DNA of 64,000 bases from an uncultured Gemmatimonadales bacterium (GCA_963701965.1 OY969695.1:1088001-1152000); one strand, 5' to 3'; positions 1 to 64,000 are shown, counted from the first letter of the stretch. Numbers and translations are program-made. The notes: generated from the sequence alone by a model not told the origin.

Positions 1-178
1 GGATCCCGATCCGTGCGCAGATGAGCTGGACCGCGGCCATGAGCGGCAGCGTGATGAGGGCGCACCACAGCAGCGCGAAACCATAGGCCGCTCCCGCCTG
101 CGAATACGTCGAGATCCCGGACGGATCGTCGTCGGCCGCCCCGGCGATGAGCCCGGGCCCCAGCCGGCGGAGCTTCAG
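1..178 (-). CDS. NRAMP-family divalent metal transporter, N-terminal part (runs off window)
   Basis: Hand translation LKLRRLGPGLIAGAADDDPSGISTYSQAGAAYGFALLW matches the NRAMP TM1 motif. The only nearby start is CTG at 178, overlapping the upstream TGA. Confidence 0.85.
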   Translation of the reverse strand, partial: MKLRRLGPGLIAGAADDDPSGISTYSQAGAAYGFALLWCALITLPLMAAVQLICARIGI

Positions 179-882
179 GGCAGAAACGCGCGATCGAGCG
201 CGTTGTGGGGATGCGACTCGCTGAAGTGGGACACGAGGAGTCCGGACGCGATGCCGACGGCCGCGCCACCGAGGACGTCGCTCAGCCAATGCCGGTTGGA
301 GTAGAGGCGGGAGATCGCCACCATCCCGGCCGTCGTGTAGGCGACGGGACCGACCCAGCCGCTATGCGGCCACCATCGCGCGCTCTCGACGCTGGCGACG
401 GCGGCGACCGAAAACGCCGACGCGCTGTGCAGCGAAGGCAGCGATCCGCGCTCGTCGTGCGTGAAGCCGGTCCCGAATCGAAAATCATACTGCCGCGTCG
501 GTGACGCGTCCGGCCGAGCACGGCCAATCAATCCCTTGAGGGTGACGGTCACCACGGTGCTCAACGCCAATGCCTCCATGCCGTGGAACCCGGCAGTCGC
601 CAATCCGCGATCGTGCCCCAGCTGCCCGCCCACATAGGCGCCAGCCGTCAAAACCGCCGTGCCGGGTATACCGAGAAGGTTGAACGCCGCCGCGGTCTCG
701 TGCAGAGCGTGGCTGGACTGGAGCGATGGGTTCTGAAAAACATCGCGCACGCTCCGGTCGAGCGGGGAGAGCGCCGCGCCCGCGAGCACGATCGCGCCAC
801 CGACCGCGAGGTCGCGACCCGGTGGGATCGTCTGCGCCGCCGCGGGAGCCGCGGCGACAATCAGCAGAAGAGCAAAGCGCAT
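175..882 (-). CDS. PAP2-family phosphatase
   Basis: Motifs KGLIGRARP, PSLH, SRLYSNRHWLSD. Signal-like N-terminus MRFALLL. TAGATT lies 7 nt before ATG 882. Confidence 0.9.
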   Translation of the reverse strand: MRFALLLIVAAAPAAAQTIPPGRDLAVGGAIVLAGAALSPLDRSVRDVFQNPSLQSSHALHETAAAFNLLGIPGTAVLTAGAYVGGQLGHDRGLATAGFHGMEALALSTVVTVTLKGLIGRARPDASPTRQYDFRFGTGFTHDERGSLPSLHSASAFSVAAVASVESARWWPHSGWVGPVAYTTAGMVAISRLYSNRHWLSDVLGGAAVGIASGLLVSHFSESHPHNALDRAFLP

Positions 883-951
883 GCCCGCCAATCTACTTCA
901 CATGGCGCCGAACTTGCCCCGCTCGGCCGTCGCATTCCTCGAGAGGGACCG

Positions 952-2070
952 ATGCGACGCCTCTTTCCTTTGTTCGCGTTCTTCATCGCTCTACCGGTGA
1001 CGGCCCAGCAACCCACCCCCCAACCCTTCGTTCGCAACGACACCATCTATAGTCAGAACCCGAACGCCATCGACACGAGTGCCTCCGCACGACACCCGAG
1101 CTGGACGAACGCGTTGGAGGTCGGCCTGTACCCGACGGCGCGTCACTACACGCCCGATGTCGGGTACGGCTGGCTGTGGGGTGGCGGTCTGACCGGCACC
1201 CTGGCGTATCACTTCACGCCATTTCTGGCGTTGGAGTTGGGGTACAGCGATACGTGGAATCCCGCGATCGTCAGCGGTCACCGCGCGAATCCCCTGACGC
1301 AGCTCGCAACGGGGTCTCTCGTCTTCCAACTGCCAACGCACGCGCCGATCGTGCCGTACGTGTCGGGAGGCCCCGGGTACAACTGGTTCCAGTTTCATTT
1401 GCCATCGAGCATCTACCCGAACCTGTCGGAAATCCGGACGAAAGGATTCTGGGTGTGGCATCCGGCGGCGGGCGCCAAGATCAAGCTGAGTTACAGCACG
1501 GCGCTCCGCATCGAGGCGAACATGGACGTCGCGAGCCACCGGCGCGCGACGGCCGGCGGATTCCTGGGCATCTCGTTCTTCCCGGGGGCCAAGCGCCCTG
1601 CCCCAGAGGTCCGGCAGATCATCGCCACCCCACCGCCGAAGCACGACACGACGCTGGTGACCCGGGTGGACACGGTGCGCGTGAGCGCCCCACCGCGCAC
1701 CGTGGTCGACACGAGTGTGCTCCTGGTGCTGCAGGACGTCAATTTCGGATTCGGGAAGTCGGATCTTCGCTCACGGGCGAAGCCCGTCTTGGATCGGGGC
1801 GCGCAGCAGCTCAACAGCATCGGCAACGTCCCGCTCGAGATCATCGGGTACACCGACAGCATTGGCTCGGACGCGTACAACAACAAACTCGGGTTGGCAC
1901 GGGCAACGTCGGTCCGGGACTATCTGGTGCGGGCGGGCGTGGACCCGAATCGCATCACGGTGGCGACTGGCGGGAAGTCGAATCCGGTGGCGTCGAACCG
2001 CACGGAACAAGGACGGGCGCTGAACCGGCGGGTCGTCATTCGGAAGCACGTGATCGGGGCGCCGCAGTAG
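952..2070 (+). CDS. OmpA-family outer membrane protein (beta-barrel + OmpA C-terminal peptidoglycan-binding domain)
   Basis: Signal peptide MRRLFPLFAFFIALPVTA after GAGGG. Motifs VNFGFGKS, GYTDSIG, LGLARA, NRRV. Confidence 0.9.
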   Translation: MRRLFPLFAFFIALPVTAQQPTPQPFVRNDTIYSQNPNAIDTSASARHPSWTNALEVGLYPTARHYTPDVGYGWLWGGGLTGTLAYHFTPFLALELGYSDTWNPAIVSGHRANPLTQLATGSLVFQLPTHAPIVPYVSGGPGYNWFQFHLPSSIYPNLSEIRTKGFWVWHPAAGAKIKLSYSTALRIEANMDVASHRRATAGGFLGISFFPGAKRPAPEVRQIIATPPPKHDTTLVTRVDTVRVSAPPRTVVDTSVLLVLQDVNFGFGKSDLRSRAKPVLDRGAQQLNSIGNVPLEIIGYTDSIGSDAYNNKLGLARATSVRDYLVRAGVDPNRITVATGGKSNPVASNRTEQGRALNRRVVIRKHVIGAPQ

Positions 2071-2084
2071 AGTAGCTTGGCGGG

Positions 2085-2372
2085 ATGATCTGTCTCGCCG
2101 TCACCTACGTGATCCGCGCCGGAGCCGAGGACCAGGCCATCGCCTGGTTCTCGGCTCTCACCGATGCCTCCCGCGCCGAGCCGGGCAATGCGATGTATGT
2201 CGTGCATCGCTCGCCCGAGGACCCGCGCCGCTTCTTCCTCTACGAGCAGTACGAGTCGCCGGCGGCGCTCGACGCCCACCGCGCGTCGCCCCACTTCGCG
2301 CGGTACGTGACGAACGGCCTGTACACGGTGGCCGAAGAACGGGTGGCCGAGCGCTACGCCCCGATCACCTGA
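2085..2372 (+). CDS. ABM-domain protein (putative quinol monooxygenase/LsrG-like)
   Basis: SRAEPGN...FFLYEQY...AHRASPHF pattern, 95 aa. Confidence 0.85.
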   Translation: MICLAVTYVIRAGAEDQAIAWFSALTDASRAEPGNAMYVVHRSPEDPRRFFLYEQYESPAALDAHRASPHFARYVTNGLYTVAEERVAERYAPIT

Positions 2373-3481
2373 TTCCGAACGGTGATGTCGTCGACCCGGT
2401 CGCGGTCGACGGTCACGCCGATCCCCGGGCGGTCCAGGGGCACGCCGACCGTCCCCTGGTCGTCCATGGTCCACTCGGGCGTCACAATGTCCCGCTCCCA
2501 ATAGCGCGCGCTGGGACTGAGGTCGCCGGGGAGCGAGAAGTTGGCCAGCGAGGCCAGCGCCACGTTGTGGGCGCGGCCTACCCCGCTTTCCAGCATGCCG
2601 CCGCACCAAACGGGAATGCCGGCCCCCAGACACAGGTCGTGGATCGCGATCGACCGTGAGAAACCGCCCACGCGACCGGGCTTGATATTGATGATCCGGC
2701 CCGATCCCAGCGCGATCATGTCCTCGGCGCGATCGACCGAGGTAATCGACTCGTCGAGGCACAACGGGGTCTTGAGGCGCCGCTGCAGCGCGGCGTGGCG
2801 CACCAAGTCATCCTGGCCCAGCGGCTGCTCGATCATGATCAGATCGAACGCGTCGAGACGGGCCAGATGATCGGCGTCGCTGATGGTGTACGCCGAGTTG
2901 GCATCGACCATAATACCCACGTCCGGGCCGAGGGCCTCGCGCACCGCTGCCACGTAAGCGATGTCTTTCCCAGGGGCGATCTTGACCTTGACCTTGCGAT
3001 AATGCGCGTCGCGCGCTGCCCGCGCGCGCGCCACCAGCGCGTCGGGCGTTGATTGAATCCCGAGTGAGATGCCGGTGACGACGCGATCCCGAGTCCCACC
3101 GAGCAGACGCGCCAGGGGAAGTTGGGTCGCTTGCGCGGCGAGCGCCCAACACCCCATTTCGATCGCCGCCTTCGCCATATTGTGCCCCTGCACGTCGCGC
3201 GACAGCGCGGCGAACACGGCACGAGGATCGTCGAACTCGCGGCCGATGACGCGTTGCGACAGCCACGTGGTGATCGCCAGCCACGCCGTCTCCACCGTCT
3301 CGGCGGTGTAGTTCGGCGCCTCACCGGCCACGCACTCGGACCATTCGACGACGCCATTGGCGTCGCGCAGCTCGAGCAGGACAATGCGCCGCTCGCTCAC
3401 GACCCCGGACGAGATGCGAAACGGCTCGCGCAGGGGCAGCCGCAACTCGTGCAACGTGATCCGCTCCACACAGAGTGTCAT
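2354..3481 (-). CDS. menC: o-succinylbenzoate synthase / N-succinylamino acid racemase (NSAR/OSBS subfamily, enolase superfamily)
   Basis: KVKVK, DAN, EQP, DES, KPGRVGG, CGGMLE motifs. Confidence 0.88.
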   Translation of the reverse strand: MTLCVERITLHELRLPLREPFRISSGVVSERRIVLLELRDANGVVEWSECVAGEAPNYTAETVETAWLAITTWLSQRVIGREFDDPRAVFAALSRDVQGHNMAKAAIEMGCWALAAQATQLPLARLLGGTRDRVVTGISLGIQSTPDALVARARAARDAHYRKVKVKIAPGKDIAYVAAVREALGPDVGIMVDANSAYTISDADHLARLDAFDLIMIEQPLGQDDLVRHAALQRRLKTPLCLDESITSVDRAEDMIALGSGRIINIKPGRVGGFSRSIAIHDLCLGAGIPVWCGGMLESGVGRAHNVALASLANFSLPGDLSPSARYWERDIVTPEWTMDDQGTVGVPLDRPGIGVTVDRDRVDDITVRNQVIGA

Positions 3482-4174
3482 GCCCGCCCCAGGGTGTAAT
3501 ACGTGTCATCGCCCTCGCGCCGGAAGCCGCTCACGCGCAATCCATCGGCGAAGGCTTGTTCGAACGCCACCCGCGTGCGGGCCCGCCACGCGGCGGCTTC
3601 GGCCACCGACTGGCCCAGCACGGCGTCGATGGCCGGCGGGATGGCCACCCGGCCCACGACGTCCCCCGGCGGCCGCCGCGAGCCATCCAGCCGCCATCGC
3701 ACGACGAACCGATCGGTCCCCAGCGCGTCGTGCATCGGACTATTGGTGACGCCGTACATGTCCGGCACGTACTCGGCCACATCGGCGCCCAGCACGTTCA
3801 GGTTGAGATGGGCATTGCGCGCCACCAGCGGATCGTACGTCCAGTACATCGTACCGATGCCCAGCGCGCGCACCGCGTCGCGCTGAAAGGCCTTGAGGGC
3901 CCGGCCGATCCCCTGGTCCCGGGCATTGGGATCCACGGCCAGCATGTCGGACCAATGCACGGTGGCCCCGTCTTTGAGGCCGGTCATCCCGAACACGAAT
4001 CCAACCAGACGATCGCCATCGAATGCGCCGGCGACAATGCCGCCGATCTTCTGCGCGACGAGCAGGATCGTCCGCGGGACGCGCTCCGTGAAATCGGCGC
4101 CCCAAGTGTCCTGCTGCATGCGGACGCAGGCGTCGAGCTCGCGGGGCCCGACGAGAATGGCGAACCGTGATCAC
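3478..4174 (-). CDS. GNAT acyltransferase (candidate D-amino acid N-succinyltransferase), with a +1 frameshift near its 5' end
   Basis: HWSDMLAV, GIGRALK, WTYDPLVARNAHLN. Removing one base at 4156/4157 joins GTG 4174 (MITVRHLVGPRELDACVRMQQDTWG). Confidence 0.82.
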
Positions 4175-4181
4175 CAGGCGG

Positions 4182-6587
4182 TCACTTGCGCGCGGTAATG
4201 GCCGAGAAGTCCACGTTCCCAATGCGGTACCGCCGGGAGTCACGGAAGTCGAAGTGCCACCATTCCGCGGGATACACGGTGAACCCTTCCAGTTCCATGA
4301 GACGCCGCAACAGGTTGCGGCGCCAGCGCTCGAGCGACGTCCCCCCGGGATAGTACGCATAGCTGCGATCGGACATCTCATCATATCCGCCCGGCATCCG
4401 CAGCTCTTTTCCGGACAGCGTGTCGTACAGCGTCAGGTCCACCGCGGCGCCGCGGTTGTGATTGGAGCCGGCCGCGGGGTCGGCCACGAAAATGTGATTC
4501 TCCGGCGGTGTGGCGTCCCAGAAGATCTTCGTCACATACCACGGGCGATAGGCGTCGTGGATCAGGATCCCGAGGCCCTGTCGCCGCAGCGCGCGGTTGA
4601 CGCGGACGACGGCTTCGGCCGCGGGACGTTGCAGAAAAGCCCGGGCCTCCGTGTAGACCGGCACGCCGAGAAAGTTGTTCGACGTCGCGTAGCGGATGTC
4701 GAGTTTGATGGTGGAGTCGAGCGAGACGACGTCCACGAGATCGCTCGGCAAAAATGACCCCGACTCCGCTGGCGGCGTCGCCGCCAGCGCCGCCGCGCGC
4801 AGCGCGGGGATGGGTCGCACGGGGGTGATGTGAAACTGCGACCCGTCTTCGGGACCGACGGCGCGGCGGTCGTAGCTCACCCCCCCGGCGACGACGGTCG
4901 TCGCCCGCCCGCTCGTATCGCGAATGAACGCGAGATGCTCGCCGTCGTAGTAGCCCCAATCCGGGAACGCGTAGTTATCGGGACCGATCTCGGTCAGCGG
5001 ATACTCCTGGAACCAGTCGACCAGCGCGATCAACCGGCCGCCCCGCTCGAGGATGTTCAGCGTGTTGTAGTCCCATCCATACTCGCCAATGAGCCCCACC
5101 CATCGCGGTCCGGGAGACCCGGGCATCGGCTGTTCGGCCCGCCAGAGGGTGTCCCGATCCACAATGACAGCGTATCCCAACGGCAACACCCGGTCGCCGA
5201 ACCCGAGGCGATCGTCCGTCACCAGGGTATCGTGCGGCGTCGCCCGCAGGGCCAGCCGCTGCCCCCCGCGCGCCGAACGGGCGTACAGCACCCCGCCTTC
5301 GTTCTCCAGGAACACGCCGCGCGACCCCGCGTGATACCAGCCATCGAGCCGCACCGCGGTGGCGACCGGCACCGCGGCGAGCGCCGGCGGCACCGCCAGC
5401 GTCGTGGCCGTGCGGTGCGCCAGCAGCAACCGCAGCGCCGCGTCGGCGATTCGCGACGTGACGGCCGTGGTGCCGTCCAACGTCGTGATCACCGCGACGC
5501 CCAGCCGATCATCGGGCAGCGCATCCAACTCCGTGGCAAACCCGTACACGGATCCATTGTGCCCGACGCTGCGGTGGCCATCGAGGGACGAGATCGCGAA
5601 CCCCAGCCCATACCGCACGCCGTCCACCGTCGTGTCGTACTGCGGCCGCCACATCTCGGCCAACGTCGCCGGGGAGAGCACTTGCCCGCGCGCGCTCCGG
5701 CCTCCCGTGAACAGCACGCTCATGAATCGCGAGAGATCAGTCACACTGGAGTACATCGAAATCGCGGGCGCTTCGCCAAACGGAAACGTCGGCGCCAGGA
5801 ACCGCCGGCCCTCATAGGTCCACATCGTACCGGCCGCCAACTGCGGCACCATGTCGGGAGTGAGCGCGAACCCGCTATGCCGGAGGCCCAGCGGCTGCAT
5901 CACTTCCCGGTCCATGAACGTCGCGAACGGGAGGCCCGAGGCGCGCTCGATCGCGTAACCCGCCGTCGCCACGCCGGCGTTGGAGTACTTCGTGTGCGAC
6001 CCTGGCCGATAGGCCAACGCCGCTTCGTTGAGACTGGAGATCGTCGCCGCCAGCGATGGCCCGGAGGAATCGACATAGCTGCCGACCGGCGCCTCCAGCG
6101 GGAGCCCGGATCGGTGCGTCAACAGCTCCCGCAACGTCACCGGCTGGCGTGCGGTGAAGGGGTTGTGGGGCGAGAAGTCCGGGATGTACCGCATGACGGG
6201 CGCGTCCAGGTCGAGCGCGCCGCGCTCGACGAGGCGCATGACCCCGATGTTGGTGAAGAGCTTGGAGACCGAGCCGATACGGTAGACGGTAGCCGCCGTT
6301 GCCGGGGCGCTATCGCGGGGGTTGGCGATCCCGAAGCCCCGCGCCCACACGATGCGCTGGTCGTCGACCAGCGCGATCGACAGGCCCGGAATCCCCTTCT
6401 CGGCCAACTCGCGCTCGATAAAGGGCTCCAGCGTGGCGACCAACGCGCCATACCCATCGGCGGCCGCGACGAAGGGTGCGTCCGGCGGACCCTGGGCCTG
6501 GCTGGCGGCGGCGCTGGCGGACACGGCGGCCGCCACGGCGAGGACACCGCCGGCCCAAAGCGCGAGCACCCGGATCGCACCGTGCAT
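4182..6587 (-). CDS. Secreted beta-lactamase-family serine hydrolase fused to a VanX/DdpX-type D-Ala-D-Ala dipeptidase (M15)
   Basis: SVSK, YSN and HNG motifs in the N-domain. DAYRP, SNHNRGAAVD and EWWHFD in the C-domain. Confidence 0.9.
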   Translation of the reverse strand: MHGAIRVLALWAGGVLAVAAAVSASAAASQAQGPPDAPFVAAADGYGALVATLEPFIERELAEKGIPGLSIALVDDQRIVWARGFGIANPRDSAPATAATVYRIGSVSKLFTNIGVMRLVERGALDLDAPVMRYIPDFSPHNPFTARQPVTLRELLTHRSGLPLEAPVGSYVDSSGPSLAATISSLNEAALAYRPGSHTKYSNAGVATAGYAIERASGLPFATFMDREVMQPLGLRHSGFALTPDMVPQLAAGTMWTYEGRRFLAPTFPFGEAPAISMYSSVTDLSRFMSVLFTGGRSARGQVLSPATLAEMWRPQYDTTVDGVRYGLGFAISSLDGHRSVGHNGSVYGFATELDALPDDRLGVAVITTLDGTTAVTSRIADAALRLLLAHRTATTLAVPPALAAVPVATAVRLDGWYHAGSRGVFLENEGGVLYARSARGGQRLALRATPHDTLVTDDRLGFGDRVLPLGYAVIVDRDTLWRAEQPMPGSPGPRWVGLIGEYGWDYNTLNILERGGRLIALVDWFQEYPLTEIGPDNYAFPDWGYYDGEHLAFIRDTSGRATTVVAGGVSYDRRAVGPEDGSQFHITPVRPIPALRAAALAATPPAESGSFLPSDLVDVVSLDSTIKLDIRYATSNNFLGVPVYTEARAFLQRPAAEAVVRVNRALRRQGLGILIHDAYRPWYVTKIFWDATPPENHIFVADPAAGSNHNRGAAVDLTLYDTLSGKELRMPGGYDEMSDRSYAYYPGGTSLERWRRNLLRRLMELEGFTVYPAEWWHFDFRDSRRYRIGNVDFSAITARK

Positions 6588-6653
6588 GTATGTGCAAATT
6601 ACCCGGGGGTCGGGAGCATTGCACAGGCTCCTCGACCGGCGCTAGAATAGCGG

Positions 6654-8093
6654 ATGATTATTCGCCTGCTGGCCGGTCTCGCCTTGCTCCCGCTCGCCGC
6701 CGGAGCGCAAATCACCCAAGCCGAGTACGCGGCGCGCCGCGACTCGCTGGCGGCACGGGTCGACAGTGGCGTCATCTTCCTCGCCGGCGCGCGAGAGACG
6801 ATCGACCACTACCCGCCGTTCAAGCAACGGGCGCCGTTCCGGTATCTCACCGGCTTCCTGGCGCCCGACGCGTCGCTGGTCATGGTGCGGCGGGGCGGCC
6901 ACACCACCGCCACGCTCTATATCCAGTCGCCCGATCCACGGCGCGAGTTCTACAACGGCGGCCGCACGACGCCGGAGGCGATCACCCGGGAGACGGGCAT
7001 GGCGGCCGCCCGGAACGAGCGGCTGCGGGCCGATCTCGACTCGCTCACCGGCACGGGACTCACGCTGTGGGTCGCGAGCGACGCCGAAGCGGACGAGTTC
7101 ATCCGGGACGACTCATTGAGCTTCGGGAGCGCAATGGTGCGCAACCTGAGGGCCGCGCACCCCTATCTGGTCGTCAAGGACGCCACGCCGATGCTCGACC
7201 AGCTGCGCGCGCGAAAGAGCGCGGCCGAGGTCGCGTTGCTCGAGCGCGCGGCGGCCATCTCCGTCCTGGGGCACAAAGCGGTCTTGAGCGAGATCGCGCC
7301 CAACAAGAACGAATACGAAGTCCAGGCCCTCATGGAGTACACGTTCCGGCGAAACGGCGGCGATCTCGAGCCGGCGTACGCCTCGATCGTCGGGTCGGGA
7401 CCGAATAGCACGACGTTGCACTACGATCGCGACGACCGGGCCATGCACGCGGGCGAGATGCTGGTGATGGACTGCGCGACCAGTTATCAGGGCTACGCCG
7501 CCGACATTACGCGGACGGTACCCGTGAGCGGCGTCTTCACGGCCGACCAGCGGACGATCTACCAGATCGTGCGCGACGCCCAAGCCGCCGGGGAGCGGCA
7601 GATCAAACCGGGCGTACCCGCGAAAACGGAGCGCGACTCGATCCAGGCCGTGGTGGCCGCGGGACTGGCCAAGCTCAAGTTGATCGACTCGGTCACGGCG
7701 GTGGTCGACGCGCCCAAGGGATTTTGCGGGCCGCGCGACACATGCCCACAGGCGTCGCTGTTCCTGCCCCACGGGCCCGGCCATGGCTTGGGCCTCGACG
7801 TCCACGATCCGGCGCAGTTCTACTATGCGCCGGCAATGGCCTTCGGCGTCGGCAATGCGCTGACGATCGAACCGGGGATCTACATCAAGCCCTCGATTCT
7901 CGATATCCTGCCGGACACCCCGCGGAACCGCGCGTATGCGGATCGTGTGCGGCCGCTGCTGCAGCGCTATGCCAACATCGGGGTTCGGATCGAGGACGAC
8001 TACGTGCTGACGGCGGATGGGCTCAAGCGCATCACGCCCGCGCCACGCGAGGCGGCCGAGATCGAGAGTTTGATGAAGCGAGTCGTGCAGTAG
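6654..8093 (+). CDS. Xaa-Pro aminopeptidase (M24B), secreted
   Basis: Signal peptide. D..SYQGYAAD, HGLGLDVHD, TIEPG, RIEDD metal ligands. Confidence 0.92.
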   Translation: MIIRLLAGLALLPLAAGAQITQAEYAARRDSLAARVDSGVIFLAGARETIDHYPPFKQRAPFRYLTGFLAPDASLVMVRRGGHTTATLYIQSPDPRREFYNGGRTTPEAITRETGMAAARNERLRADLDSLTGTGLTLWVASDAEADEFIRDDSLSFGSAMVRNLRAAHPYLVVKDATPMLDQLRARKSAAEVALLERAAAISVLGHKAVLSEIAPNKNEYEVQALMEYTFRRNGGDLEPAYASIVGSGPNSTTLHYDRDDRAMHAGEMLVMDCATSYQGYAADITRTVPVSGVFTADQRTIYQIVRDAQAAGERQIKPGVPAKTERDSIQAVVAAGLAKLKLIDSVTAVVDAPKGFCGPRDTCPQASLFLPHGPGHGLGLDVHDPAQFYYAPAMAFGVGNALTIEPGIYIKPSILDILPDTPRNRAYADRVRPLLQRYANIGVRIEDDYVLTADGLKRITPAPREAAEIESLMKRVVQ

Positions 8094-8095
8094 GC

Positions 8096-8812
8096 CTAGC
8101 GGGCGGCCAGGGCGGTCAGGGCGAAACCCGCGGCGATCCAACCCGCCGCGGCCAGGCGGGCCCGCGACCCAATCGGCAGCGAGCGCAGCAGGGACGCCGC
8201 AATGTAAAGAAACGTGCCGGCGGCGATCGGGATCATCGCGTTGGCCAGCCCGCGCGCGTGCGCCCCGACGAGCAGCGTCACGAGTGCCCCGCCGAGCGCA
8301 CCGACCCCGGTCAGTACGTTGAGGGCGTAGGCCCGGCGAACGGACAGTCCGCCGTGCAGGAAGATCCCCAGGCTGCCCATCTCCCGCGGCAGTTCGTGGA
8401 GCCCGACGGCGACGGTCGCCAGGATCCCCAGGGAGGGGTTGGCGAGGAACGAGGCAGCGATCAACATCCCATCGATGGCGTTGTGGAACACATCGCCCAC
8501 AAAGTTGAGCCACACGATCCGGCGTTCCGCGCATCCCGCGGCGAAGCGCTGAAACAGATGGTCGAGGAGTCCGAAGCCGGCTATTCCGGCGACGACAGCT
8601 AGGGCGATGCTCGCGCGCGAGGCGCCACTACTGAGCGCGTCCGGTATCAGATCGAACAGGACCGCACCGGCCAAAGCGCCGATCGCCACGCGCGCCATGG
8701 GTGGCACGGCGCGTTTCACGACAGCGGGATCGAAGAAGAGGACAAGAGCGCCGACAAGCGGCAGGGCGCTGAGCACCCCGACAGCGGCCATGCTCTGAAT
8801 CCATACGGACAT
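8096..8812 (-). CDS. ZIP-family metal transporter
   Basis: FHNAIDG and HELPRE motifs, multiple TM helices. Confidence 0.88.
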   Translation of the reverse strand: MSVWIQSMAAVGVLSALPLVGALVLFFDPAVVKRAVPPMARVAIGALAGAVLFDLIPDALSSGASRASIALAVVAGIAGFGLLDHLFQRFAAGCAERRIVWLNFVGDVFHNAIDGMLIAASFLANPSLGILATVAVGLHELPREMGSLGIFLHGGLSVRRAYALNVLTGVGALGGALVTLLVGAHARGLANAMIPIAAGTFLYIAASLLRSLPIGSRARLAAAGWIAAGFALTALAAR

Positions 8813-8879
8813 GCGGTAACCTACTCTATCGAGTGATGCCGGTCACAGAAGGCACCGGGCTTAACCGTAGCTTTGCGAC

Positions 8880-9227
8880 ATGCTTGACCAATGCGTGCTC
8901 GCGCTCTTGATGCTGCTCACGACGCGTCAAACGGACGACGTCAAACTGTTGGGAACCAATGGGGGCGTCCGTTTTGTGGTCATCGCCGCCCGTGCCGCGA
9001 AGACCGACGACGATCTCCGGCGTGTCGCGCGCATGATGTGCGCCGAGGATCGCATCTGCGCGGTGCGGTTCTGGGTGAGTGAGACGCACGCCGCGCGCCG
9101 GCTCCCCATGACCGACGAGCAAGCCCGCTTTCAAGTCGCCGCGTACACCATCAATCGGAACACCGGCGTCGACGATTTCACCTGCCAGCCGACGGCGGAC
9201 CATGCGCCGCCGTGCACGCCTCAGTGA
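8880..9227 (+). CDS. Hypothetical small exported protein
   Basis: Hydrophobic N-terminus, several Cys. TAGCTT lies 6 nt before ATG. Fills the gap between two real genes. Confidence 0.55.
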   Translation: MLDQCVLALLMLLTTRQTDDVKLLGTNGGVRFVVIAARAAKTDDDLRRVARMMCAEDRICAVRFWVSETHAARRLPMTDEQARFQVAAYTINRNTGVDDFTCQPTADHAPPCTPQ

Positions 9228-10225
9228 TCCATGCCCGCCATGCCGTCCATGTCCATTGAGACATCGGTCGACATCGTGTCTTTGAAGTCGAGCACGTAGT
9301 CGCTCGCGGTGCGATCCACCTTGGGCCAATCGTCCGCATTCGACGGCATGAACACGCCCCCGAGTGCGCCCATGGCGCCCTGGCGCAGCACGCGGCCGGT
9401 CGGATTGTCGTAGACGGCCGTCACGCGATAAACGTGGTCGGCCCGGATGGGGATGCCGAGGCGCCACCAGAACGTCTTGACCGGCATGTCCACGGGCTCG
9501 CCATTCTGGTCGACGATCGGCTTGGTCTCCCACAGGACCTTGTGGGCCGTCACATCCTCGAGTCGAAATCCCGTCCCGTACTTGTGCATGTGCGCGCCCA
9601 TGGCCAGCACACGGCCGGACACCGCGGGGCGTCCCTCCCAACTCTTCTCGGAGTGGCCGACCGGCATGTCATACGACTTGGCACCGGCGGGCGGCATGAC
9701 ATCCATGTAGAACGGCGAGATGGTTACCGGGTGCAACACGCCCGAGACCTCGGCGTACGGCATCCGAATGACCAAGTGGGCGCCGGTGATATCGTGGTGC
9801 GTCGTGTTGTTCAACATCGCGGTGACCAGCAGCGTGTCGCCCCGATGCACGCGAAGCCCGAGGACCTTCGGCAACTCGACCGGCGGCGTCTCCGCGCCCG
9901 CAGCGCCGATCCGCAGCATGATCCGGCTGAACAGCTCGCGCTTTTCCGGCGCGATCAAGTTCACGTGATGGATCAGCGACTGCGGCAACGGTCGGCCGGC
10001 GGAGTCGACGAGCGTGACCGCGTACCCCTGAAGCCAACCCTCGACCGGGAGCGCGACGAATCCCGGTTGGACCTCCACCATGCCGTGGAGGGTGAGCGGC
10101 GCCATCTCCAGCACCATGTCGTGGGCCGCGCTATCCAATCGCACCGTGAGCGTCTGGGCCGGCGCCGGATGGACGCCGGCCACCGCCAGCGCGAGGGCCA
10201 GAAGCGGGGTCATGCGCAGGGTCAT
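9221..10225 (-). CDS. Secreted copper type II (PHM/DBH-like) monooxygenase-like protein
   Basis: Signal peptide, IHHVN, AHMHKYG, GAMG, Met-rich tail MSTDVSMDMDGMAGMDH. TAGGTT lies 7 nt before ATG 10225. Confidence 0.6.
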   Translation of the reverse strand: MTLRMTPLLALALAVAGVHPAPAQTLTVRLDSAAHDMVLEMAPLTLHGMVEVQPGFVALPVEGWLQGYAVTLVDSAGRPLPQSLIHHVNLIAPEKRELFSRIMLRIGAAGAETPPVELPKVLGLRVHRGDTLLVTAMLNNTTHHDITGAHLVIRMPYAEVSGVLHPVTISPFYMDVMPPAGAKSYDMPVGHSEKSWEGRPAVSGRVLAMGAHMHKYGTGFRLEDVTAHKVLWETKPIVDQNGEPVDMPVKTFWWRLGIPIRADHVYRVTAVYDNPTGRVLRQGAMGALGGVFMPSNADDWPKVDRTASDYVLDFKDTMSTDVSMDMDGMAGMDH

Positions 10226-10238
10226 GACCCCAAACCTA

Positions 10239-13200
10239 CTACCAACCAGGGAGGATCTGGAACCCGAAGATGCCGCTCTTCTGTTGCGGCCGCATGAACG
10301 GATAGGCCCAGAACACTTCGGCGACAATGTACCCCAGGACGTTGATGCGGGTGCTGATGCCGGAGCTGATGACCGGCTCCCGGGCGCTGCTGTTCGCCGA
10401 GAGGTTGAATGTCGGAGTGTCGTGGTTGTACCACGCCACGCCGGCGTCGACGAACGGCGCGACGTCGATGGGCAGATACGGGAAGTTGATCAGGCCATAC
10501 CCGCTGATCCCCGTGACCGGGAACCGGATCTCGAAGTTGGCCGTCGCGATCTTGCTGCCAAACAAGCGGTCGAGCGCGGGGCACGCCCCGTTGGCGACGC
10601 CCGGGCCCGTGCACTCGTTGATGTTGAACGTGTTGATGTCGTACCCGCGAATGAAGTAGGGATCGCCGACGTAGAGCGGGAACAACGTCGTCGAGTCTTC
10701 GGCGTCCCGGCCGTATCGCCCATAGTGGATGAGGCGAAAGGCGAAGGTCACCGGCTTGGCGAACAAATACCGCCGATAGTCCAGGAGCGCGGTGGTGAAC
10801 AGCAAGTTGCCGAACGTGGGGTCGACCTCGAACCGGTACCGGGCGCCGGCGATCGGCGAGGTGAACCCGAACGTGGCGTAGTCGGTCACGTACGCGAGGC
10901 TCGTTTGCCACAGACTGAGCCCGTGCGGCGTCCCCGGGAAGCCCTGGTTGAAGTTCTCCGCCAAAATGTTGCCAAACTGGTCGGTGACGTACGTGTCCTG
11001 CGTGATGGAATAGTGCACGTAGCTGTAGCCGGCCCCGAGCTCGAAGCGGCGATACTGCGAGAACGGATACTGGGCGAACACGTTCGCCGACTCGTAGAAC
11101 GTCCGCTCGAACAGCTGGTGAACGACCGTGCCGGGCGTGGACCCGCCCGTACTCGTCGGAAGGGTCGTGTCGGAGACGAACGTCCCCCCGGTCAAGTACG
11201 GGATGTGCCCGATACTGGCACCGTAGATGATCCGGTGCGACTGATTGAGATAGAGCAGCGATCCGCCGAAGTCTTGCAACGTACCGGATCCGGCGAGTTG
11301 GGCGGCGATGATGTTGTTCTCCAGTTCATCGCCAAAGTAGGCCGACACGCCGCCCGCCACGCCCCCGCCGAACGGTCCCCCGACCGCGACGCCGACACCG
11401 GACGACCCCAGGAATTCCAACCCGAACGACGGGTGGTAGGGGCCCGTCGGATACTCGCGCTCCGGCGGCAGCCCGGCCGTCGCATCAGCGATCCGGCTGC
11501 TGACGGCGCCGCCGCCGGGCAGGTCCACAGGCGGGAGAATCCCGACCGACGCCGTGTCGCTTTGGCCGGCGATCAACGGCGTCCCCGGCGCCATCTCCGG
11601 GTCCAAGCGATGCAGCTCGAAGCCTCCCTTGACGAAGACGTCGAACATGAGCCGGCCGGTCTTGGAAGCCACCGACATCATGGCCCCCAGCGGCAGAATG
11701 GCGGTCACGCCGGTCGCGATGCGCGTGATCTGCGCAATGTCGCCGGTCTCCAGGTTCAAGCGATAGATGTCCGAGATCCCGTTGCGGTCGGACACGAAGT
11801 ACAGGTTCTTGCCGTCGGGTGCGAACTGGGGGTTGAGCGCCTTGGCGCCGGGGAAGAGTTGGAGGTTCCGCGTCGTCCCCGTGGTCATGTCCCGGATCGC
11901 GATGTGCAACTTGGCGTACTCGAGCTTGTCGAAATCGGTGCCGTCCCCGCTGTCTGTCGCATACGCCAGCAACCTGCCGTCCGGCGACCACGCGGGTTGG
12001 ATCTGGGCGTACCGGTCGTTCGTGAGCTGCGTCGTCTTCCCGGTCTTCATGTCATACACGTACAGATCGCTGATGCCGCCGTGGCTCCCCGAGAAGGCCA
12101 GCTGGTCGTTCGCGCTCCAGGCCAAGTCCTCGGTCGTGGTGACCTCGGGAACGTCGATCCGCCGCTCAATGCCGCCCTTGTCGAGATTGAAGATCGCGAT
12201 GACTTCTTTCCCTTTGGCATAGACGCCGACGGCGAGCCGCTTGCCATCGGGGGACCACGATCCGCCCGAGCTGGCGAAATTCAACGCGTCGTAGTGCGGC
12301 GTCGAGTTGATGCTGGTGAGCTTCTTGATGGTCTTGCCCGTCGCCGCGTCGGCGACGAATAGATCAGTCTGGAAGATCCCGCGCTGGGTGTAGAACGACA
12401 CGTACTTGCCGTCGGGACTGAGCGCCGGGCCCACATCATAGTCGGGCCCCTTCTTGTTGTACGGGGCCAGCAGGCGCACGCCGACGTTCTCCGGGCGCAC
12501 CAGGCCATTGAGCTGCGGAGTCACCGTAGCCCGCAGGCTGGCGTGCCATTCCTTGCTCAGCGAATCGCTGGTGATCCCGAGGACGCTGCGGACGGCCGAT
12601 TCCCACCCGCCGCGCAGCGCTTGCCGATAAATGCGCGGAATGACGTCATCGCCATACCGGCCGCCGATGTAGGCCCAGATGATCTGGCCCCACGGATAAA
12701 TGAAATAGCGCCCGCTCTGCAGCTGCTTGAAGGACGGGATGTCGTTGCGCAGGATCGCGTCCCGCGGGTACATCGCCGCGTTCGGATCGTTGCGCCCGAC
12801 GGACATGTACTCGGCCATCCCCTCAATGCCCCACTGCGGCACCCGGTTGGTGGCAGCGACGCCTCCGCCGCCCGGGCCATGCGTGTTCTCGGCAATGTCG
12901 TACTGGAAGACGTGCTCCAGCTCGTGGCCGAGAATGTGGTCGGTCCAGGCGTATTCCGGGCTGATGGGGATGATCGCCCGGTTCCTGAGCCCTTCCGTCA
13001 CGCCGCCGATCGGGCCGCCCAGCGGGATCGGGACGATGTTACCCTGGGAAAAGGCGTTCGCGTCGTCGTACAGGACGATCGGCTTCTTGCTGAACGTGTC
13101 CCGCATGGACTGCGAGTGACGCACGTACCACCGCTCCGCCATCCGCGCGATATCCGCGGTCGCGACGGATTCGGCCGGATAGTAGTAGATGTCGAAATGC

Positions 13201-13355
13201 TGGGTGTGCATCTCCCGGAAATCGAAATCCCGGTAGGTAACCTTGTTCTGCCCGAAATTCTGGGCACGGAGGGCCGCCGGGAGGGTCAGGACGGCGATCG
13301 CGAACAGGATGAGGCGCGGAAGGCGCGAGCGCATGATGAGAGAGGTGGTAGACAC
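10239..13355 (-). CDS. Omp85/BamA-TamA-family protein with N-terminal HExxH peptidase-like domain and PD40/TolB-like beta-propeller
   Basis: GHELEH and EGMAEY, repeated (W/F)SPDG, IRGY loop motif, beta-strand C-terminus ending in W. Start may be ATG 13334. Confidence 0.85.
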   Translation of the reverse strand: MSTTSLIMRSRLPRLILFAIAVLTLPAALRAQNFGQNKVTYRDFDFREMHTQHFDIYYYPAESVATADIARMAERWYVRHSQSMRDTFSKKPIVLYDDANAFSQGNIVPIPLGGPIGGVTEGLRNRAIIPISPEYAWTDHILGHELEHVFQYDIAENTHGPGGGGVAATNRVPQWGIEGMAEYMSVGRNDPNAAMYPRDAILRNDIPSFKQLQSGRYFIYPWGQIIWAYIGGRYGDDVIPRIYRQALRGGWESAVRSVLGITSDSLSKEWHASLRATVTPQLNGLVRPENVGVRLLAPYNKKGPDYDVGPALSPDGKYVSFYTQRGIFQTDLFVADAATGKTIKKLTSINSTPHYDALNFASSGGSWSPDGKRLAVGVYAKGKEVIAIFNLDKGGIERRIDVPEVTTTEDLAWSANDQLAFSGSHGGISDLYVYDMKTGKTTQLTNDRYAQIQPAWSPDGRLLAYATDSGDGTDFDKLEYAKLHIAIRDMTTGTTRNLQLFPGAKALNPQFAPDGKNLYFVSDRNGISDIYRLNLETGDIAQITRIATGVTAILPLGAMMSVASKTGRLMFDVFVKGGFELHRLDPEMAPGTPLIAGQSDTASVGILPPVDLPGGGAVSSRIADATAGLPPEREYPTGPYHPSFGLEFLGSSGVGVAVGGPFGGGVAGGVSAYFGDELENNIIAAQLAGSGTLQDFGGSLLYLNQSHRIIYGASIGHIPYLTGGTFVSDTTLPTSTGGSTPGTVVHQLFERTFYESANVFAQYPFSQYRRFELGAGYSYVHYSITQDTYVTDQFGNILAENFNQGFPGTPHGLSLWQTSLAYVTDYATFGFTSPIAGARYRFEVDPTFGNLLFTTALLDYRRYLFAKPVTFAFRLIHYGRYGRDAEDSTTLFPLYVGDPYFIRGYDINTFNINECTGPGVANGACPALDRLFGSKIATANFEIRFPVTGISGYGLINFPYLPIDVAPFVDAGVAWYNHDTPTFNLSANSSAREPVISSGISTRINVLGYIVAEVFWAYPFMRPQQKSGIFGFQILPGW

Positions 13356-13438
13356 GTGGCGTGCAAGCTGAACACACGCGGTCCCCTACGCAAGCATGTG
13401 CCGCTACCCCGCCGAAACCGTTGGGTTCCAATCCGGCC

Positions 13439-14419
13439 CTACCACCCCAAGACCAAAGCGAAAACCAGGGGTGCCACGATCGAGGCATCGGACTCGATGA
13501 TGTACTTGGGCGTATCGACGCCGAGCTTGCCCCACGTGATCTTCTCGTTGGGTACGGCCCCGGAGTACGAACCGTAGCTGGTCGTCGAATCGGAGATCTG
13601 GCAGAAATACCCCCACAGCGGGACGTCCGGGCGCTGCAGGTCCTGGTGGAGCATCGGCACCACACAGATCGGGAAGTCGCCGGCGATCCCGCCGCCAATC
13701 TGGAAAAACCCAATGGAGCTCTGGGCGGCCGTGGTCTGATACCAATCGGCGAGCTTCGTCATGTACTCGATGCCGGTGCGGACCGTGTGGACGTTGCACA
13801 CGTCGCCCGAGATACAGTGCCCGGCATACATGTTCCCGAGCGTCGAATCCTCCCAGCCGGGCACGAACATGGGGAGATCGCGCTCGGCCGCGGCGAGCAG
13901 CCACGAGTGCTTGGGGTCGATCTGATACTCCTTCGCCAGCGTGCCGCTCTTGAGGACGCGATACATGAACTCGTGCGGGAACCACCGCTTCCCCGCCCGA
14001 TCGGCCGCTACCCACTCGGCGAGCACCGCGCGCTCGATCCGGCGCATGGCCTCGGCCTCGGGGATGCACGTGTCGGTCACCCGGTTCATGTGGCGCGCCA
14101 GGAGCGCCTGCTCGTCCGCGGGCGTCAGGTCGCGATAGTTTGGCACCCGCGCGTAATAGTCGTGGGCGACCAGATTGAAGACGTCTTCCTCGAGATTGGC
14201 TCCCGTCGTCGAGATGCCGTGCACCTTGCCCTGCCGGATCATCTCGGCCAGTGACAACCCCAGCTCCGCGGTGCTCATGGCCCCGGCCAGGGTCACGAAC
14301 ATCTTGCCGCCCGAGTCGAGATGGCGGCGGTAGCCGTCGGCCGCATCGATGAGGGCCGCAGCGTTGAAATGCCGGAAATGCTCGCGCAGAAACGCGGAAA
14401 CCGCGCCGGAAGTCGTCAT
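13439..14419 (-). CDS. Deoxyhypusine synthase-family protein
   Basis: TGANLEED, EDSTLG, GGGIAGD, GSYSGAVPNEKITWGK. Confidence 0.92.
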   Translation of the reverse strand: MTTSGAVSAFLREHFRHFNAAALIDAADGYRRHLDSGGKMFVTLAGAMSTAELGLSLAEMIRQGKVHGISTTGANLEEDVFNLVAHDYYARVPNYRDLTPADEQALLARHMNRVTDTCIPEAEAMRRIERAVLAEWVAADRAGKRWFPHEFMYRVLKSGTLAKEYQIDPKHSWLLAAAERDLPMFVPGWEDSTLGNMYAGHCISGDVCNVHTVRTGIEYMTKLADWYQTTAAQSSIGFFQIGGGIAGDFPICVVPMLHQDLQRPDVPLWGYFCQISDSTTSYGSYSGAVPNEKITWGKLGVDTPKYIIESDASIVAPLVFALVLGW

Positions 14420-14465
14420 GGGACAGAGGCTAGCGGCGCCGGCTGCGCGCCGTCAAGATTGAGGG

Positions 14466-15443
14466 ATGGTCTCGGCCAGGCCACAGGCGCTGCTCGCCGC
14501 CCGGGCGGAACGCGGGATTCGCACGACGCAGGCAGGCCTGGCGACCAATGTCGGGCTCGTCCTGGTCAAGCTCGTGGCGGGCATCGCCGGCCATTCGTAT
14601 GCGCTGGTCGCCAATGCGGCGGAATCCTCCGGCGACATCTTCTCTTCCCTCATCGTCTGGCTTGGTCTCCACGTCGCGGCCCAACCGGCCGATGAGAACC
14701 ACCCGTTCGGACACGGGAAAGCCGAGCCGCTGGCCGCGCTGGCCGTGGCGCTGCTGCTGATCGGAGCGGCCATCGCCATCGCCGCCGGCGCCGTCCAGCA
14801 GATCAGCACGCCCCACCGGTTGCCGGAACCCTTCACCCTGCTCGTCGCGGGCGCCGCCTTCACGATCAAGGGGTATCTCGCCCGCCGCGTCGACGAGGTG
14901 GGGGCCGACGTTGGCAGCACCGCCATCCGCGCCGATGCCGGCCACCACGCCAGCGACGCGCTGAGCTCGGCCGCGGCGTTCGTCGGCATCGCGGTGGCGT
15001 TGGTCGGCGGGCACATGATCGGAGGACGGGGCTGGGAAGCCGCCGACGACTGGGCGGCCCTGGTCGCGGCCGCGATCGTAGCCTTCAACGGCGTCCGGCT
15101 GATCCGACCGGCCCTCGCCGACCTGATGGACACCGCGCCCAGCGCGACACTCCTCGAACGGGTGCGCCTAGCGGCGAACTCGGTCCCCAACGTCCGCCTG
15201 ATCGAGAACCTCAAGATGCGGCGATCAGGCCTGGGCTACTTCGTGGAGCTCCACGTCCAAGCCGACCCGGAGATGTCACTCCACGACGCCCACGAGTTGA
15301 GCGGCTCCGTGAAGGGGACGATCCTGCAGATCGCGCCCTTCGTGCAGAACGTCCTCGTGCACATGGAGCCTTACGAGCCGGAAGAACTACGGGGCGACGG
15401 TCGCGGCGACGACGCCGTCGATGCCCGCGAGGTTCGAGACTAG
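14466..15443 (+). CDS. Cation diffusion facilitator (FieF-like)
   Basis: PADENHPFGHGKAE, DAGHHASD, VLVHMEP. Confidence 0.92.
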   Translation: MVSARPQALLAARAERGIRTTQAGLATNVGLVLVKLVAGIAGHSYALVANAAESSGDIFSSLIVWLGLHVAAQPADENHPFGHGKAEPLAALAVALLLIGAAIAIAAGAVQQISTPHRLPEPFTLLVAGAAFTIKGYLARRVDEVGADVGSTAIRADAGHHASDALSSAAAFVGIAVALVGGHMIGGRGWEAADDWAALVAAAIVAFNGVRLIRPALADLMDTAPSATLLERVRLAANSVPNVRLIENLKMRRSGLGYFVELHVQADPEMSLHDAHELSGSVKGTILQIAPFVQNVLVHMEPYEPEELRGDGRGDDAVDAREVRD

Positions 15444-15779
15444 CGGACCGGGGATGGAGTGCCGCTCGGCCAAGTACGCGGCGCTGTTGTAACTCACCCA
15501 CACGCGGCCGTCGTGGTCGGCCCATACGAGAGCCTTGAGCGGAAGGTCCAACGCGGCCAGCGGCGACGCGACCATCACGGGAGTACCGGACTTGGGACTT
15601 CCGAAGATGACCACCAACGCGGGCTGCATCGTCAATCCCGCTTTCGCGGCCTCGCCGCTGTGGTCAACGGTGGCGAACAACGTCAAGCCTTTCTCGCGCA
15701 CCAAATGCTGGAGGCGGGCCACGGTGTCCGGCACCGAGTGCGCGCTCGCTGTGGTCACTACGCCGTACTCGGGAGTCAT
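15387..15779 (-). CDS. DUF302 domain protein
   Basis: VDHSGEA...FGSPKSGTP...LDLPLKALVW pattern. Confidence 0.85.
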   Translation of the reverse strand: MTPEYGVVTTASAHSVPDTVARLQHLVREKGLTLFATVDHSGEAAKAGLTMQPALVVIFGSPKSGTPVMVASPLAALDLPLKALVWADHDGRVWVSYNSAAYLAERHSIPGPLVSNLAGIDGVVAATVAP

Positions 15780-15783
15780 GCGC

Positions 15784-16614
15784 TTACCCCAGTGAGATCA
15801 GGACGGTCGCCACCGCTCCGACGCCCAGCCCCAGATATTGGGGCGCGCGGAGCCTCTCCCGGAGCACCCACCATGCCAGGACCACGGTTACCGCGGGATA
15901 CAAGGACGCGAGCGTGGCGACGATGCTGAGCATGCCATTTCTGACCGCGATGAGATAGCAGACATTCGCGGCAATGTCGATGAGACCGCACGGCACGATC
16001 AGGGGCAAAGCGTCCCGCGGCACGGCGATCGATCGTCCCGACGCGCGATTGGCGGCCAGGAGCAAGGGCAGCGAGATGGCCCGCGCGGCGACCAGCGGCC
16101 AGAGACCGGCGCCAATGGACACGCAATGGAGGCACGCGTAGAAGGCGCCGATCGCCAGTCCGGACCCGACGGCCGCGGCCACGCCGCGGCCGAGCCGGGC
16201 GCCGCTCTGGCCCTCCTGCCCGACCAAAACGATCGACGCCAGCGCCAGCGCGAAGCCCAACAGGACAATGAGCGATGGGCGCTCGCCGATCGCCAAACCG
16301 ATCATCACGGCTACGGCGTCACCGGTAGCCGCGGCGACGGGCGCGACAACGCTCATGCGCCCGGTGGCCAGAGCCTGGTAGAACAGGCCCAAGGCGAAAG
16401 CCCCGAAGAGACCGGTCGCGGCTCCCCACAGCAGGTCGTCCCGGCTCGGATGAGCGACGGGACCGAGGGCGACACACGCGATCAGCGCCAGGACGCCAAA
16501 GAGCTGGGAGACCGCGGCCGCGGTCAACGCCCCGGTGCGGCGGCTGGCGAGCCCGCCCAGAAAATCCGCGCCGCCGTAGAGCGCCAATGCCATAATTGCC
16601 AGGAGGGCGGCCAT
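15784..16614 (-). CDS. EamA/DMT-family transporter
   Basis: Ten hydrophobic segments. ADFLGG, LASLYPAVTV, LRERL. Confidence 0.88.
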   Translation of the reverse strand: MAALLAIMALALYGGADFLGGLASRRTGALTAAAVSQLFGVLALIACVALGPVAHPSRDDLLWGAATGLFGAFALGLFYQALATGRMSVVAPVAAATGDAVAVMIGLAIGERPSLIVLLGFALALASIVLVGQEGQSGARLGRGVAAAVGSGLAIGAFYACLHCVSIGAGLWPLVAARAISLPLLLAANRASGRSIAVPRDALPLIVPCGLIDIAANVCYLIAVRNGMLSIVATLASLYPAVTVVLAWWVLRERLRAPQYLGLGVGAVATVLISLG

Positions 16615-16616
16615 CC

Positions 16617-16654
16617 GGACAATATAATGGTCTAACTAGAGCAGTATATTATCC
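16617..16654. promoter_or_regulatory. Imperfect 18-bp-arm palindrome, probable XRE operator
   Basis: GGACAATATAATGGTCTA-ac-TAGAGCAGTATATTATCC (3 mismatches), between divergent EamA and XRE genes. Confidence 0.65.
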
Positions 16655-16661
16655 CGCTATC

Positions 16662-17243
16662 GTGAACGATCCCGACGCCATCGCCGCCGCCATCGCCCGC
16701 AACGTCCACGGGCTCCGCGTCCAGCGCGCGTGGACGCTCGACGTGCTGGCCACCCGGGCGGGCGTCAGCAAAGCGATGCTCGTGCAAATCGAGCAGGCGC
16801 GCACCAACCCCAGCATCGCGACGCTGTGCCGCATCGCCGACGCGTTCGGGGTCACTGTGCCGGCGCTCGTCGATCTCGACGAAGCGCCGCCCGTCCGCGT
16901 CGTCCGGGCGGCTGACGCTCCAGCACTCTGGCACGGCGCGCCGGGCAGCGTCGGCACACTGCTGATCGGCTCGGGCGGCCCGGACCGCACCGAGCTCTGG
17001 GATTGGCGCATGGCGCCAGGTGACGGATATGACGGCGGTCCGCACCCGGCCGGCACCCGCGAGCTGCTCTACGTGGTCGCGGGCACCCTGACGCTCGTCC
17101 TCGACGGCGAATCGACGACCGCCGCACGCGGCGACACCGTGCTGTTTCGCGGGGACCGCCCGCACCGATACGAGAATGCGGGTCGCGCGCCGCTGCGGTT
17201 CGTCATGGTGACGATCGAGCCAGCGCCTCGGCCGGCGCCGTGA
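16662..17243 (+). CDS. XRE-family HTH + cupin transcriptional regulator
   Basis: TLDVLATRAGVSKAMLVQIEQARTNPSI HTH, cupin H...E...H. GTG start. Confidence 0.9.
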   Translation: MNDPDAIAAAIARNVHGLRVQRAWTLDVLATRAGVSKAMLVQIEQARTNPSIATLCRIADAFGVTVPALVDLDEAPPVRVVRAADAPALWHGAPGSVGTLLIGSGGPDRTELWDWRMAPGDGYDGGPHPAGTRELLYVVAGTLTLVLDGESTTAARGDTVLFRGDRPHRYENAGRAPLRFVMVTIEPAPRPAP

Positions 17244-18845
17244 GCGCCTCCCGGATGGCTGGCGCACCAATGCGAGCCGCCCACGGGCGAAATCGCTCGT
17301 CCTCTTCGCGCGTCGCCAGATAAGCGCGGAAAAGACCCTCCAGCGCCTCGCCCGCCGCCGACGCCCGCACCCGCACCCCCGCGCGCTTCGCGAAATTGGC
17401 ATCGGGCCCGAGCCCGCCTCCGACGAACACGTCGAACCCATCGGCGGCCGGTGTCAGACCGTCGGGGGATTCGATGCGGACCCCCTGCAGTCCGACGTCG
17501 GCAATCCAATGCTGCCCACAGGCGTTCGGGCAGCCGGTCACGAACACCTTCATGTGGGACGAGAACTCGGGAAGCCGACGCTCCAAGTCGGCGATGAGGC
17601 CGAGTCCAAACCACTTGGTCTCCACGAGCGCCAGCTTGCAATACTCGCTGCCCGTGCAGGCGAGCACGCCCCGCCGGAACGCCGAGCCCTCCAGCGGCGG
17701 CGCCCCGCTCCGCGCCGCGGCCCGTCGCAACGCCTCGACGGTCGACGCCCGAATGCCCAGCACCGCAATGTTCTGCATGACGGTCGTGCGCAAGGCGCCG
17801 CTGCCATACGCGTCGGCGAGATCGGCAATGGCGCGGAGCGAGGCCGGCGTCAGCCGGCCCGCGGCGACCGAGAACCCGGCGTAGACGGTATCGGCCGCCT
17901 TCTCCGGATTGATGCCGACGTGATCACGGAACGATCCATCCGGTGGAAGCTCGGATACCCCGGGATCCAGGCGATAACCCAATCGCTGTTCGATCTCGGC
18001 CAGAAACCGTTCGGCTGTCCACCCATGCGTCAGAAAGAGAAACTTCATGCGGGCTTTCGCCCGCTGCACGCGCAGCTCATCGCTGTCCCGAAAAATCCCG
18101 GCCACCGCATCCACCACGTCCGGCACCTGATCCCAGCCCACGAACGCGTCGAGGCGTTCGGCCAGATGCGGACGGGTGGAGAGTCCGCCGCCGACCCGCA
18201 GGCTGAAACCGACGTCCCGGCCCCTTCGCACAGCGGTCAACCCGATGTCGTTGATCTCGGGATAGCTGCACCAGTGCGCGCAGCCCGTGATCGAGATCTT
18301 GAACTTGCGCGGCAGATTCGCGTACAGCGGGTTGCCGTTCATGCGGCGATCGACCGCCAGCGCCACCGGAGAGGCATCGACGAGCTCGTGCGCATCAATG
18401 CCCGCCAGGGGGCAGCCGGTGACGGTGCGCGTGTTGTCGCCGCACGCACCCATACTGGTCCAGCCCACGGCGGCCAGGGCGTCCCAGATCGCCGGCACGT
18501 CCTCGATGCGCAGCCAGTGGAGTTGAAAGTTCTGCCGGTTGGTGATGTCCAGCGTCCCGCGAGCGTAGCGCTCGGACAGGTCGGCGATCGTCCGCACCAT
18601 AGCCGATGTCAGCACACCGTTCGGCGTGCGGACGCGCATCATGAAGTACCGCGTGGCATCTCCGCGGACTCCGAGGCCGTCGCCCTGGGTGTACAATCCC
18701 CAGGCCCGCAACCGCACATCCAGATCGTCGCTGGGGATCGCGTCGAATCCGCCGCGGGCGTACCGGCGGAATGTCATCGAGGATCGACCACAATGGCTTT
18801 TCCTGCTTGATGCGCTCGAATGCGCTGGGTGGGTGTCTCGGACAT
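17203..18845 (-). CDS. Ferredoxin-type siroheme sulfite/nitrite reductase (probably sulfite), with two +1 frameshifts near its 5' end
   Basis: RQNFQLH, ACGDNTR, LPRKFK, CTGSEYC and GCPNAC. Removing single bases at 18819/20 and 18770/71 gives MSETPTQRIERIKQEKPLWSILDDIRRYARGG. Confidence 0.88.
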
Positions 18846-18864
18846 GATGGGGATGGGGAGATGC

Positions 18865-18897
18865 AAAAAGGCCCGCCGGGAGAAGTCCGGGCGGGCC
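18865..18897 (-). terminator. Intrinsic terminator (attenuator) in the reductase leader
   Basis: mRNA GGCCCGCC-CGGACUUCUCCC-GGCGGGCC-UUUUU, ending 19 nt before the ATG. Confidence 0.85.
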
Positions 18898-18932
18898 AAC
18901 ACGCATCGACAAAAAATCGTCGGAACAGCGCG

Positions 18933-18986
18933 CTACGCTGGACGTCTCCGAGGACAGGGCACGGGACAACAGCGGCGCGGCATCAT
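18933..18986 (-). CDS. Cys-rich leader peptide MMPRRCCPVPCPRRRPA (longer alternative start at 19010)
   Basis: Three TGT codons. Preceded by TTGCGC-N17-CACCTT-N6-ATG and followed by an antiterminator/terminator pair. Confidence 0.7.
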   Translation of the reverse strand: MMPRRCCPVPCPRRRPA

Positions 18987-19015
18987 GCGCGCAAGGTGAT
19001 GGACATTCATCTGTC

Positions 19016-19055
19016 GCGCAAGGCTCAGCGCAAGTCTCAGCGCAAGTCTCAGCGC
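19016..19055. repeat. 12-bp tandem repeat, 3.3 copies
   Basis: GCGCAAGGCTCA GCGCAAGTCTCA GCGCAAGTCTCA GCGC. Confidence 0.9.
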
Positions 19056-20671
19056 CGAGGCAACCGGCGGCGCGCCGCCGGTCGCCGCCGCGCCGGGAGG
19101 GTCAGCGCGGCAATGATCGCGGCGGCCAATGCGAGGCCGGCCGTGATCAGAACGCCAAGCCGAAACGCCGAGACATAGGAGACGGCAACCGCGTGATCGA
19201 TCGCGTCGCGCGTCTTCTGATCGACACCGGCGGGAGGGGCGATCGCCGTCAGCTGCAGGGCCTGGCGCTGCACGGCCTGACGGACATCTGGCGTCAGACC
19301 AATGCCGGCCAGGGCATCGGTCAGCCGCAGCGCGAACCCGCGGGCCACGACGAGCCCGAGCACGGCGACGCCGAACAAGTTCGCCGCCCGGGCGATCGCG
19401 TTGTTGACGCCGGACGCGACGCCCTCGAACTCGTCGTCGACGGACGACAGAACGGCGGTGGTCAGCGGGGTCACCAGCAGTCCTATACCCAGGCCCAGGA
19501 TGACGACGCCGGGGAAGAATGTCTCCCAATACCGACCGCCGACGCCGGGGATGGCGAGCGCCGCCAGCCCGGCGGCCATGAGCAGCGAGCCCAGGGCCAG
19601 CGGCAACCGCAGGCCAACGCGGTTGGCGAGACCGGCAGACGCGCGCGAGAACGCGCCAACAAGCGCGACCATGGGCAGCAGGGCGGCGCCGGCCTCCGCC
19701 GCCGAGTAGTGGTGCACCTGGATCAGGTCGTAGGGCAGGAAAAAGAGCGCGGCCGCCATCGCGGCGTACAGCAGGAGGGTGAGGAGATTGGAGATCGCGA
19801 AGGCGCGATTCCGGAACAGAATGAGCGGCATGAGTGGCCGGGCGACGCGATCCTCGACCGCCACGAACGCGACGAGGAGCGCGAACCCGGCGATGAGCGG
19901 CAGGAGCACTACGGCGCTGACCAGTCCCGAGCGGGATGACTGCACGAGGCCAAACGTCAGTCCGCTCATCGCCAACGTGATGACCATCGCGCCAATGAAG
20001 TCAATCGGCGTGTTGCGCATGGGCGTCCCGGAGCGTTGCGGCTGACGAAGCGCTGGCACTTGGTACCACAGAATGGCGAGGACGGCGACGGCAATGGGGA
20101 TATTCAGCAGAAATACCCAGCGCCAGGAGGCGTGTTGGGCCAGCCATCCGCCGAGGACCGGGCCACCCGCCGAGACCACGGTGGTCGCCGCCGACCACGT
20201 GCCAATGGCCCGGCCCCGGTCGCCCGGCGTAAACGCGCTGCCGAGCATGGCCAGGCTCTCGGGAATGAGCATCGCCGCGCCCACGCCCTGCACCGCCCGA
20301 CTGCCGATCAGCCAACCGATGCTCGGCGAGAGGGCGCAGGCGGCCGAGGCGGCCCCGAACACAATGACGCCGGCGGCGTACACCCGTTCGCGGCCGACGT
20401 GGTCGCCGATGGCGCCGCCGACCAGAATCAGCGAACTCAGGAAGACGAGATACGCCTCGACGACCCACTGGGCGCCCACGATCGTGCTGTGGAGCTCCGA
20501 CTGGATGATCGGGAGGGCGACGTTGACGGCGGAGCCGTCAATGAACGCCATACTGGAACCGAGGATCGTCGCCGCCAGGATCCAGGCCGCGCCACCCGGG
20601 CGTGCCGGCGCGCGAGTGCCCGAGAGGCGCGCCACGGCTTCATCACACGGGGCCCTTCCAATCACTGCCAT
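19049..20671 (-). CDS. MFS transporter, DHA2 (14-TM) type
   Basis: FIDGSAVNVALP, GAIGDHVGR, WRWVFLLNIP. Confidence 0.92.
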   Translation of the reverse strand: MAVIGRAPCDEAVARLSGTRAPARPGGAAWILAATILGSSMAFIDGSAVNVALPIIQSELHSTIVGAQWVVEAYLVFLSSLILVGGAIGDHVGRERVYAAGVIVFGAASAACALSPSIGWLIGSRAVQGVGAAMLIPESLAMLGSAFTPGDRGRAIGTWSAATTVVSAGGPVLGGWLAQHASWRWVFLLNIPIAVAVLAILWYQVPALRQPQRSGTPMRNTPIDFIGAMVITLAMSGLTFGLVQSSRSGLVSAVVLLPLIAGFALLVAFVAVEDRVARPLMPLILFRNRAFAISNLLTLLLYAAMAAALFFLPYDLIQVHHYSAAEAGAALLPMVALVGAFSRASAGLANRVGLRLPLALGSLLMAAGLAALAIPGVGGRYWETFFPGVVILGLGIGLLVTPLTTAVLSSVDDEFEGVASGVNNAIARAANLFGVAVLGLVVARGFALRLTDALAGIGLTPDVRQAVQRQALQLTAIAPPAGVDQKTRDAIDHAVAVSYVSAFRLGVLITAGLALAAAIIAALTLPARRRPAARRRLPRR

Positions 20672-20694
20672 GCGAGAAGATTGGCATGGCTGCG

Positions 20695-22731
20695 CTAGTG
20701 AATGCCACGCGGGATCGCTTCCGCCCACGTCCTCGTGCGGATGACCCGGCCGTTCTCGGCGATCTCCCGCGTGACCCGGACGTGAAAGACCGCGCGGTCG
20801 GAGTGCATATCGATCACCGTGTGCAGCCGGACCGTGCGGCCGCCGCGAAGGCGAATGACGTGGGTCTCGTCGCCCAGGAACCGCGTATCGGCGGGGTCAT
20901 CATCGCGCGTCTCGTAGTGCTCCTTTTCCACATCGTCGATGGTCCGTGGGCCGATGGCGTACGCGAACCGTGTCAGGAAATCGACGGCCGTCGTCTTGGC
21001 CCCCACGTTCCGGGTGATCACGGCGCCCGGGTAGCCGGTATCGTGGATCGTGCGCGCGTCCGGCGCGTGCTCGCGCCCTCCGAGCGGCGCGAAACCCGGT
21101 GCCGGCGCACCGGGCACCGGCGCCACAATGGGGAGAACGACGGCGGATCGCGGGTCACCCGTCACCAGCCGCATGGTCATCGGCCCGGGAGTCGGCCAGG
21201 CCATCGGAAACTGCGAGTTGCTCACGGCGACCCGGGCCCGGTGTCCCGGCTCAAAGGTCCACGTCGTGAAGTGCAACCCGGTGACCAGGTCGAGCATCGT
21301 GTCGCGGGGAAGTGGCGCCGGGTCGAGTCGAGAAGCGCGCTGGGCGCCGCTCGAGAGCGCGCCAGTAATGAGCGCGACCCGGCCGTCGGGCGCTACATCC
21401 TCGAGGCGTATCGCCCAGTCGGCGATCGACGCGTCGACGCTGGCCCGCAGCGAGACGCGGGGGAATCCGATAATCTCGGCCGGGGCGGAGAACGGAGCGG
21501 TATCGTACGTGAGGCTCGCGCCGTCATCGGCGCTCAAGTCTCCGGTCGCATCATTCCACCACACCGGCACCGCGGTCCCGACACCGCCCACGTAGCGGAG
21601 CGCGTCCTGCCCCGCTGTTGGCGGACGATCCACGAGTTGATGGTCGCCGGCGAGATACCACGTCCGCCACTGCGTGCGGGCGATGGGCCAGGCCTCGCCG
21701 CGCCACGCGCCGGGGGTCGTCGTGCGATTCACATCGGGGGCCGACGAATCGCGCACGAACACGGTGAGGCGCGGCCCATCGGTGGCACCGTTGTCGACGC
21801 CTTTGAGCCAGTGATCCCACCATCGCGCCGCTTCCTCGCGCCACTCGACCGGGGGACCAGGCACGGCATCGTCGGGAAAGGTGTGATTCCACGGCCCCAC
21901 CAGGGCCTTGATCGGCGCCCGGACGCTATCCAGCATCCGCGGGACCGCATCGCGATAGCCATCGAGCAGCCCGCCGATGAGGAAGCACGGGATGGTAATG
22001 GCGTCATAGTGGAACCGGAGCGAGTTCCACCGCCACCATGGACCATCCACGTCGTGGTGCAGATACGTCAAGAGCCACGGATACGTGTCGAACCGGTTCG
22101 CGAAATAGGCCGAGTCGACCGGGTAGTCCGGCGGCGCCGGGAGGCCGTTTTCGTGATCGATCTGCAACGCGTACTGGTCGACGTGCAGCACGCCGTCGAT
22201 CTGGTGGACGTCGTCATGAAAGAGATCGTCGGTCGCATCCGCGGCGAGGATCGCTTTGAGCGCTGGCGGGCGCCGCATCGCGATCTGGATGGCGTTGAAG
22301 CCGCCCCACGAGATGCCCCACATCCCGACCGCGCCGTTGGACCCCGGGAGCGCGGCGAGATCCGCGATAATCGCGTCCGCGTCGCGCCCTTCCTGCTCCG
22401 AGTACTCCCGATCGGGTAGGTGCCCGTCGGACGAGCCCGTGCCGCGGATGTCGACCTTGGCCATGATGTATCCGCGTCGCACGAACCAGCTATACAGCGG
22501 ATAGTCGCGCTGGTAGAACGAGTCTTCCTTTCGATACGGCAGATATTCGAGGAGCACCGGGAACCGCTCGCCGCTCGTGCGCGGCGTCGGCCGCCAGTAC
22601 GTGACGGCGAGCCGCACGCCGTCGGGCATTCGCAACCATCCCCTTTCGATCGTGAACTGATAGGCACCGGGCGGCGTGCCGATCGACAGGGCCGCCGCGG
22701 ACGCGATGGCGTACGTCGCCCAGGGCAGCAA
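20695..22731 (-). CDS. CocE/NonD-family (S15) hydrolase
   Basis: YLPYRK, DIRGTGSSDG, GISWGG, GPWNH. TTG start. Confidence 0.9.
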   Translation of the reverse strand: MLPWATYAIASAAALSIGTPPGAYQFTIERGWLRMPDGVRLAVTYWRPTPRTSGERFPVLLEYLPYRKEDSFYQRDYPLYSWFVRRGYIMAKVDIRGTGSSDGHLPDREYSEQEGRDADAIIADLAALPGSNGAVGMWGISWGGFNAIQIAMRRPPALKAILAADATDDLFHDDVHQIDGVLHVDQYALQIDHENGLPAPPDYPVDSAYFANRFDTYPWLLTYLHHDVDGPWWRWNSLRFHYDAITIPCFLIGGLLDGYRDAVPRMLDSVRAPIKALVGPWNHTFPDDAVPGPPVEWREEAARWWDHWLKGVDNGATDGPRLTVFVRDSSAPDVNRTTTPGAWRGEAWPIARTQWRTWYLAGDHQLVDRPPTAGQDALRYVGGVGTAVPVWWNDATGDLSADDGASLTYDTAPFSAPAEIIGFPRVSLRASVDASIADWAIRLEDVAPDGRVALITGALSSGAQRASRLDPAPLPRDTMLDLVTGLHFTTWTFEPGHRARVAVSNSQFPMAWPTPGPMTMRLVTGDPRSAVVLPIVAPVPGAPAPGFAPLGGREHAPDARTIHDTGYPGAVITRNVGAKTTAVDFLTRFAYAIGPRTIDDVEKEHYETRDDDPADTRFLGDETHVIRLRGGRTVRLHTVIDMHSDRAVFHVRVTREIAENGRVIRTRTWAEAIPRGIH

Positions 22732-22733
22732 GC

Positions 22734-24326
22734 CTAGTGCGCGTCAGCGGCGGGGGCACCGCCCGACTTCGGACGGCGGAGCAACAGGATCGCGGGAGAG
22801 GCGACGACGAAAACGAGGAGAATGAGCAACCACGCGTCGTTGTACGCCATCATCGACGCCTGGCGCGACACGATCTGATCCAGCGCACCCACGGCCGCGT
22901 GTTGCGCCGCGTCGGGCGAGAATCCGTGGGCGACGAGGTTCGCCGCCAGCGCGGTCGTGCGCTGCGCCACCTGGGGATTGGCCGCGGTAACGTAGGACAC
23001 GAGGTTGACGCGGTGATACTGGGTCTGATCCTGCACGTACGTGCTGAGGATGGCGATGCCGAACGAGCCGCCCAGCTGACGCGCCAGGTTGATCAAGCCC
23101 GCCGACTGCTGGGCGTCCTTTGGATCAATGCCACCGAACGCGACGTTGTTGATGGGCGTGAACAGGAAGCCGAGCCCGAGTCCGCGGACGAACAGCGCGG
23201 CCCGGGCCTGCGGCTCGCCGGCGGCCGTTGTGAGATGCCCCAGCTGCCACATGGCGACACCGAAGATCACGACCCCGAGCACGATCAGGTAGCGGCCATC
23301 GACCTTGTTGCCGCTCAGCAACCGTCCGCAGATCACCGCCGATAGGGCCGTGGCCAGCCCACCCGGTAACAGGGCCAATCCCGTGGCGGTCGGGGAGAAC
23401 CCCAAAATCGATTGCGTGAACAGCGGGAAGATGAACACGCCGCCGTACAGGCCGAACCCGAGCGCCACGAACAGGAAGATCGAACCCGAGAGCTGGCGGT
23501 TGCGCAGCACGTGGAAATCAATGATCGGGTGCTTGTTGCGCCGTGAGAGCTCCCACCACACCATGGTCGAGAGACAGATCGCCGCCAGCATGCTCAGGCG
23601 CTGGATCCATGGGTCCTGGAACCAATCGTAGCGGCGCCCCTCCTCCAACACATACTGGAGCGACGCCAAGCCTGCGGTGAGGAGCCCGATACCGAGCCAG
23701 TCGACGCTCTCCACCTTGCGGCGCATGCCGGGCGGATCTTGGAGAAATGTGCCGACGAGGAACATCGACAGCGCCGCGATCGGGATGTTGATGAAGAAGA
23801 TCCAGTTCCAATTGTAGTTGTCGGTGATCCACCCGCCGAGCGTTGGCCCCAGCGTAGGCGCCACGATCAAACCGACGATGAACAGGGCTTGGACCATAGC
23901 CTGTTGCGCCGGCGGAAAGACCTGACGCAGGGTGGCTTGCGCGGTCGACAGCAACGCCGCCCCGCCCGCGCCCTGCACGACGCGCCACAACACCAACTCG
24001 CCGAGCGTGTGCGACGTCCCGCACAAAAAGGACGCCACCGCGAAGAGGAGGATCGAGCCGGTGAGATAGTTACGGCGCCCGAACAACCCCGTGAAAAAGG
24101 CCGTCATCGGCAGGACGACGACGTTGGACAGAATGTAGCCGGTCGCGACCCAGCCGATCTCGTCAGTCGTGGCGCCCAGATTCCCGGCCATCTGCGGCAA
24201 GGCCACGTTGACGATCGTGGTGTCGAGCACCTCCATGATCGCCGCGGTGATGAGGCCGAGGAGGATGAGCCACTTGTAATTGCTGCTGATGTCGCTGTGC
24301 TCGATCGGACGGGCTACTGTCGCCAT
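22734..24326 (-). CDS. DHA2 EmrB/QacA-family MFS efflux permease
   Basis: LDTTIVNVALP, GPTLGGWITDNYNWNWIFFINIP. Confidence 0.93.
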   Translation of the reverse strand: MATVARPIEHSDISSNYKWLILLGLITAAIMEVLDTTIVNVALPQMAGNLGATTDEIGWVATGYILSNVVVLPMTAFFTGLFGRRNYLTGSILLFAVASFLCGTSHTLGELVLWRVVQGAGGAALLSTAQATLRQVFPPAQQAMVQALFIVGLIVAPTLGPTLGGWITDNYNWNWIFFINIPIAALSMFLVGTFLQDPPGMRRKVESVDWLGIGLLTAGLASLQYVLEEGRRYDWFQDPWIQRLSMLAAICLSTMVWWELSRRNKHPIIDFHVLRNRQLSGSIFLFVALGFGLYGGVFIFPLFTQSILGFSPTATGLALLPGGLATALSAVICGRLLSGNKVDGRYLIVLGVVIFGVAMWQLGHLTTAAGEPQARAALFVRGLGLGFLFTPINNVAFGGIDPKDAQQSAGLINLARQLGGSFGIAILSTYVQDQTQYHRVNLVSYVTAANPQVAQRTTALAANLVAHGFSPDAAQHAAVGALDQIVSRQASMMAYNDAWLLILLVFVVASPAILLLRRPKSGGAPAADAH

Positions 24327-24364
24327 GCTCTAGCAAGCCGCGAATCGGGCCATTCGGTTCCCGT

Positions 24365-25237
24365 TCACCCAAACGCGTGTCGCAACTGCTCGTGGAGCAG
24401 CGGATGGACGCGCCACAGGTAGAGCCCCATGCCGATGGAGGCGATGAGATTGCCGATCATCACTTGATACCACGCCAGGTTGCCGAGCGGCGTGGCTTGA
24501 TCGAGGACGGCGACGGCCCCATAAAATCCCACTTCGACGGCGGCGAACAGGATCACGAATCCAATGAGGACCGACGGTTCGCGCCGCGCCCAGCCCACCA
24601 TGACGGCGGCCAGGACGCCCACGGCCATGAACGCGAGGTAGTGCAGGATCGTGTACACGAGGATCACGAGCACGGTGGACGATGCCCAATCCGGGGTCGG
24701 ACGCAGCAGCGTCAGCACACCGTGCCCGAGGAGCGCCGGGGTGTAGAGCGGTTGCCCGCGGACCAGATCGACCACGAAGAACCACGCGGCGACGCACGTG
24801 GCGCCGATCGTTCCCGCGATCACGCCATCCCGCAGGACGGGATGCGGCGCGTTCGCGATCGAGCGGTACATCGCCCGCACACCCGCCGAATTCCGCCGCT
24901 CGGCGAGAAAGAGCAGCAGCACGCCGAGCACGATCGGCACGAAGACGCCAGGCTCGCCACTCAACTGCTGCGCGATCGCCGCCGGCACCATCAGCATCGC
25001 CAATGCCAGCGCGGCGTACGCCGATAACCGCGGGATCAGAAGACCGACGGCGAGCGTGACCTCGCACACGCCGACGACGATCCGGATCCAATCCGGGAAC
25101 CCGCGCATCGCCGCCGCCTGGAGCCAGAAACCCTCCAGCCCGAGGATCTTCTGGAAGCCAATGATCAGGAAGAGACCGGCGACGACGATGTCGAGCACCC
25201 ACACGATGACGGCGTTCAGCGATCGCGTGCTGTCCAT
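24365..25237 (-). CDS. DoxX-family membrane protein fused to a second uncharacterised membrane domain
   Basis: N-domain GFQK...VGVCE...GLLIPR (DoxX-like). C-domain has about 4 TM segments with a YTILH motif. Confidence 0.7.
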   Translation of the reverse strand: MDSTRSLNAVIVWVLDIVVAGLFLIIGFQKILGLEGFWLQAAAMRGFPDWIRIVVGVCEVTLAVGLLIPRLSAYAALALAMLMVPAAIAQQLSGEPGVFVPIVLGVLLLFLAERRNSAGVRAMYRSIANAPHPVLRDGVIAGTIGATCVAAWFFVVDLVRGQPLYTPALLGHGVLTLLRPTPDWASSTVLVILVYTILHYLAFMAVGVLAAVMVGWARREPSVLIGFVILFAAVEVGFYGAVAVLDQATPLGNLAWYQVMIGNLIASIGMGLYLWRVHPLLHEQLRHAFG

Positions 25238-25285
25238 GCGCGACTCCCGAAAGGTCTTCCTTACCTTAGCAGGAGTCGCGCCGCG

Positions 25286-27383
25286 TCACCAGAATGTGCG
25301 GGACCAAGTTCGGCGCTCGGACCATTGGATCGCCCGGCTTACACCCGAACGCCGCGGCGAACGCCGCCGAGTTCGAGATTGGCCCGTTGACCCGCCACTC
25401 GTCCGGCGAATGCTGATCCGTGGTCACCCTACTCCGCAGCGCCTCCGGGCGCCAATCGCCGCGGAACGTCTGCGCGAACCCGAGGAAGTACCGCTGCTCC
25501 GGCGTGTATCCGTCGATCAACCCGGGGCGCCCGTGCTCTTGGAGCGCGTGCTCCAGCGCGTCGTACCCCGTCAGCAACCCGCCGTAGTCGGCAATGTTCT
25601 CCCCCAAGGTGAGTTTGCCGTTCACGTGCAAGGTGTCGACCTGGATGTATCTGTCATATTGCTTGGTGACGAGGTCGGCTTGGGATTGGAACCGCGAGGC
25701 GTCGGTCGCCGTCCACCAATCGCTGAGGTTGCCTGCCGCGTCGAAGTGCCGGCCTTGGTCATCGAAACCGTGCGTCAGCTCGTGGCCCGCCCAGCTGCCG
25801 GCCAACGCGCCGTAGTTGGCGCCGTCGTCGGCCTTGGGATCGAAGGTTTGCGGGACGAGCGCGCCCGCGGGAAACACCATCTCGTTCTTCGTCACATCAT
25901 AGTAGGCGTCGACGGTCGGCGCCGTCATGCCCCATTCCGTGGTGTCGACCGGCATCCCCGGACGCCGCACGACGCGTTGCCACTCGAAGACGTTGGAGCG
26001 GAACACGTTGAGCACGAACGGCCCTTCGGCGACGTCGAGCCGCGAGAAGTCGCGCCAATGATCGGGGTAGCCCACTTTCTCGTGCATGCGCTCGAGCTTG
26101 TCGATCGCCCGCGCCCGCGTCGAATCGGACATCCACGTGAGATGCGCCAACCGCTCACGGAACGCGCGACGGACGTCATCGATCACGGCGCGCGCTTTCG
26201 CCTTGGCCTCGGCGGAGAATGCCTTCTCCACGTAGGCTTGACCCAACGCCTCTCCAATGTCGTTATCGGTCTCCCGCAGGCAGCGCTTCCATCGCGGTAA
26301 CAGCTTCTTGGCGCCCGAGAACAAGGACCGATACGTGAAATCCTCGTTCACGAAGGGCGTGCTGAGCCACTGCGCGCCTTCGGCGACCATGTGGTATCGC
26401 AGATAGGCGCGCCACGTCGACAGTGGAGTCGCCAGCACCAGCGCGCTGGCTTCTTGAAAAAAACCAGGCTGGCCGACATTCAGGCGGGTGGGCACGGGGG
26501 TCAGCCCGACAGTCCGGAAATAGCTGGTCCAATCGACGCTCGGCGCCATGGTGTGGAGCTTCGCCATCGACGTGGAGTGATCGATGACGTTCGGGTCGCG
26601 CATCGCCACCCGCGTCATCGACGCCTTGGCCAGCGCCGTCTCCATCGTCATGATGTGCTTGGCATCCTCAGCCGCGGCCGCGGGCGTCTCACCCGACAGG
26701 ACCAGGGTTCGGGTCACGTGCGCGACGTACGCCCGGCGCAGCGAGTCCGCGTCACGCCCCGTCTTCGTATAGTAGTCGCGATCCGGCATGCCGAGCCCGC
26801 CCTGCCACAGCCACGCCATGTAGTGGTCGGCATCATGGGGATCGGCGCGCGGAAAGTAGCGGAAGAGCGCCGACCCCCCGATCTCCTGTACCGCGGCGAG
26901 ACGCACCAGGAGGCCGGCCGGCGTCCGCACGGCGTCGATGCTGTCCAGCGCCGGCTCGAGGGGCGCGAGACCCGAAGCCTCGGCGGCCGACGAGTCCATG
27001 CACGTCGCGTAGAACGTCCCCAGCTTGCGTTGGGTGCTGCCAGCCGGTGCGCTGGCGCGATCGCGCATCGCGTCATCCAGCACCGAGCGAACCGTGAGCT
27101 CGTTGAGATCGTTCATCTCGCGATCGACGCCCATCTCCGAGTACTCGGGCGGGATCGTATCGCGCTTGAGCCACGCGCCGGTCGAGTACTGAAAGAAGTC
27201 CGTGCACGCCTTGACGGTCGTATCCACGAATGATGGATCGACGACGCGCAGCGGCGCCGGCACCGGCAGGTCCTGCGCGGCCGCGCTGGGGAGTGGGAGC
27301 CCGGCGAGGGTCGCCAACAACCAGGCGGGACGCCATGACCAACGATGAATCACTGTCGAGGCTCCAATAAGAGGTCGGGTCAT
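25286..27383 (-). CDS. M13 (neprilysin/PepO) metallopeptidase, with a +1 frameshift just before the stop
   Basis: ACTDFFQY, HELTH, GENIADYGG. Removing one base at 25293/94 restores the family ending ...PHIW-stop. Confidence 0.92.
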
Positions 27384-27489
27384 CCTACGCTACGCCCCGA
27401 CCCCCCGCAATGTCTGTTTACACCAATCTGACAATTGCGGCGCACGATTTGAGGCGCGGCCGCGGCGCGTTCGGGGCCACTCTTCCGCC

Positions 27490-28596
27490 ATGACTTCTTA
27501 CGTCCACGCGCCGGGCGCGTATGTCGACGTGCGAGGGACCCGCCTGTGGGTCGAAAGCGAGGGCACCGGTGAACCGCTGCTTCTCCTTCCGGGCGGCCCC
27601 GCCAGTTCCCATCTCACGTTTCATCCCTGGTTTTCGTCCCTGGCCACGCACTATCGGCTCCTCTATCTGGACTACCGCGGGCGCGGAAGATCGGAATGGT
27701 CCGGTCCTCGCGAAGCCATCACGTTCGCTGGCGACGTCGAGGACATCGAGGCGCTGCGCATCGCGCTCGGACTGGAGCGATTCAGTCTCTACGGGTTCTC
27801 CTACGGAGGCATGGTGGCCGCGGCCTACGCCCTCGCCTATCCAGAGCGGGTCCGGCGCCTGATCCTCGCCAACACCGTGCATAGCCCCGAGATGTGGCAA
27901 CGGAATCACGAGAACATCAACCGGGAGATCGCCAACCAATATCCCGAGGTGTGGGCGGAGATTTTATCCCTCCGCGCCGTGGGGGTGCGGTCGACGGATC
28001 CGCGCGTGCAGGCCCTGTACGCGGTGCATGGACCGTTGGTGCGATTTTACAACCCGGACAATGCCGCGAAGCTCCTGAACGAACCCGGCGCCCGCAATGC
28101 CGCGCTGTATCCGGTGTTCGTCGGCGACGACGTCGAGTTCTTCATCGGCGGCGAGGTGGCCCGCTTGCCCGACCTGCGTCCCCGCCTCGCCGAATTGCGG
28201 ATGCCGACGTTGATCCTGGCGGGACGATTCGATCGGGCGCTCTATCCCGCCCTGCAGGCCGAGTTCCAGCGATACGCCCCGCAGGCGCGGTTCGTGTGGA
28301 TGGAACGGAGCGGTACGTTCGCCCACATCGAGGAACCGGATGCGGTCATGGCGCTGCTACGCGAGTTCCTCGCCCACCCGACGATCCACGAGGCCGCGCA
28401 GGATCCGCTCCAGCTCCCCGATGTCGAAAGGCTTGATGAGCACCGGACACGCCGTCTCGGCCAACACGGCGCTGACGCCCTCGCTGATGTCACCGGTGAG
28501 GAACACCGTGGCCGTGCGGAGATGCGGTTGCAGCGCGACGGCACCGGCGAACAACACATCGCCACGGAGGTCGGGAATGCGGTAGTCCGCGAGTAA
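27490..28596 (+). CDS. Alpha/beta hydrolase, proline iminopeptidase-like
   Basis: GGPASSH, DYRGRGRS, GFSYGG, FAHIEEP. The last ~75 codons are antisense to a response regulator. Confidence 0.85.
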   Translation: MTSYVHAPGAYVDVRGTRLWVESEGTGEPLLLLPGGPASSHLTFHPWFSSLATHYRLLYLDYRGRGRSEWSGPREAITFAGDVEDIEALRIALGLERFSLYGFSYGGMVAAAYALAYPERVRRLILANTVHSPEMWQRNHENINREIANQYPEVWAEILSLRAVGVRSTDPRVQALYAVHGPLVRFYNPDNAAKLLNEPGARNAALYPVFVGDDVEFFIGGEVARLPDLRPRLAELRMPTLILAGRFDRALYPALQAEFQRYAPQARFVWMERSGTFAHIEEPDAVMALLREFLAHPTIHEAAQDPLQLPDVERLDEHRTRRLGQHGADALADVTGEEHRGRAEMRLQRDGTGEQHIATEVGNAVVRE

Positions 28597-28743
28597 GACG
28601 TCAATGTGGCGCTCCGACAACGTGCGACGCGCCGCGGCCCCGCTCAGCGCGGTCACGACATCGAATCCCCGACGGGTCAGCAGCGCGGCCAGACCCTGCA
28701 CGATCACGGGTTCGTCGTCGACGATGAGGAGCGTCGGCCTCAT
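28357..28743 (-). CDS. Single-domain response regulator
   Basis: LLIVDDEP, LADYRIP, FLTG, KPF. ATGA overlap with the upstream gene. Confidence 0.88.
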   Translation of the reverse strand: MRPTLLIVDDEPVIVQGLAALLTRRGFDVVTALSGAAARRTLSERHIDVLLADYRIPDLRGDVLFAGAVALQPHLRTATVFLTGDISEGVSAVLAETACPVLIKPFDIGELERILRGLVDRRVGEELA

Positions 28744-30047
28744 TCCATACCGTACAACCGCGCGGCGTTGCCGCGCAACACCATCCGGGCGATCTCCTGC
28801 GCCCGGTCGCGGGTGATCTCGCCATCGCGCAACATCCCGGTCAACGCGATGGCCAGCCCGCGCCGGGCCGTAGTGGCCGCGGTCCACGCCCCCTCCGGCC
28901 AGCCGACCGGGTCTTCGTTTTTGTCGCCGAACGCGTCGCTGGCATACAAGACTTTGTCGGGCCATTCCGCGAGCCACTCGCGGAACACGCCGGCCAGCAC
29001 AAACGGCGACACCCGCTGGTCCATGAGCGAAATGTCGGCGTAGACATTTGGTTTACCGAGCATGGAGAGCGTCTCGTCAACCGCCGGCCACCCGCCGTGG
29101 AGGAGCACGAAGCGGGTGCCCCGGAGCGTGGAGTCGTTGAACACGCTTTCCAGTTGAAGCGGCCGGCTACCCGAGACGCTGTAGAATCCCCCCGCGATGT
29201 CGGTACAATGGATGTGCACGACGAGGCCCTTCCGGCCGGCCCGGCGGGCAATCTCGCGGAACAGGAAGTCTTCCAGGGTCTTGTACTCGGCCCGACTGGG
29301 AACGCCGCCGGCAATGTAGCGCGCGTAGACAGCGCCCGCGGCGGCGCGCGTCGGATTGCCAAAGTCGAACGGCCGCAGGTACGCGATCTCGAACTTGATC
29401 GCCAGGGCGTTGGCCTGCTTCCACTGCGCGAGCATTGGCTCGACGACCGACGCGAGGTATGCGTCGAGCGTCGCGGGCAACGCCGTCTCGTGGAGGGTCC
29501 CCAGGTAGCGCGTGAGCAGGCGGCGCTCGCGCGGGTAGAGTGGCCGCGTGTCCGGCGTGGCCTCCTGTTCGCGGGCGGTATTGAGGGGAAAGAGCAGCGG
29601 ATCGGCGAACGGCACCCAACGGAACCGCGGCGCCGGGAGGCCGGACCCCATGGTCACGCGATTGGCGAGCATGACTTCGGTGCCGACCTGATCCAAGACC
29701 CACTCCGCTGGATGCGGCCGCAAGGGCGCGAGCGCCCGCAGGTGTGCATCGCTGGCGTCGTCGTACGGATATCCGTACAGCGCCTTCCACGCCGCGATGT
29801 AGCGCGGGTTGGACGGATCGAGGCCGGCCGGCAGCGGAAATGGCGGCAGCGGCGAGAGCGGCAGCGCGTCGTTGTCGGTGTCGGCCGGTACGCCCGGCTG
29901 CGCGGGCAGCAGCGGATGGGCGTGGTTGTCGATCGCCTTGATCCCGGCGATATAGGTGGCGAGCGCCGAGTCGACCGGCGGCTGCGCGCCGAGAGTGGGC
30001 GCCAGCGCAATGAGGCTCAAGCACATCCGGCGCAGCATCCGGGTCAC
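28740..30047 (-). CDS. Amidohydrolase-family protein (exported)
   Basis: DNHAH, HIH, LLHGG, YASD. GTG after GGAGGA with GTGA overlap. Confidence 0.85.
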   Translation of the reverse strand: MTRMLRRMCLSLIALAPTLGAQPPVDSALATYIAGIKAIDNHAHPLLPAQPGVPADTDNDALPLSPLPPFPLPAGLDPSNPRYIAAWKALYGYPYDDASDAHLRALAPLRPHPAEWVLDQVGTEVMLANRVTMGSGLPAPRFRWVPFADPLLFPLNTAREQEATPDTRPLYPRERRLLTRYLGTLHETALPATLDAYLASVVEPMLAQWKQANALAIKFEIAYLRPFDFGNPTRAAAGAVYARYIAGGVPSRAEYKTLEDFLFREIARRAGRKGLVVHIHCTDIAGGFYSVSGSRPLQLESVFNDSTLRGTRFVLLHGGWPAVDETLSMLGKPNVYADISLMDQRVSPFVLAGVFREWLAEWPDKVLYASDAFGDKNEDPVGWPEGAWTAATTARRGLAIALTGMLRDGEITRDRAQEIARMVLRGNAARLYGME

Positions 30048-30667
30048 TCCTCCGTAATAGCGGTGAGCAGCGCCGCGGCCTTGGCGGCGACGATCGCCGC
30101 CGGGTCCCCCGGCCGATAGAGCGAGGAGCCGACGCCGAAACCCGCGGCGCCCGCGGCACGCCACGGTGCCATGTTCCCGGCTTCGATCCCCCCGACTGGC
30201 AACACCAGCGTGTCCGGCGGCAGGACGGCGCGCATGGCCTTGAGCGCTGCCGGAGTCGACGCCTCGGCGGGAAAGAGCTTGAGCCCATCCGCGCCCGCAT
30301 CCAGCATCGCGAAGGCCTCGGTCGGGGTCGCCACACCCGGCACCGCGATGAGCCCGTTCGCTTTCGCGGCGCGCACGACGGCCCCATCGGCGTGCGGCAT
30401 CACGATCAAGCGCCCGCCGGCCACGCCGACCCACTCTACCAATTCGGCGCGCAACACCGTCCCGGCGCCGACCAACGCGCGGTCGCCGATGCAGCGGGCC
30501 AAGCGCGCAATGCTGTCGAACGGCTCGGGAGAGTTGAGCGGCACTTCGACGATCGCGAATCCGGCATCGACGAGCACCTCACCGATGGCCTCGGCCTCAT
30601 CGGGGCGAATCCCCCGGAGCACCGCGACCAGTGGGCACTGCGCCAGCCACTCCCGGAGCGTTTTCAT
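30044..30667 (-). CDS. dgoA: 2-dehydro-3-deoxy-6-phosphogalactonate aldolase
   Basis: LVAVLRGI, EVPLNSP, GAGTVL, LKLFPAE, PVGGI. Confidence 0.92.
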   Translation of the reverse strand: MKTLREWLAQCPLVAVLRGIRPDEAEAIGEVLVDAGFAIVEVPLNSPEPFDSIARLARCIGDRALVGAGTVLRAELVEWVGVAGGRLIVMPHADGAVVRAAKANGLIAVPGVATPTEAFAMLDAGADGLKLFPAEASTPAALKAMRAVLPPDTLVLPVGGIEAGNMAPWRAAGAAGFGVGSSLYRPGDPAAIVAAKAAALLTAITEE

Positions 30668-31536
30668 TGCGGCCAGACCACCCGCTCCGCGATCGCCGCC
30701 AGGCCCTGCGCCGACGCGTCGCCATCGTAGACGCGCGCCGAGCCACCGCAGGCGGCGATCGCGCGGGCGTACAGCGTGGCGAGCGTCGCCTCGCCGATGA
30801 CCGTGACATCGCCCGCCGCCGGCCGCGCGGCGCGCACCTCGTGTCCGATGAGCAACCCCGAGAGATACGATGCGGATTCGGTCTCGGCCAAACGGCCGGC
30901 GATACCAAGGGTCCGCACGCCGAACAGGTGATGGAGCAACCCGCCGGATTCGGCCGAACGCGCGACCCCATCGTCGAACGCCGCCGGAGCCACCGGGACG
31001 CCGGGCCGCATCAAGCGGCCGAGGATAGTGTGGCCGCCGAGCGCGGCAAACGTCTCACCAGTGAAATACGTCGTGAAGGCGGCGATGGCGCCGCCCGCCA
31101 CCTGGGCCCACTTGCTGTGCGACCCGGGAAGGCACACCCATCCCTGCGTCAGGCCGGCGCCAATGATCTGCGTCTCTTCCCCGCGCATGACCTCGGGGAC
31201 CCCCGAGGCATCCACGTCGGCGACGCCCGGCACCAATCGCACGCAAGCGCCGTCGAACGCGACGCTCCCCAGGCCGCCCACGAGATCGTCGATGCGCGCC
31301 GGACAGGGCACGGGCCGGGTCTCGCTCCACCCTTGCCGGCTCCCGATCATCCCCGTGAGGAGGATGCGATCCTCGCCGGCCGCCACCCAGTCGCCAATCA
31401 ACTCGCGCAGCGTCTCGCCGAACCGCGCTTGCTCGATCCGCGACACCCCGGCGGCCGAGGCGCGCATCTCGGCGACGGCGCCGTTCCGCAGCTGGAAGGC
31501 GCGGAGATTCGTGGTGCCCCAATCGACGCCGATCAC
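30664..31536 (-). CDS. dgoK: 2-dehydro-3-deoxygalactonokinase
   Basis: VDWGTTNLRA, GMIGSRQGW, VMRGEETQ, PGSHSKW, YLSGLLIGHE. GTGA overlap. Confidence 0.92.
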   Translation of the reverse strand: MIGVDWGTTNLRAFQLRNGAVAEMRASAAGVSRIEQARFGETLRELIGDWVAAGEDRILLTGMIGSRQGWSETRPVPCPARIDDLVGGLGSVAFDGACVRLVPGVADVDASGVPEVMRGEETQIIGAGLTQGWVCLPGSHSKWAQVAGGAIAAFTTYFTGETFAALGGHTILGRLMRPGVPVAPAAFDDGVARSAESGGLLHHLFGVRTLGIAGRLAETESASYLSGLLIGHEVRAARPAAGDVTVIGEATLATLYARAIAACGGSARVYDGDASAQGLAAIAERVVWPQ

Positions 31537-32591
31537 TGCGTCCGGCCGCGCGCCGCCACCGGCCATAGCTCCAGACACTCACCATCGCGACTGACCGCGA
31601 CCCGATCGTGGAGGTTCGTGACGACGCAGACGTGATTGGGCACGATGCGGACGCGTTCGCCGAGCGCGGGCTTGCGCGCGCAACGCGCGAGATCGATCAC
31701 GCCGTGCTCCTCGTTCAGCCGCTCGACGACGGCCTCCGGGTAGTCAATGAGGAGGCCATAGCCCGGTCCCACTGCGGGCGCGACGAGATCGCTCGACAGC
31801 GTCTTTGAACCCGCATCCATCACGGCTCGATCGTCCGTCGGGCGACTCACGATCGTGGCGTGCACCATGAACGCGCACTCGTCGAGCGTTGCCGCTCCGG
31901 CGCCTACCGTCGCGCGGTCGTGATAAATGTACGTGCCGGCGCGCAATTCCGTCACACCGCCGACCTCGTGGGCGTGCCACGCGCGCGGTGTGCCGCCGAT
32001 CGAGACCACCGCGACGTCGAGACCGGCGGCCGCGAACTTGGCCCCGGCTTCGGCGACGAATCCGGCCGTCGCCGGCGTGTACGGGTACGTCATGAGGCCG
32101 TCGAAGCGGACGCCCGGCGTCCGCGCGACGTGCTGCGCCAAGTCCAGCGCGCGTTGGATCGACGTGACGCCCGTCCGGCGCGTGCCGCTGTCGAACTCCA
32201 CGAGCACGCCAATCGGCGCGCCGGCGCCGGCGGCGCCTTGCGCGACCGTTTCGAGCGCCATCGTGCTATCAATGGCGACCCGCATCTTGGCGCGGCCGGC
32301 GAGCTGCGCCAGGCGCCGCGCCTTCGCGGGCCCGATCAAGGGGTAGGAGAGCAAAATGTCGTCAAACCCCGCGTCGATCATCACCTCGGCCTCACCCAGT
32401 TTCTGGCAGGTGATGCCCCGGGCCCCCAGTTCGCGCTGGCGCCGCGCGAATTGGGGCAGCTTGTGCGTCTTAATGTGTGGGCGAAGCGCGAGCCCCTTCG
32501 CGTCGCAGTAGGCTTGCATCTTCGCCAGGTTTCGCTCGACCCGGTCGAGATCGATCACCGGTATGGGAGTGTCCAGCTCCTCAACGCGCAT
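31533..32591 (-). CDS. D-threonine aldolase / D-serine dehydratase (DSD1)-family PLP enzyme, fold type III
   Basis: RPHIKTHK, CQKLGEAE, RAGTYIY, DAGSK, EEHG, PNHVC. Confidence 0.9.
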   Translation of the reverse strand: MRVEELDTPIPVIDLDRVERNLAKMQAYCDAKGLALRPHIKTHKLPQFARRQRELGARGITCQKLGEAEVMIDAGFDDILLSYPLIGPAKARRLAQLAGRAKMRVAIDSTMALETVAQGAAGAGAPIGVLVEFDSGTRRTGVTSIQRALDLAQHVARTPGVRFDGLMTYPYTPATAGFVAEAGAKFAAAGLDVAVVSIGGTPRAWHAHEVGGVTELRAGTYIYHDRATVGAGAATLDECAFMVHATIVSRPTDDRAVMDAGSKTLSSDLVAPAVGPGYGLLIDYPEAVVERLNEEHGVIDLARCARKPALGERVRIVPNHVCVVTNLHDRVAVSRDGECLELWPVAARGRTQ

Positions 32592-35574
32592 CCAGTTTCC
32601 GTCCGGCATTGAGATTGTCGAAGTTCAGGATCGTGTTGAAGACGAGGGCGTAGGTGCCGATCGTCTCCCCGCGATAGATCGGATTGTCGGCGAACAATAC
32701 CACGTGGCCCTTCTCGACCGGCACGTCGACGACCACGGGGCGCTGCGCCAGGTCGCCGCCGCCCTCGAGCAGCCCGGACACCAGCAGACCGTGCTGATCG
32801 TCAAAGCGCAGCGCGACGCGCGGACGCTGATCCGGCGGGATGATGTTGAGCGGCCGCTCCAGATCCTCTGTCATGATCGGCCTCGCCTGCCAGGGCTCGA
32901 CCGCGGGCGCCGCAGGCGCCACGAAAGCGGTATCCAGCACCGGACGCCCTTGCGGCACGTCCGGATCATCCAGCGTACCGCGGCCGGTGGCCCGTCCGGT
33001 GTCCGAGGCGAAGCGACCAAAGCCGCCGGCATTCCGGGTATTGCTCACGCGGAAGCTCTCGCCATTCGCGCTATAGACGGCGAGATCATCGCGGACCCCG
33101 TACACGATCGGACTCGCCTCGTCGACGAGCTTCGTGCGCAAGAATGCTCCCGACGACGTGACCGCGGGGCGCCTGGCTCACGGTCACGCCCGCGGTCAGC
33201 CCGTACAATGTCGCCAGCTCGGCCGTGTTCTCCACGGCGACCAGCACACCGCCCTGGGCCACGAATTTTTGCAGGTTCACCAACCCGCCAAATCCCAACC
33301 CCGGCCGGAATGTCATCCGTCTCCGCGTACGTGCCAATGTTCGGGGTCAACGTCGAGTGCTTCCAGGGCATCGGATTGCGCCACATCGGCATGCCATCGA
33401 TGATCGCCGACACCCCGGCGTTGACGGGGGGAAAGAGGATCACGTCGTATTTCGCGTTCAGGTTCGGGCTCTTGGCGACGTCTTGCACGCTGATATAGTC
33501 GTACGGCAATCCGAGGAAGTCGAACGCCTCGCGCCACCACCCTTCCGTCTGCGTGCCGACCCACGTGTGCAGGATCGCGACGCGGGCCGCCCGCGCCGGA
33601 TGGGTTTTCACCGTCGGCGCCGCGGGCAACGCGGTGGCGGAGAGACCCAGATCCCGCGCCTCGCGATCCAGGTCCGCGGCGCGGACAATGAACGAACCGC
33701 GGGCGAACGTCTTCCCCGCCGCTGTGAACGGCTCCTCGGCCACCTGGATGTCCGCCGTCTTGAGCCGGTAGCGCAACATCGTGAGCGCGTTGTCGCCGTT
33801 GGCGTTGATGGCGAACACCGCGCCCGCGCCGGTCACGCCGCCCAGCGCCCGCACGGAATCGGTCACGGGATCCACCGGCACATCCAGGACCTTCACATCG
33901 GTGACCCGCACGGCCGCGGTGGCGAACACCTCGGGAAACGTCCATCCCGTGTCGTCATACGGCGTCTTCTGTGGATCGTTCGGGCTCCAATATTGATAGT
34001 CGAGGAGCGCATCGGCGATACGGGAATACGGCTGGTCCATCCGGACAATGTAGCTTCCGGCCGGGAACTGCCGCGTGGTGGGCGGTGCGGGGTGGGTCGC
34101 GGCGCTATCGGCCCCGCCTTTGCCCGTGTTGTCGGTCGCCGTTGCGGGGCCGGTGTGTCGGGGAGGGAATCATGACCGTGAACGGCGCCTTGGCCCGCGA
34201 TAGCTCGACGTGCTGGCGTTGCAACACCCTCAGCAGCTCGGCCTGCGCCCCGGGGCGCGGGTCGTCGGCGGGCAGGACATAGGCCGCCGGACCCTCCACA
34301 TGCGCTTTGCGCACGGACCGCTTGCTCTTCTCGTAGAAGTTCTTCAGGAACAAGTGCCGGTTGTCCGCGAAGTACGACAGCGACACCAGCAAACCCGTCT
34401 CTTCGTAGTTGTTGTTGTCGCGAATGGACCAACGCACGCGCGGGAGCGGCGGGTCCTGGCGGTACCACGTGCGCGACGTCTCATCGGCCGGCAGCGTGCG
34501 CTCCATCGTCTCCGGCGTGCCGCCGTTCCCGAATGTCTCGTACAGGCGGCTGATGCCATTGTGCGTCGCGGCCATGAACATGAGATAGCCCGGCGACCAC
34601 GTATCGTACTCGCCGTGGGTGAACACGCCCGGCATTCCGAACCGCGTCATCTCCTGCACGTTGTTCCAGCCCAGCATCTGCCATTCGTTCGTGAGCAGCG
34701 GGTCGACCCAGGCGTTGTACGGGCCGTCGCCGACCGTGTTGTCGTAGAGATAGGGCACTGACTCGTGCAGGTCGTGGAGCACCTGCGCCTTCCAATCGAC
34801 GTAGGTGTTGAGGACGTTCTGCGACAGCTTGAGCGTCATCGCCATCGCGTCGCGATTGTTGTCGTGCGCGACGTAGTGGCCCCAGTAGATCAAGTTCGGG
34901 TACGTCTCGTTCGGGTGGGCGAAGTGCCACCGGACCAGGTCCACCATCCGATCCCGTCCGTCCACTTCCACGATCGGCGTGATCAGCGTGATCAGGTGGT
35001 CACGGATGTTCTTGATGTACGGGCTCTCGTCCACGGCCAACCGGTACGCCAGCTCGGAGAGGGCCGTCGGCGCGCCCGACTCCGTGGAGTGGATCGCGCC
35101 GGTGATGTAGTAGACCGGCGTCGTCGAATCGACGAGAGCCGCCGCGCGGCGGTCGTCCAGGCCCAGCGTGCGCGGATCCGCCAACTGCGCGAGTCGCGCC
35201 CGGTTGGCATCGAGGCGGGCCATGAGCGACTCCGAGGCCACCGCGACGGCGATCATCTCCCGGCCTTCTTCCGTGCGGCCGATCGAGTACACGCGAACCC
35301 GCGGGGTCGCGGCCGCCAGGGCCCGCATGTAGGCGCCGATTTCCTTGGAGTCCGGCAACTTGGCCGGCGACCCCGCGATATCGCCGAAAACCCGGGCCGG
35401 CGAGGGTACCGTGGCCAATGCCGGCAAGTAGTCCACGAGCGGCGAGAGAAAAAACGGCTCGGTCGTATACTCGTGGATCTTCGCCGTGTACGCCGAGTCG
35501 ATCGGGCCTTGAGCGGCGAGGGCGGGGGCGCAGCACGCGACCCCGAGGAGGGACAGCCGGAGAGCACGCATCAT
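32581..35574 (-). CDS. Large secreted M14 zinc carboxypeptidase-family protein, with three +1 frameshifts
   Basis: IHSTE, HDNNRD, DLHE. Four consecutive ORF pieces join after removing single bases at about 34168, 33309 and 33143. Confidence 0.85.
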
Positions 35575-36860
35575 GGACAGTATTGTATGCGCCAGATACC
35601 GTTGGGGACATGCTCCCACGCGTACTCGGGTTCTGGGACGTCGTCGCCATCGTCCTCGGTACCGTCATCGGCTCCGGTATCTTCATCGTGCCCGCCATCG
35701 TGCTCCGGCAGGTCGGCGGGCATCTCCCGCTGGCCTTGAGCATCTGGGCCGTGGCCGGCGTGCTCTCCCTCCTCGGCGCGATCACCTACGGGGAGCTGGG
35801 GGCCATGATGCCGGAAGCTGGCGGCATCTACGTGTACATCCGGGATGCGTATGGACGGTTTCCGGCCTTCCTGTACGGGTGGTCAATGTTCTTCGTGATC
35901 GCCAGCGGCTCGGTGGCCACACTGGCGGTGGCTTCGACGGGGTATCTCGGGCAGCTGATCCCGTTGACCCCCGGGGCCGCGCGAATCGTCCCGGTGATCC
36001 TGATCGCCGTGTCCGCCGCGCTGAACGTCCGGGGCACCCGTCTCAGCGCCCGGCTCCAGGGGTGGACCACGCTGATCAAGGGCGGCACCATCGTCGTCGC
36101 CAGCATCGCGTTGCTCGTCGCCGCCCATCCCGCTCCGGCGCCGACCGGTCCCCCGGCGCCATTCAGCCTGCTTTCGGCGGCGGGACTGGCCACCGTGGCC
36201 ACACTCTGGGCCTACGAGGGATGGCAGTACGTCACGTTTTCAGCCGGCGAAGTCAAGGATCCCCAGCGCACGTTTCCGCTCGGCATCGCCCTCGGCACCG
36301 GGGCGCTCGTGGTCCTTTACCTGCTGGCCAACGTGGCCTACGTGCGGACGCTGGGCGTCGCGGGCGTCGCCCGGTCCGACCGCGTGGCCGCGGACGCCGT
36401 CACGGCGGTGTTCGGCCCCCTGGCTGGCCGCGCCATGGCCGCGGTGGTGCTGCTGGCGGTGTTCAGCGCCGCCCACAGCGTGATCCTGACGGCGCCCCGC
36501 GTCTTTTACGCCATGGCCCGCGATGGCCTGTTCTTTCGGCGGCTCGCCGAAGTCCACCCGCGCTTCAACACGCCCGCCCTGGCCATCGTCACCGGCTCCC
36601 TGTGGGCGATGGTCCTCGCGGTCAGTGGCACGTACGAGCAACTCCTGACCTACGTCATTTTCGCCGCGTGGATTTTCTACGGATTGGGCGCGCTGAGCGT
36701 CTTCTGGTACCGCCGCCATCGGCCGGATGCCCCGCGGCCGTTCCGCGTACCCGGTTATCCGGTGACTCCGTTCCTGTTCATCGTGTCGGCCGGCGTGGTC
36801 GTGCTCAGCACGATCGTCACGCAGCCGTTGCGGGCGAGTATCGGCATCGGCATCGTGCTG

Positions 36861-38315
<1,455 letters not shown>

Positions 38316-38428
38316 CGGGGGTGATAGTATGAGGGACACAGCCATACGGGCGCGGGTGGACCAAAGGCCAATATCCGCCTATGCCGTGGCCCTCCCACGC
38401 TTCACGTGTCCCTGCGAGGGTTACCCCC

Positions 38429-39601
38429 ATGGCGAATTCGCTGCTCGGCTCACTGATCGGCGCGGTCCGGCCGGACATGCTTACCCAGGCGTCCGCCGAT
38501 CTCGGTCTCCCTGACCACCAGGTGGCACACGGGTTGGAGACGAGCTTCGCGTCGATCGTGGCCGGCTTGGCCGCCAAGTCCGGGGATGCCGGCACCATGC
38601 GGCGCGTGTTCGAGATGGCCACCAGCGGCAACGCCAATAATTCGGGGCCCCAACTGCTCTCCGCGCTCTTCGGCGACCGGGCGGGCGCGGTTGGGAACAC
38701 GATCGCGCAGACGACCGGAATGAGCCCGGAGGCCGGGACATCGGTGCTCATGACCGCCGCGCCGATCGTGTTGGGGGTCCTCGGGTCGCAGGTGCACACG
38801 CACGGTTGGAACCTCTCCGGATTCGCCGACTGGATCGGCGGGCAACGCGACAACCTGCTGCGCAGCGCGCCGCCGGGGGTCCGCAACATCCTGGGGATTC
38901 GGGATCCGGTTGCCCAAGTGCCGGAGCCGCCAATGCCGACCGCCGCCCGACCGGGAGACGTGCCCCCTGCCCCGCGCGCGTCGCGGCTCTGGCTGTGGCC
39001 CCTCGCGGCGGCGGTCCTGCTCCTCGCCGTACTGTGGAACGTCTTGCGGCGGCCCACGACGCCCGAGACGGCGGCCGCGGGTGACGTGGCGCTCTCGACG
39101 CCCGCCACGCCTGCGGCGACGCCCGCCACGCCCGCGCCCACCGCGTTCGTCGACCTGTCGTTGCCGAACGGCCAAAGCGTGCACGTCCCGACCAACGGCA
39201 CCGAGGCGCGGCTCGTCGCGTACCTCGGCGACCCGAACATGGGTCACGGAATGGACACGACGTGGTTCGAGTTCGATCGATTGCACTTCAACAAGGGGGC
39301 ACCCACGCTCGACGCGGCGTCTGATCCGCAGCTCCACGACATGGCGACCATATTTGCGGCCTATCCCACGGTACACGCCACCATTGGCGGCTATACCGAC
39401 AACACCGGGGACGCCGACGCGAACCAACGCCTGTCGCAACAGCGCGCCTCGACGGTCGTGACCCAACTCGTGGCGTTGGGCGTCACTCCCGAGCGGCTCA
39501 CCGCCAAGGGATACGGCGCCGCGCATCCCGTGGCCGACAACGCCTCGGAAGCCGGCCGCGCGCAAAACCGGCGGATCGCGGTGCGCGTGACCGAACGCTA
39601 G
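38429..39601 (+). CDS. DUF937-like + OmpA-domain membrane protein
   Basis: Helical N-domain, one TM, Pro/Ala linker, FEFDRLHF, GYTDNTG, LSQQRA, NRRI. Confidence 0.88.
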   Translation: MANSLLGSLIGAVRPDMLTQASADLGLPDHQVAHGLETSFASIVAGLAAKSGDAGTMRRVFEMATSGNANNSGPQLLSALFGDRAGAVGNTIAQTTGMSPEAGTSVLMTAAPIVLGVLGSQVHTHGWNLSGFADWIGGQRDNLLRSAPPGVRNILGIRDPVAQVPEPPMPTAARPGDVPPAPRASRLWLWPLAAAVLLLAVLWNVLRRPTTPETAAAGDVALSTPATPAATPATPAPTAFVDLSLPNGQSVHVPTNGTEARLVAYLGDPNMGHGMDTTWFEFDRLHFNKGAPTLDAASDPQLHDMATIFAAYPTVHATIGGYTDNTGDADANQRLSQQRASTVVTQLVALGVTPERLTAKGYGAAHPVADNASEAGRAQNRRIAVRVTER

Positions 39602-39972
39602 GGGTTCTGCGCGCGCCGGAGCGCCCGGCGCACCCGGACGATCAGTTCGCCCGTGTCGAACGGTTTGCGCAGGTAGCCCTCGGGTCCCGATCGCCGGGCC
39701 AGCTCGGCGGACGAGATCACGTCATACGCGGTCATGAGAATGATGGGGACCGTCGCGCCCTGTTCGCAGAGGAAGTCGGCCAACTCGAACCCGGACATGG
39801 CGCCGAGGTGCACGTCGAGGACCAGACACCCCATGGTCTCGGTCGCGGCCGCCGCCAGGTACTCCCGGGCCGACGCAAATGACTGGACGCACAATCCCTC
39901 GGCGCGCAAGCGGCGGGTCAGCGCCGTGCGCACCGAAGGATCATCGTCGACGACCGCAACCCAGTTGCCCAG
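39598..39972 (-). CDS. Single-domain response regulator (start uncertain)
   Basis: VAVVDDD, LVLDVHL, MTA, RKPF. No nearby in-frame ATG/GTG; CTG at 39972. Confidence 0.85.
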   Translation of the reverse strand: MGNWVAVVDDDPSVRTALTRRLRAEGLCVQSFASAREYLAAAATETMGCLVLDVHLGAMSGFELADFLCEQGATVPIILMTAYDVISSAELARRSGPEGYLRKPFDTGELIVRVRRALRRAQNP

Positions 39973-40007
39973 CGAATGCTCACCGGATATCCCCTGCGGT
40001 GGAGAGC

Positions 40008-40688
40008 TTACCCGGCCAACTGGTTCTGAGCTATGAGACTTTGGTACCCGGCCTCCGGCGTCGCAGGGACGGAGCCATCGATCCCTAAGCGCTGCGCGAT
40101 ACGGACCAACTCGGCGAGCGAGTTGGCCTGCATCTTCTCCATGACGCGCCCGCGGTGGACTTTGATGGTCTTCTCGCGGGTACCGAGCTTGGCCGCGACT
40201 TGCTTGTTCAACATGCCCGTGACGACGAGCGCGAAGACTTCCCGCTCCCGCGTCGTGAGGGTCGTGAACCGCTCCGCGATCACAGCTTCCGCGGCGCGCG
40301 CTTGCCGCATCGTGAGATCGACCGCAACGGCGCGGCCGACCGCCTCCAGCAATTCCCGTTCGTCGATCGGTTTCGCCAGGAAGTCCACGGCGCCCTCTTT
40401 CATCGCGCGTACGCTCGTCGGGATATCGCCGTATCCCGACATGTAGATGATCGGCATGTCGTAGCCGGCGCTGCGGAGCAGCGCCCGCAGCTCGAGTCCG
40501 CTCAGGCCGGGCAGTCGCACGTCCATGAGAAAGCATCCGGGACGGTCGGGATCCGCGCGCTGCAGCATCTCGCCGAGGGACGCGAACGACTCCGCGCACC
40601 AACCCGCCGCGACCAGCAGCCGGCGCAGAGCGGTCCGCACCGATGCGTCATCATCCATGACCAGTACTACAGGGTGTCTGTTGATCAT
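40008..40688 (-). CDS. FixJ/NodW-like response regulator (REC + LuxR HTH)
   Basis: MDDD, MDVRLPG, DFLAKP, LTTREREV, TIKVHRGRVMEKM. TGATG overlap with the kinase. Confidence 0.93.
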   Translation of the reverse strand: MINRHPVVLVMDDDASVRTALRRLLVAAGWCAESFASLGEMLQRADPDRPGCFLMDVRLPGLSGLELRALLRSAGYDMPIIYMSGYGDIPTSVRAMKEGAVDFLAKPIDERELLEAVGRAVAVDLTMRQARAAEAVIAERFTTLTTREREVFALVVTGMLNKQVAAKLGTREKTIKVHRGRVMEKMQANSLAELVRIAQRLGIDGSVPATPEAGYQSLIAQNQLAG

Positions 40689-42403
40689 CACCACGCCTCC
40701 GCGTCAGCGGGCAGACGGATGTGGAAGCTCGCACCACCGGTCTCGTTGTTCTCGGCCCACACCGATCCCCCATGCGCCTCGACGATGGTCCGCGAGATGG
40801 AGAGCCCGACGCCGAGCCCTCCCGGCTTGGTGGAATGAAAGGGCTTGAACAACCGGCCGGATTCGATATCGACGCCCGGGCCGGTATCCCGGACGGTCAG
40901 CAACACGTGCCCGTTCTCGAGACACCGCGTGCAGATCGTCACGCGGCGCTCGGCATTCGCCCCACTGTCGACCGCCTCCAGCGCGTTCAACATCAAGTTG
41001 AGCAGGACCTGTTGCAGCTGGACCCGGTCGGCGCGGATGGCGGGGATCGCCGCGTCGAGCTCGTGCGCGAGGGTGGCCCGACGGATCACCGCATCACTGG
41101 CCAGAAGCCGCGTGACCGTACGCACCACCTCGTTCACGTCGAGCGCGCTGACCGACGGCGTGCCGTCGCGCAAGAGTCCGCGCATGCGGTCGATGATCTC
41201 GGCCGCCCGCGTGGCATCGGCGACGATGTCATCGAGGATGCCCGGCATCTCGCTGTCCGCGCCTGGCGTCGCCGGGTGGTAGCGCAGGGCCGTCTGCGCG
41301 TTACTGCGGATCGCCGTCAACGGCTGGTTCAACTCGTGCGCGAGCGACGCCGTGAGACCACCCACCGTCGCGACGCGCGCCACGTGGGCGGCCTCGCGCC
41401 GCCGCTGATCGGCGTCGCGCTCCGCCCGCTTCCGCGCGGTCACGTCCAGCTGGGAGATCACGACCCCGCCCTCGGCCACCCGCAGGGGCGCCATCGCGAT
41501 CTCCCAGGTCACGTCGCAGCAGGTGTACTCGACGGGACGACCGGACCACTCGCCGCGCAGGGCCGCTTCCATGCGGTCCAGCGCGGCGGCCGCCGGCGCG
41601 CCGTCGGTCCATGCCGCCCGCCGCCGCCACGCGTCGAGGTAGTTGGCGCCCACGCCCAACATCCCGCCACACGTCGCGGAGAACCGTTGCCATGCCTCGT
41701 TGACACGGACGATGGTGCCGCACCGGTCGGTCACCGCCACCTGCGCGCCGAGCGAGTCCAAAACACCGGCCGATAACGCATCCGACCGGCGCCCTGCCTC
41801 AATGGCGGCGCGAACCCGCCACGCGCCAGCAACCGCCGCCGCGACCGCTTGCAGCCGGCGAACCTGCGCGTCCGCCCAATCGCGCTCGCGTCCGCTCGTG
41901 CTCAGCTCCAATCCCGCGACCACCCGCCCCTCGATGTCGAGCGGCACGAGCACACTCGACGTGTACGCGTGGCGCTCGTACGTCGCCCGATCAATCGCCG
42001 CAGCGGGCGGAAGGTCGTCCGGATGAAGGAACCGCACGACATCCCCACGCAGGAATCGCGCGCCGACGGTGGGAACGTCGTCGGCGCACAGGGAGGCGGG
42101 AAGCGGAGTCACACGATCGGTACACCAGCGGTGCGCGAAGACCATGCATCCATCGGGGCGCGGCGCTTCGATGATGCCGACCCGATCCGCATCGAACGCG
42201 CGCGCGATCCGCGGGAGTGCCCGGTCGATCTCGCGGTCGATCCGCGCGGCCGGGACCTGGGCCAGCGACGCACTCAAGTCGACGGCGACGGCGTCGACCT
42301 GACGCGCACGCCGTTGGGCGAGCCATCCCCGTAGCGATGGCTCCGTGACGCGCGCGGTGGAAGTCACCCTACCGTGCTCTGCTAAGACCGGCTGTCGCAT
42401 CAT
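40688..42403 (-). CDS. Cytoplasmic GAF + PAS sensor histidine kinase (FixL/NodV-like)
   Basis: AHELNQPL, QVLLNLMLNA, DTGPG, GLGVGL. GAF- and PAS-like N-domains. Confidence 0.9.
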   Translation of the reverse strand: MMRQPVLAEHGRVTSTARVTEPSLRGWLAQRRARQVDAVAVDLSASLAQVPAARIDREIDRALPRIARAFDADRVGIIEAPRPDGCMVFAHRWCTDRVTPLPASLCADDVPTVGARFLRGDVVRFLHPDDLPPAAAIDRATYERHAYTSSVLVPLDIEGRVVAGLELSTSGRERDWADAQVRRLQAVAAAVAGAWRVRAAIEAGRRSDALSAGVLDSLGAQVAVTDRCGTIVRVNEAWQRFSATCGGMLGVGANYLDAWRRRAAWTDGAPAAAALDRMEAALRGEWSGRPVEYTCCDVTWEIAMAPLRVAEGGVVISQLDVTARKRAERDADQRRREAAHVARVATVGGLTASLAHELNQPLTAIRSNAQTALRYHPATPGADSEMPGILDDIVADATRAAEIIDRMRGLLRDGTPSVSALDVNEVVRTVTRLLASDAVIRRATLAHELDAAIPAIRADRVQLQQVLLNLMLNALEAVDSGANAERRVTICTRCLENGHVLLTVRDTGPGVDIESGRLFKPFHSTKPGGLGVGLSISRTIVEAHGGSVWAENNETGGASFHIRLPADAEAW

Positions 42404-42620
42404 CACCTCGGCACGGTCGCATAGGGCGTACGTCGCAGCCGCACGAACCGACTGATGTTGCTGAGCGATACACGCATTTACGCTATAAGCAACTCGCCGA
42501 CAATTCGCAACAGCTCTCGCGGCGATTTTTTGCACGAACGTGCAAAGCGGCGCGTGAGCCGACTCGGGACCAAGGTCTCATTGGTGCCCTGACCCACCGA
42601 CGGATATGATCCACGCCCAC

Positions 42621-42983
42621 ATGACGGACTGGGCACACATGCCACGGGAAAGGACGACGACGACGCGCACGGCAATGCTCGCCCCTGCAATGCGTATCAC
42701 ATGCACGAGGCCGCCAAATGTGACGGCTGGCGTTGTACTTCAATGTGCACTGGCGGCTCGACGCAATGGTGGATTGCACGCCGAGCGCGCCGCCCGCGCA
42801 ATGCACGCATTCTGCGCCGGCGCACACGCCCGTCAAATGCCGGTGTCGCCGCTCATCATCGCGATCAAACACGCGTGGCTGCGTTCGGCCGACGTGCAAC
42901 GGTTACCGCCCTCCGACGCGTGGGCGCTGCTGGATCGTCTCGTCACGTCGTGTATCACCGAATTCTATGCCGATCAACCGTAG
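42621..42983 (+). CDS. Small helical hypothetical protein
   Basis: IIAIKHAW...LDRLVTSCITEFY C-terminal pattern. TATGAT at 42605. Start uncertain. Confidence 0.6.
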   Translation: MTDWAHMPRERTTTTRTAMLAPAMRITCTRPPNVTAGVVLQCALAARRNGGLHAERAARAMHAFCAGAHARQMPVSPLIIAIKHAWLRSADVQRLPPSDAWALLDRLVTSCITEFYADQP

Positions 42984-42996
42984 CGATCTTTGGGCC

Positions 42997-43025
42997 GCTG
43001 CCCATGGCGTGATGCCATGGGCAGC
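42997..43025. terminator. Perfect 12-bp hairpin without a U-tract
   Basis: GCTGCCCATGGC-gtgat-GCCATGGGCAGC, 13 nt after a stop codon. Confidence 0.5.
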
Positions 43026-43086
43026 CCCCTGATACAGCAGGCGTGCGCGACGTTGACTGGGTGCGCGGCGCCGAGTACGGTTCGCT

Positions 43087-44403
43087 ATCGAACAGCCCAG
43101 CCCTGCATCCGGTAGCGCACCCGCCGCGACGACCCGCGGTTTCTCGCATGCCTGGCGCGCTCTGCGGCACCCGAATTTTCGGCTGTTCTTCGGCGGCCAG
43201 AGCATCTCCCTGATCGGCACGTGGATGACGCGGATCGCCACGTCGTGGCTGGTCTACCGTCTCACACGTTCGGCGTTGCTGCTGGGCACCGTGAGCTTCG
43301 CCGGCCAGATCCCGACGTTTCTCCTGGCGCCATTCGCTGGCGTTCTCGTGGATCGCATGAATCGCCACCGGGTGCTCATCTGGACCCAGGCGGCCGCCAT
43401 GGTCCAGTCCCTCCTGCTGGCCGCGCTGACGCTCTCCCACCGCATCACGATCGGGGAAGTCCTGGCGCTGAGCGCGTTCCAGGGGATCATCAACGCCTTC
43501 GACATGCCGGCGCGCCAGTCGTTCCTCGTTCAGATGGTCGAGGACCGCCGCGACTTGTCGAATGCCATCGCCATCAACTCGTCGATGGTCAACGTGGCGC
43601 GCCTGATCGGCCCTTCCCTGGCCGGCCTGGTGATCGCCGCCAGCAACGAGGGCTGGTGCTTTTTGATTGACGGCGTCAGTTATGTCGCGGTCATTGTCTC
43701 GCTCCAGTTAATGCGGATCCCCCCTTTCCAGCTCGCGCGCGCGACCTCGACCATGGTCGAGCAGCTGCGGGAAGGGTGGGACTACGTCTCCACGTTCGCG
43801 CCGGTGCGGACCATCCTCGTCCTGTTCGCCATCGTGAGCCTGATGGGCATCCCCTACGTCGTGCTGATGCCGGTCTTTGCCGCCCAGGTGCTCCACGGCG
43901 GGGCCCATACCCTGGGGTTCCTCATGGGCGCCAGCGGCGTAGGCGCCGTCGTCTCGGCTTTCTCTTTGGTGTTGCGCAAGTCGGTGCGCGGCCTGACCAA
44001 AATGATTCCCATCGCGGCCGCCGTCTTCGGCACGAGTCTCATCCTGTTCGGACTCTCGCGCGCCCTGTGGCTGTCCCTCGTGCTCATGCTGGGGACCGGG
44101 TTCGGGATGATGCAGGGACTCACCGCCAGCAACACGATCATCCAGACGCTCGTACCGGACGACAAACGCGGCCGCGTGATGAGTTACTATATGGCGGCTT
44201 TCGTCGGCATGGCGCCCTTCGGAAGCCTGCTGGCGGGCGGTCTCGCGGACTGGATCGGCGCGCCGCGCACGGTGATGGTCACGGGATCGTGTTGCATCGC
44301 GGGCGCCATCTGGTTCTGGACCCGGCTTCCGGCCATACGAAAGGAAATGCGCCCGATCTACGAGCAGCTGGGTATCGTACCCCCACTCAACCCGGACCAT
44401 TGA
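43087..44403 (+). CDS. MFS transporter (DHA3/macrolide-efflux-like), probable ATC start
   Basis: The frame upstream of ATG 43225 encodes conserved ALRHPNFRLFFGGQSISLIGTW. TTGACT-N17-TACGGT-N5-ATC precedes it. Confidence 0.88.
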   Translation: MEQPSPASGSAPAATTRGFSHAWRALRHPNFRLFFGGQSISLIGTWMTRIATSWLVYRLTRSALLLGTVSFAGQIPTFLLAPFAGVLVDRMNRHRVLIWTQAAAMVQSLLLAALTLSHRITIGEVLALSAFQGIINAFDMPARQSFLVQMVEDRRDLSNAIAINSSMVNVARLIGPSLAGLVIAASNEGWCFLIDGVSYVAVIVSLQLMRIPPFQLARATSTMVEQLREGWDYVSTFAPVRTILVLFAIVSLMGIPYVVLMPVFAAQVLHGGAHTLGFLMGASGVGAVVSAFSLVLRKSVRGLTKMIPIAAAVFGTSLILFGLSRALWLSLVLMLGTGFGMMQGLTASNTIIQTLVPDDKRGRVMSYYMAAFVGMAPFGSLLAGGLADWIGAPRTVMVTGSCCIAGAIWFWTRLPAIRKEMRPIYEQLGIVPPLNPDH

Positions 44404-44409
44404 GACGAC

Positions 44410-46224
44410 ATGCTTGACCGACGCGGGTTTCTGACGACGTGCTCCGGATTCGGCCTGAGCACCACGCTGTTTCCCGGCGCGCTGTGGACGCTGGCGCGCG
44501 ATCACGGTGCGGTCACCAAGGACATGATCGACCAAGCGTCGGTGATCGCCGACGTGGCGATCGCCCCCGACCATCGCAATGCCATGGTCGCGAGCCTGAA
44601 CCAGAACGTGAAGAGCTACGACGCGATCTATGCGCTGCACATGCCGAACGGCGTCGCGCCGGCGTTCAACTTCGATCCCACGCTGCCCTCGATGACGTTC
44701 GCGACCGGGAAACGCCCGATGCGGATGTCGGCGGCTCCGGCGCGGGGCGCGCCGAAGAACGTCGAGGACCTGTGCTTCGCGACAGTCCGCGAGCTGGCCG
44801 AGTTGGTGCGCACCCGCAAGGTCTCGTCGACCGCGCTCACCGAGATGTACCTGGCGCGACTCCAACGCCTCGACCCGACGCTGCACTGCGTCATCACGCT
44901 CACGGCCGATCGGGCCATGGCGCAGGCGAAAGAAGCGGATCGCGACATCGCCGCCGGCAAGTACCGCGGCCCGTTGCACGGCCTTCCCTGGGGCGCGAAA
45001 GACCTGCTGGCCGTGAAGGGGTATCCCACGACGTGGGGCGCCGGTGGCTTCGAGCATCGAATGATCGACCAGGACGCCACGGTCGTCACCCGGTTGGATC
45101 AAGCGGGCGCGGTGCTCATCGCCAAGCTCACGCTTGGCGCCCTGGCCCTCGGCGACCGTTGGTTCGGCGGCGTCACCCGCAACCCGTGGCGGACGGCACA
45201 AGGATCGAGCGGGTCCTCGGCCGGCCCGGCCTCGGCGACCGCCGCCGGATGCGTGGCGTTCTCCATCGGCTCGGAGACGCTCGGCTCCATCTCGTCGCCA
45301 TCGACACGCTGCGGTTGCACCGGACTCCGCCCGACGTTCGGCCGCGTGCCGCGCACGGGCGCCATGGCCCTCTCGTGGAGCATGGACAAGCTCGGACCGA
45401 TCTGCCGCTCGGTGGAAGACTGCGCCATCGTGCTCGATGCGATTCACGGGCCCGATGGCCACGACCGGACCGTGCATGCGGCAGCATTCAACTGGGACGG
45501 CACACTCGACGCGAAGACCCTGCGCGTCGGGTATCTCAAGAGCGACTTCGAGGGCGAGCCGCCTCAGATCCGGCTGTTCGCGCCCCCGGCCGCGGCGGAT
45601 ACGGCGGGCCGGCACCAGCAGGAAGTGGCGCGCGCCCACGCCGACTACGATCGGCGATTCGATACGGCGGCGTTGGCGCGCATCGGAAGCATGGGCATTA
45701 CCATGACGCCCGTCGAGCTGCCGCAGCTCCCGTGGCAGGCCATGACCAGCTTGCTCTCGGCGGAAGCCGCTGCCGCATTCGATGAGCTGACGCGGACCGG
45801 ACGCGACGCCCTGCTCACCGAGCAGTCACCGACCGACTGGCCGAACACGTTCCGCACGGCGCGATTCACGCCGGCCGTCGAGTACATCCAGGCCAATCGC
45901 GCCCGCATGCTGGCCATCGAAGCGATGGCCAAGGTCTTCGAGCACTACGACGTCATCGTCGCTCCCACGAGCTCCACGCAACTCGTCGTGACCAATCTCA
46001 CCGGTCATCCCGCCGTCATCGTACCCAATGGCCTGCGCGGCGACAATGCACCGGCCTACGATCCGCCGCCGGGCCCCGGCGCCTTCGGCGGGAACTGGGG
46101 CGGCCCCGGCACACCGGTGAGTCTCACGTTCCTGGGACCGCTCTACGGCGAGGCGAAGCTCCTGGCCTTCGCCCGCGCCTATCAAAACGAGACCGAATTC
46201 CACCTGAAATATCCGAAGATCTAG
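44410..46224 (+). CDS. Amidase signature family enzyme with Tat signal
   Basis: DRRGFL, GAKDL, GSSGSSAG, IGSETLGSI. Confidence 0.92.
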   Translation: MLDRRGFLTTCSGFGLSTTLFPGALWTLARDHGAVTKDMIDQASVIADVAIAPDHRNAMVASLNQNVKSYDAIYALHMPNGVAPAFNFDPTLPSMTFATGKRPMRMSAAPARGAPKNVEDLCFATVRELAELVRTRKVSSTALTEMYLARLQRLDPTLHCVITLTADRAMAQAKEADRDIAAGKYRGPLHGLPWGAKDLLAVKGYPTTWGAGGFEHRMIDQDATVVTRLDQAGAVLIAKLTLGALALGDRWFGGVTRNPWRTAQGSSGSSAGPASATAAGCVAFSIGSETLGSISSPSTRCGCTGLRPTFGRVPRTGAMALSWSMDKLGPICRSVEDCAIVLDAIHGPDGHDRTVHAAAFNWDGTLDAKTLRVGYLKSDFEGEPPQIRLFAPPAAADTAGRHQQEVARAHADYDRRFDTAALARIGSMGITMTPVELPQLPWQAMTSLLSAEAAAAFDELTRTGRDALLTEQSPTDWPNTFRTARFTPAVEYIQANRARMLAIEAMAKVFEHYDVIVAPTSSTQLVVTNLTGHPAVIVPNGLRGDNAPAYDPPPGPGAFGGNWGGPGTPVSLTFLGPLYGEAKLLAFARAYQNETEFHLKYPKI

Positions 46225-46349
46225 GGGCGCGGGGCCGATACGTGCCGCAACGCACTCACCCCGCCCGGGTGCGCATTCGCCCCACGACCCGCGCGGCGGG
46301 ACCATCGCTTGCGACAGCATTCTCCGACCAACATCCGGAGAGATTTGTC

Positions 46350-46739
46350 ATGCGCAGGTATATCGGGGTGGGACTTGCTACCTTGGCGACGAGCGCCCTG
46401 CTCGCGTGCGGTAGCAGCAGCAGTAGCGGCGCCACGGGTCCATCGGCTGGCTCGAGCACGACCATTATGGCCAGCTCGGTGACCACAGGCGGTGCGTACG
46501 GGTCGGGCGGGAACTACTTCTTCAGTCCGAACCCGGACTCGGTCGCCGTCGGCACGACCGTGACATTCCAATTCGGTAGCGTCGTACACAACGTCATGTT
46601 TGATGGCGCCGTGCCCGGCGCGCCAGCGAACATCCCCAACAGCTCGAACGCGAGCGTGACACGCACCTTCTCCACGGCCGGCACGTTCCCGTTCCACTGC
46701 AGCAATCACAACTTCAGCGGCACGTTGATCGTACACTAG
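46350..46739 (+). CDS. Cupredoxin (plastocyanin/azurin-like) lipoprotein
   Basis: LLAC lipobox, FSP, VHNV, GTFPFHCSNH. Confidence 0.85.
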   Translation: MRRYIGVGLATLATSALLACGSSSSSGATGPSAGSSTTIMASSVTTGGAYGSGGNYFFSPNPDSVAVGTTVTFQFGSVVHNVMFDGAVPGAPANIPNSSNASVTRTFSTAGTFPFHCSNHNFSGTLIVH

Positions 46740-46784
46740 CGGTCCGTACACCACGGGGTTGCAGGCGGTATTAGTGTTTTCCTG

Positions 46785-47177
46785 ATGGTGACAACTTCGC
46801 AGCCCCGCGCCGGGCGTTCGCCCCGGCGCGGTTTGCCCCTGATCGCGGTGGTCGCGCCCGCTATCGCGGCCGCGGCGCTCCTACTGCTCGCGGGATCGGC
46901 ATTCGGATATCGCGCCGGCGCCTGGTCGCCGGACACGGCGTCTTTCCTTCGCTCCGCCAGCGCGATCATGGGCCTGCTTGGGGCCGCGCTGTCCCTCCTC
47001 GCCGCCTGCCTGACGCGCCCGGGAACCATGCGGCGCGGATTCGGTCTCTCCATCCTGGGCGTCATTATCGGCGTGGGCGTGGTCGTTGCCGTGCTGGCGG
47101 AACGGACTGTGCGTGACCGTGGGCCTCGTGCAAACCCTGCTTCCACCTCAACAAACGCCCGCCCCCCAAGCCCCTAG
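46785..47177 (+). CDS. Hypothetical 3-TM membrane protein
   Basis: Three hydrophobic segments and GYRAGAW. TAGTGT lies 7 nt before ATG. Confidence 0.6.
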   Translation: MVTTSQPRAGRSPRRGLPLIAVVAPAIAAAALLLLAGSAFGYRAGAWSPDTASFLRSASAIMGLLGAALSLLAACLTRPGTMRRGFGLSILGVIIGVGVVVAVLAERTVRDRGPRANPASTSTNARPPSP

Positions 47178-48240
47178 CCCCTCGCTCCCGCCGATCGCGC
47201 GGGATGCCCGCCATATCCTCCGCGACTCGTTGAGCACGCTGCCGGTCCGCGCCGAACATTGGCTCGTGGACCTGGCCAACGGGTTCGTGCAACTGCTGCC
47301 CCGACTCCTCATCGCGCTGCTCGCCGCCGGGGCGGTCGTGCTGATCACCGTCTGGGTCCGGCTAGCGATTCGGCGCCGGAACGGTCAGGCGACCGCGACG
47401 CCGCCGTCGGTCGGACCACTCGGCGGCTTGGTGGCCGCCACGGTGGCGGCCACGATCCTCGGCGCGACGCGCCTGGCCGCGGCGATGCTGACGCTGGCGC
47501 TCTTCTGGGCCGCGGCCGTCGCCCTCCAGATCATCGGCGACCACGTCTTCCGCCTGCGCACGCACGTCGCGCCGGAAGCGGTGGACCTCGTGATCTCCGT
47601 GATGCGCGCGGCGCTGCTGACCCTCGGCGTCGTGGAGGCGCTGGCCGGGGTCGGCCTCAATCTCGGCGGCGTCATCGCCGGCCTGGGCATCATCGGGCTG
47701 GCGTTCGGGTTTGCCGCGCAGGACACGCTGGCCAATCTCATCGCGGGCTTCACGATTCTCTGGGACCGCCCGATCCGCGTGGGGGATTGGGTCCGGGTGG
47801 GCGACGGCGGGCTCATTGGCCATGTCGAGCGTCTGACGCTGCGCACCACGCGCATCCAGACCGCGCACAATGGCTTGCTCATCATTCCGAACAAAGACAT
47901 CACGGGCGCGCGACTCTACAATTTCTCCCAAAGCGCGGGGGCCGCGTTGCGTATCGCGGTTGGTATCCCGCCCGATGCCGATATCGACCGCGCCCGCGCG
48001 GTGCTGGTGCAGGCGGCCCGCGACGAGCGCGCCGACCCGGCGCGCCCGCCGATCGCCACGGTCGTCGCGGCCGGTGATGCGGCCGTGACCTTGGAACTGG
48101 TCGTCGCCGTACGGGACGTCGGGAACTCGCGCGACTTTCGGTCGGACCTGATGGAGCGCGTGGTCGCCACGTTCCGCGGGGCCGGTATCAAGCTCCTGGC
48201 CGGCCAGGCGCCCGCCGACGCCGAACGGGGCGCCGGATGA
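47113..48240 (+). CDS. MscS-family mechanosensitive channel
   Basis: GLAFGFAAQDTLANLIAG, DRPIRVGDWV, IIPN. Start uncertain (GTG 47113). Confidence 0.9.
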   Translation: MTVGLVQTLLPPQQTPAPQAPSPSLPPIARDARHILRDSLSTLPVRAEHWLVDLANGFVQLLPRLLIALLAAGAVVLITVWVRLAIRRRNGQATATPPSVGPLGGLVAATVAATILGATRLAAAMLTLALFWAAAVALQIIGDHVFRLRTHVAPEAVDLVISVMRAALLTLGVVEALAGVGLNLGGVIAGLGIIGLAFGFAAQDTLANLIAGFTILWDRPIRVGDWVRVGDGGLIGHVERLTLRTTRIQTAHNGLLIIPNKDITGARLYNFSQSAGAALRIAVGIPPDADIDRARAVLVQAARDERADPARPPIATVVAAGDAAVTLELVVAVRDVGNSRDFRSDLMERVVATFRGAGIKLLAGQAPADAERGAG

Positions 48241-48252
48241 CCGACGCGCGGG

Positions 48253-49173
48253 TCAACACGGCTTGAGCACGATCTTGCCGTGGGTGTGGCGATGCTCCAA
48301 CTCGCGGAACGCATCGCGAACCTCGTCGAGGCAATACACGCGGGCGATCGGGATCTCGAGGCGACCTTGGTCGATCAGGGCCGCGAGCGATCCCATCACT
48401 TCGGCGGTCGCCGCCGCGGCGTTGCCGTCGGTCTTGACGTGGTGTTGCCGGGCGGCGTCGAAATCAATGATCGTGTCAATGCGCTCGGGGCGGACGCCGA
48501 GGGCCAGCGCGAGATCGACATACCCGCCGCCGAAGGTATCGATGAAGGCGTCAATGCGGCCGCCGGCGGCTTCGCGAATGCGCTCGGCCACGCCGTTGCC
48601 GTAGGCGACGGGTATCGCGCCGTGTTGGGCCAACCAACGGTGATTGGGCTCGCTGGCCAGGCCAATGACTTTCGCGCCGGCCATCGCGGCCAACTGGACG
48701 GCGACGGAGCCGACGCCACCCGCGGCGCCCGACACCACGAGAGTCTCACCGACGCGCGGCGCCACGGCGCGCACGGCGGCGTAGGCCGACGTGCCCACGA
48801 CGAAGAGCGCACCCGCCTGTTCCCACGACACGTTGGGCGGACAATGGATGAGATCCTCGGCGTCGACCACGACGAGCTCGGCATGGCTCGCGCGTTCATT
48901 GGTGAAGCCAATGACTTCCTCGCCCACGACAACGTTGTCGACGTCGTCGCCGATCTCCTGGACTACGCCGGCGAGATCGCTACCCTCGCCTGAGGGGAAC
49001 GTCGTAGGCCATCTATCGGCGAACGCGCCGGACCGGATCGCGGCTTCGCCGGGATTGATGCCGGCGGCCGTCACCCGCACGAGCACTTGCTTCGGTCCGG
49101 GAACCGGCTTGTCGACATCGACCACGTGCAACACCTCGACGCCACCATAGTTGTCAAATTGCACCGCGCGCAT
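48253..49173 (-). CDS. NADP-dependent MDR/quinone oxidoreductase-like protein
   Basis: AAGINP, GAAGGVG, GKIVL. Confidence 0.9.
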   Translation of the reverse strand: MRAVQFDNYGGVEVLHVVDVDKPVPGPKQVLVRVTAAGINPGEAAIRSGAFADRWPTTFPSGEGSDLAGVVQEIGDDVDNVVVGEEVIGFTNERASHAELVVVDAEDLIHCPPNVSWEQAGALFVVGTSAYAAVRAVAPRVGETLVVSGAAGGVGSVAVQLAAMAGAKVIGLASEPNHRWLAQHGAIPVAYGNGVAERIREAAGGRIDAFIDTFGGGYVDLALALGVRPERIDTIIDFDAARQHHVKTDGNAAAATAEVMGSLAALIDQGRLEIPIARVYCLDEVRDAFRELEHRHTHGKIVLKPC

Positions 49174-49197
49174 GATCCGCTCCTGCCTGGTTGGGAG

Positions 49198-49449
49198 CTA
49201 TCGAGCCATTGCGAATCCCAGACCAATGAAGAGCAGCACGAGAGCGGCGATCCCGCTCATTCTATAGTCGCGCTCGCGGAGAAACGCGACCAGCATGAGG
49301 GTGACGCGGGCAACGGGCAACAGGATGAAGAGCACGATCCCCGCGGTCGCGATCCGCCCGCGCCCCAACGCGAGTCCCAACGCGACGACCGTCGACGCGA
49401 GCCACGTGCCCGAGGACAGAAGGGACGCCAGCCGGCTTTCCAGTCTCAT
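49198..49449 (-). CDS. DUF1634-family small membrane protein
   Basis: GIVLFILLPVARV...FLRERD. Sits downstream of a TauE/SafE gene. Confidence 0.8.
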   Translation of the reverse strand: MRLESRLASLLSSGTWLASTVVALGLALGRGRIATAGIVLFILLPVARVTLMLVAFLRERDYRMSGIAALVLLFIGLGFAMAR

Positions 49450-49456
49450 GTCGCGC

Positions 49457-50290
49457 TCAGGCCGCGCTCACGATCATTTGGGTCGCGAGCGCGACGAGGA
49501 TGACGATAAAGAGCAGGCGCAACCGCTCGTTCGGGACGCGTACGAGCGCGCGGGCCCCGAGCACCGCCCCAATGACTGAGCCCAGCGCGACCGGGCCGGC
49601 AATGGATGTGACAATGTCACCGCGCAGGAAATAGACTCCGGCACTGGCTGCCGCCGTCACCCCGATCATGAAGTTCGATGTCGCCGACGACACTTTGATG
49701 GGGAGACGCAGTGCGGTATCCATCGCGGGGATCTTGAGCACGCCACTGCCGATCCCCAGGAGCGCCGAGATGCAGCCGGCGCCAAACATGAGCGCGAGAC
49801 CCAGCGGGACCCGCCGCACCTGGTACGCCACGTCCTGTCCCAGCACGCGATCAGGGTAGCTCGCATCGAGGCGTAAGGCGTCCCAACGCCCGGCTTCCGG
49901 CGCGGGACCGCGGACAGCCGCGTCGCCGCGCCGGGCGAACATCTGCTGCGCCGACACGAGCAGTACGGCGGCGAACAGGAAGAAGAGGGCGCGCGACGGG
50001 AGTAAGCCCGCCAGCAGCACACCGCTCAACGCACCCAGCGTCGTCGCGGTCTCCAGCACGAGTGCCAGACGGACGTTGGTGAGACGATCGCGGAGAAACG
50101 ATGCGGCGCTGCCGCACGAGCAGGCGATCACGGACACAATGCTGGCGCCCACCGCAATGCGGATATCGACGTGCCCGAATATCGTGAGGACCGGTACGAT
50201 GAAGATCCCCCCGGCCATACCGAGCATGCCGCCGAGCGCGCTCGCGCCGACCGCCACGGCGAACAGCCACAGGCCGAATCCCGGCGTCAC
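49457..50290 (-). CDS. TauE/SafE (TSUP) sulfite exporter family protein
   Basis: GGMLGMAGGIFIVP, LGIGSG, ATSNFMIGVTAAA. Confidence 0.9.
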   Translation of the reverse strand: MTPGFGLWLFAVAVGASALGGMLGMAGGIFIVPVLTIFGHVDIRIAVGASIVSVIACSCGSAASFLRDRLTNVRLALVLETATTLGALSGVLLAGLLPSRALFFLFAAVLLVSAQQMFARRGDAAVRGPAPEAGRWDALRLDASYPDRVLGQDVAYQVRRVPLGLALMFGAGCISALLGIGSGVLKIPAMDTALRLPIKVSSATSNFMIGVTAAASAGVYFLRGDIVTSIAGPVALGSVIGAVLGARALVRVPNERLRLLFIVILVALATQMIVSAA

Positions 50291-51027
50291 GTTCCGGTGC
50301 GCCGGGCCAGGCGCGTCACGAATCGGATCTGATCGCCCCGGTAGTGCAACATCTCGTAGTCGACCGGTCGACGTCCGGGGCCGTAGGATGTGCGCTCGAT
50401 CCGAAAGATCGGACTGCCCGCATCGATACCCAGCGCCCTCGCGATCGCCGGCTCCGCGAGCGCCGCTTCCAGCCGATACTCGGCCTCGACGAGGCGCACA
50501 TCGTGATGCTGCTCGAGGAGCGCGAAGATCGGATGCGTCGCCAAGTCGTGCGCGATGACCTTGTCCCCGATGTCGCGCGGGAGGTACGTCTCGTCGAACG
50601 ACAGCGGCACACCGTCGGCGAGCCGGACCCGTTCGATCCGCACCACGGGCGTGCCCGCGACCAACCGGAGTTGCCGGGCGACGGTTTCGCTCGCGGCGAC
50701 GATCCCGGTCCCGAGCACGCGAGCCGTCGGCCGACGCCCCAACGCCTGCATGTCTTCGACAAAGCCCGTGAGCTCAGTGAGCTCCTGCGTGATCTTCGGC
50801 TCCGTGACGAACGTGCCTTTGCCCCGGCGGATCTCGACGAGCCCGCGGTCGGCCAGGACTTGGATCGTCTTGCGGACCGTGGTGCGGCTGACGCCGAAGC
50901 GCTCGATGAGCTCGTCCTCCGACGGCAGGCGACTGCCGAGGGGCATCGACCCATCGGCAATGCCTTCCGTGAGCGCCGTTTCGACCTGGGCGTAAAGCGG
51001 GAGCCGGCTATCGCGATCGATCACCAT
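50287..51027 (-). CDS. GntR (HutC/UTRA) transcriptional regulator
   Basis: PLYAQV, LPSEDEL, VSRTTVR, GKGTFV, UTRA C-domain. Confidence 0.93.
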   Translation of the reverse strand: MVIDRDSRLPLYAQVETALTEGIADGSMPLGSRLPSEDELIERFGVSRTTVRKTIQVLADRGLVEIRRGKGTFVTEPKITQELTELTGFVEDMQALGRRPTARVLGTGIVAASETVARQLRLVAGTPVVRIERVRLADGVPLSFDETYLPRDIGDKVIAHDLATHPIFALLEQHHDVRLVEAEYRLEAALAEPAIARALGIDAGSPIFRIERTSYGPGRRPVDYEMLHYRGDQIRFVTRLARRTGT

Positions 51028-51031
51028 CCAT

Positions 51032-51062
51032 GATATAATGACATCATCAATGTCATTATATC
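51032..51062. promoter_or_regulatory. Perfect 13-bp inverted repeat, probable GntR operator
   Basis: GATATAATGACAT-catca-ATGTCATTATATC, 4 nt upstream of the gntR ATG. Confidence 0.75.
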
Positions 51063-51133
51063 CACTGTGCTAACGTTTACACCTCAGCCGGCGTCACCCC
51101 AATAGACAAGGGAAACCGCTCCCCGCGCCCGGG

Positions 51134-51406
51134 ATGGAGGCAGATCTCGGCCACGTGTTGATCGGGACCACGAGCGGGTCAGCCTTGGAGCTGGAAAACG
51201 CCTACGTCGCGCACGACACGGTGACCGCCGAGGAGCGCGTCCACAAAGACATCCCGCTCGTCCCCGTCGCGTTCCCCCTGCGCAATGTGACGTCGCTTCA
51301 ACGCGGCGGGTTGAACGTGACCGCGACGGTGCTCAGCGCGGCATTTCTCGCCGCCACGATCACGACGTTCGATCTGGTGGCGCGGAACGGCTTTCGCCAT
51401 CCGTGA
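51134..51406 (+). CDS. Hypothetical protein, possibly N-terminally truncated
   Basis: Beta-rich segment followed by a C-terminal hydrophobic helix. No recognised motif. Confidence 0.4.
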   Translation: MEADLGHVLIGTTSGSALELENAYVAHDTVTAEERVHKDIPLVPVAFPLRNVTSLQRGGLNVTATVLSAAFLAATITTFDLVARNGFRHP

Positions 51407-51824
51407 CGGACTCGAACAACACGGCCTGGGCGCCTTCCCAAAGCGCCCGGCGCCCGATCTCCGCCAAGGCCCCGACGTCGTCACGGATCGTCAGGAAATG
51501 GGTCCCGTGGAGCGGTCCGGTCTTGGCGGCGAATCGAGTGCGGCCATAGGGGATTAGGATTTCCGTCTCGCTGACGCCACCGGGATACAGCAGGATCTGA
51601 CCCGGCTCGGGCTCGTGTACCGGGTGCTCGAGACGCTGGTCGACGCCGATATCGAGATCGCCGAGTGGCACCCACGTCGCTTCCCCGCTCCACCGCACGT
51701 GCAGCAGCGTCGCCCGGAGCGGCAAGAGCCGCTCGAAGGAGGCGCACGTCGCGGGCGCGCGGTCGTATTCCAGTCTTCCCGCCAGAATCGTCTGGCCGAC
51801 GGTCACGCGAAGATTCAAAGCCAT
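51360..51824 (-). CDS. DUF3830 (cyclophilin-like fold) protein
   Basis: HVRWSGE, PGQILLYPGGVSETEILIPYG. Confidence 0.85.
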   Translation of the reverse strand: MALNLRVTVGQTILAGRLEYDRAPATCASFERLLPLRATLLHVRWSGEATWVPLGDLDIGVDQRLEHPVHEPEPGQILLYPGGVSETEILIPYGRTRFAAKTGPLHGTHFLTIRDDVGALAEIGRRALWEGAQAVLFESVTDGESRSAPPDRTS

Positions 51825-51958
51825 AACCAGTTGGAATGGGACAATGAGGCAATTTCGAATTGTGCGGGGCACTCCGGGCTATGTAATCTCCAATGGTGCG
51901 GCGCCGCAAGCCGGGGCCGTTCGTACACCTTTGTCTCCTCTGGCCGCTTTTGCCCGCC

Positions 51959-54900
51959 ATGGTGCGTTTTGCGCTCCGCCAACCGTACACGGTCGCCGTC
52001 GCGTGCGGCGTGTTGCTGCTCATGGCGGTGCTTGCCGGCCAGCGGATGGCGGTCGACATCTTCCCGCTGATCGACATTCCGGTCGTCGCCGTCGTCTGGA
52101 CGTATCCGGGGATGATGCCAAGGGACATGGAGAGCCGCGTCGTCCTGCTCAGCGAGCGCAACCTCTCCTCGACGGTCGACGGCATCTCCCGTATCGAGTC
52201 GCAGTCGGAAACCGGTGTCGGGCTGGTCAAGATCTTTTTCCAACCTGGCACCAATATCGGCAATGCGATCGCGCAGATCGTCTCGTCGTCGCAGACGGCG
52301 ATCAAGGCGATGCCGCCGGGCATCACGCCGCCCTACGTTGTCCAGTCCAACGCCTCGAACGTCCCTGTCGCGCAGCTCACGCTGACATCCGAGACGATGC
52401 CCGAGCAGAACATCGCGGACTACGGGCAGAATTTCATCCGCCTGCGGTTGTTCACGATCCCGGGTCTGGCGACGCCGCAGCCGTATGGCGGCAAGACCCG
52501 GGAGATCACGATCGACGTCGACCCGGCGGCGTTGAACAGCAAAGGCCTGGCGGCGACCGACGTCCTCGCGGCGCTGCAGCAATCGAACATTATCCTCCCC
52601 GCCGGCACGGCCCGCATCGGCACGCGCGAGTACGACGTCGCGATGAACTCCAGTCCTTCGAGCATCGAGGCGTTCAATCAGATCCCCATCAAAGTGGTGA
52701 ACGGCGCCGTCGTGTCTGTCGGCGACGTGGCCCGTGTGCGCAATGGGTTCGCCGAGCAAACGAATATCGTGCGCGTGGACGGACGGCGCGCCGCCTATCT
52801 GACGATCCTCAAGAAAGCCGACGCGTCCACGCTCGCCGTTGTCGAAGCCACAAAGCAGATGATCCCCGAGATCCGGAGTGTGGCGCCCGCGGGCTTCAAC
52901 CTCCGGCTCGACTTCGACCAGTCGCGGTTTGTGCGCGCGGCGATCAGCGGCGTCATGCACGAAGCGATCACGTCGGCGGTGCTCGTCGCGCTCATGATCC
53001 TCGCCTTCCTCGGCAGTTGGCGCAGCGTGCTCATCGCCTGCATCTCGATCCCGCTGGCCATGGCGACATCGGTGATCGGACTGAATGCCACGGGCAACTC
53101 CTTCAACATCATGACGTTGGGCGGGCTGTCGCTTTCGATCGGGCTGTTGGTGGACAACGCCATCGTCACCATCGAGAATGTCCACCGCAATCGGGCCATG
53201 GGCAAACCGCTCACGGTCGCGATCCTCGACGCGCTGCAACAGATCGCCACCCCGGCGATCGTCGCGACGCTGGCCGTCTGCGTCGTGTTCTTCCCGGTGG
53301 TGCTGCTGGAGGGCCCGGCGCGGTTTCTGTTCATCCCGATCGCGCTCGCGGTCGTGATCGCGATGCTCGCCTCCTATGTCCTGTCCCGCACGCTCGTGCC
53401 AACGCTATCCCGCATGATGTTGGGCGCCGAGCCGGTGCACGATCCCGAGGGCGTCGATACGGGCGACGGCGTCGCGCATCCGCCGCCGCTCGCCGCCGAG
53501 GCCGGCCCGCTGGCGCGTTTCGGCCACGCGTTCAACAACACCCGCGATCACTATTTCGCGCGTTTCCAGAACGCGTACGCGCGTGTCCTGACGGTGCTCA
53601 TTCTGCATCGCCGATTTACGCTAGGCGTGTTTGGCGCCATCTTGGTCGCGAGCCTGGGATTGTTCGGCGTGACCGGCCAGGATTTCTTTCCGTCGACGGA
53701 CGCCGGCATCATGAAGCTCCACTATCGCGCGCCGTCCGGAACGCGGATCGAGCAGACCGAGGCACTGGTGAGCCAGATCGAGCGACGCATTCGCCAGCTC
53801 GTGCCGGCGGCCGAGTTGGCGACCATCAACTCGACGATCGGGATTCCCGGCTCGCTCAATCTGGCGTTCGTCCCCACGAACAACGCCAGCGGCATGGATG
53901 CCGAGATTCTCGTCGCCCTCAAGCCCGGGCATCGTCCCACGGAGGGCTACGTCCGGGAGCTCCGGACCACCCTGAATCGGGAGTTTCCCGGCTCGACGGT
54001 GTACTTTCAGACGGCCGATATCGTCGGCCAGGTGCTCAACTTCGGCCTGCCGGCGCCCATCGACGTCCAGATCCAGTATCCCGACCTCGATCGCGCCTAC
54101 GCCATGGCGCGCACCCTGCGGGACCGGATGCGCGAGGTGCCGGGGGCGGCGGACGTGACGATCAAGCAGGTCCTCGACTATCCGACGCTCTTCCTCGAGG
54201 TGGATCGCCAGCGGGCCGCGGAACTCGGGATCACGCAACGCGATGCGGCGAGCAGCATGCTGATCTCTCTGGCGTCGAGCGGCCTCGTCTCCCCGTCGTA
54301 TTTCGTCAATCCCGCGAACCAGGTCAACTACCTGGTGGCCGTCGAAGTGCCGCTGCCCAAGATGACATCGACGGCGGACGTGCTGGCGACGCCCGTCACG
54401 GCTGCCGGTCGTCTGACGCAGAGCGTCCCCGCGTGGGCAGCGACCAACCCTCAGCCCCGGGCGCCGGTACAGACGCTCGACAATATCGCGCACATGACGA
54501 CCACCGCGCAGCCGGCCGAGATCGATCACTATACGGTCGCGCGCGTGCTCGACATCACGGCCAACGTCGAGGGGCGCGACCTGGGGTCCGTCGTCGACGG
54601 CGTGCAACGCACCGTATCAGCGCTCGGCACGCTGCCCGCCGGCATGCACGTCACCGTGCGCGGCCAGGGCACCGTCATGCACCAGGCGTTCAGCAGCTTG
54701 GGGCTGGGATTCGTGGTCGCCGTCGTGCTGGTGTTCGCCCTCATGGCGGTCCTCTTCCAATCGTGGATCGACCCGTTGATCATCATGGGCACCGTCCCCG
54801 GCGCCGTCGTCGGCATTCTGTGGATGTTGGTCGCGACCGGAACGACGATCAACATCGAATCACTGCTCGGCGCGATCATGGCGGTAGGCATTGCCGTCGC

Positions 54901-55252
54901 CAACTCGATCCTCGTCGTGAGCTTCGCCAACGACCAGCGCGTCGAGCACAGCCTGGAGGCCGCGCAGGCGGCGATCGAGGCCGGCAAGACGCGCCTGCGC
55001 CCGGTGCTGATGACCGCCGGCGCCATGATCCTGGGCATGCTGCCCATGGCCATCGGGTCCGGTGAAGGCGGCGAACAGAACGCGCCACTTGGCCGCGCGG
55101 TGATCGGCGGCCTGGGAATGGCCACGGTCGTCACCCTGTTGATCGTGCCCGTCCTCTATACCGTCCTCGCGCGGAAACTCCCGGGCGCCTATCGCGTGGA
55201 GCAGCGGTTCCAGGCCGAGTCCCAAGGCCTGGCCTATCATGAACCATTCTGA
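51959..55252 (+). CDS. RND efflux permease (AcrB/AcrD/AcrF family)
   Basis: DIFPLIDIP, NIMTLGGL, VDNAIV, RLRPVLMT, PLGRAVIGG. Confidence 0.95.
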   Translation: MVRFALRQPYTVAVACGVLLLMAVLAGQRMAVDIFPLIDIPVVAVVWTYPGMMPRDMESRVVLLSERNLSSTVDGISRIESQSETGVGLVKIFFQPGTNIGNAIAQIVSSSQTAIKAMPPGITPPYVVQSNASNVPVAQLTLTSETMPEQNIADYGQNFIRLRLFTIPGLATPQPYGGKTREITIDVDPAALNSKGLAATDVLAALQQSNIILPAGTARIGTREYDVAMNSSPSSIEAFNQIPIKVVNGAVVSVGDVARVRNGFAEQTNIVRVDGRRAAYLTILKKADASTLAVVEATKQMIPEIRSVAPAGFNLRLDFDQSRFVRAAISGVMHEAITSAVLVALMILAFLGSWRSVLIACISIPLAMATSVIGLNATGNSFNIMTLGGLSLSIGLLVDNAIVTIENVHRNRAMGKPLTVAILDALQQIATPAIVATLAVCVVFFPVVLLEGPARFLFIPIALAVVIAMLASYVLSRTLVPTLSRMMLGAEPVHDPEGVDTGDGVAHPPPLAAEAGPLARFGHAFNNTRDHYFARFQNAYARVLTVLILHRRFTLGVFGAILVASLGLFGVTGQDFFPSTDAGIMKLHYRAPSGTRIEQTEALVSQIERRIRQLVPAAELATINSTIGIPGSLNLAFVPTNNASGMDAEILVALKPGHRPTEGYVRELRTTLNREFPGSTVYFQTADIVGQVLNFGLPAPIDVQIQYPDLDRAYAMARTLRDRMREVPGAADVTIKQVLDYPTLFLEVDRQRAAELGITQRDAASSMLISLASSGLVSPSYFVNPANQVNYLVAVEVPLPKMTSTADVLATPVTAAGRLTQSVPAWAATNPQPRAPVQTLDNIAHMTTTAQPAEIDHYTVARVLDITANVEGRDLGSVVDGVQRTVSALGTLPAGMHVTVRGQGTVMHQAFSSLGLGFVVAVVLVFALMAVLFQSWIDPLIIMGTVPGAVVGILWMLVATGTTINIESLLGAIMAVGIAVANSILVVSFANDQRVEHSLEAAQAAIEAGKTRLRPVLMTAGAMILGMLPMAIGSGEGGEQNAPLGRAVIGGLGMATVVTLLIVPVLYTVLARKLPGAYRVEQRFQAESQGLAYHEPF

Positions 55253-56378
55253 CATGCGATTGTATATTGGCGGCGTGCTCATCGTGGCGCTCACGATCGG
55301 CGCGGTCGTCGTCCTGGGCGCGTCGCGCAAGAGTTCACTCGCGCGCGAGGCCCGGGCGCGGGTCGCCGACGTCACGGCCGGACCCCGGGTGCAGGTGGCG
55401 CGTGTCGAGACCGGTGGGGGCGACCGGACCATCGTGCTCACCGGCGAATCGCGACCCTACTTTTCGGTCACGTTGTACTCGAAGGTGAGTGGCTACTTGA
55501 CCGCGGTGCGGGTCGACAAGGGCGACCCGGTGCGCAAAGGCGACGTGCTGGCGGTCGTCGAATCACCCGAGACGGACGAGGCGTACGCCTCCGCCCTCGC
55601 CGACGCGAAGAACAAACGGGAGATCGCGGATCGAGACGCGCAACTGATCGCGCGCAAGTTGATCGCGCCCGAGGAGGCACAGACCGCCGAGACCGACGCC
55701 GCGCAGGCCGAGGCGCACGCGCGGGCGCTCGCGACGCTGAAAGGGTACGAGGTCTTACGGGCGCCGTTCAATGGCGTGGTGACCGCGCGGTTCGCCGATC
55801 CGGGCGCGCTGATGCAAAACGCGCAGAACGCCCAGACGAGCGCGCTCCCCGTGGTGGCGGTGGGTCAGATCGATTCCCTGCGCGTCTTTGTGTACGTCGA
55901 TCAACGCGACGCGGGCGACGTCAAGCGCGGGTCGCCGGTGACGCTCGACGATCTCACGCACCCGAATGTCCCCATTCAGGGCCGGGTCACGCGGTACACC
56001 GGCGAGCTCGATCCGGCGACGCGGACGCTCCTGGCCGAGGTCGACGTGCCGAATGGCAAACGCGATCTCGTGGCGGGCGGCATCTTGCGGGTGACGATGC
56101 GCGTGCACGCCCCAGCCTACCTCCGGGTACCGGCCGAGGCGGTCTTCGCGCGCGGGAACGCGACGTTCGTGGCCCGCATCACGCCGGGCAACACCATCGC
56201 GTTTCATCTGGTCCACGTCCTCGACAACGACGGCGAGATGGTGCGGCTGGCGCCGCACGATGTCGACCCGGGCGACCGGGTCGCGCTCAACCTTGGCGAT
56301 AGCGTGCCCGATGGCCAGCGCATCCAACCGATCGCGGAGCCCTCGGCGGAGCCTTCGGCGACCAAACCGGCGGCGTAG
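55239..56378 (+). CDS. RND periplasmic adaptor (MFP)
   Basis: KVSGY...VDKGDPVRKG, RAPFNGVV, LDPATRT. Confidence 0.93.
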   Translation: MNHSDMRLYIGGVLIVALTIGAVVVLGASRKSSLAREARARVADVTAGPRVQVARVETGGGDRTIVLTGESRPYFSVTLYSKVSGYLTAVRVDKGDPVRKGDVLAVVESPETDEAYASALADAKNKREIADRDAQLIARKLIAPEEAQTAETDAAQAEAHARALATLKGYEVLRAPFNGVVTARFADPGALMQNAQNAQTSALPVVAVGQIDSLRVFVYVDQRDAGDVKRGSPVTLDDLTHPNVPIQGRVTRYTGELDPATRTLLAEVDVPNGKRDLVAGGILRVTMRVHAPAYLRVPAEAVFARGNATFVARITPGNTIAFHLVHVLDNDGEMVRLAPHDVDPGDRVALNLGDSVPDGQRIQPIAEPSAEPSATKPAA

Positions 56379-56385
56379 GTACGTG

Positions 56386-57777
56386 ATGCGATTCCTACGG
56401 GCGCGGGCGGTGTGGGCGGCCGTTTGCCTCGCGCCGGTACCGGCGCCGGCTGGCGCGCAGCCGCCGGCCGTCCAGCTCACGCTCGACAGCGCGGTGACGC
56501 TCGCCGTGCGCGGCGCGACACCCATCCTCCAGGCCCGCGACGTGTCGCGTCTCTCCGGCGCGTTGGTGCTCGAGCGCTATGCGCAGTTTCTGCCGGACCT
56601 CGGGGCGACTGGTGGGTTTGACCAGTACACGGGCAACCTGCTGCTCAGCCAGCGCGACATCAATCCGACGAACACCCGGTTTCGCGAACTGGGCTACCAT
56701 ATCTCGACCAGTCTCAATCTCTTCAACGGGTTCGCCAATGTGGCCGGCGTCAAGGCGGCCCTGGCGACGCGCACGGCGGCGGACCTGTCCCTGGCGCGCG
56801 CCCGACAGACCATCGCGTTGGACGTGACGCAAGCCTACCTGACGGTCATGCTGGACCAGCAGCTCGTCTCCATCGCCACCCAAAATGTCTCGGCGTCGCA
56901 GCTGCGCGTCGACCAGCTTCAAGAGCTCGTGCGCGTCGGCAAGCGCCCGCCGGCGGACCTCTACCGGCAGCAGGCGCAGGCCGCCGCGGATAAGTCAGCG
57001 CTGGCGGATACGCAGAATCGCGTCCAGTCTGACGAGATCAGTCTCCTGCAACGGCTGCGCGTGGATCCCCACCTGCCGGTCCAACTCGCCGCGCCGCCGC
57101 CGGACACCGACCGCCTCGGTGGTCGATACGCGGACGTGGACCAGTTGGTCAGGGACGCCACGGCGCGCCGCGCCGATCTGCAGGCGGCGAACGCCAACGT
57201 CGTGTCCAATCAGCAAGACATCGCGCGGGCGCGCAGTGGCTACCTGCCGCGCGTCAATGTCGGCGCGGGGGTCCTGAGCTCGGGCCGATTCTTCGATTAC
57301 GGCAATGCATCCAACGGGACGTCGATCATCACCGGTCGCCAAACGCCGCTGTGGGATCAAGTCGGGCGCCAGACCACCGGCGAGCTGTGGCTCGGTCTGA
57401 ACTGGTACGTCTTTGACCGCTTCCGGACGCGATTGTCGGTCGAGCAAGCGCACGTGTCGTACGACGCGGCGCGCTATGCCGACGAGGACCTGCGGCTCGG
57501 CGTGGCGGGGGATGTCGCGCGCGCGGTGGGCGACTACCGCACGTCGCTCCAGCAGCTCGCGTCGTCGCGCGCCGGGCTCGACGCGGCGCAGCAGGCGTAC
57601 GATTTGGTGAACGGGCGGTTCGAGGTGGGATTCGCGACGATTGTCGATGTGACCACGGCGCAGTCGGCGCTGGTCCAGGCGCAGTCCCTGCGCGCCCAAG
57701 CCATCGTCAACCTCGCGCTGCGAAAACGCGCGCTCGGTTACGCGCTCGGTCTCGACCCCGCCGCACCGCTGCCGTGA
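56386..57777 (+). CDS. TolC-family outer membrane channel
   Basis: Signal peptide, duplicated OEP helices, YLPRV, RFEVG. Confidence 0.92.
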   Translation: MRFLRARAVWAAVCLAPVPAPAGAQPPAVQLTLDSAVTLAVRGATPILQARDVSRLSGALVLERYAQFLPDLGATGGFDQYTGNLLLSQRDINPTNTRFRELGYHISTSLNLFNGFANVAGVKAALATRTAADLSLARARQTIALDVTQAYLTVMLDQQLVSIATQNVSASQLRVDQLQELVRVGKRPPADLYRQQAQAAADKSALADTQNRVQSDEISLLQRLRVDPHLPVQLAAPPPDTDRLGGRYADVDQLVRDATARRADLQAANANVVSNQQDIARARSGYLPRVNVGAGVLSSGRFFDYGNASNGTSIITGRQTPLWDQVGRQTTGELWLGLNWYVFDRFRTRLSVEQAHVSYDAARYADEDLRLGVAGDVARAVGDYRTSLQQLASSRAGLDAAQQAYDLVNGRFEVGFATIVDVTTAQSALVQAQSLRAQAIVNLALRKRALGYALGLDPAAPLP

Positions 57778-57815
57778 TCGACGTCGGGGCCTCTATCCCG
57801 CGCTAGCCCTCGGCG

Positions 57816-59102
57816 CTAGCGGAGCGCGGCCCGGATCTCGGCGGCCGCGCGGCGGCCGCTGGCGATGGCCCCGTGCACCGTCCCCGAGCGTCCCTCGGCG
57901 TCGGTCGCTTCCCCCGCGAAGAAAAGCGTGTCGCGCACGGGAGCGCGCAGGGTCAGGGGCGCGTCGATGCCGTTCACGAGTCCATAGCTGTAGGCGCCAC
58001 GGGCGTACGGATCGTGCTCCCAGTCGTAATACCAATGCGCCCGCACCAGGGCGTCCAGCCAGGAGCGCGGCGCATCGAGTTGCGCCGCCAGCGCGCCGAG
58101 CGCGCGATCGACGAGGGCCTCTGCGCCCGCCGAAGCGCCTGCCGCGGCGAGGGTCGTGGCGGCTGGTCCGCCGCACCATCCTACGAGCACCGGAGTCCGT
58201 AGGGGATAGGTCGTCCACCAGGTCGGCACCGTGGCATCAGACGTGAAGAGAAACCCCAGCCGGTCGAACCCCATCTCGTCCCAGAACGCCTCGCGAAACT
58301 GGACGACGAGTCGGACGACCGATCCGGTGGCGAGTCCGGCGATCGCCGCCGTCTTGTCGGGGCCGAGCGGCGGCTCGAACGCGATGCCGTCGGCCGCGGC
58401 GAGGACGGCCAGCGGCACGGTCACGATCGCGGCCTCGCCTTCGACCGTCGCGTCACCCGCGACTTGGACGGCGACGGCGCCGCGGCGCCAGCTGATGCGC
58501 TGCACGGGCGACGACAACCGAAGCGCACCGGCGGCGAGTCGACGCGCGAGCCAGTGAGGAACGCGGTCATAGCCGCTCACGATCCGATACGCGTGATCGC
58601 TCTGGTCGCGGGCCGACCCCGCCTGCGCTTGCGCGAGCCATCGCTCGCCGACCCGCGCGGGATCAGCGGCATCGAACCCGCGCACGAACTGGCGCGCCGA
58701 CGCGGCGTCGCGCGGCGCGACGCCTTCCGCGGCTAGAAACGCATCGAACGTCCGATCCGGCGCGCGAGCGGGATCCAGACGATCGAGCACGTGCCCCATG
58801 GCCGCGTTCGCGATGTCCGCCGGTTCTCGCGCTCCGGGATGCACGCGCCACGCCTGCCCGCCGACCGCGGTGAGCAGCAATCCCGCTTGGTCGGCCACGT
58901 CCAGCGTCTCGCGCACGCGCCCGTGCACGAACTCGGCGCCCAACTCGATCGGCGCGGGCAGACCGGGAGGCCGCAGGGTCAGCACCCGGCCGCCAATGCG
59001 GTCGCGCGCTTCGACGACGACGACATCGACGCCCGCCGACACCAACGCATCGGCCGCCGCCAACCCCGCGACGCCGGCGCCAATGACAATGACGCGCGTC
59101 GT
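57816..59102 (-). CDS. Flavin monoamine oxidase-family protein (start uncertain, possibly ACG)
   Basis: VIVIGAGVAGL, EARDRIGGR, ELGAEFVHG, GAYSY, FAGEAT, TVHGA. Confidence 0.9.
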   Translation of the reverse strand, partial: TTRVIVIGAGVAGLAAADALVSAGVDVVVVEARDRIGGRVLTLRPPGLPAPIELGAEFVHGRVRETLDVADQAGLLLTAVGGQAWRVHPGAREPADIANAAMGHVLDRLDPARAPDRTFDAFLAAEGVAPRDAASARQFVRGFDAADPARVGERWLAQAQAGSARDQSDHAYRIVSGYDRVPHWLARRLAAGALRLSSPVQRISWRRGAVAVQVAGDATVEGEAAIVTVPLAVLAAADGIAFEPPLGPDKTAAIAGLATGSVVRLVVQFREAFWDEMGFDRLGFLFTSDATVPTWWTTYPLRTPVLVGWCGGPAATTLAAAGASAGAEALVDRALGALAAQLDAPRSWLDALVRAHWYYDWEHDPYARGAYSYGLVNGIDAPLTLRAPVRDTLFFAGEATDAEGRSGTVHGAIASGRRAAAEIRAALR

Positions 59103-59103
59103 C

Positions 59104-59565
59104 CTAGAGTCCGAGATCGGTGAGGCCGGGATGAGCGTCAGGCCGCCGGCCCAGGGGCCAGTGAAACTTTCGCGCTGACTCGGCAATGGGCATGTCGTTG
59201 ATCGACGCGAAACGCCGTTGCATCAATCCGCCCCGGTCGAATTCCCAGTTCTCGTTGCCATAGGACCGGAACCACAGGCCGCTGTCATCGTGCCACTCGT
59301 ACGCGAAACGCACCGCGATCCGGTCGTCGGTGAATACCCACAGCTCCTTGATGAGCCGATAGTCGAGCTCCTTCGCCCATTTCCGCGTGAGAAAGGCGAC
59401 GATCTCGGCGCGGCCAACCGGAAACTCGGCGCGGTTCCGCCACCGACTGTCTTCGGTGTAGACCAGCGAGACCCGCTGGGGATCGCGGCTATTCCAGCCA
59501 TCCTCAGCCAGGCGCACTTTCGCGATGGCAGTGTCCCGCGTGAACGGCGGCACGAGAGCGGCCAT
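59104..59565 (-). CDS. DUF1348 / SnoaL-like (NTF2 fold) protein
   Basis: [31 protein letters not shown]. Confidence 0.9.
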
Positions 59566-59601
59566 ACGGCATCCTCATCAAGATCGCCGGCCTCGGCCGT
59601 G

Positions 59602-59856
59602 CTACGCCGCTTCGCCCTGTTTGGCGACGCGCAGGAGTCCCAAGGCCGCATCGACCATGCGTGTGAGTCCCTCAAGATACTCACTCGCCGGCCCGATCGA
59701 TCGGGCCTGCAGCCCGTCGATATCGGCTCGATACTCGAGCAAAACACGCTGGTGGTCGCGCCGAGTTCCTCGCGCCGCCTGGATTGATACCAAGATCCGC
59801 TCTACGGCCAAGTCCAAGAGGAGCAGCTCGACCGAGTCGGTCGGATGGCGTATCAC
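59602..59856 (-). CDS. Small helical hypothetical protein
   Basis: Amphipathic helical ORF filling the gap before phoD. Start is GTG 59856 or ATG 59901. Confidence 0.45.
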   Translation of the reverse strand: MIRHPTDSVELLLLDLAVERILVSIQAARGTRRDHQRVLLEYRADIDGLQARSIGPASEYLEGLTRMVDAALGLLRVAKQGEAA

Positions 59857-59961
59857 ACTGGGGGAACCGCAGTTACGGGAGCCGAAGTTGGTGTCTCGCA
59901 TGGGCGATCGTAAAGGCAAGCCCCGTTCCACCGCGGAGCGTGCGGCGTCATAATACCGGGC

Positions 59962-62046
59962 ATGACAACCCTGCCCGTTATCGACCGCCGGTCGTTCCTG
60001 CAGATGGCGGCCAGCATTGGCGCCACCGCAATGTGGGGCGATACCTTGGCCGCGCTGTCCCTCACGCCGTGGCGCGAACGCCGCGATCTCTTCCCTGAAG
60101 GCGTGGCGTCCGGGGACCCGGACAGCCACTCCGTGTTGCTGTGGACCCGTCGTCCTCCTGCCGCCGGCGACGCCATCTCCAGCCTGCACGTCGAAATTGC
60201 GCGCGATGAGGCCTTCTCTCGCATCGTGGCGACCAGCACCGTCCCCATCTCCGCGGCGTCCGATTGGACGGCGCGCGTGCTGGTCGGCGGCCTCGCCCCC
60301 GCGACCGTGTATTGGTACCGGTTCAGCGATGCCAGTGGCGCGGGAAGCCGCATCGGACGCACGATGACCGCGCCGGCCGTCGACGACCCGCGGCCGGTCC
60401 GCTTTGTCTTCGTTTCCTGCCAGAACGTCAATCAGGGCGAGCAGCACGCGTACCGCCGCATGATCTACGAGGACGAACGCGCCGCGGAGGCGGATCGCAT
60501 CGGGTTCGTGCTGCACCTCGGCGATTTCATCTATGAGATCGTTTGGTATCCGGAAGACCGCCCGCAAGGGATGTACGATCGCAAGATCCGGGATGTCGTC
60601 CGCTATCCGAACGGCGAGAAGATCACCGACTTCCACGTCCCTACCAACGTCGAGGACTATCGCGCGGTCTACCGCGGATACCTGCATGACCCCGACCTCC
60701 AGGACGCGCGCGCCCGGTGGCCATTCGTCAACATGTGGGACAACCACGAGTTCAGTTGGCTCGGCTGGCAGTCGCTGCAGAAGTTTCAGGGCAAGACGCG
60801 GCCGGCACAGACGCGCAAGGTCGCGGCCAATCAAGCCTTCTTCGAGTATCAGCCCGCGCGGATCACCAAGGCCAGTGGACCGTCGCTGGCGCAGTTCGAT
60901 CCGCCGCACGTCGTCAATGCGCCGATCACCCGTTTCGACGAGCACGGGTTGGGACAGGAACCCAACAACCTGACCGCGATCGGCAGCCTCACCGGGTATC
61001 GCGCGCTGCGCTGGGGCCGCAACATGGAGCTGATCATCACCGATCAGCGCAGCTATCGCTCCGAGGAACCCACGACCCGGCCGGAGGCCGCAGGACTGTC
61101 CAGCGGCGACTTCCCGCAATTCCAGCCGGAAGAAGCGATGCAGATCCTCGACGCGGGCCGCACATACAACAATGGCCAGCCGCCGTCGACCATCCGCTTC
61201 GGGAGCGTGGAGATCCCGAACTTCACCAAGGACGCGCCGCCGCAGACGGTCTTAGGCGCCGAGCAAAAGGCTTGGTTCCTGGAACGCCTGCGGACCTCAG
61301 CCGCCACGTGGAAAATCTGGGGAAACACGACGACGACGCTCGAGGCGCGCGCCGATCTCCAGAACCTGCCACCAGGCATGGGCAAGCCGTGGCCCGTCCC
61401 CGGGTACGCGGCGTCTCCGCTGGCGGACTGGGGGAGCACCTACACCGAGCGGGGCGAGATCTACGACGCCGTACGGGCGCATGGGATCAGCGGCTTCGTG
61501 ACCGTCGCCGGAGACCGGCACAGCTTCTGGGCGGGCCTCGCCGCGAAGGCACTCCCGCCCAAACCCTTCGAACCCGTCGGCATCGCGTTCGCGACGGGCT
61601 CCATCTCGGCGCCGGGGGTCCAAGAAGCCCTCGAGCACGTGCTGCCCAAGGATCATCCCCTGCGGCCGCTGTACGTCGGTCAGGGACCGGCCGACCACAC
61701 GCCGCAACCCACGCTCAACATGCTGCTGCGTCACGGCGTGCGGTCGTGCCTCGAATACGCGCGGAGTGGGGATGTCGCCAAAGCGCGGGCCCTGTCCAAT
61801 CCCGACCTGGCGCCCCACGCCTCGTTCGTCGACATGGGCGGCCATGGGTATTCGGTCGTGCACGTCGCCAGCGACTTCATCGAGACCGAATTCGTGTGCA
61901 TTCCCCGCCCCGTCGAGCGCAACGAGGCGCCGGACGGCGGTCCGCTACTCTATCGCGTGGCCTTTCGCGCCGACCGGTGGGACAAGGGCGCGGTGCCCAC
62001 CCTCGCGATTCGGGTTCTCGACGGGGATCCCAAGTTTAGTGTGTGA
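59962..62046 (+). CDS. phoD: Alkaline phosphatase D family protein, Tat-exported
   Basis: DRRSFL, GVASGDP, HLGDFIYE, WDNHE, GDRH. Confidence 0.92.
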   Translation: MTTLPVIDRRSFLQMAASIGATAMWGDTLAALSLTPWRERRDLFPEGVASGDPDSHSVLLWTRRPPAAGDAISSLHVEIARDEAFSRIVATSTVPISAASDWTARVLVGGLAPATVYWYRFSDASGAGSRIGRTMTAPAVDDPRPVRFVFVSCQNVNQGEQHAYRRMIYEDERAAEADRIGFVLHLGDFIYEIVWYPEDRPQGMYDRKIRDVVRYPNGEKITDFHVPTNVEDYRAVYRGYLHDPDLQDARARWPFVNMWDNHEFSWLGWQSLQKFQGKTRPAQTRKVAANQAFFEYQPARITKASGPSLAQFDPPHVVNAPITRFDEHGLGQEPNNLTAIGSLTGYRALRWGRNMELIITDQRSYRSEEPTTRPEAAGLSSGDFPQFQPEEAMQILDAGRTYNNGQPPSTIRFGSVEIPNFTKDAPPQTVLGAEQKAWFLERLRTSAATWKIWGNTTTTLEARADLQNLPPGMGKPWPVPGYAASPLADWGSTYTERGEIYDAVRAHGISGFVTVAGDRHSFWAGLAAKALPPKPFEPVGIAFATGSISAPGVQEALEHVLPKDHPLRPLYVGQGPADHTPQPTLNMLLRHGVRSCLEYARSGDVAKARALSNPDLAPHASFVDMGGHGYSVVHVASDFIETEFVCIPRPVERNEAPDGGPLLYRVAFRADRWDKGAVPTLAIRVLDGDPKFSV

Positions 62047-62054
62047 TCTTCGGG

Positions 62055-62810
62055 TCAGTCCTCGAGCGTCGGCAACGTCGCGAGCACTTCGCGCGCGGCC
62101 GGCCGGTCGGTCACCAGATCGTCGCGACGGATCCGGCCATCGCGAAAGACGATTACGCGCTTGGCGAACTGCGCGATGTCCGGTTCGTGCGTCACCATCA
62201 CCACCGTCAGTCCGCGATCGTTCAGATCCTGGAAAATCGCCATGATTTCGACGGACGTCCGGCTGTCGAGGTTGCCGGTCGGTTCGTCGGCCACCAGAAT
62301 CGACGGTTCGTTGACCAAAGCACGAGCGATCGCCACGCGCTGCTGCTGCCCGCCGGACATCTGTGACGGAAAGTGTCCGGCGCGGTCGGCCAGGCCGACC
62401 ATCGCCAGGGCTTTCCCGGCCCGCTCCTGTCGCGCGCGCTTGTCGAGGCCTGCGTAGATCGCCGGCAGTTCCGTGTTTTCCAGAGCGGTCGTCCGCGCCA
62501 GCAAGTTGAACCCTTGGAACACGAACCCGAGCGTCCGATTCCGGATGCCGGCGAGCGTCCGTTTGTCCAGCGTCGAGACATCGATCCCCTCGAGGAGGTA
62601 GCGACCGGCGCTCGGTCGGTCGAGACACCCAATGATGTTCATGAGCGTCGATTTGCCGCTGCCGCTCGCCCCCATGATCGCCACGAATCCCCCCGGCTCG
62701 ACCGCGACGGAGACGCCGCGGAGCGCGTGGACCCGCGTTTCGCCAAGATCGTAGTACTTGTGGACGTCGTCGATCTGAATGACCGGACCATCGCCCGCGG
62801 GGTGCGTCAC
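62055..62810 (-). CDS. ABC transporter ATP-binding protein (MacB/LolD type)
   Basis: GASGSGKS, MSGGQQQR, ADEPTGNLD, VTHE. Confidence 0.95.
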   Translation of the reverse strand: MTHPAGDGPVIQIDDVHKYYDLGETRVHALRGVSVAVEPGGFVAIMGASGSGKSTLMNIIGCLDRPSAGRYLLEGIDVSTLDKRTLAGIRNRTLGFVFQGFNLLARTTALENTELPAIYAGLDKRARQERAGKALAMVGLADRAGHFPSQMSGGQQQRVAIARALVNEPSILVADEPTGNLDSRTSVEIMAIFQDLNDRGLTVVMVTHEPDIAQFAKRVIVFRDGRIRRDDLVTDRPAAREVLATLPTLED

Positions 62811-64000
62811 TAGCGCGGTGGGGCCGACGCGCCGCCGGGGAGCGCGGCACCCGTGATAACGTCATCGCCAGGCTCGAGCCGTCCCGTGACGATGGCGAGC
62901 ACCTGGGTCGTGGCGTGGTCCGTGATGCCGAGAGCGATGCGTACGGGCTCAATGGTGTTGTCGGCGTGCCGTTTCCAGACCACGCCATAGTCCGGCGAAG
63001 CGGTGTGCGAGTGACCCCGGCTCGCGGAGTCGGCGGTCGATCGCACCAGGATTGCCCGGGCGTCGTCGGTGAATCCGTACTTGGCGTACAGCGCGCGGAT
63101 GCGATCCGGCGACAGCGGCGGCCGGTACCGGAGCGCGCCGTTCGGTATCGCGACGACATTCTCGACGCTGGCCACGGGAATCGTGACGTACGCGGTCATG
63201 CCCGGAAACAATTTCCGCTCGGGATTGGCGAAATCAATGATCGCATCGTACGTCACGACGTTCTGCACCGTCGTCGCGTTCATGCGGATCTCGCTGACCA
63301 CGCCCTGAAATGTCTCCTTGGGAAACGCATCGACCTTGAACGTCACGACCTGCCGCAGGCGCACGCGTCCCACGTCCGACTCGTCGGTCTTGGCATAGAG
63401 CTGCATCTTGGTCAGATCCTGCGCGATCGTGAAGATCGTCGGTGCCTGGAGAGACGCCGCGACGGTCTGGCCGACGTCCACGTTGCGGGCGACGACGACG
63501 CCATCGATCGGGGAGCGGATCACCGTGTAGTCGAGGTTCGTCTGCGCCACCGCGACAGCCGCCGCTTTCATATTGACCTGGGCGCGCGCTTGGACAACGC
63601 CCGCGTCGGCGCTCGAGAGTGATGCTTTGGCGATATCATAGTTGGCTTTCGATGCGACCAGGGACTCCTTCGTCACGTAGTCTCTCGCGAGGAGCGGGAC
63701 ATTCCGGTCGTAGTCGTCCTTCATCTGGACCACCGTCGCCTGGGCTTTGTCCAGGTTCGCCTCGGCCGCCACCAGGTTCGCCTTCGCCCCGTCGAGATCC
63801 GCCACGGCCTGTTGCACCGCGCCCCGGAACAGCGCCGGGTCGATCAGCGCGATGATTTCGCCCGTGTGCACGGGATCATTGAAGTCGACATTCAGCTTCG
63901 AGATGGTCCCCGAGACCTGCGAGCCGACGAGCACGGTCTTGACGGCATTGATGGTCGCCGTGAGTTCGACCGCGTCGCGGATGGTGCCGCGCGCGACCTT
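62810..64000 (-). CDS. MacA-like efflux periplasmic adaptor (5' end outside window)
   Basis: VGSQVSG, IRSPIDG, GQTVAASLQAPT, QNVVTY. Confidence 0.92.
   Translation of the reverse strand, partial: KVARGTIRDAVELTATINAVKTVLVGSQVSGTISKLNVDFNDPVHTGEIIALIDPALFRGAVQQAVADLDGAKANLVAAEANLDKAQATVVQMKDDYDRNVPLLARDYVTKESLVASKANYDIAKASLSSADAGVVQARAQVNMKAAAVAVAQTNLDYTVIRSPIDGVVVARNVDVGQTVAASLQAPTIFTIAQDLTKMQLYAKTDESDVGRVRLRQVVTFKVDAFPKETFQGVVSEIRMNATTVQNVVTYDAIIDFANPERKLFPGMTAYVTIPVASVENVVAIPNGALRYRPPLSPDRIRALYAKYGFTDDARAILVRSTADSASRGHSHTASPDYGVVWKRHADNTIEPVRIALGITDHATTQVLAIVTGRLEPGDDVITGAALPGGASAPPR

Follow-up and report, generated by a model that had tools for sequence, protein, structure and literature searches.

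The window, a stretch of 64,000 nucleotides, carries on its minus strand a gene for a siroheme/4Fe-4S reductase, which is preceded, downstream of a DHA2-family MFS transporter gene, by a short leader consisting of a candidate promoter, a small open reading frame (sORF) with adjacent cysteine codons and a terminator-like hairpin (Table 1). The initial annotation had proposed that these parts form a cysteine-sensing transcription attenuator, and its reading of the sequence was borne out. TTGCGC (19021–19016), 17 nt, CACCTT (18998–18993), 6 nt and the ATG at 18986 follow one another; the sORF (18986–18933) contains three TGT codons (6, 7 and 11); an 8-bp GC stem with U5 is present at 18897–18865; and the sORF end GGAGACGUCC (18949–18940) is complementary at 9 of 10 positions to GGACUUCUCC inside the terminator (18888–18879). 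The ATG at 18845, taken there as the reductase start, is also present, but as assembled it does not enter the reductase frame.

Table 1. Features of the leader and its surroundings, in coordinates of the window
Feature	Position	Strand	Basis or remark
Candidate leader promoter, −35 hexamer TTGCGC	19016..19021	-	Sequence read; predicted
Candidate leader promoter, −10 hexamer CACCTT	18993..18998	-	6 nt 5′ of the sORF ATG; predicted, likely leaderless start
Leader sORF MMPRRCCPVPCPRRRPA, 17 codons, stop UAG	18933..18986	-	Gapless ATG-to-TAG alignment with genus leaders
Putative sensing codons UGU UGU (codons 6-7)	18966..18971	-	TGTTGT invariant in 5 aligned leaders
Segment 1, partner of segment 2 without ribosome (1:2 helix)	18962..18979	-	Folding
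Segment 2, 5′ strand of predicted antiterminator	18928..18949	-	sORF end, stop codon, GCGCGC; folding
Inner hairpin in spacer, 6 bp, 4-nt loop	18907..18922	-	Folding
Predicted intrinsic terminator (3:4), 8 bp + 1x1 mismatch + 3 bp, then U5	18865..18897	-	
Segment 3, 5′ arm and loop of the predicted terminator 18865..18897		-	Folding
Siroheme/4Fe-4S reductase, likely SirA-type ferredoxin-dependent sulfite reductase	17203..18845	-	First 25 codons broken as assembled
12-nt tandem repeat, 3.3 copies	19016..19055		Between MFS stop codon and leader promoter
DHA2-family MFS transporter gene, upstream	19049..20728	-	Context; not tied to leader in orthologs

The terminator stem is GGCCCGCC/GGCGGGCC at 18897–18870, followed by U5 at 18869–18865; the hairpin has a computed energy of −22.2 kcal/mol, with three more pairs within its 12-nt loop, and the predicted stop at U5 lies 20 nt before the ATG at 18845. 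The 146-nt leader as a whole has a folding energy of −62.6 kcal/mol (z −5.3 relative to 200 shuffles). The last copy of the 12-nt tandem repeat (19016..19055) provides the −35 hexamer TTGCGC, and the repeat is absent from the genus orthologs examined. A consensus scan of 18000–20000, with a loop limit of 8 nt, returned 0 promoters and 0 terminators. The best Rfam match to the leader, at E up to 10, reached 18.9 bits where the gathering score is 100 (12 rows, all at chance level), and the whole window had no match at the gathering score, whether to the T-box, the SAM riboswitch or named leaders. None of 9 leader peptides matched an NCBIfam family, the window peptide being entered as a 25-residue upstream-extended frame. 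This genome has 449 terminator-like sites with an sORF upstream, and 13 of them pass the Cys rule used in our survey below (CC and at least three Cys). On the sequences compared, the window by itself does not lift the leader above chance; conservation does.

No Shine-Dalgarno sequence lies 5′ of the leader sORF, and the 16S rRNA carries the usual anti-SD. The geometry TTGnnn-N16..18-YAnnnT-N4..8-ATG, a pattern fixed after some of the leaders had been inspected, is found at 12 of 13 leaders and at 48 of 20000 ATGs picked at random from the genome. The ortholog −35 element is TTGCGC with the same spacing in one case and TTGCGT or TTGAAT in four others. From this promoter geometry, the sORF is likely to be translated leaderless; it has two consecutive Cys codons, the minimum in mycobacterial polycysteine leaderless sORFs. 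A 25-codon frame from the ATG at 19010 was considered as the leader and rejected, as it begins inside the promoter spacer and is missing from orthologs.

Among 61 genomes searched, seven besides this one hold a close reductase ortholog. Four of the five same-genus genomes have a 17-codon Cys-Cys-Cys sORF, MTLRCCCLAPRI(R/P)ETQA, directly before the orthologous reductase, and their loci continue with a GCCCGCCGGAG stem, U7–8 and then the reductase ATG; at the three remaining orthologs, the reductase is immediately preceded by the end of another gene. The window sORF aligns with the genus sORFs without gaps from ATG to TAG, with TGTTGT, GCGTAGCGCGC and GCCCGCC invariant, and its third TGT (codon 11, 18956–18954) is not conserved. 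Three of the four genus leaders are near-identical, such that the alignment amounts to about two independent comparisons. Conservation in orthologs, on which the initial annotation had made its proposal depend, was found for the Cys codons, the stop position, the antiterminator and the terminator. It had also raised the possibility that the hairpin is only the terminator of the MFS gene; the genus relatives have a 226-aa unannotated ORF between the MFS gene and the leader, and the leader accompanies the reductase even where the upstream gene is a different one, which argues that the hairpin is not merely that terminator. We regard the leader element as real and conserved on these sequence comparisons.

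The wider survey covered the best 80 of 344 reductase loci, 78 of which had enough upstream DNA. Within 440 nt upstream of the reductase, the rule called for an sORF of 8–55 codons with CC and three Cys, ending at most 130 nt from a hairpin followed by a U-rich tail. Among the matches listed, the named relatives nearest to the reductase belong to Gemmatimonadaceae/Gemmatimonadales, which makes it likely that the genome comes from this group. Among these best 80 of 344 loci, the rule was passed by 24/24 from Acidobacteriota, 9/16 from Gemmatimonadota, 1/35 from Actinomycetota and 1/3 of the others; control windows farther upstream passed in 2/120 and 1/75 cases (3/195). The surveyed kin are not independent, and the figures are to be read as counts, not statistics; loci L021–L024 repeat the leader sequences of L002–L005 and add nothing to the genus comparison. 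Inspected by eye, the seven Gemmatimonadota misses in this set (best 80 of 344) comprise four operon-internal genes, one 67-codon leader above the cut-off, one locus with two tandem Cys leaders and one with a SAM riboswitch (RF00521) alone. Likewise by eye, of the 12 Gemmatimonadota loci with the reductase as the first gene of its operon, 11 have a Cys leader (best 80 of 344). Upstream genes at the loci include the 226-aa ORF, the his operon, a kinase, a nitrilase and methionine synthase.

Metagenome loci were chosen by protein (best 80 of 369; 72 scored) and gave 21/72 matches; in 47 of the 51 misses a different long ORF terminates immediately upstream of the reductase, and the other 4/51 lie at apparent operon heads. 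When the Cys rule was adapted to common residues in the same windows, it was passed for Leu in 16/24 and for Arg and Gly in 8/16, and in the metagenome windows for Ser in 24/72, Ala in 23/72 and Arg in 21/72. These passes occur in GC-rich windows, partly via the same or shifted frames. For Trp, Tyr and Phe, the rule was passed in none of the survey or metagenome test windows. TGT accounts for 87 of 110 Cys codons in leader runs, versus 1901 of 8952 in a coding proxy for the genome.

We folded the leaders with an unpaired mask standing in for the ribosome and reaching 13 nt beyond the A-site, which is an assumption; the accessible part of PMC4833913 gives a reach of about 12 nt past the A-site. 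This folding, which the initial annotation had put forward as a check, returned the classical 1:2, 2:3, 3:4 switch: the window leader is predicted to form 1:2 and 3:4 without a ribosome, 2:3 with the ribosome at the first Cys, and 3:4 alone with the ribosome at the stop. The ortholog L021 has the same three states, and the three-state switch was found for the window and two ortholog types. The 1:2 helix has −24.0 kcal/mol for the first 70 nt of the window leader and recurs in the four ortholog types folded (−21.8 to −23.0). This helix, which joins the Cys codons to the antiterminator strand, and the inner hairpin at 18922–18907 are additional to the earlier description; at the position of the latter, one ortholog has an unrelated 6-bp hairpin and three others have none. 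Ortholog terminators have an 11-bp stem and U7–U8, versus a U-run of only 5 nt in the window.

The predicted 2:3 helix joins GGAGA-GUCC-GCG-UAGCGCGC to GCGUGUUG-CGC-GGAC-UCUCC; in the stalled-state fold, GCG (18938–18936) pairs with CGC (18893–18891) and UAGCGCGC with GCGUGUUG, and the same three-part helix appears in two ortholog types folded. A CCAGCG:UGUUGG pairing, proposed earlier, is possible on paper, but masked folding predicts the other register. Segment 2 pairs with 18904–18879 when the mask ends at nt 28–43 and loses this pairing at nt 52 or beyond. Before the terminator 3′ arm has been made, the sORF end holds the 5′ arm with P 0.99 at mask edges 25–43 and with P ≤0.01 from 52. The switch falls between mask edges 43 and 52 in four of five leaders and between 46 and 58 in the fifth. 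Thus, in 5/5 leaders folded, the antiterminator and the terminator are predicted to exclude each other, the antiterminator being available while the ribosome waits at the stall codons and occluded once the ribosome stands at the stop, in agreement with the proposed geometry in which a stall at Cys-Cys frees the antiterminator and a ribosome at the UAG masks it. At equilibrium, the full-length leader favors the terminator under nearly all masks (P 0.80–1.0 for masks from nt 28 in the window), so the switch would need kinetic trapping; attenuators of the trp/his class usually switch kinetically. Truncated RNA of the window and L021 makes 2:3 even without a ribosome, so 1:2 would have to win by forming first.

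For the window antiterminator alone, 7/100 shuffles fold as well and 40/500 pair as well in a duplex test, and its best uninterrupted helix, of 5 bp, is equalled by 145/200 shuffles. Seven of 31 leaders reach 25/500 or better in the duplex test, a thermodynamic shuffle test of six leaders gave z −0.6 to −1.3, and the shuffle counts combined over leaders gave p = 1.5e-4. When each leader's own switch segment was set against its own terminator arm in 14 leaders, the energies summed to −176 kcal/mol versus −126 ± 12 when permuted (0/20000), a figure that can be inflated by shared base composition and by relatedness among some of the 14 representatives, which were chosen by the analyst from the 31. 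The antiterminator signal is clear at class level and only modestly better than shuffles for the window copy. As for covariation, RNAalifold found 0/18 pairs with double-sided change in three leaders. In 17 Acidobacteriota leaders, 0/12 antiterminator pairs covary, these being 99–100% paired and nearly invariant, in a count that omits the middle helix, whose register is split by the alignment. When compared by structural register, the window and L021 have different bases on both strands at four of the first seven outer pairs; this is a single comparison, and the differences would be equally explained by a 1-nt slip of both strands.

We next consider the enzyme. No NCBIfam model exceeds its cut-off; the highest score, 349 of 594 bits, is to ferredoxin-nitrite reductase. 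Among solved structures, the best match is M. tuberculosis NirA/SirA (PDB 1zj8; 310 bits, residues 7–504), with a plant nitrite reductase structure second at 262 bits. In the alignment to 1zj8, the Tyr of GLYTQ, the Cys of ACGD, K-x-K and the four Fe-S cysteines are kept; the window reductase has GLYTQ, ACGD and PRKFK, and the plant enzyme differs at these positions. We take the GLYTQ Tyr and the ACGD Cys to be the residues of the Cys-Tyr bond, and K-x-K versus K-x-N to be a marker of sulfite versus nitrite reduction. The siroheme/Fe-S and active-site motifs are found in the window and in 27–29 of 29 sequences. The title of Schnell 2005 (via PMC8092218) describes NirA as a sulfite reductase with a Cys-Tyr bond; the window enzyme shares cofactor and active-site residues with M. 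tuberculosis NirA/SirA, the two fall in the ~45% identity class, and the activity of the clade is a prediction from sequence. Among the orthologs, L031 sits behind APS kinase, PAPS reductase and ATP sulfurylase, others adjoin siroheme synthase, and a SAM riboswitch precedes the reductase operon in L032 and L030. Taken together, the structure match, the motifs, the sulfur neighbors and the SAM riboswitches make a SirA-type sulfite reductase likely. These grounds are independent of the leader, from which the initial annotation had deduced a sulfite rather than a nitrite reductase.

Compared with L021, the window reductase contains two additional single bases, near 18820 and near 18769, and the frame from the ATG at 18845 as assembled stops at a TGA overlapping the in-frame ATG at 18777. 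The other 525 codons are open, 74–78% identical to the four genus orthologs, and include all cofactor motifs. A blastp comparison that took 288 ORFs from 340 kb of one genus genome yielded 154 ortholog pairs, of which 14 change frame in this assembly; since frame changes are this common, the two extra bases are probably assembly errors. Contigs of the one DNA sequencing run listed (share 0.09) reach neither the leader nor the frameshifted stretch, and no RNA run is among those listed. A 588-codon ORF from a TTG (18969–17203) was discarded as a by-product of the frameshifts.

The same genome has a His leader before hisG and a Phe leader before prephenate dehydratase (pheA), as well as a Cys leader before a rhodanese gene and a Met/Cys leader before a TonB-dependent receptor, each with a hairpin and U-run. 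With His, Phe and Cys leaders in one genome, attenuators that use cognate codons seem to be commonplace in this lineage. The rhodanese leader, including its TGT TGT, is retained by 6/6 genus genomes, and in one of the genus genomes a cluster of TauE, PAPS-reductase-family, GTPase (CysN-like) and PAPS-reductase-family genes is preceded by another Cys-rich leader. By eye, neither the two cysK/M genes of this genome nor its precorrin dehydrogenase-family gene showed a Cys leader with terminator, and none was seen at a plausible operon head in the G002 stretch. The genome has one tRNA-Cys. PF01507, the PAPS-reductase family, has no match in this 95%-complete genome and a match in 1/6 genus genomes. 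Since no PF01507 match was found in the genome, the rhodanese with its own Cys leader suggests that sulfite may come from thiosulfate.

We favor, with a probability of about 0.8, the interpretation that the leader is a classical ribosome-mediated transcription attenuator, such that RNA polymerase enters the likely sulfite reductase gene only when Cys-tRNA is scarce. Judged by what a sequence can reveal, the leader has every feature of the trp/his attenuator class except covariation. A weak sigma70-type promoter would start the RNA at or next to the sORF ATG, which would be translated leaderless. When Cys-tRNA is low, the ribosome would, by the trp/his paradigm, pause at codons 6–7 and cover segment 1, leaving nt 38–59 free. 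These nucleotides are predicted to pair with the loop and 5′ arm of the terminator (about −33 kcal/mol) before the polymerase has released the 3′ arm, and the terminator could then not form in time. With ample cysteine, a ribosome at the UAG would cover segment 2, the 3:4 hairpin would form and transcription would stop at U5; untranslated RNA, including read-through from the MFS operon, should adopt 1:2 plus 3:4 and also stop. The reductase would supply sulfide for cysteine synthesis, with thiosulfate, through rhodanese, as the possible source of sulfite.

Other interpretations of the leader must be weighed against this one. It could sense cysteine and act mainly on translation, the hairpin hiding the reductase initiation region and stalling freeing it. 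In the genus orthologs, the ATG directly follows the U-run and the 3′ arm GGCGGG lies 8–15 nt before the start, and the sole experimentally studied cysteine leaders, as described in the accessible part of 10.1101/834739, act on translation. However, 24 nt separate the window ATG from the stem and contain nothing resembling a Shine-Dalgarno sequence, in a genome with a canonical anti-SD, and all 24 of the 24 Acidobacteriota leaders (best 80 of 344) have the hairpin and U-run, with the start codon some tens of nt downstream. We consider control mainly at translation unlikely.

Quite unlikely, in our view, is that the leader is a true attenuator in the lineage that survives here as a relic before a decaying gene. 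The two extra bases fall within 52 nt at the reductase 5′ end, denser than the genome-wide rate suggests, the window U-run is shorter and the 2:3 mismatches are more numerous than in orthologs, and the PAPS-reductase family has no match in the genome. Decay is nevertheless hard to reconcile with a reading frame that is otherwise open, conserved and complete in its cofactor motifs, with an assembly in which indel errors are common (14/154 pairs), and with the presence of a precorrin dehydrogenase-family gene, a tetrapyrrole methylase and two cysK/M genes. The hairpin might also be a constitutive terminator of the upstream operon, or a leaky damper, the sORF being incidental or serving as RNA structure only. 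There is no other terminator between the MFS stop codon and the leader, most of the 13/449 terminator-linked sORFs that pass the Cys rule evidently do so by chance, and the UGU runs pair in the 1:2 helix, a possible cause of their conservation. This explanation is very improbable, given that the upstream gene varies among loci while the leader stays with the reductase, that the sORF retains its length, frame, start and stop although its peptide varies, and that a promoter downstream of the hairpin would have at most 20 nt of room.

If the attenuator interpretation is true, a trp/his-type terminator switch for cysteine, operating from a leaderless sORF, would fill a gap in the known attenuators, and sulfur assimilation in two poorly cultured phyla would be regulated without a dedicated sensor protein at these operons. 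The 122-nt leader unit is small enough for testing in a laboratory host. The leader would also be a usable marker that tells sulfite from nitrite reductases and flags sulfur-related genes of unknown function. A broader picture is tentative, at a little under even odds: leaderless terminator-type Cys attenuators may form a ribosome-read sulfur regulon across Gemmatimonadota and Acidobacteriota, made up of several unrelated leader families, each with its own antiterminator and sometimes in tandem or with a SAM riboswitch, on genes for sulfite reductase, sulfate activation and thiosulfate sulfurtransferase. In the genus, rhodanese and sulfite reductase would then constitute a cysteine-controlled route from thiosulfate to sulfide without sulfate activation.

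The initial annotation knew of no such element in this lineage, and our literature search found no counterpart: no cysteine attenuator of Gemmatimonadota or Acidobacteria appeared in the literature searched, most subscription journals lying outside its scope, and no terminator-type cysteine attenuator was found in print, where supplementary tables of large attenuator surveys could hold predictions. The authors of 10.1101/834739 state, in its accessible part, that uORF-mediated attenuation for cysteine was previously undescribed. The mechanism is textbook; its cysteine/terminator form seems new as far as the literature was searched. Published cysteine leaders are either mycobacterial and translational or predicted without terminators. 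The latter are the predicted cys leader peptides of Actinobacteria, with Cys-codon runs before cys operons (Seliverstov et al. 2005, PMC1262725), for which the available portion of that article reports no conserved terminator hairpins and proposes Rho-dependent termination; the 1/35 Actinomycetota loci passing our terminator rule (best 80 of 344) are consistent with this. Both these leaders and that of the window have Cys-codon runs in short ORFs, and of the two a terminator hairpin is predicted only for the window leader.

Among the mycobacterial leaders, Ms5788A is a leaderless polycysteine sORF that controls translation by hiding a Shine-Dalgarno sequence, as described in the accessible part of Canestrari et al. 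(10.1101/834739). According to the same source, two adjacent Cys codons suffice for the cysteine response in mycobacterial leaderless sORFs, and polycysteine sORFs occur at several loci per genome, with sulfur targets including thiosulfate sulfurtransferase. The leaders described here share with them a likely leaderless poly-Cys sORF, cysteine/sulfur targets and several loci per genome. Ms4527, on the mycobacterial polycysteine-leader list, is presumably a sulfite reductase. In Ms5788A the Cys run ends the sORF, whereas the window sORF has an early Cys pair, an end that forms the predicted antiterminator and a hairpin-U terminator. Its RNA is predicted to pair with the terminator arm, not with a Shine-Dalgarno region, and no SD-like sequence precedes 18845. 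The window leader is not a member of the mycobacterial translational class.

Attenuators of the trp/his type have adjacent cognate codons, mutually exclusive 1:2, 2:3 and 3:4 helices and an intrinsic terminator before the first gene. Their classical representatives are E. coli trp and Salmonella his (10.1101/834739, Fig. 1 legend). The window leader differs from these in sensing, as we propose, cysteine, in its likely leaderless sORF, in its Gemmatimonadota/Acidobacteriota lineage and in matching no sequence family. What it has in common with them is a short ORF with adjacent cognate codons, exclusive helices, a terminator and a gene of the cognate pathway.

The genome of the window (G000) carries further leader peptides rich in Cys codons (see table). 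The Cys leader preceding its rhodanese gene is conserved in all six genus genomes compared. For the Met/Cys leader, the antiterminator is strong, its pairing being equalled in 0/500 shuffles, and the TonB-dependent receptor encoded behind it is a candidate importer of sulfur compounds. Terminators and a leaderless-type promoter geometry also accompany both the His leader of hisG and the Phe leader of the prephenate dehydratase gene. In some rhodanese-like matches of two genus genomes, a single in-frame TGA is found, which may possibly encode selenocysteine; the window's genome has a tRNA-SeC.

Leaders and associated features in the window, its genome (G000, contig C1, loci L098–L100 and L230) and reductase ortholog loci (L030, L032, L033, L087)
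Feature	Location	Context
12-nt tandem repeat, 3.3 copies	window 19016-19055	5' of leader
Cys leader MHCAVTMLCCARC..., leaderless-type, with terminator	G000:C1:3577918-3578079 (L098)	5' of rhodanese (thiosulfate sulfurtransferase-like) gene
Met/Cys leader MTPSMSMCCRALC...	G000:C1:4733863-4734082 (L099)	5' of TonB-dependent receptor gene
His leader (HHHH)	G000:C1:2565999 (L100)	5' of hisG
Phe leader (FF..FF.F)	G000:C1:4728748 (L099)	5' of prephenate dehydratase gene
tRNA-SeC	G000:C1:354852-354948	
SAM riboswitch RF00521, 45.9 bits, terminator-like tail	L230:1352-1427 (-), G000:C1 near 3860750	5' of PLP enzyme gene
SAM riboswitch RF00521, above gathering, in tandem with Cys leader	L030:4029-4286	reductase locus
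SAM riboswitch RF00521, above gathering	L032:5609-5683	reductase locus
Two tandem Cys/Met-rich leaders, two terminators	L033:5486-5850	between methionine synthase cluster and reductase
Second poly-Cys leader with terminator	L087, 8060-8149 of reverse complement (- strand)	just upstream, opposite strand, faces another gene

SAM riboswitches occur at reductase loci as well as in G000, where the PLP enzyme gene behind the riboswitch is divergent from cysK. Upstream of the reductase in three further loci (L025-L027), 5' of long Cys leaders, a motif resembling RF00521 was recognized by eye, its score being below gathering.

In the window itself, the 12-nt repeat gives three TTGCGC hexamers spaced 12 nt apart. 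The orthologs lack this repeat, which may stem from duplication by slippage or from an error of assembly. Should the two extra bases that break the 5' end of the reductase frame be genuine, the short frame that begins at 18845 would close at 18777-18774, where its stop codon overlaps an in-frame reductase ATG as ATGA; such an overlap could permit coupled restart, yielding a reductase about 22 residues shorter.

Downstream of the reductase, Acidobacteriota loci (L035, L037, L040, L050, L067 and L079) carry siroheme synthase genes in split form, followed or accompanied by a gene for a membrane protein of family PF03601; these identities were determined for L020 and L035. Upstream of the reductase in two Actinomycetota loci (L081 and L092) lie sORFs encoding RRHVD(F/L)LRVxSA..CC, with the Cys codons at the end. 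They belong to another type of leader, one that mostly lacks a terminator.
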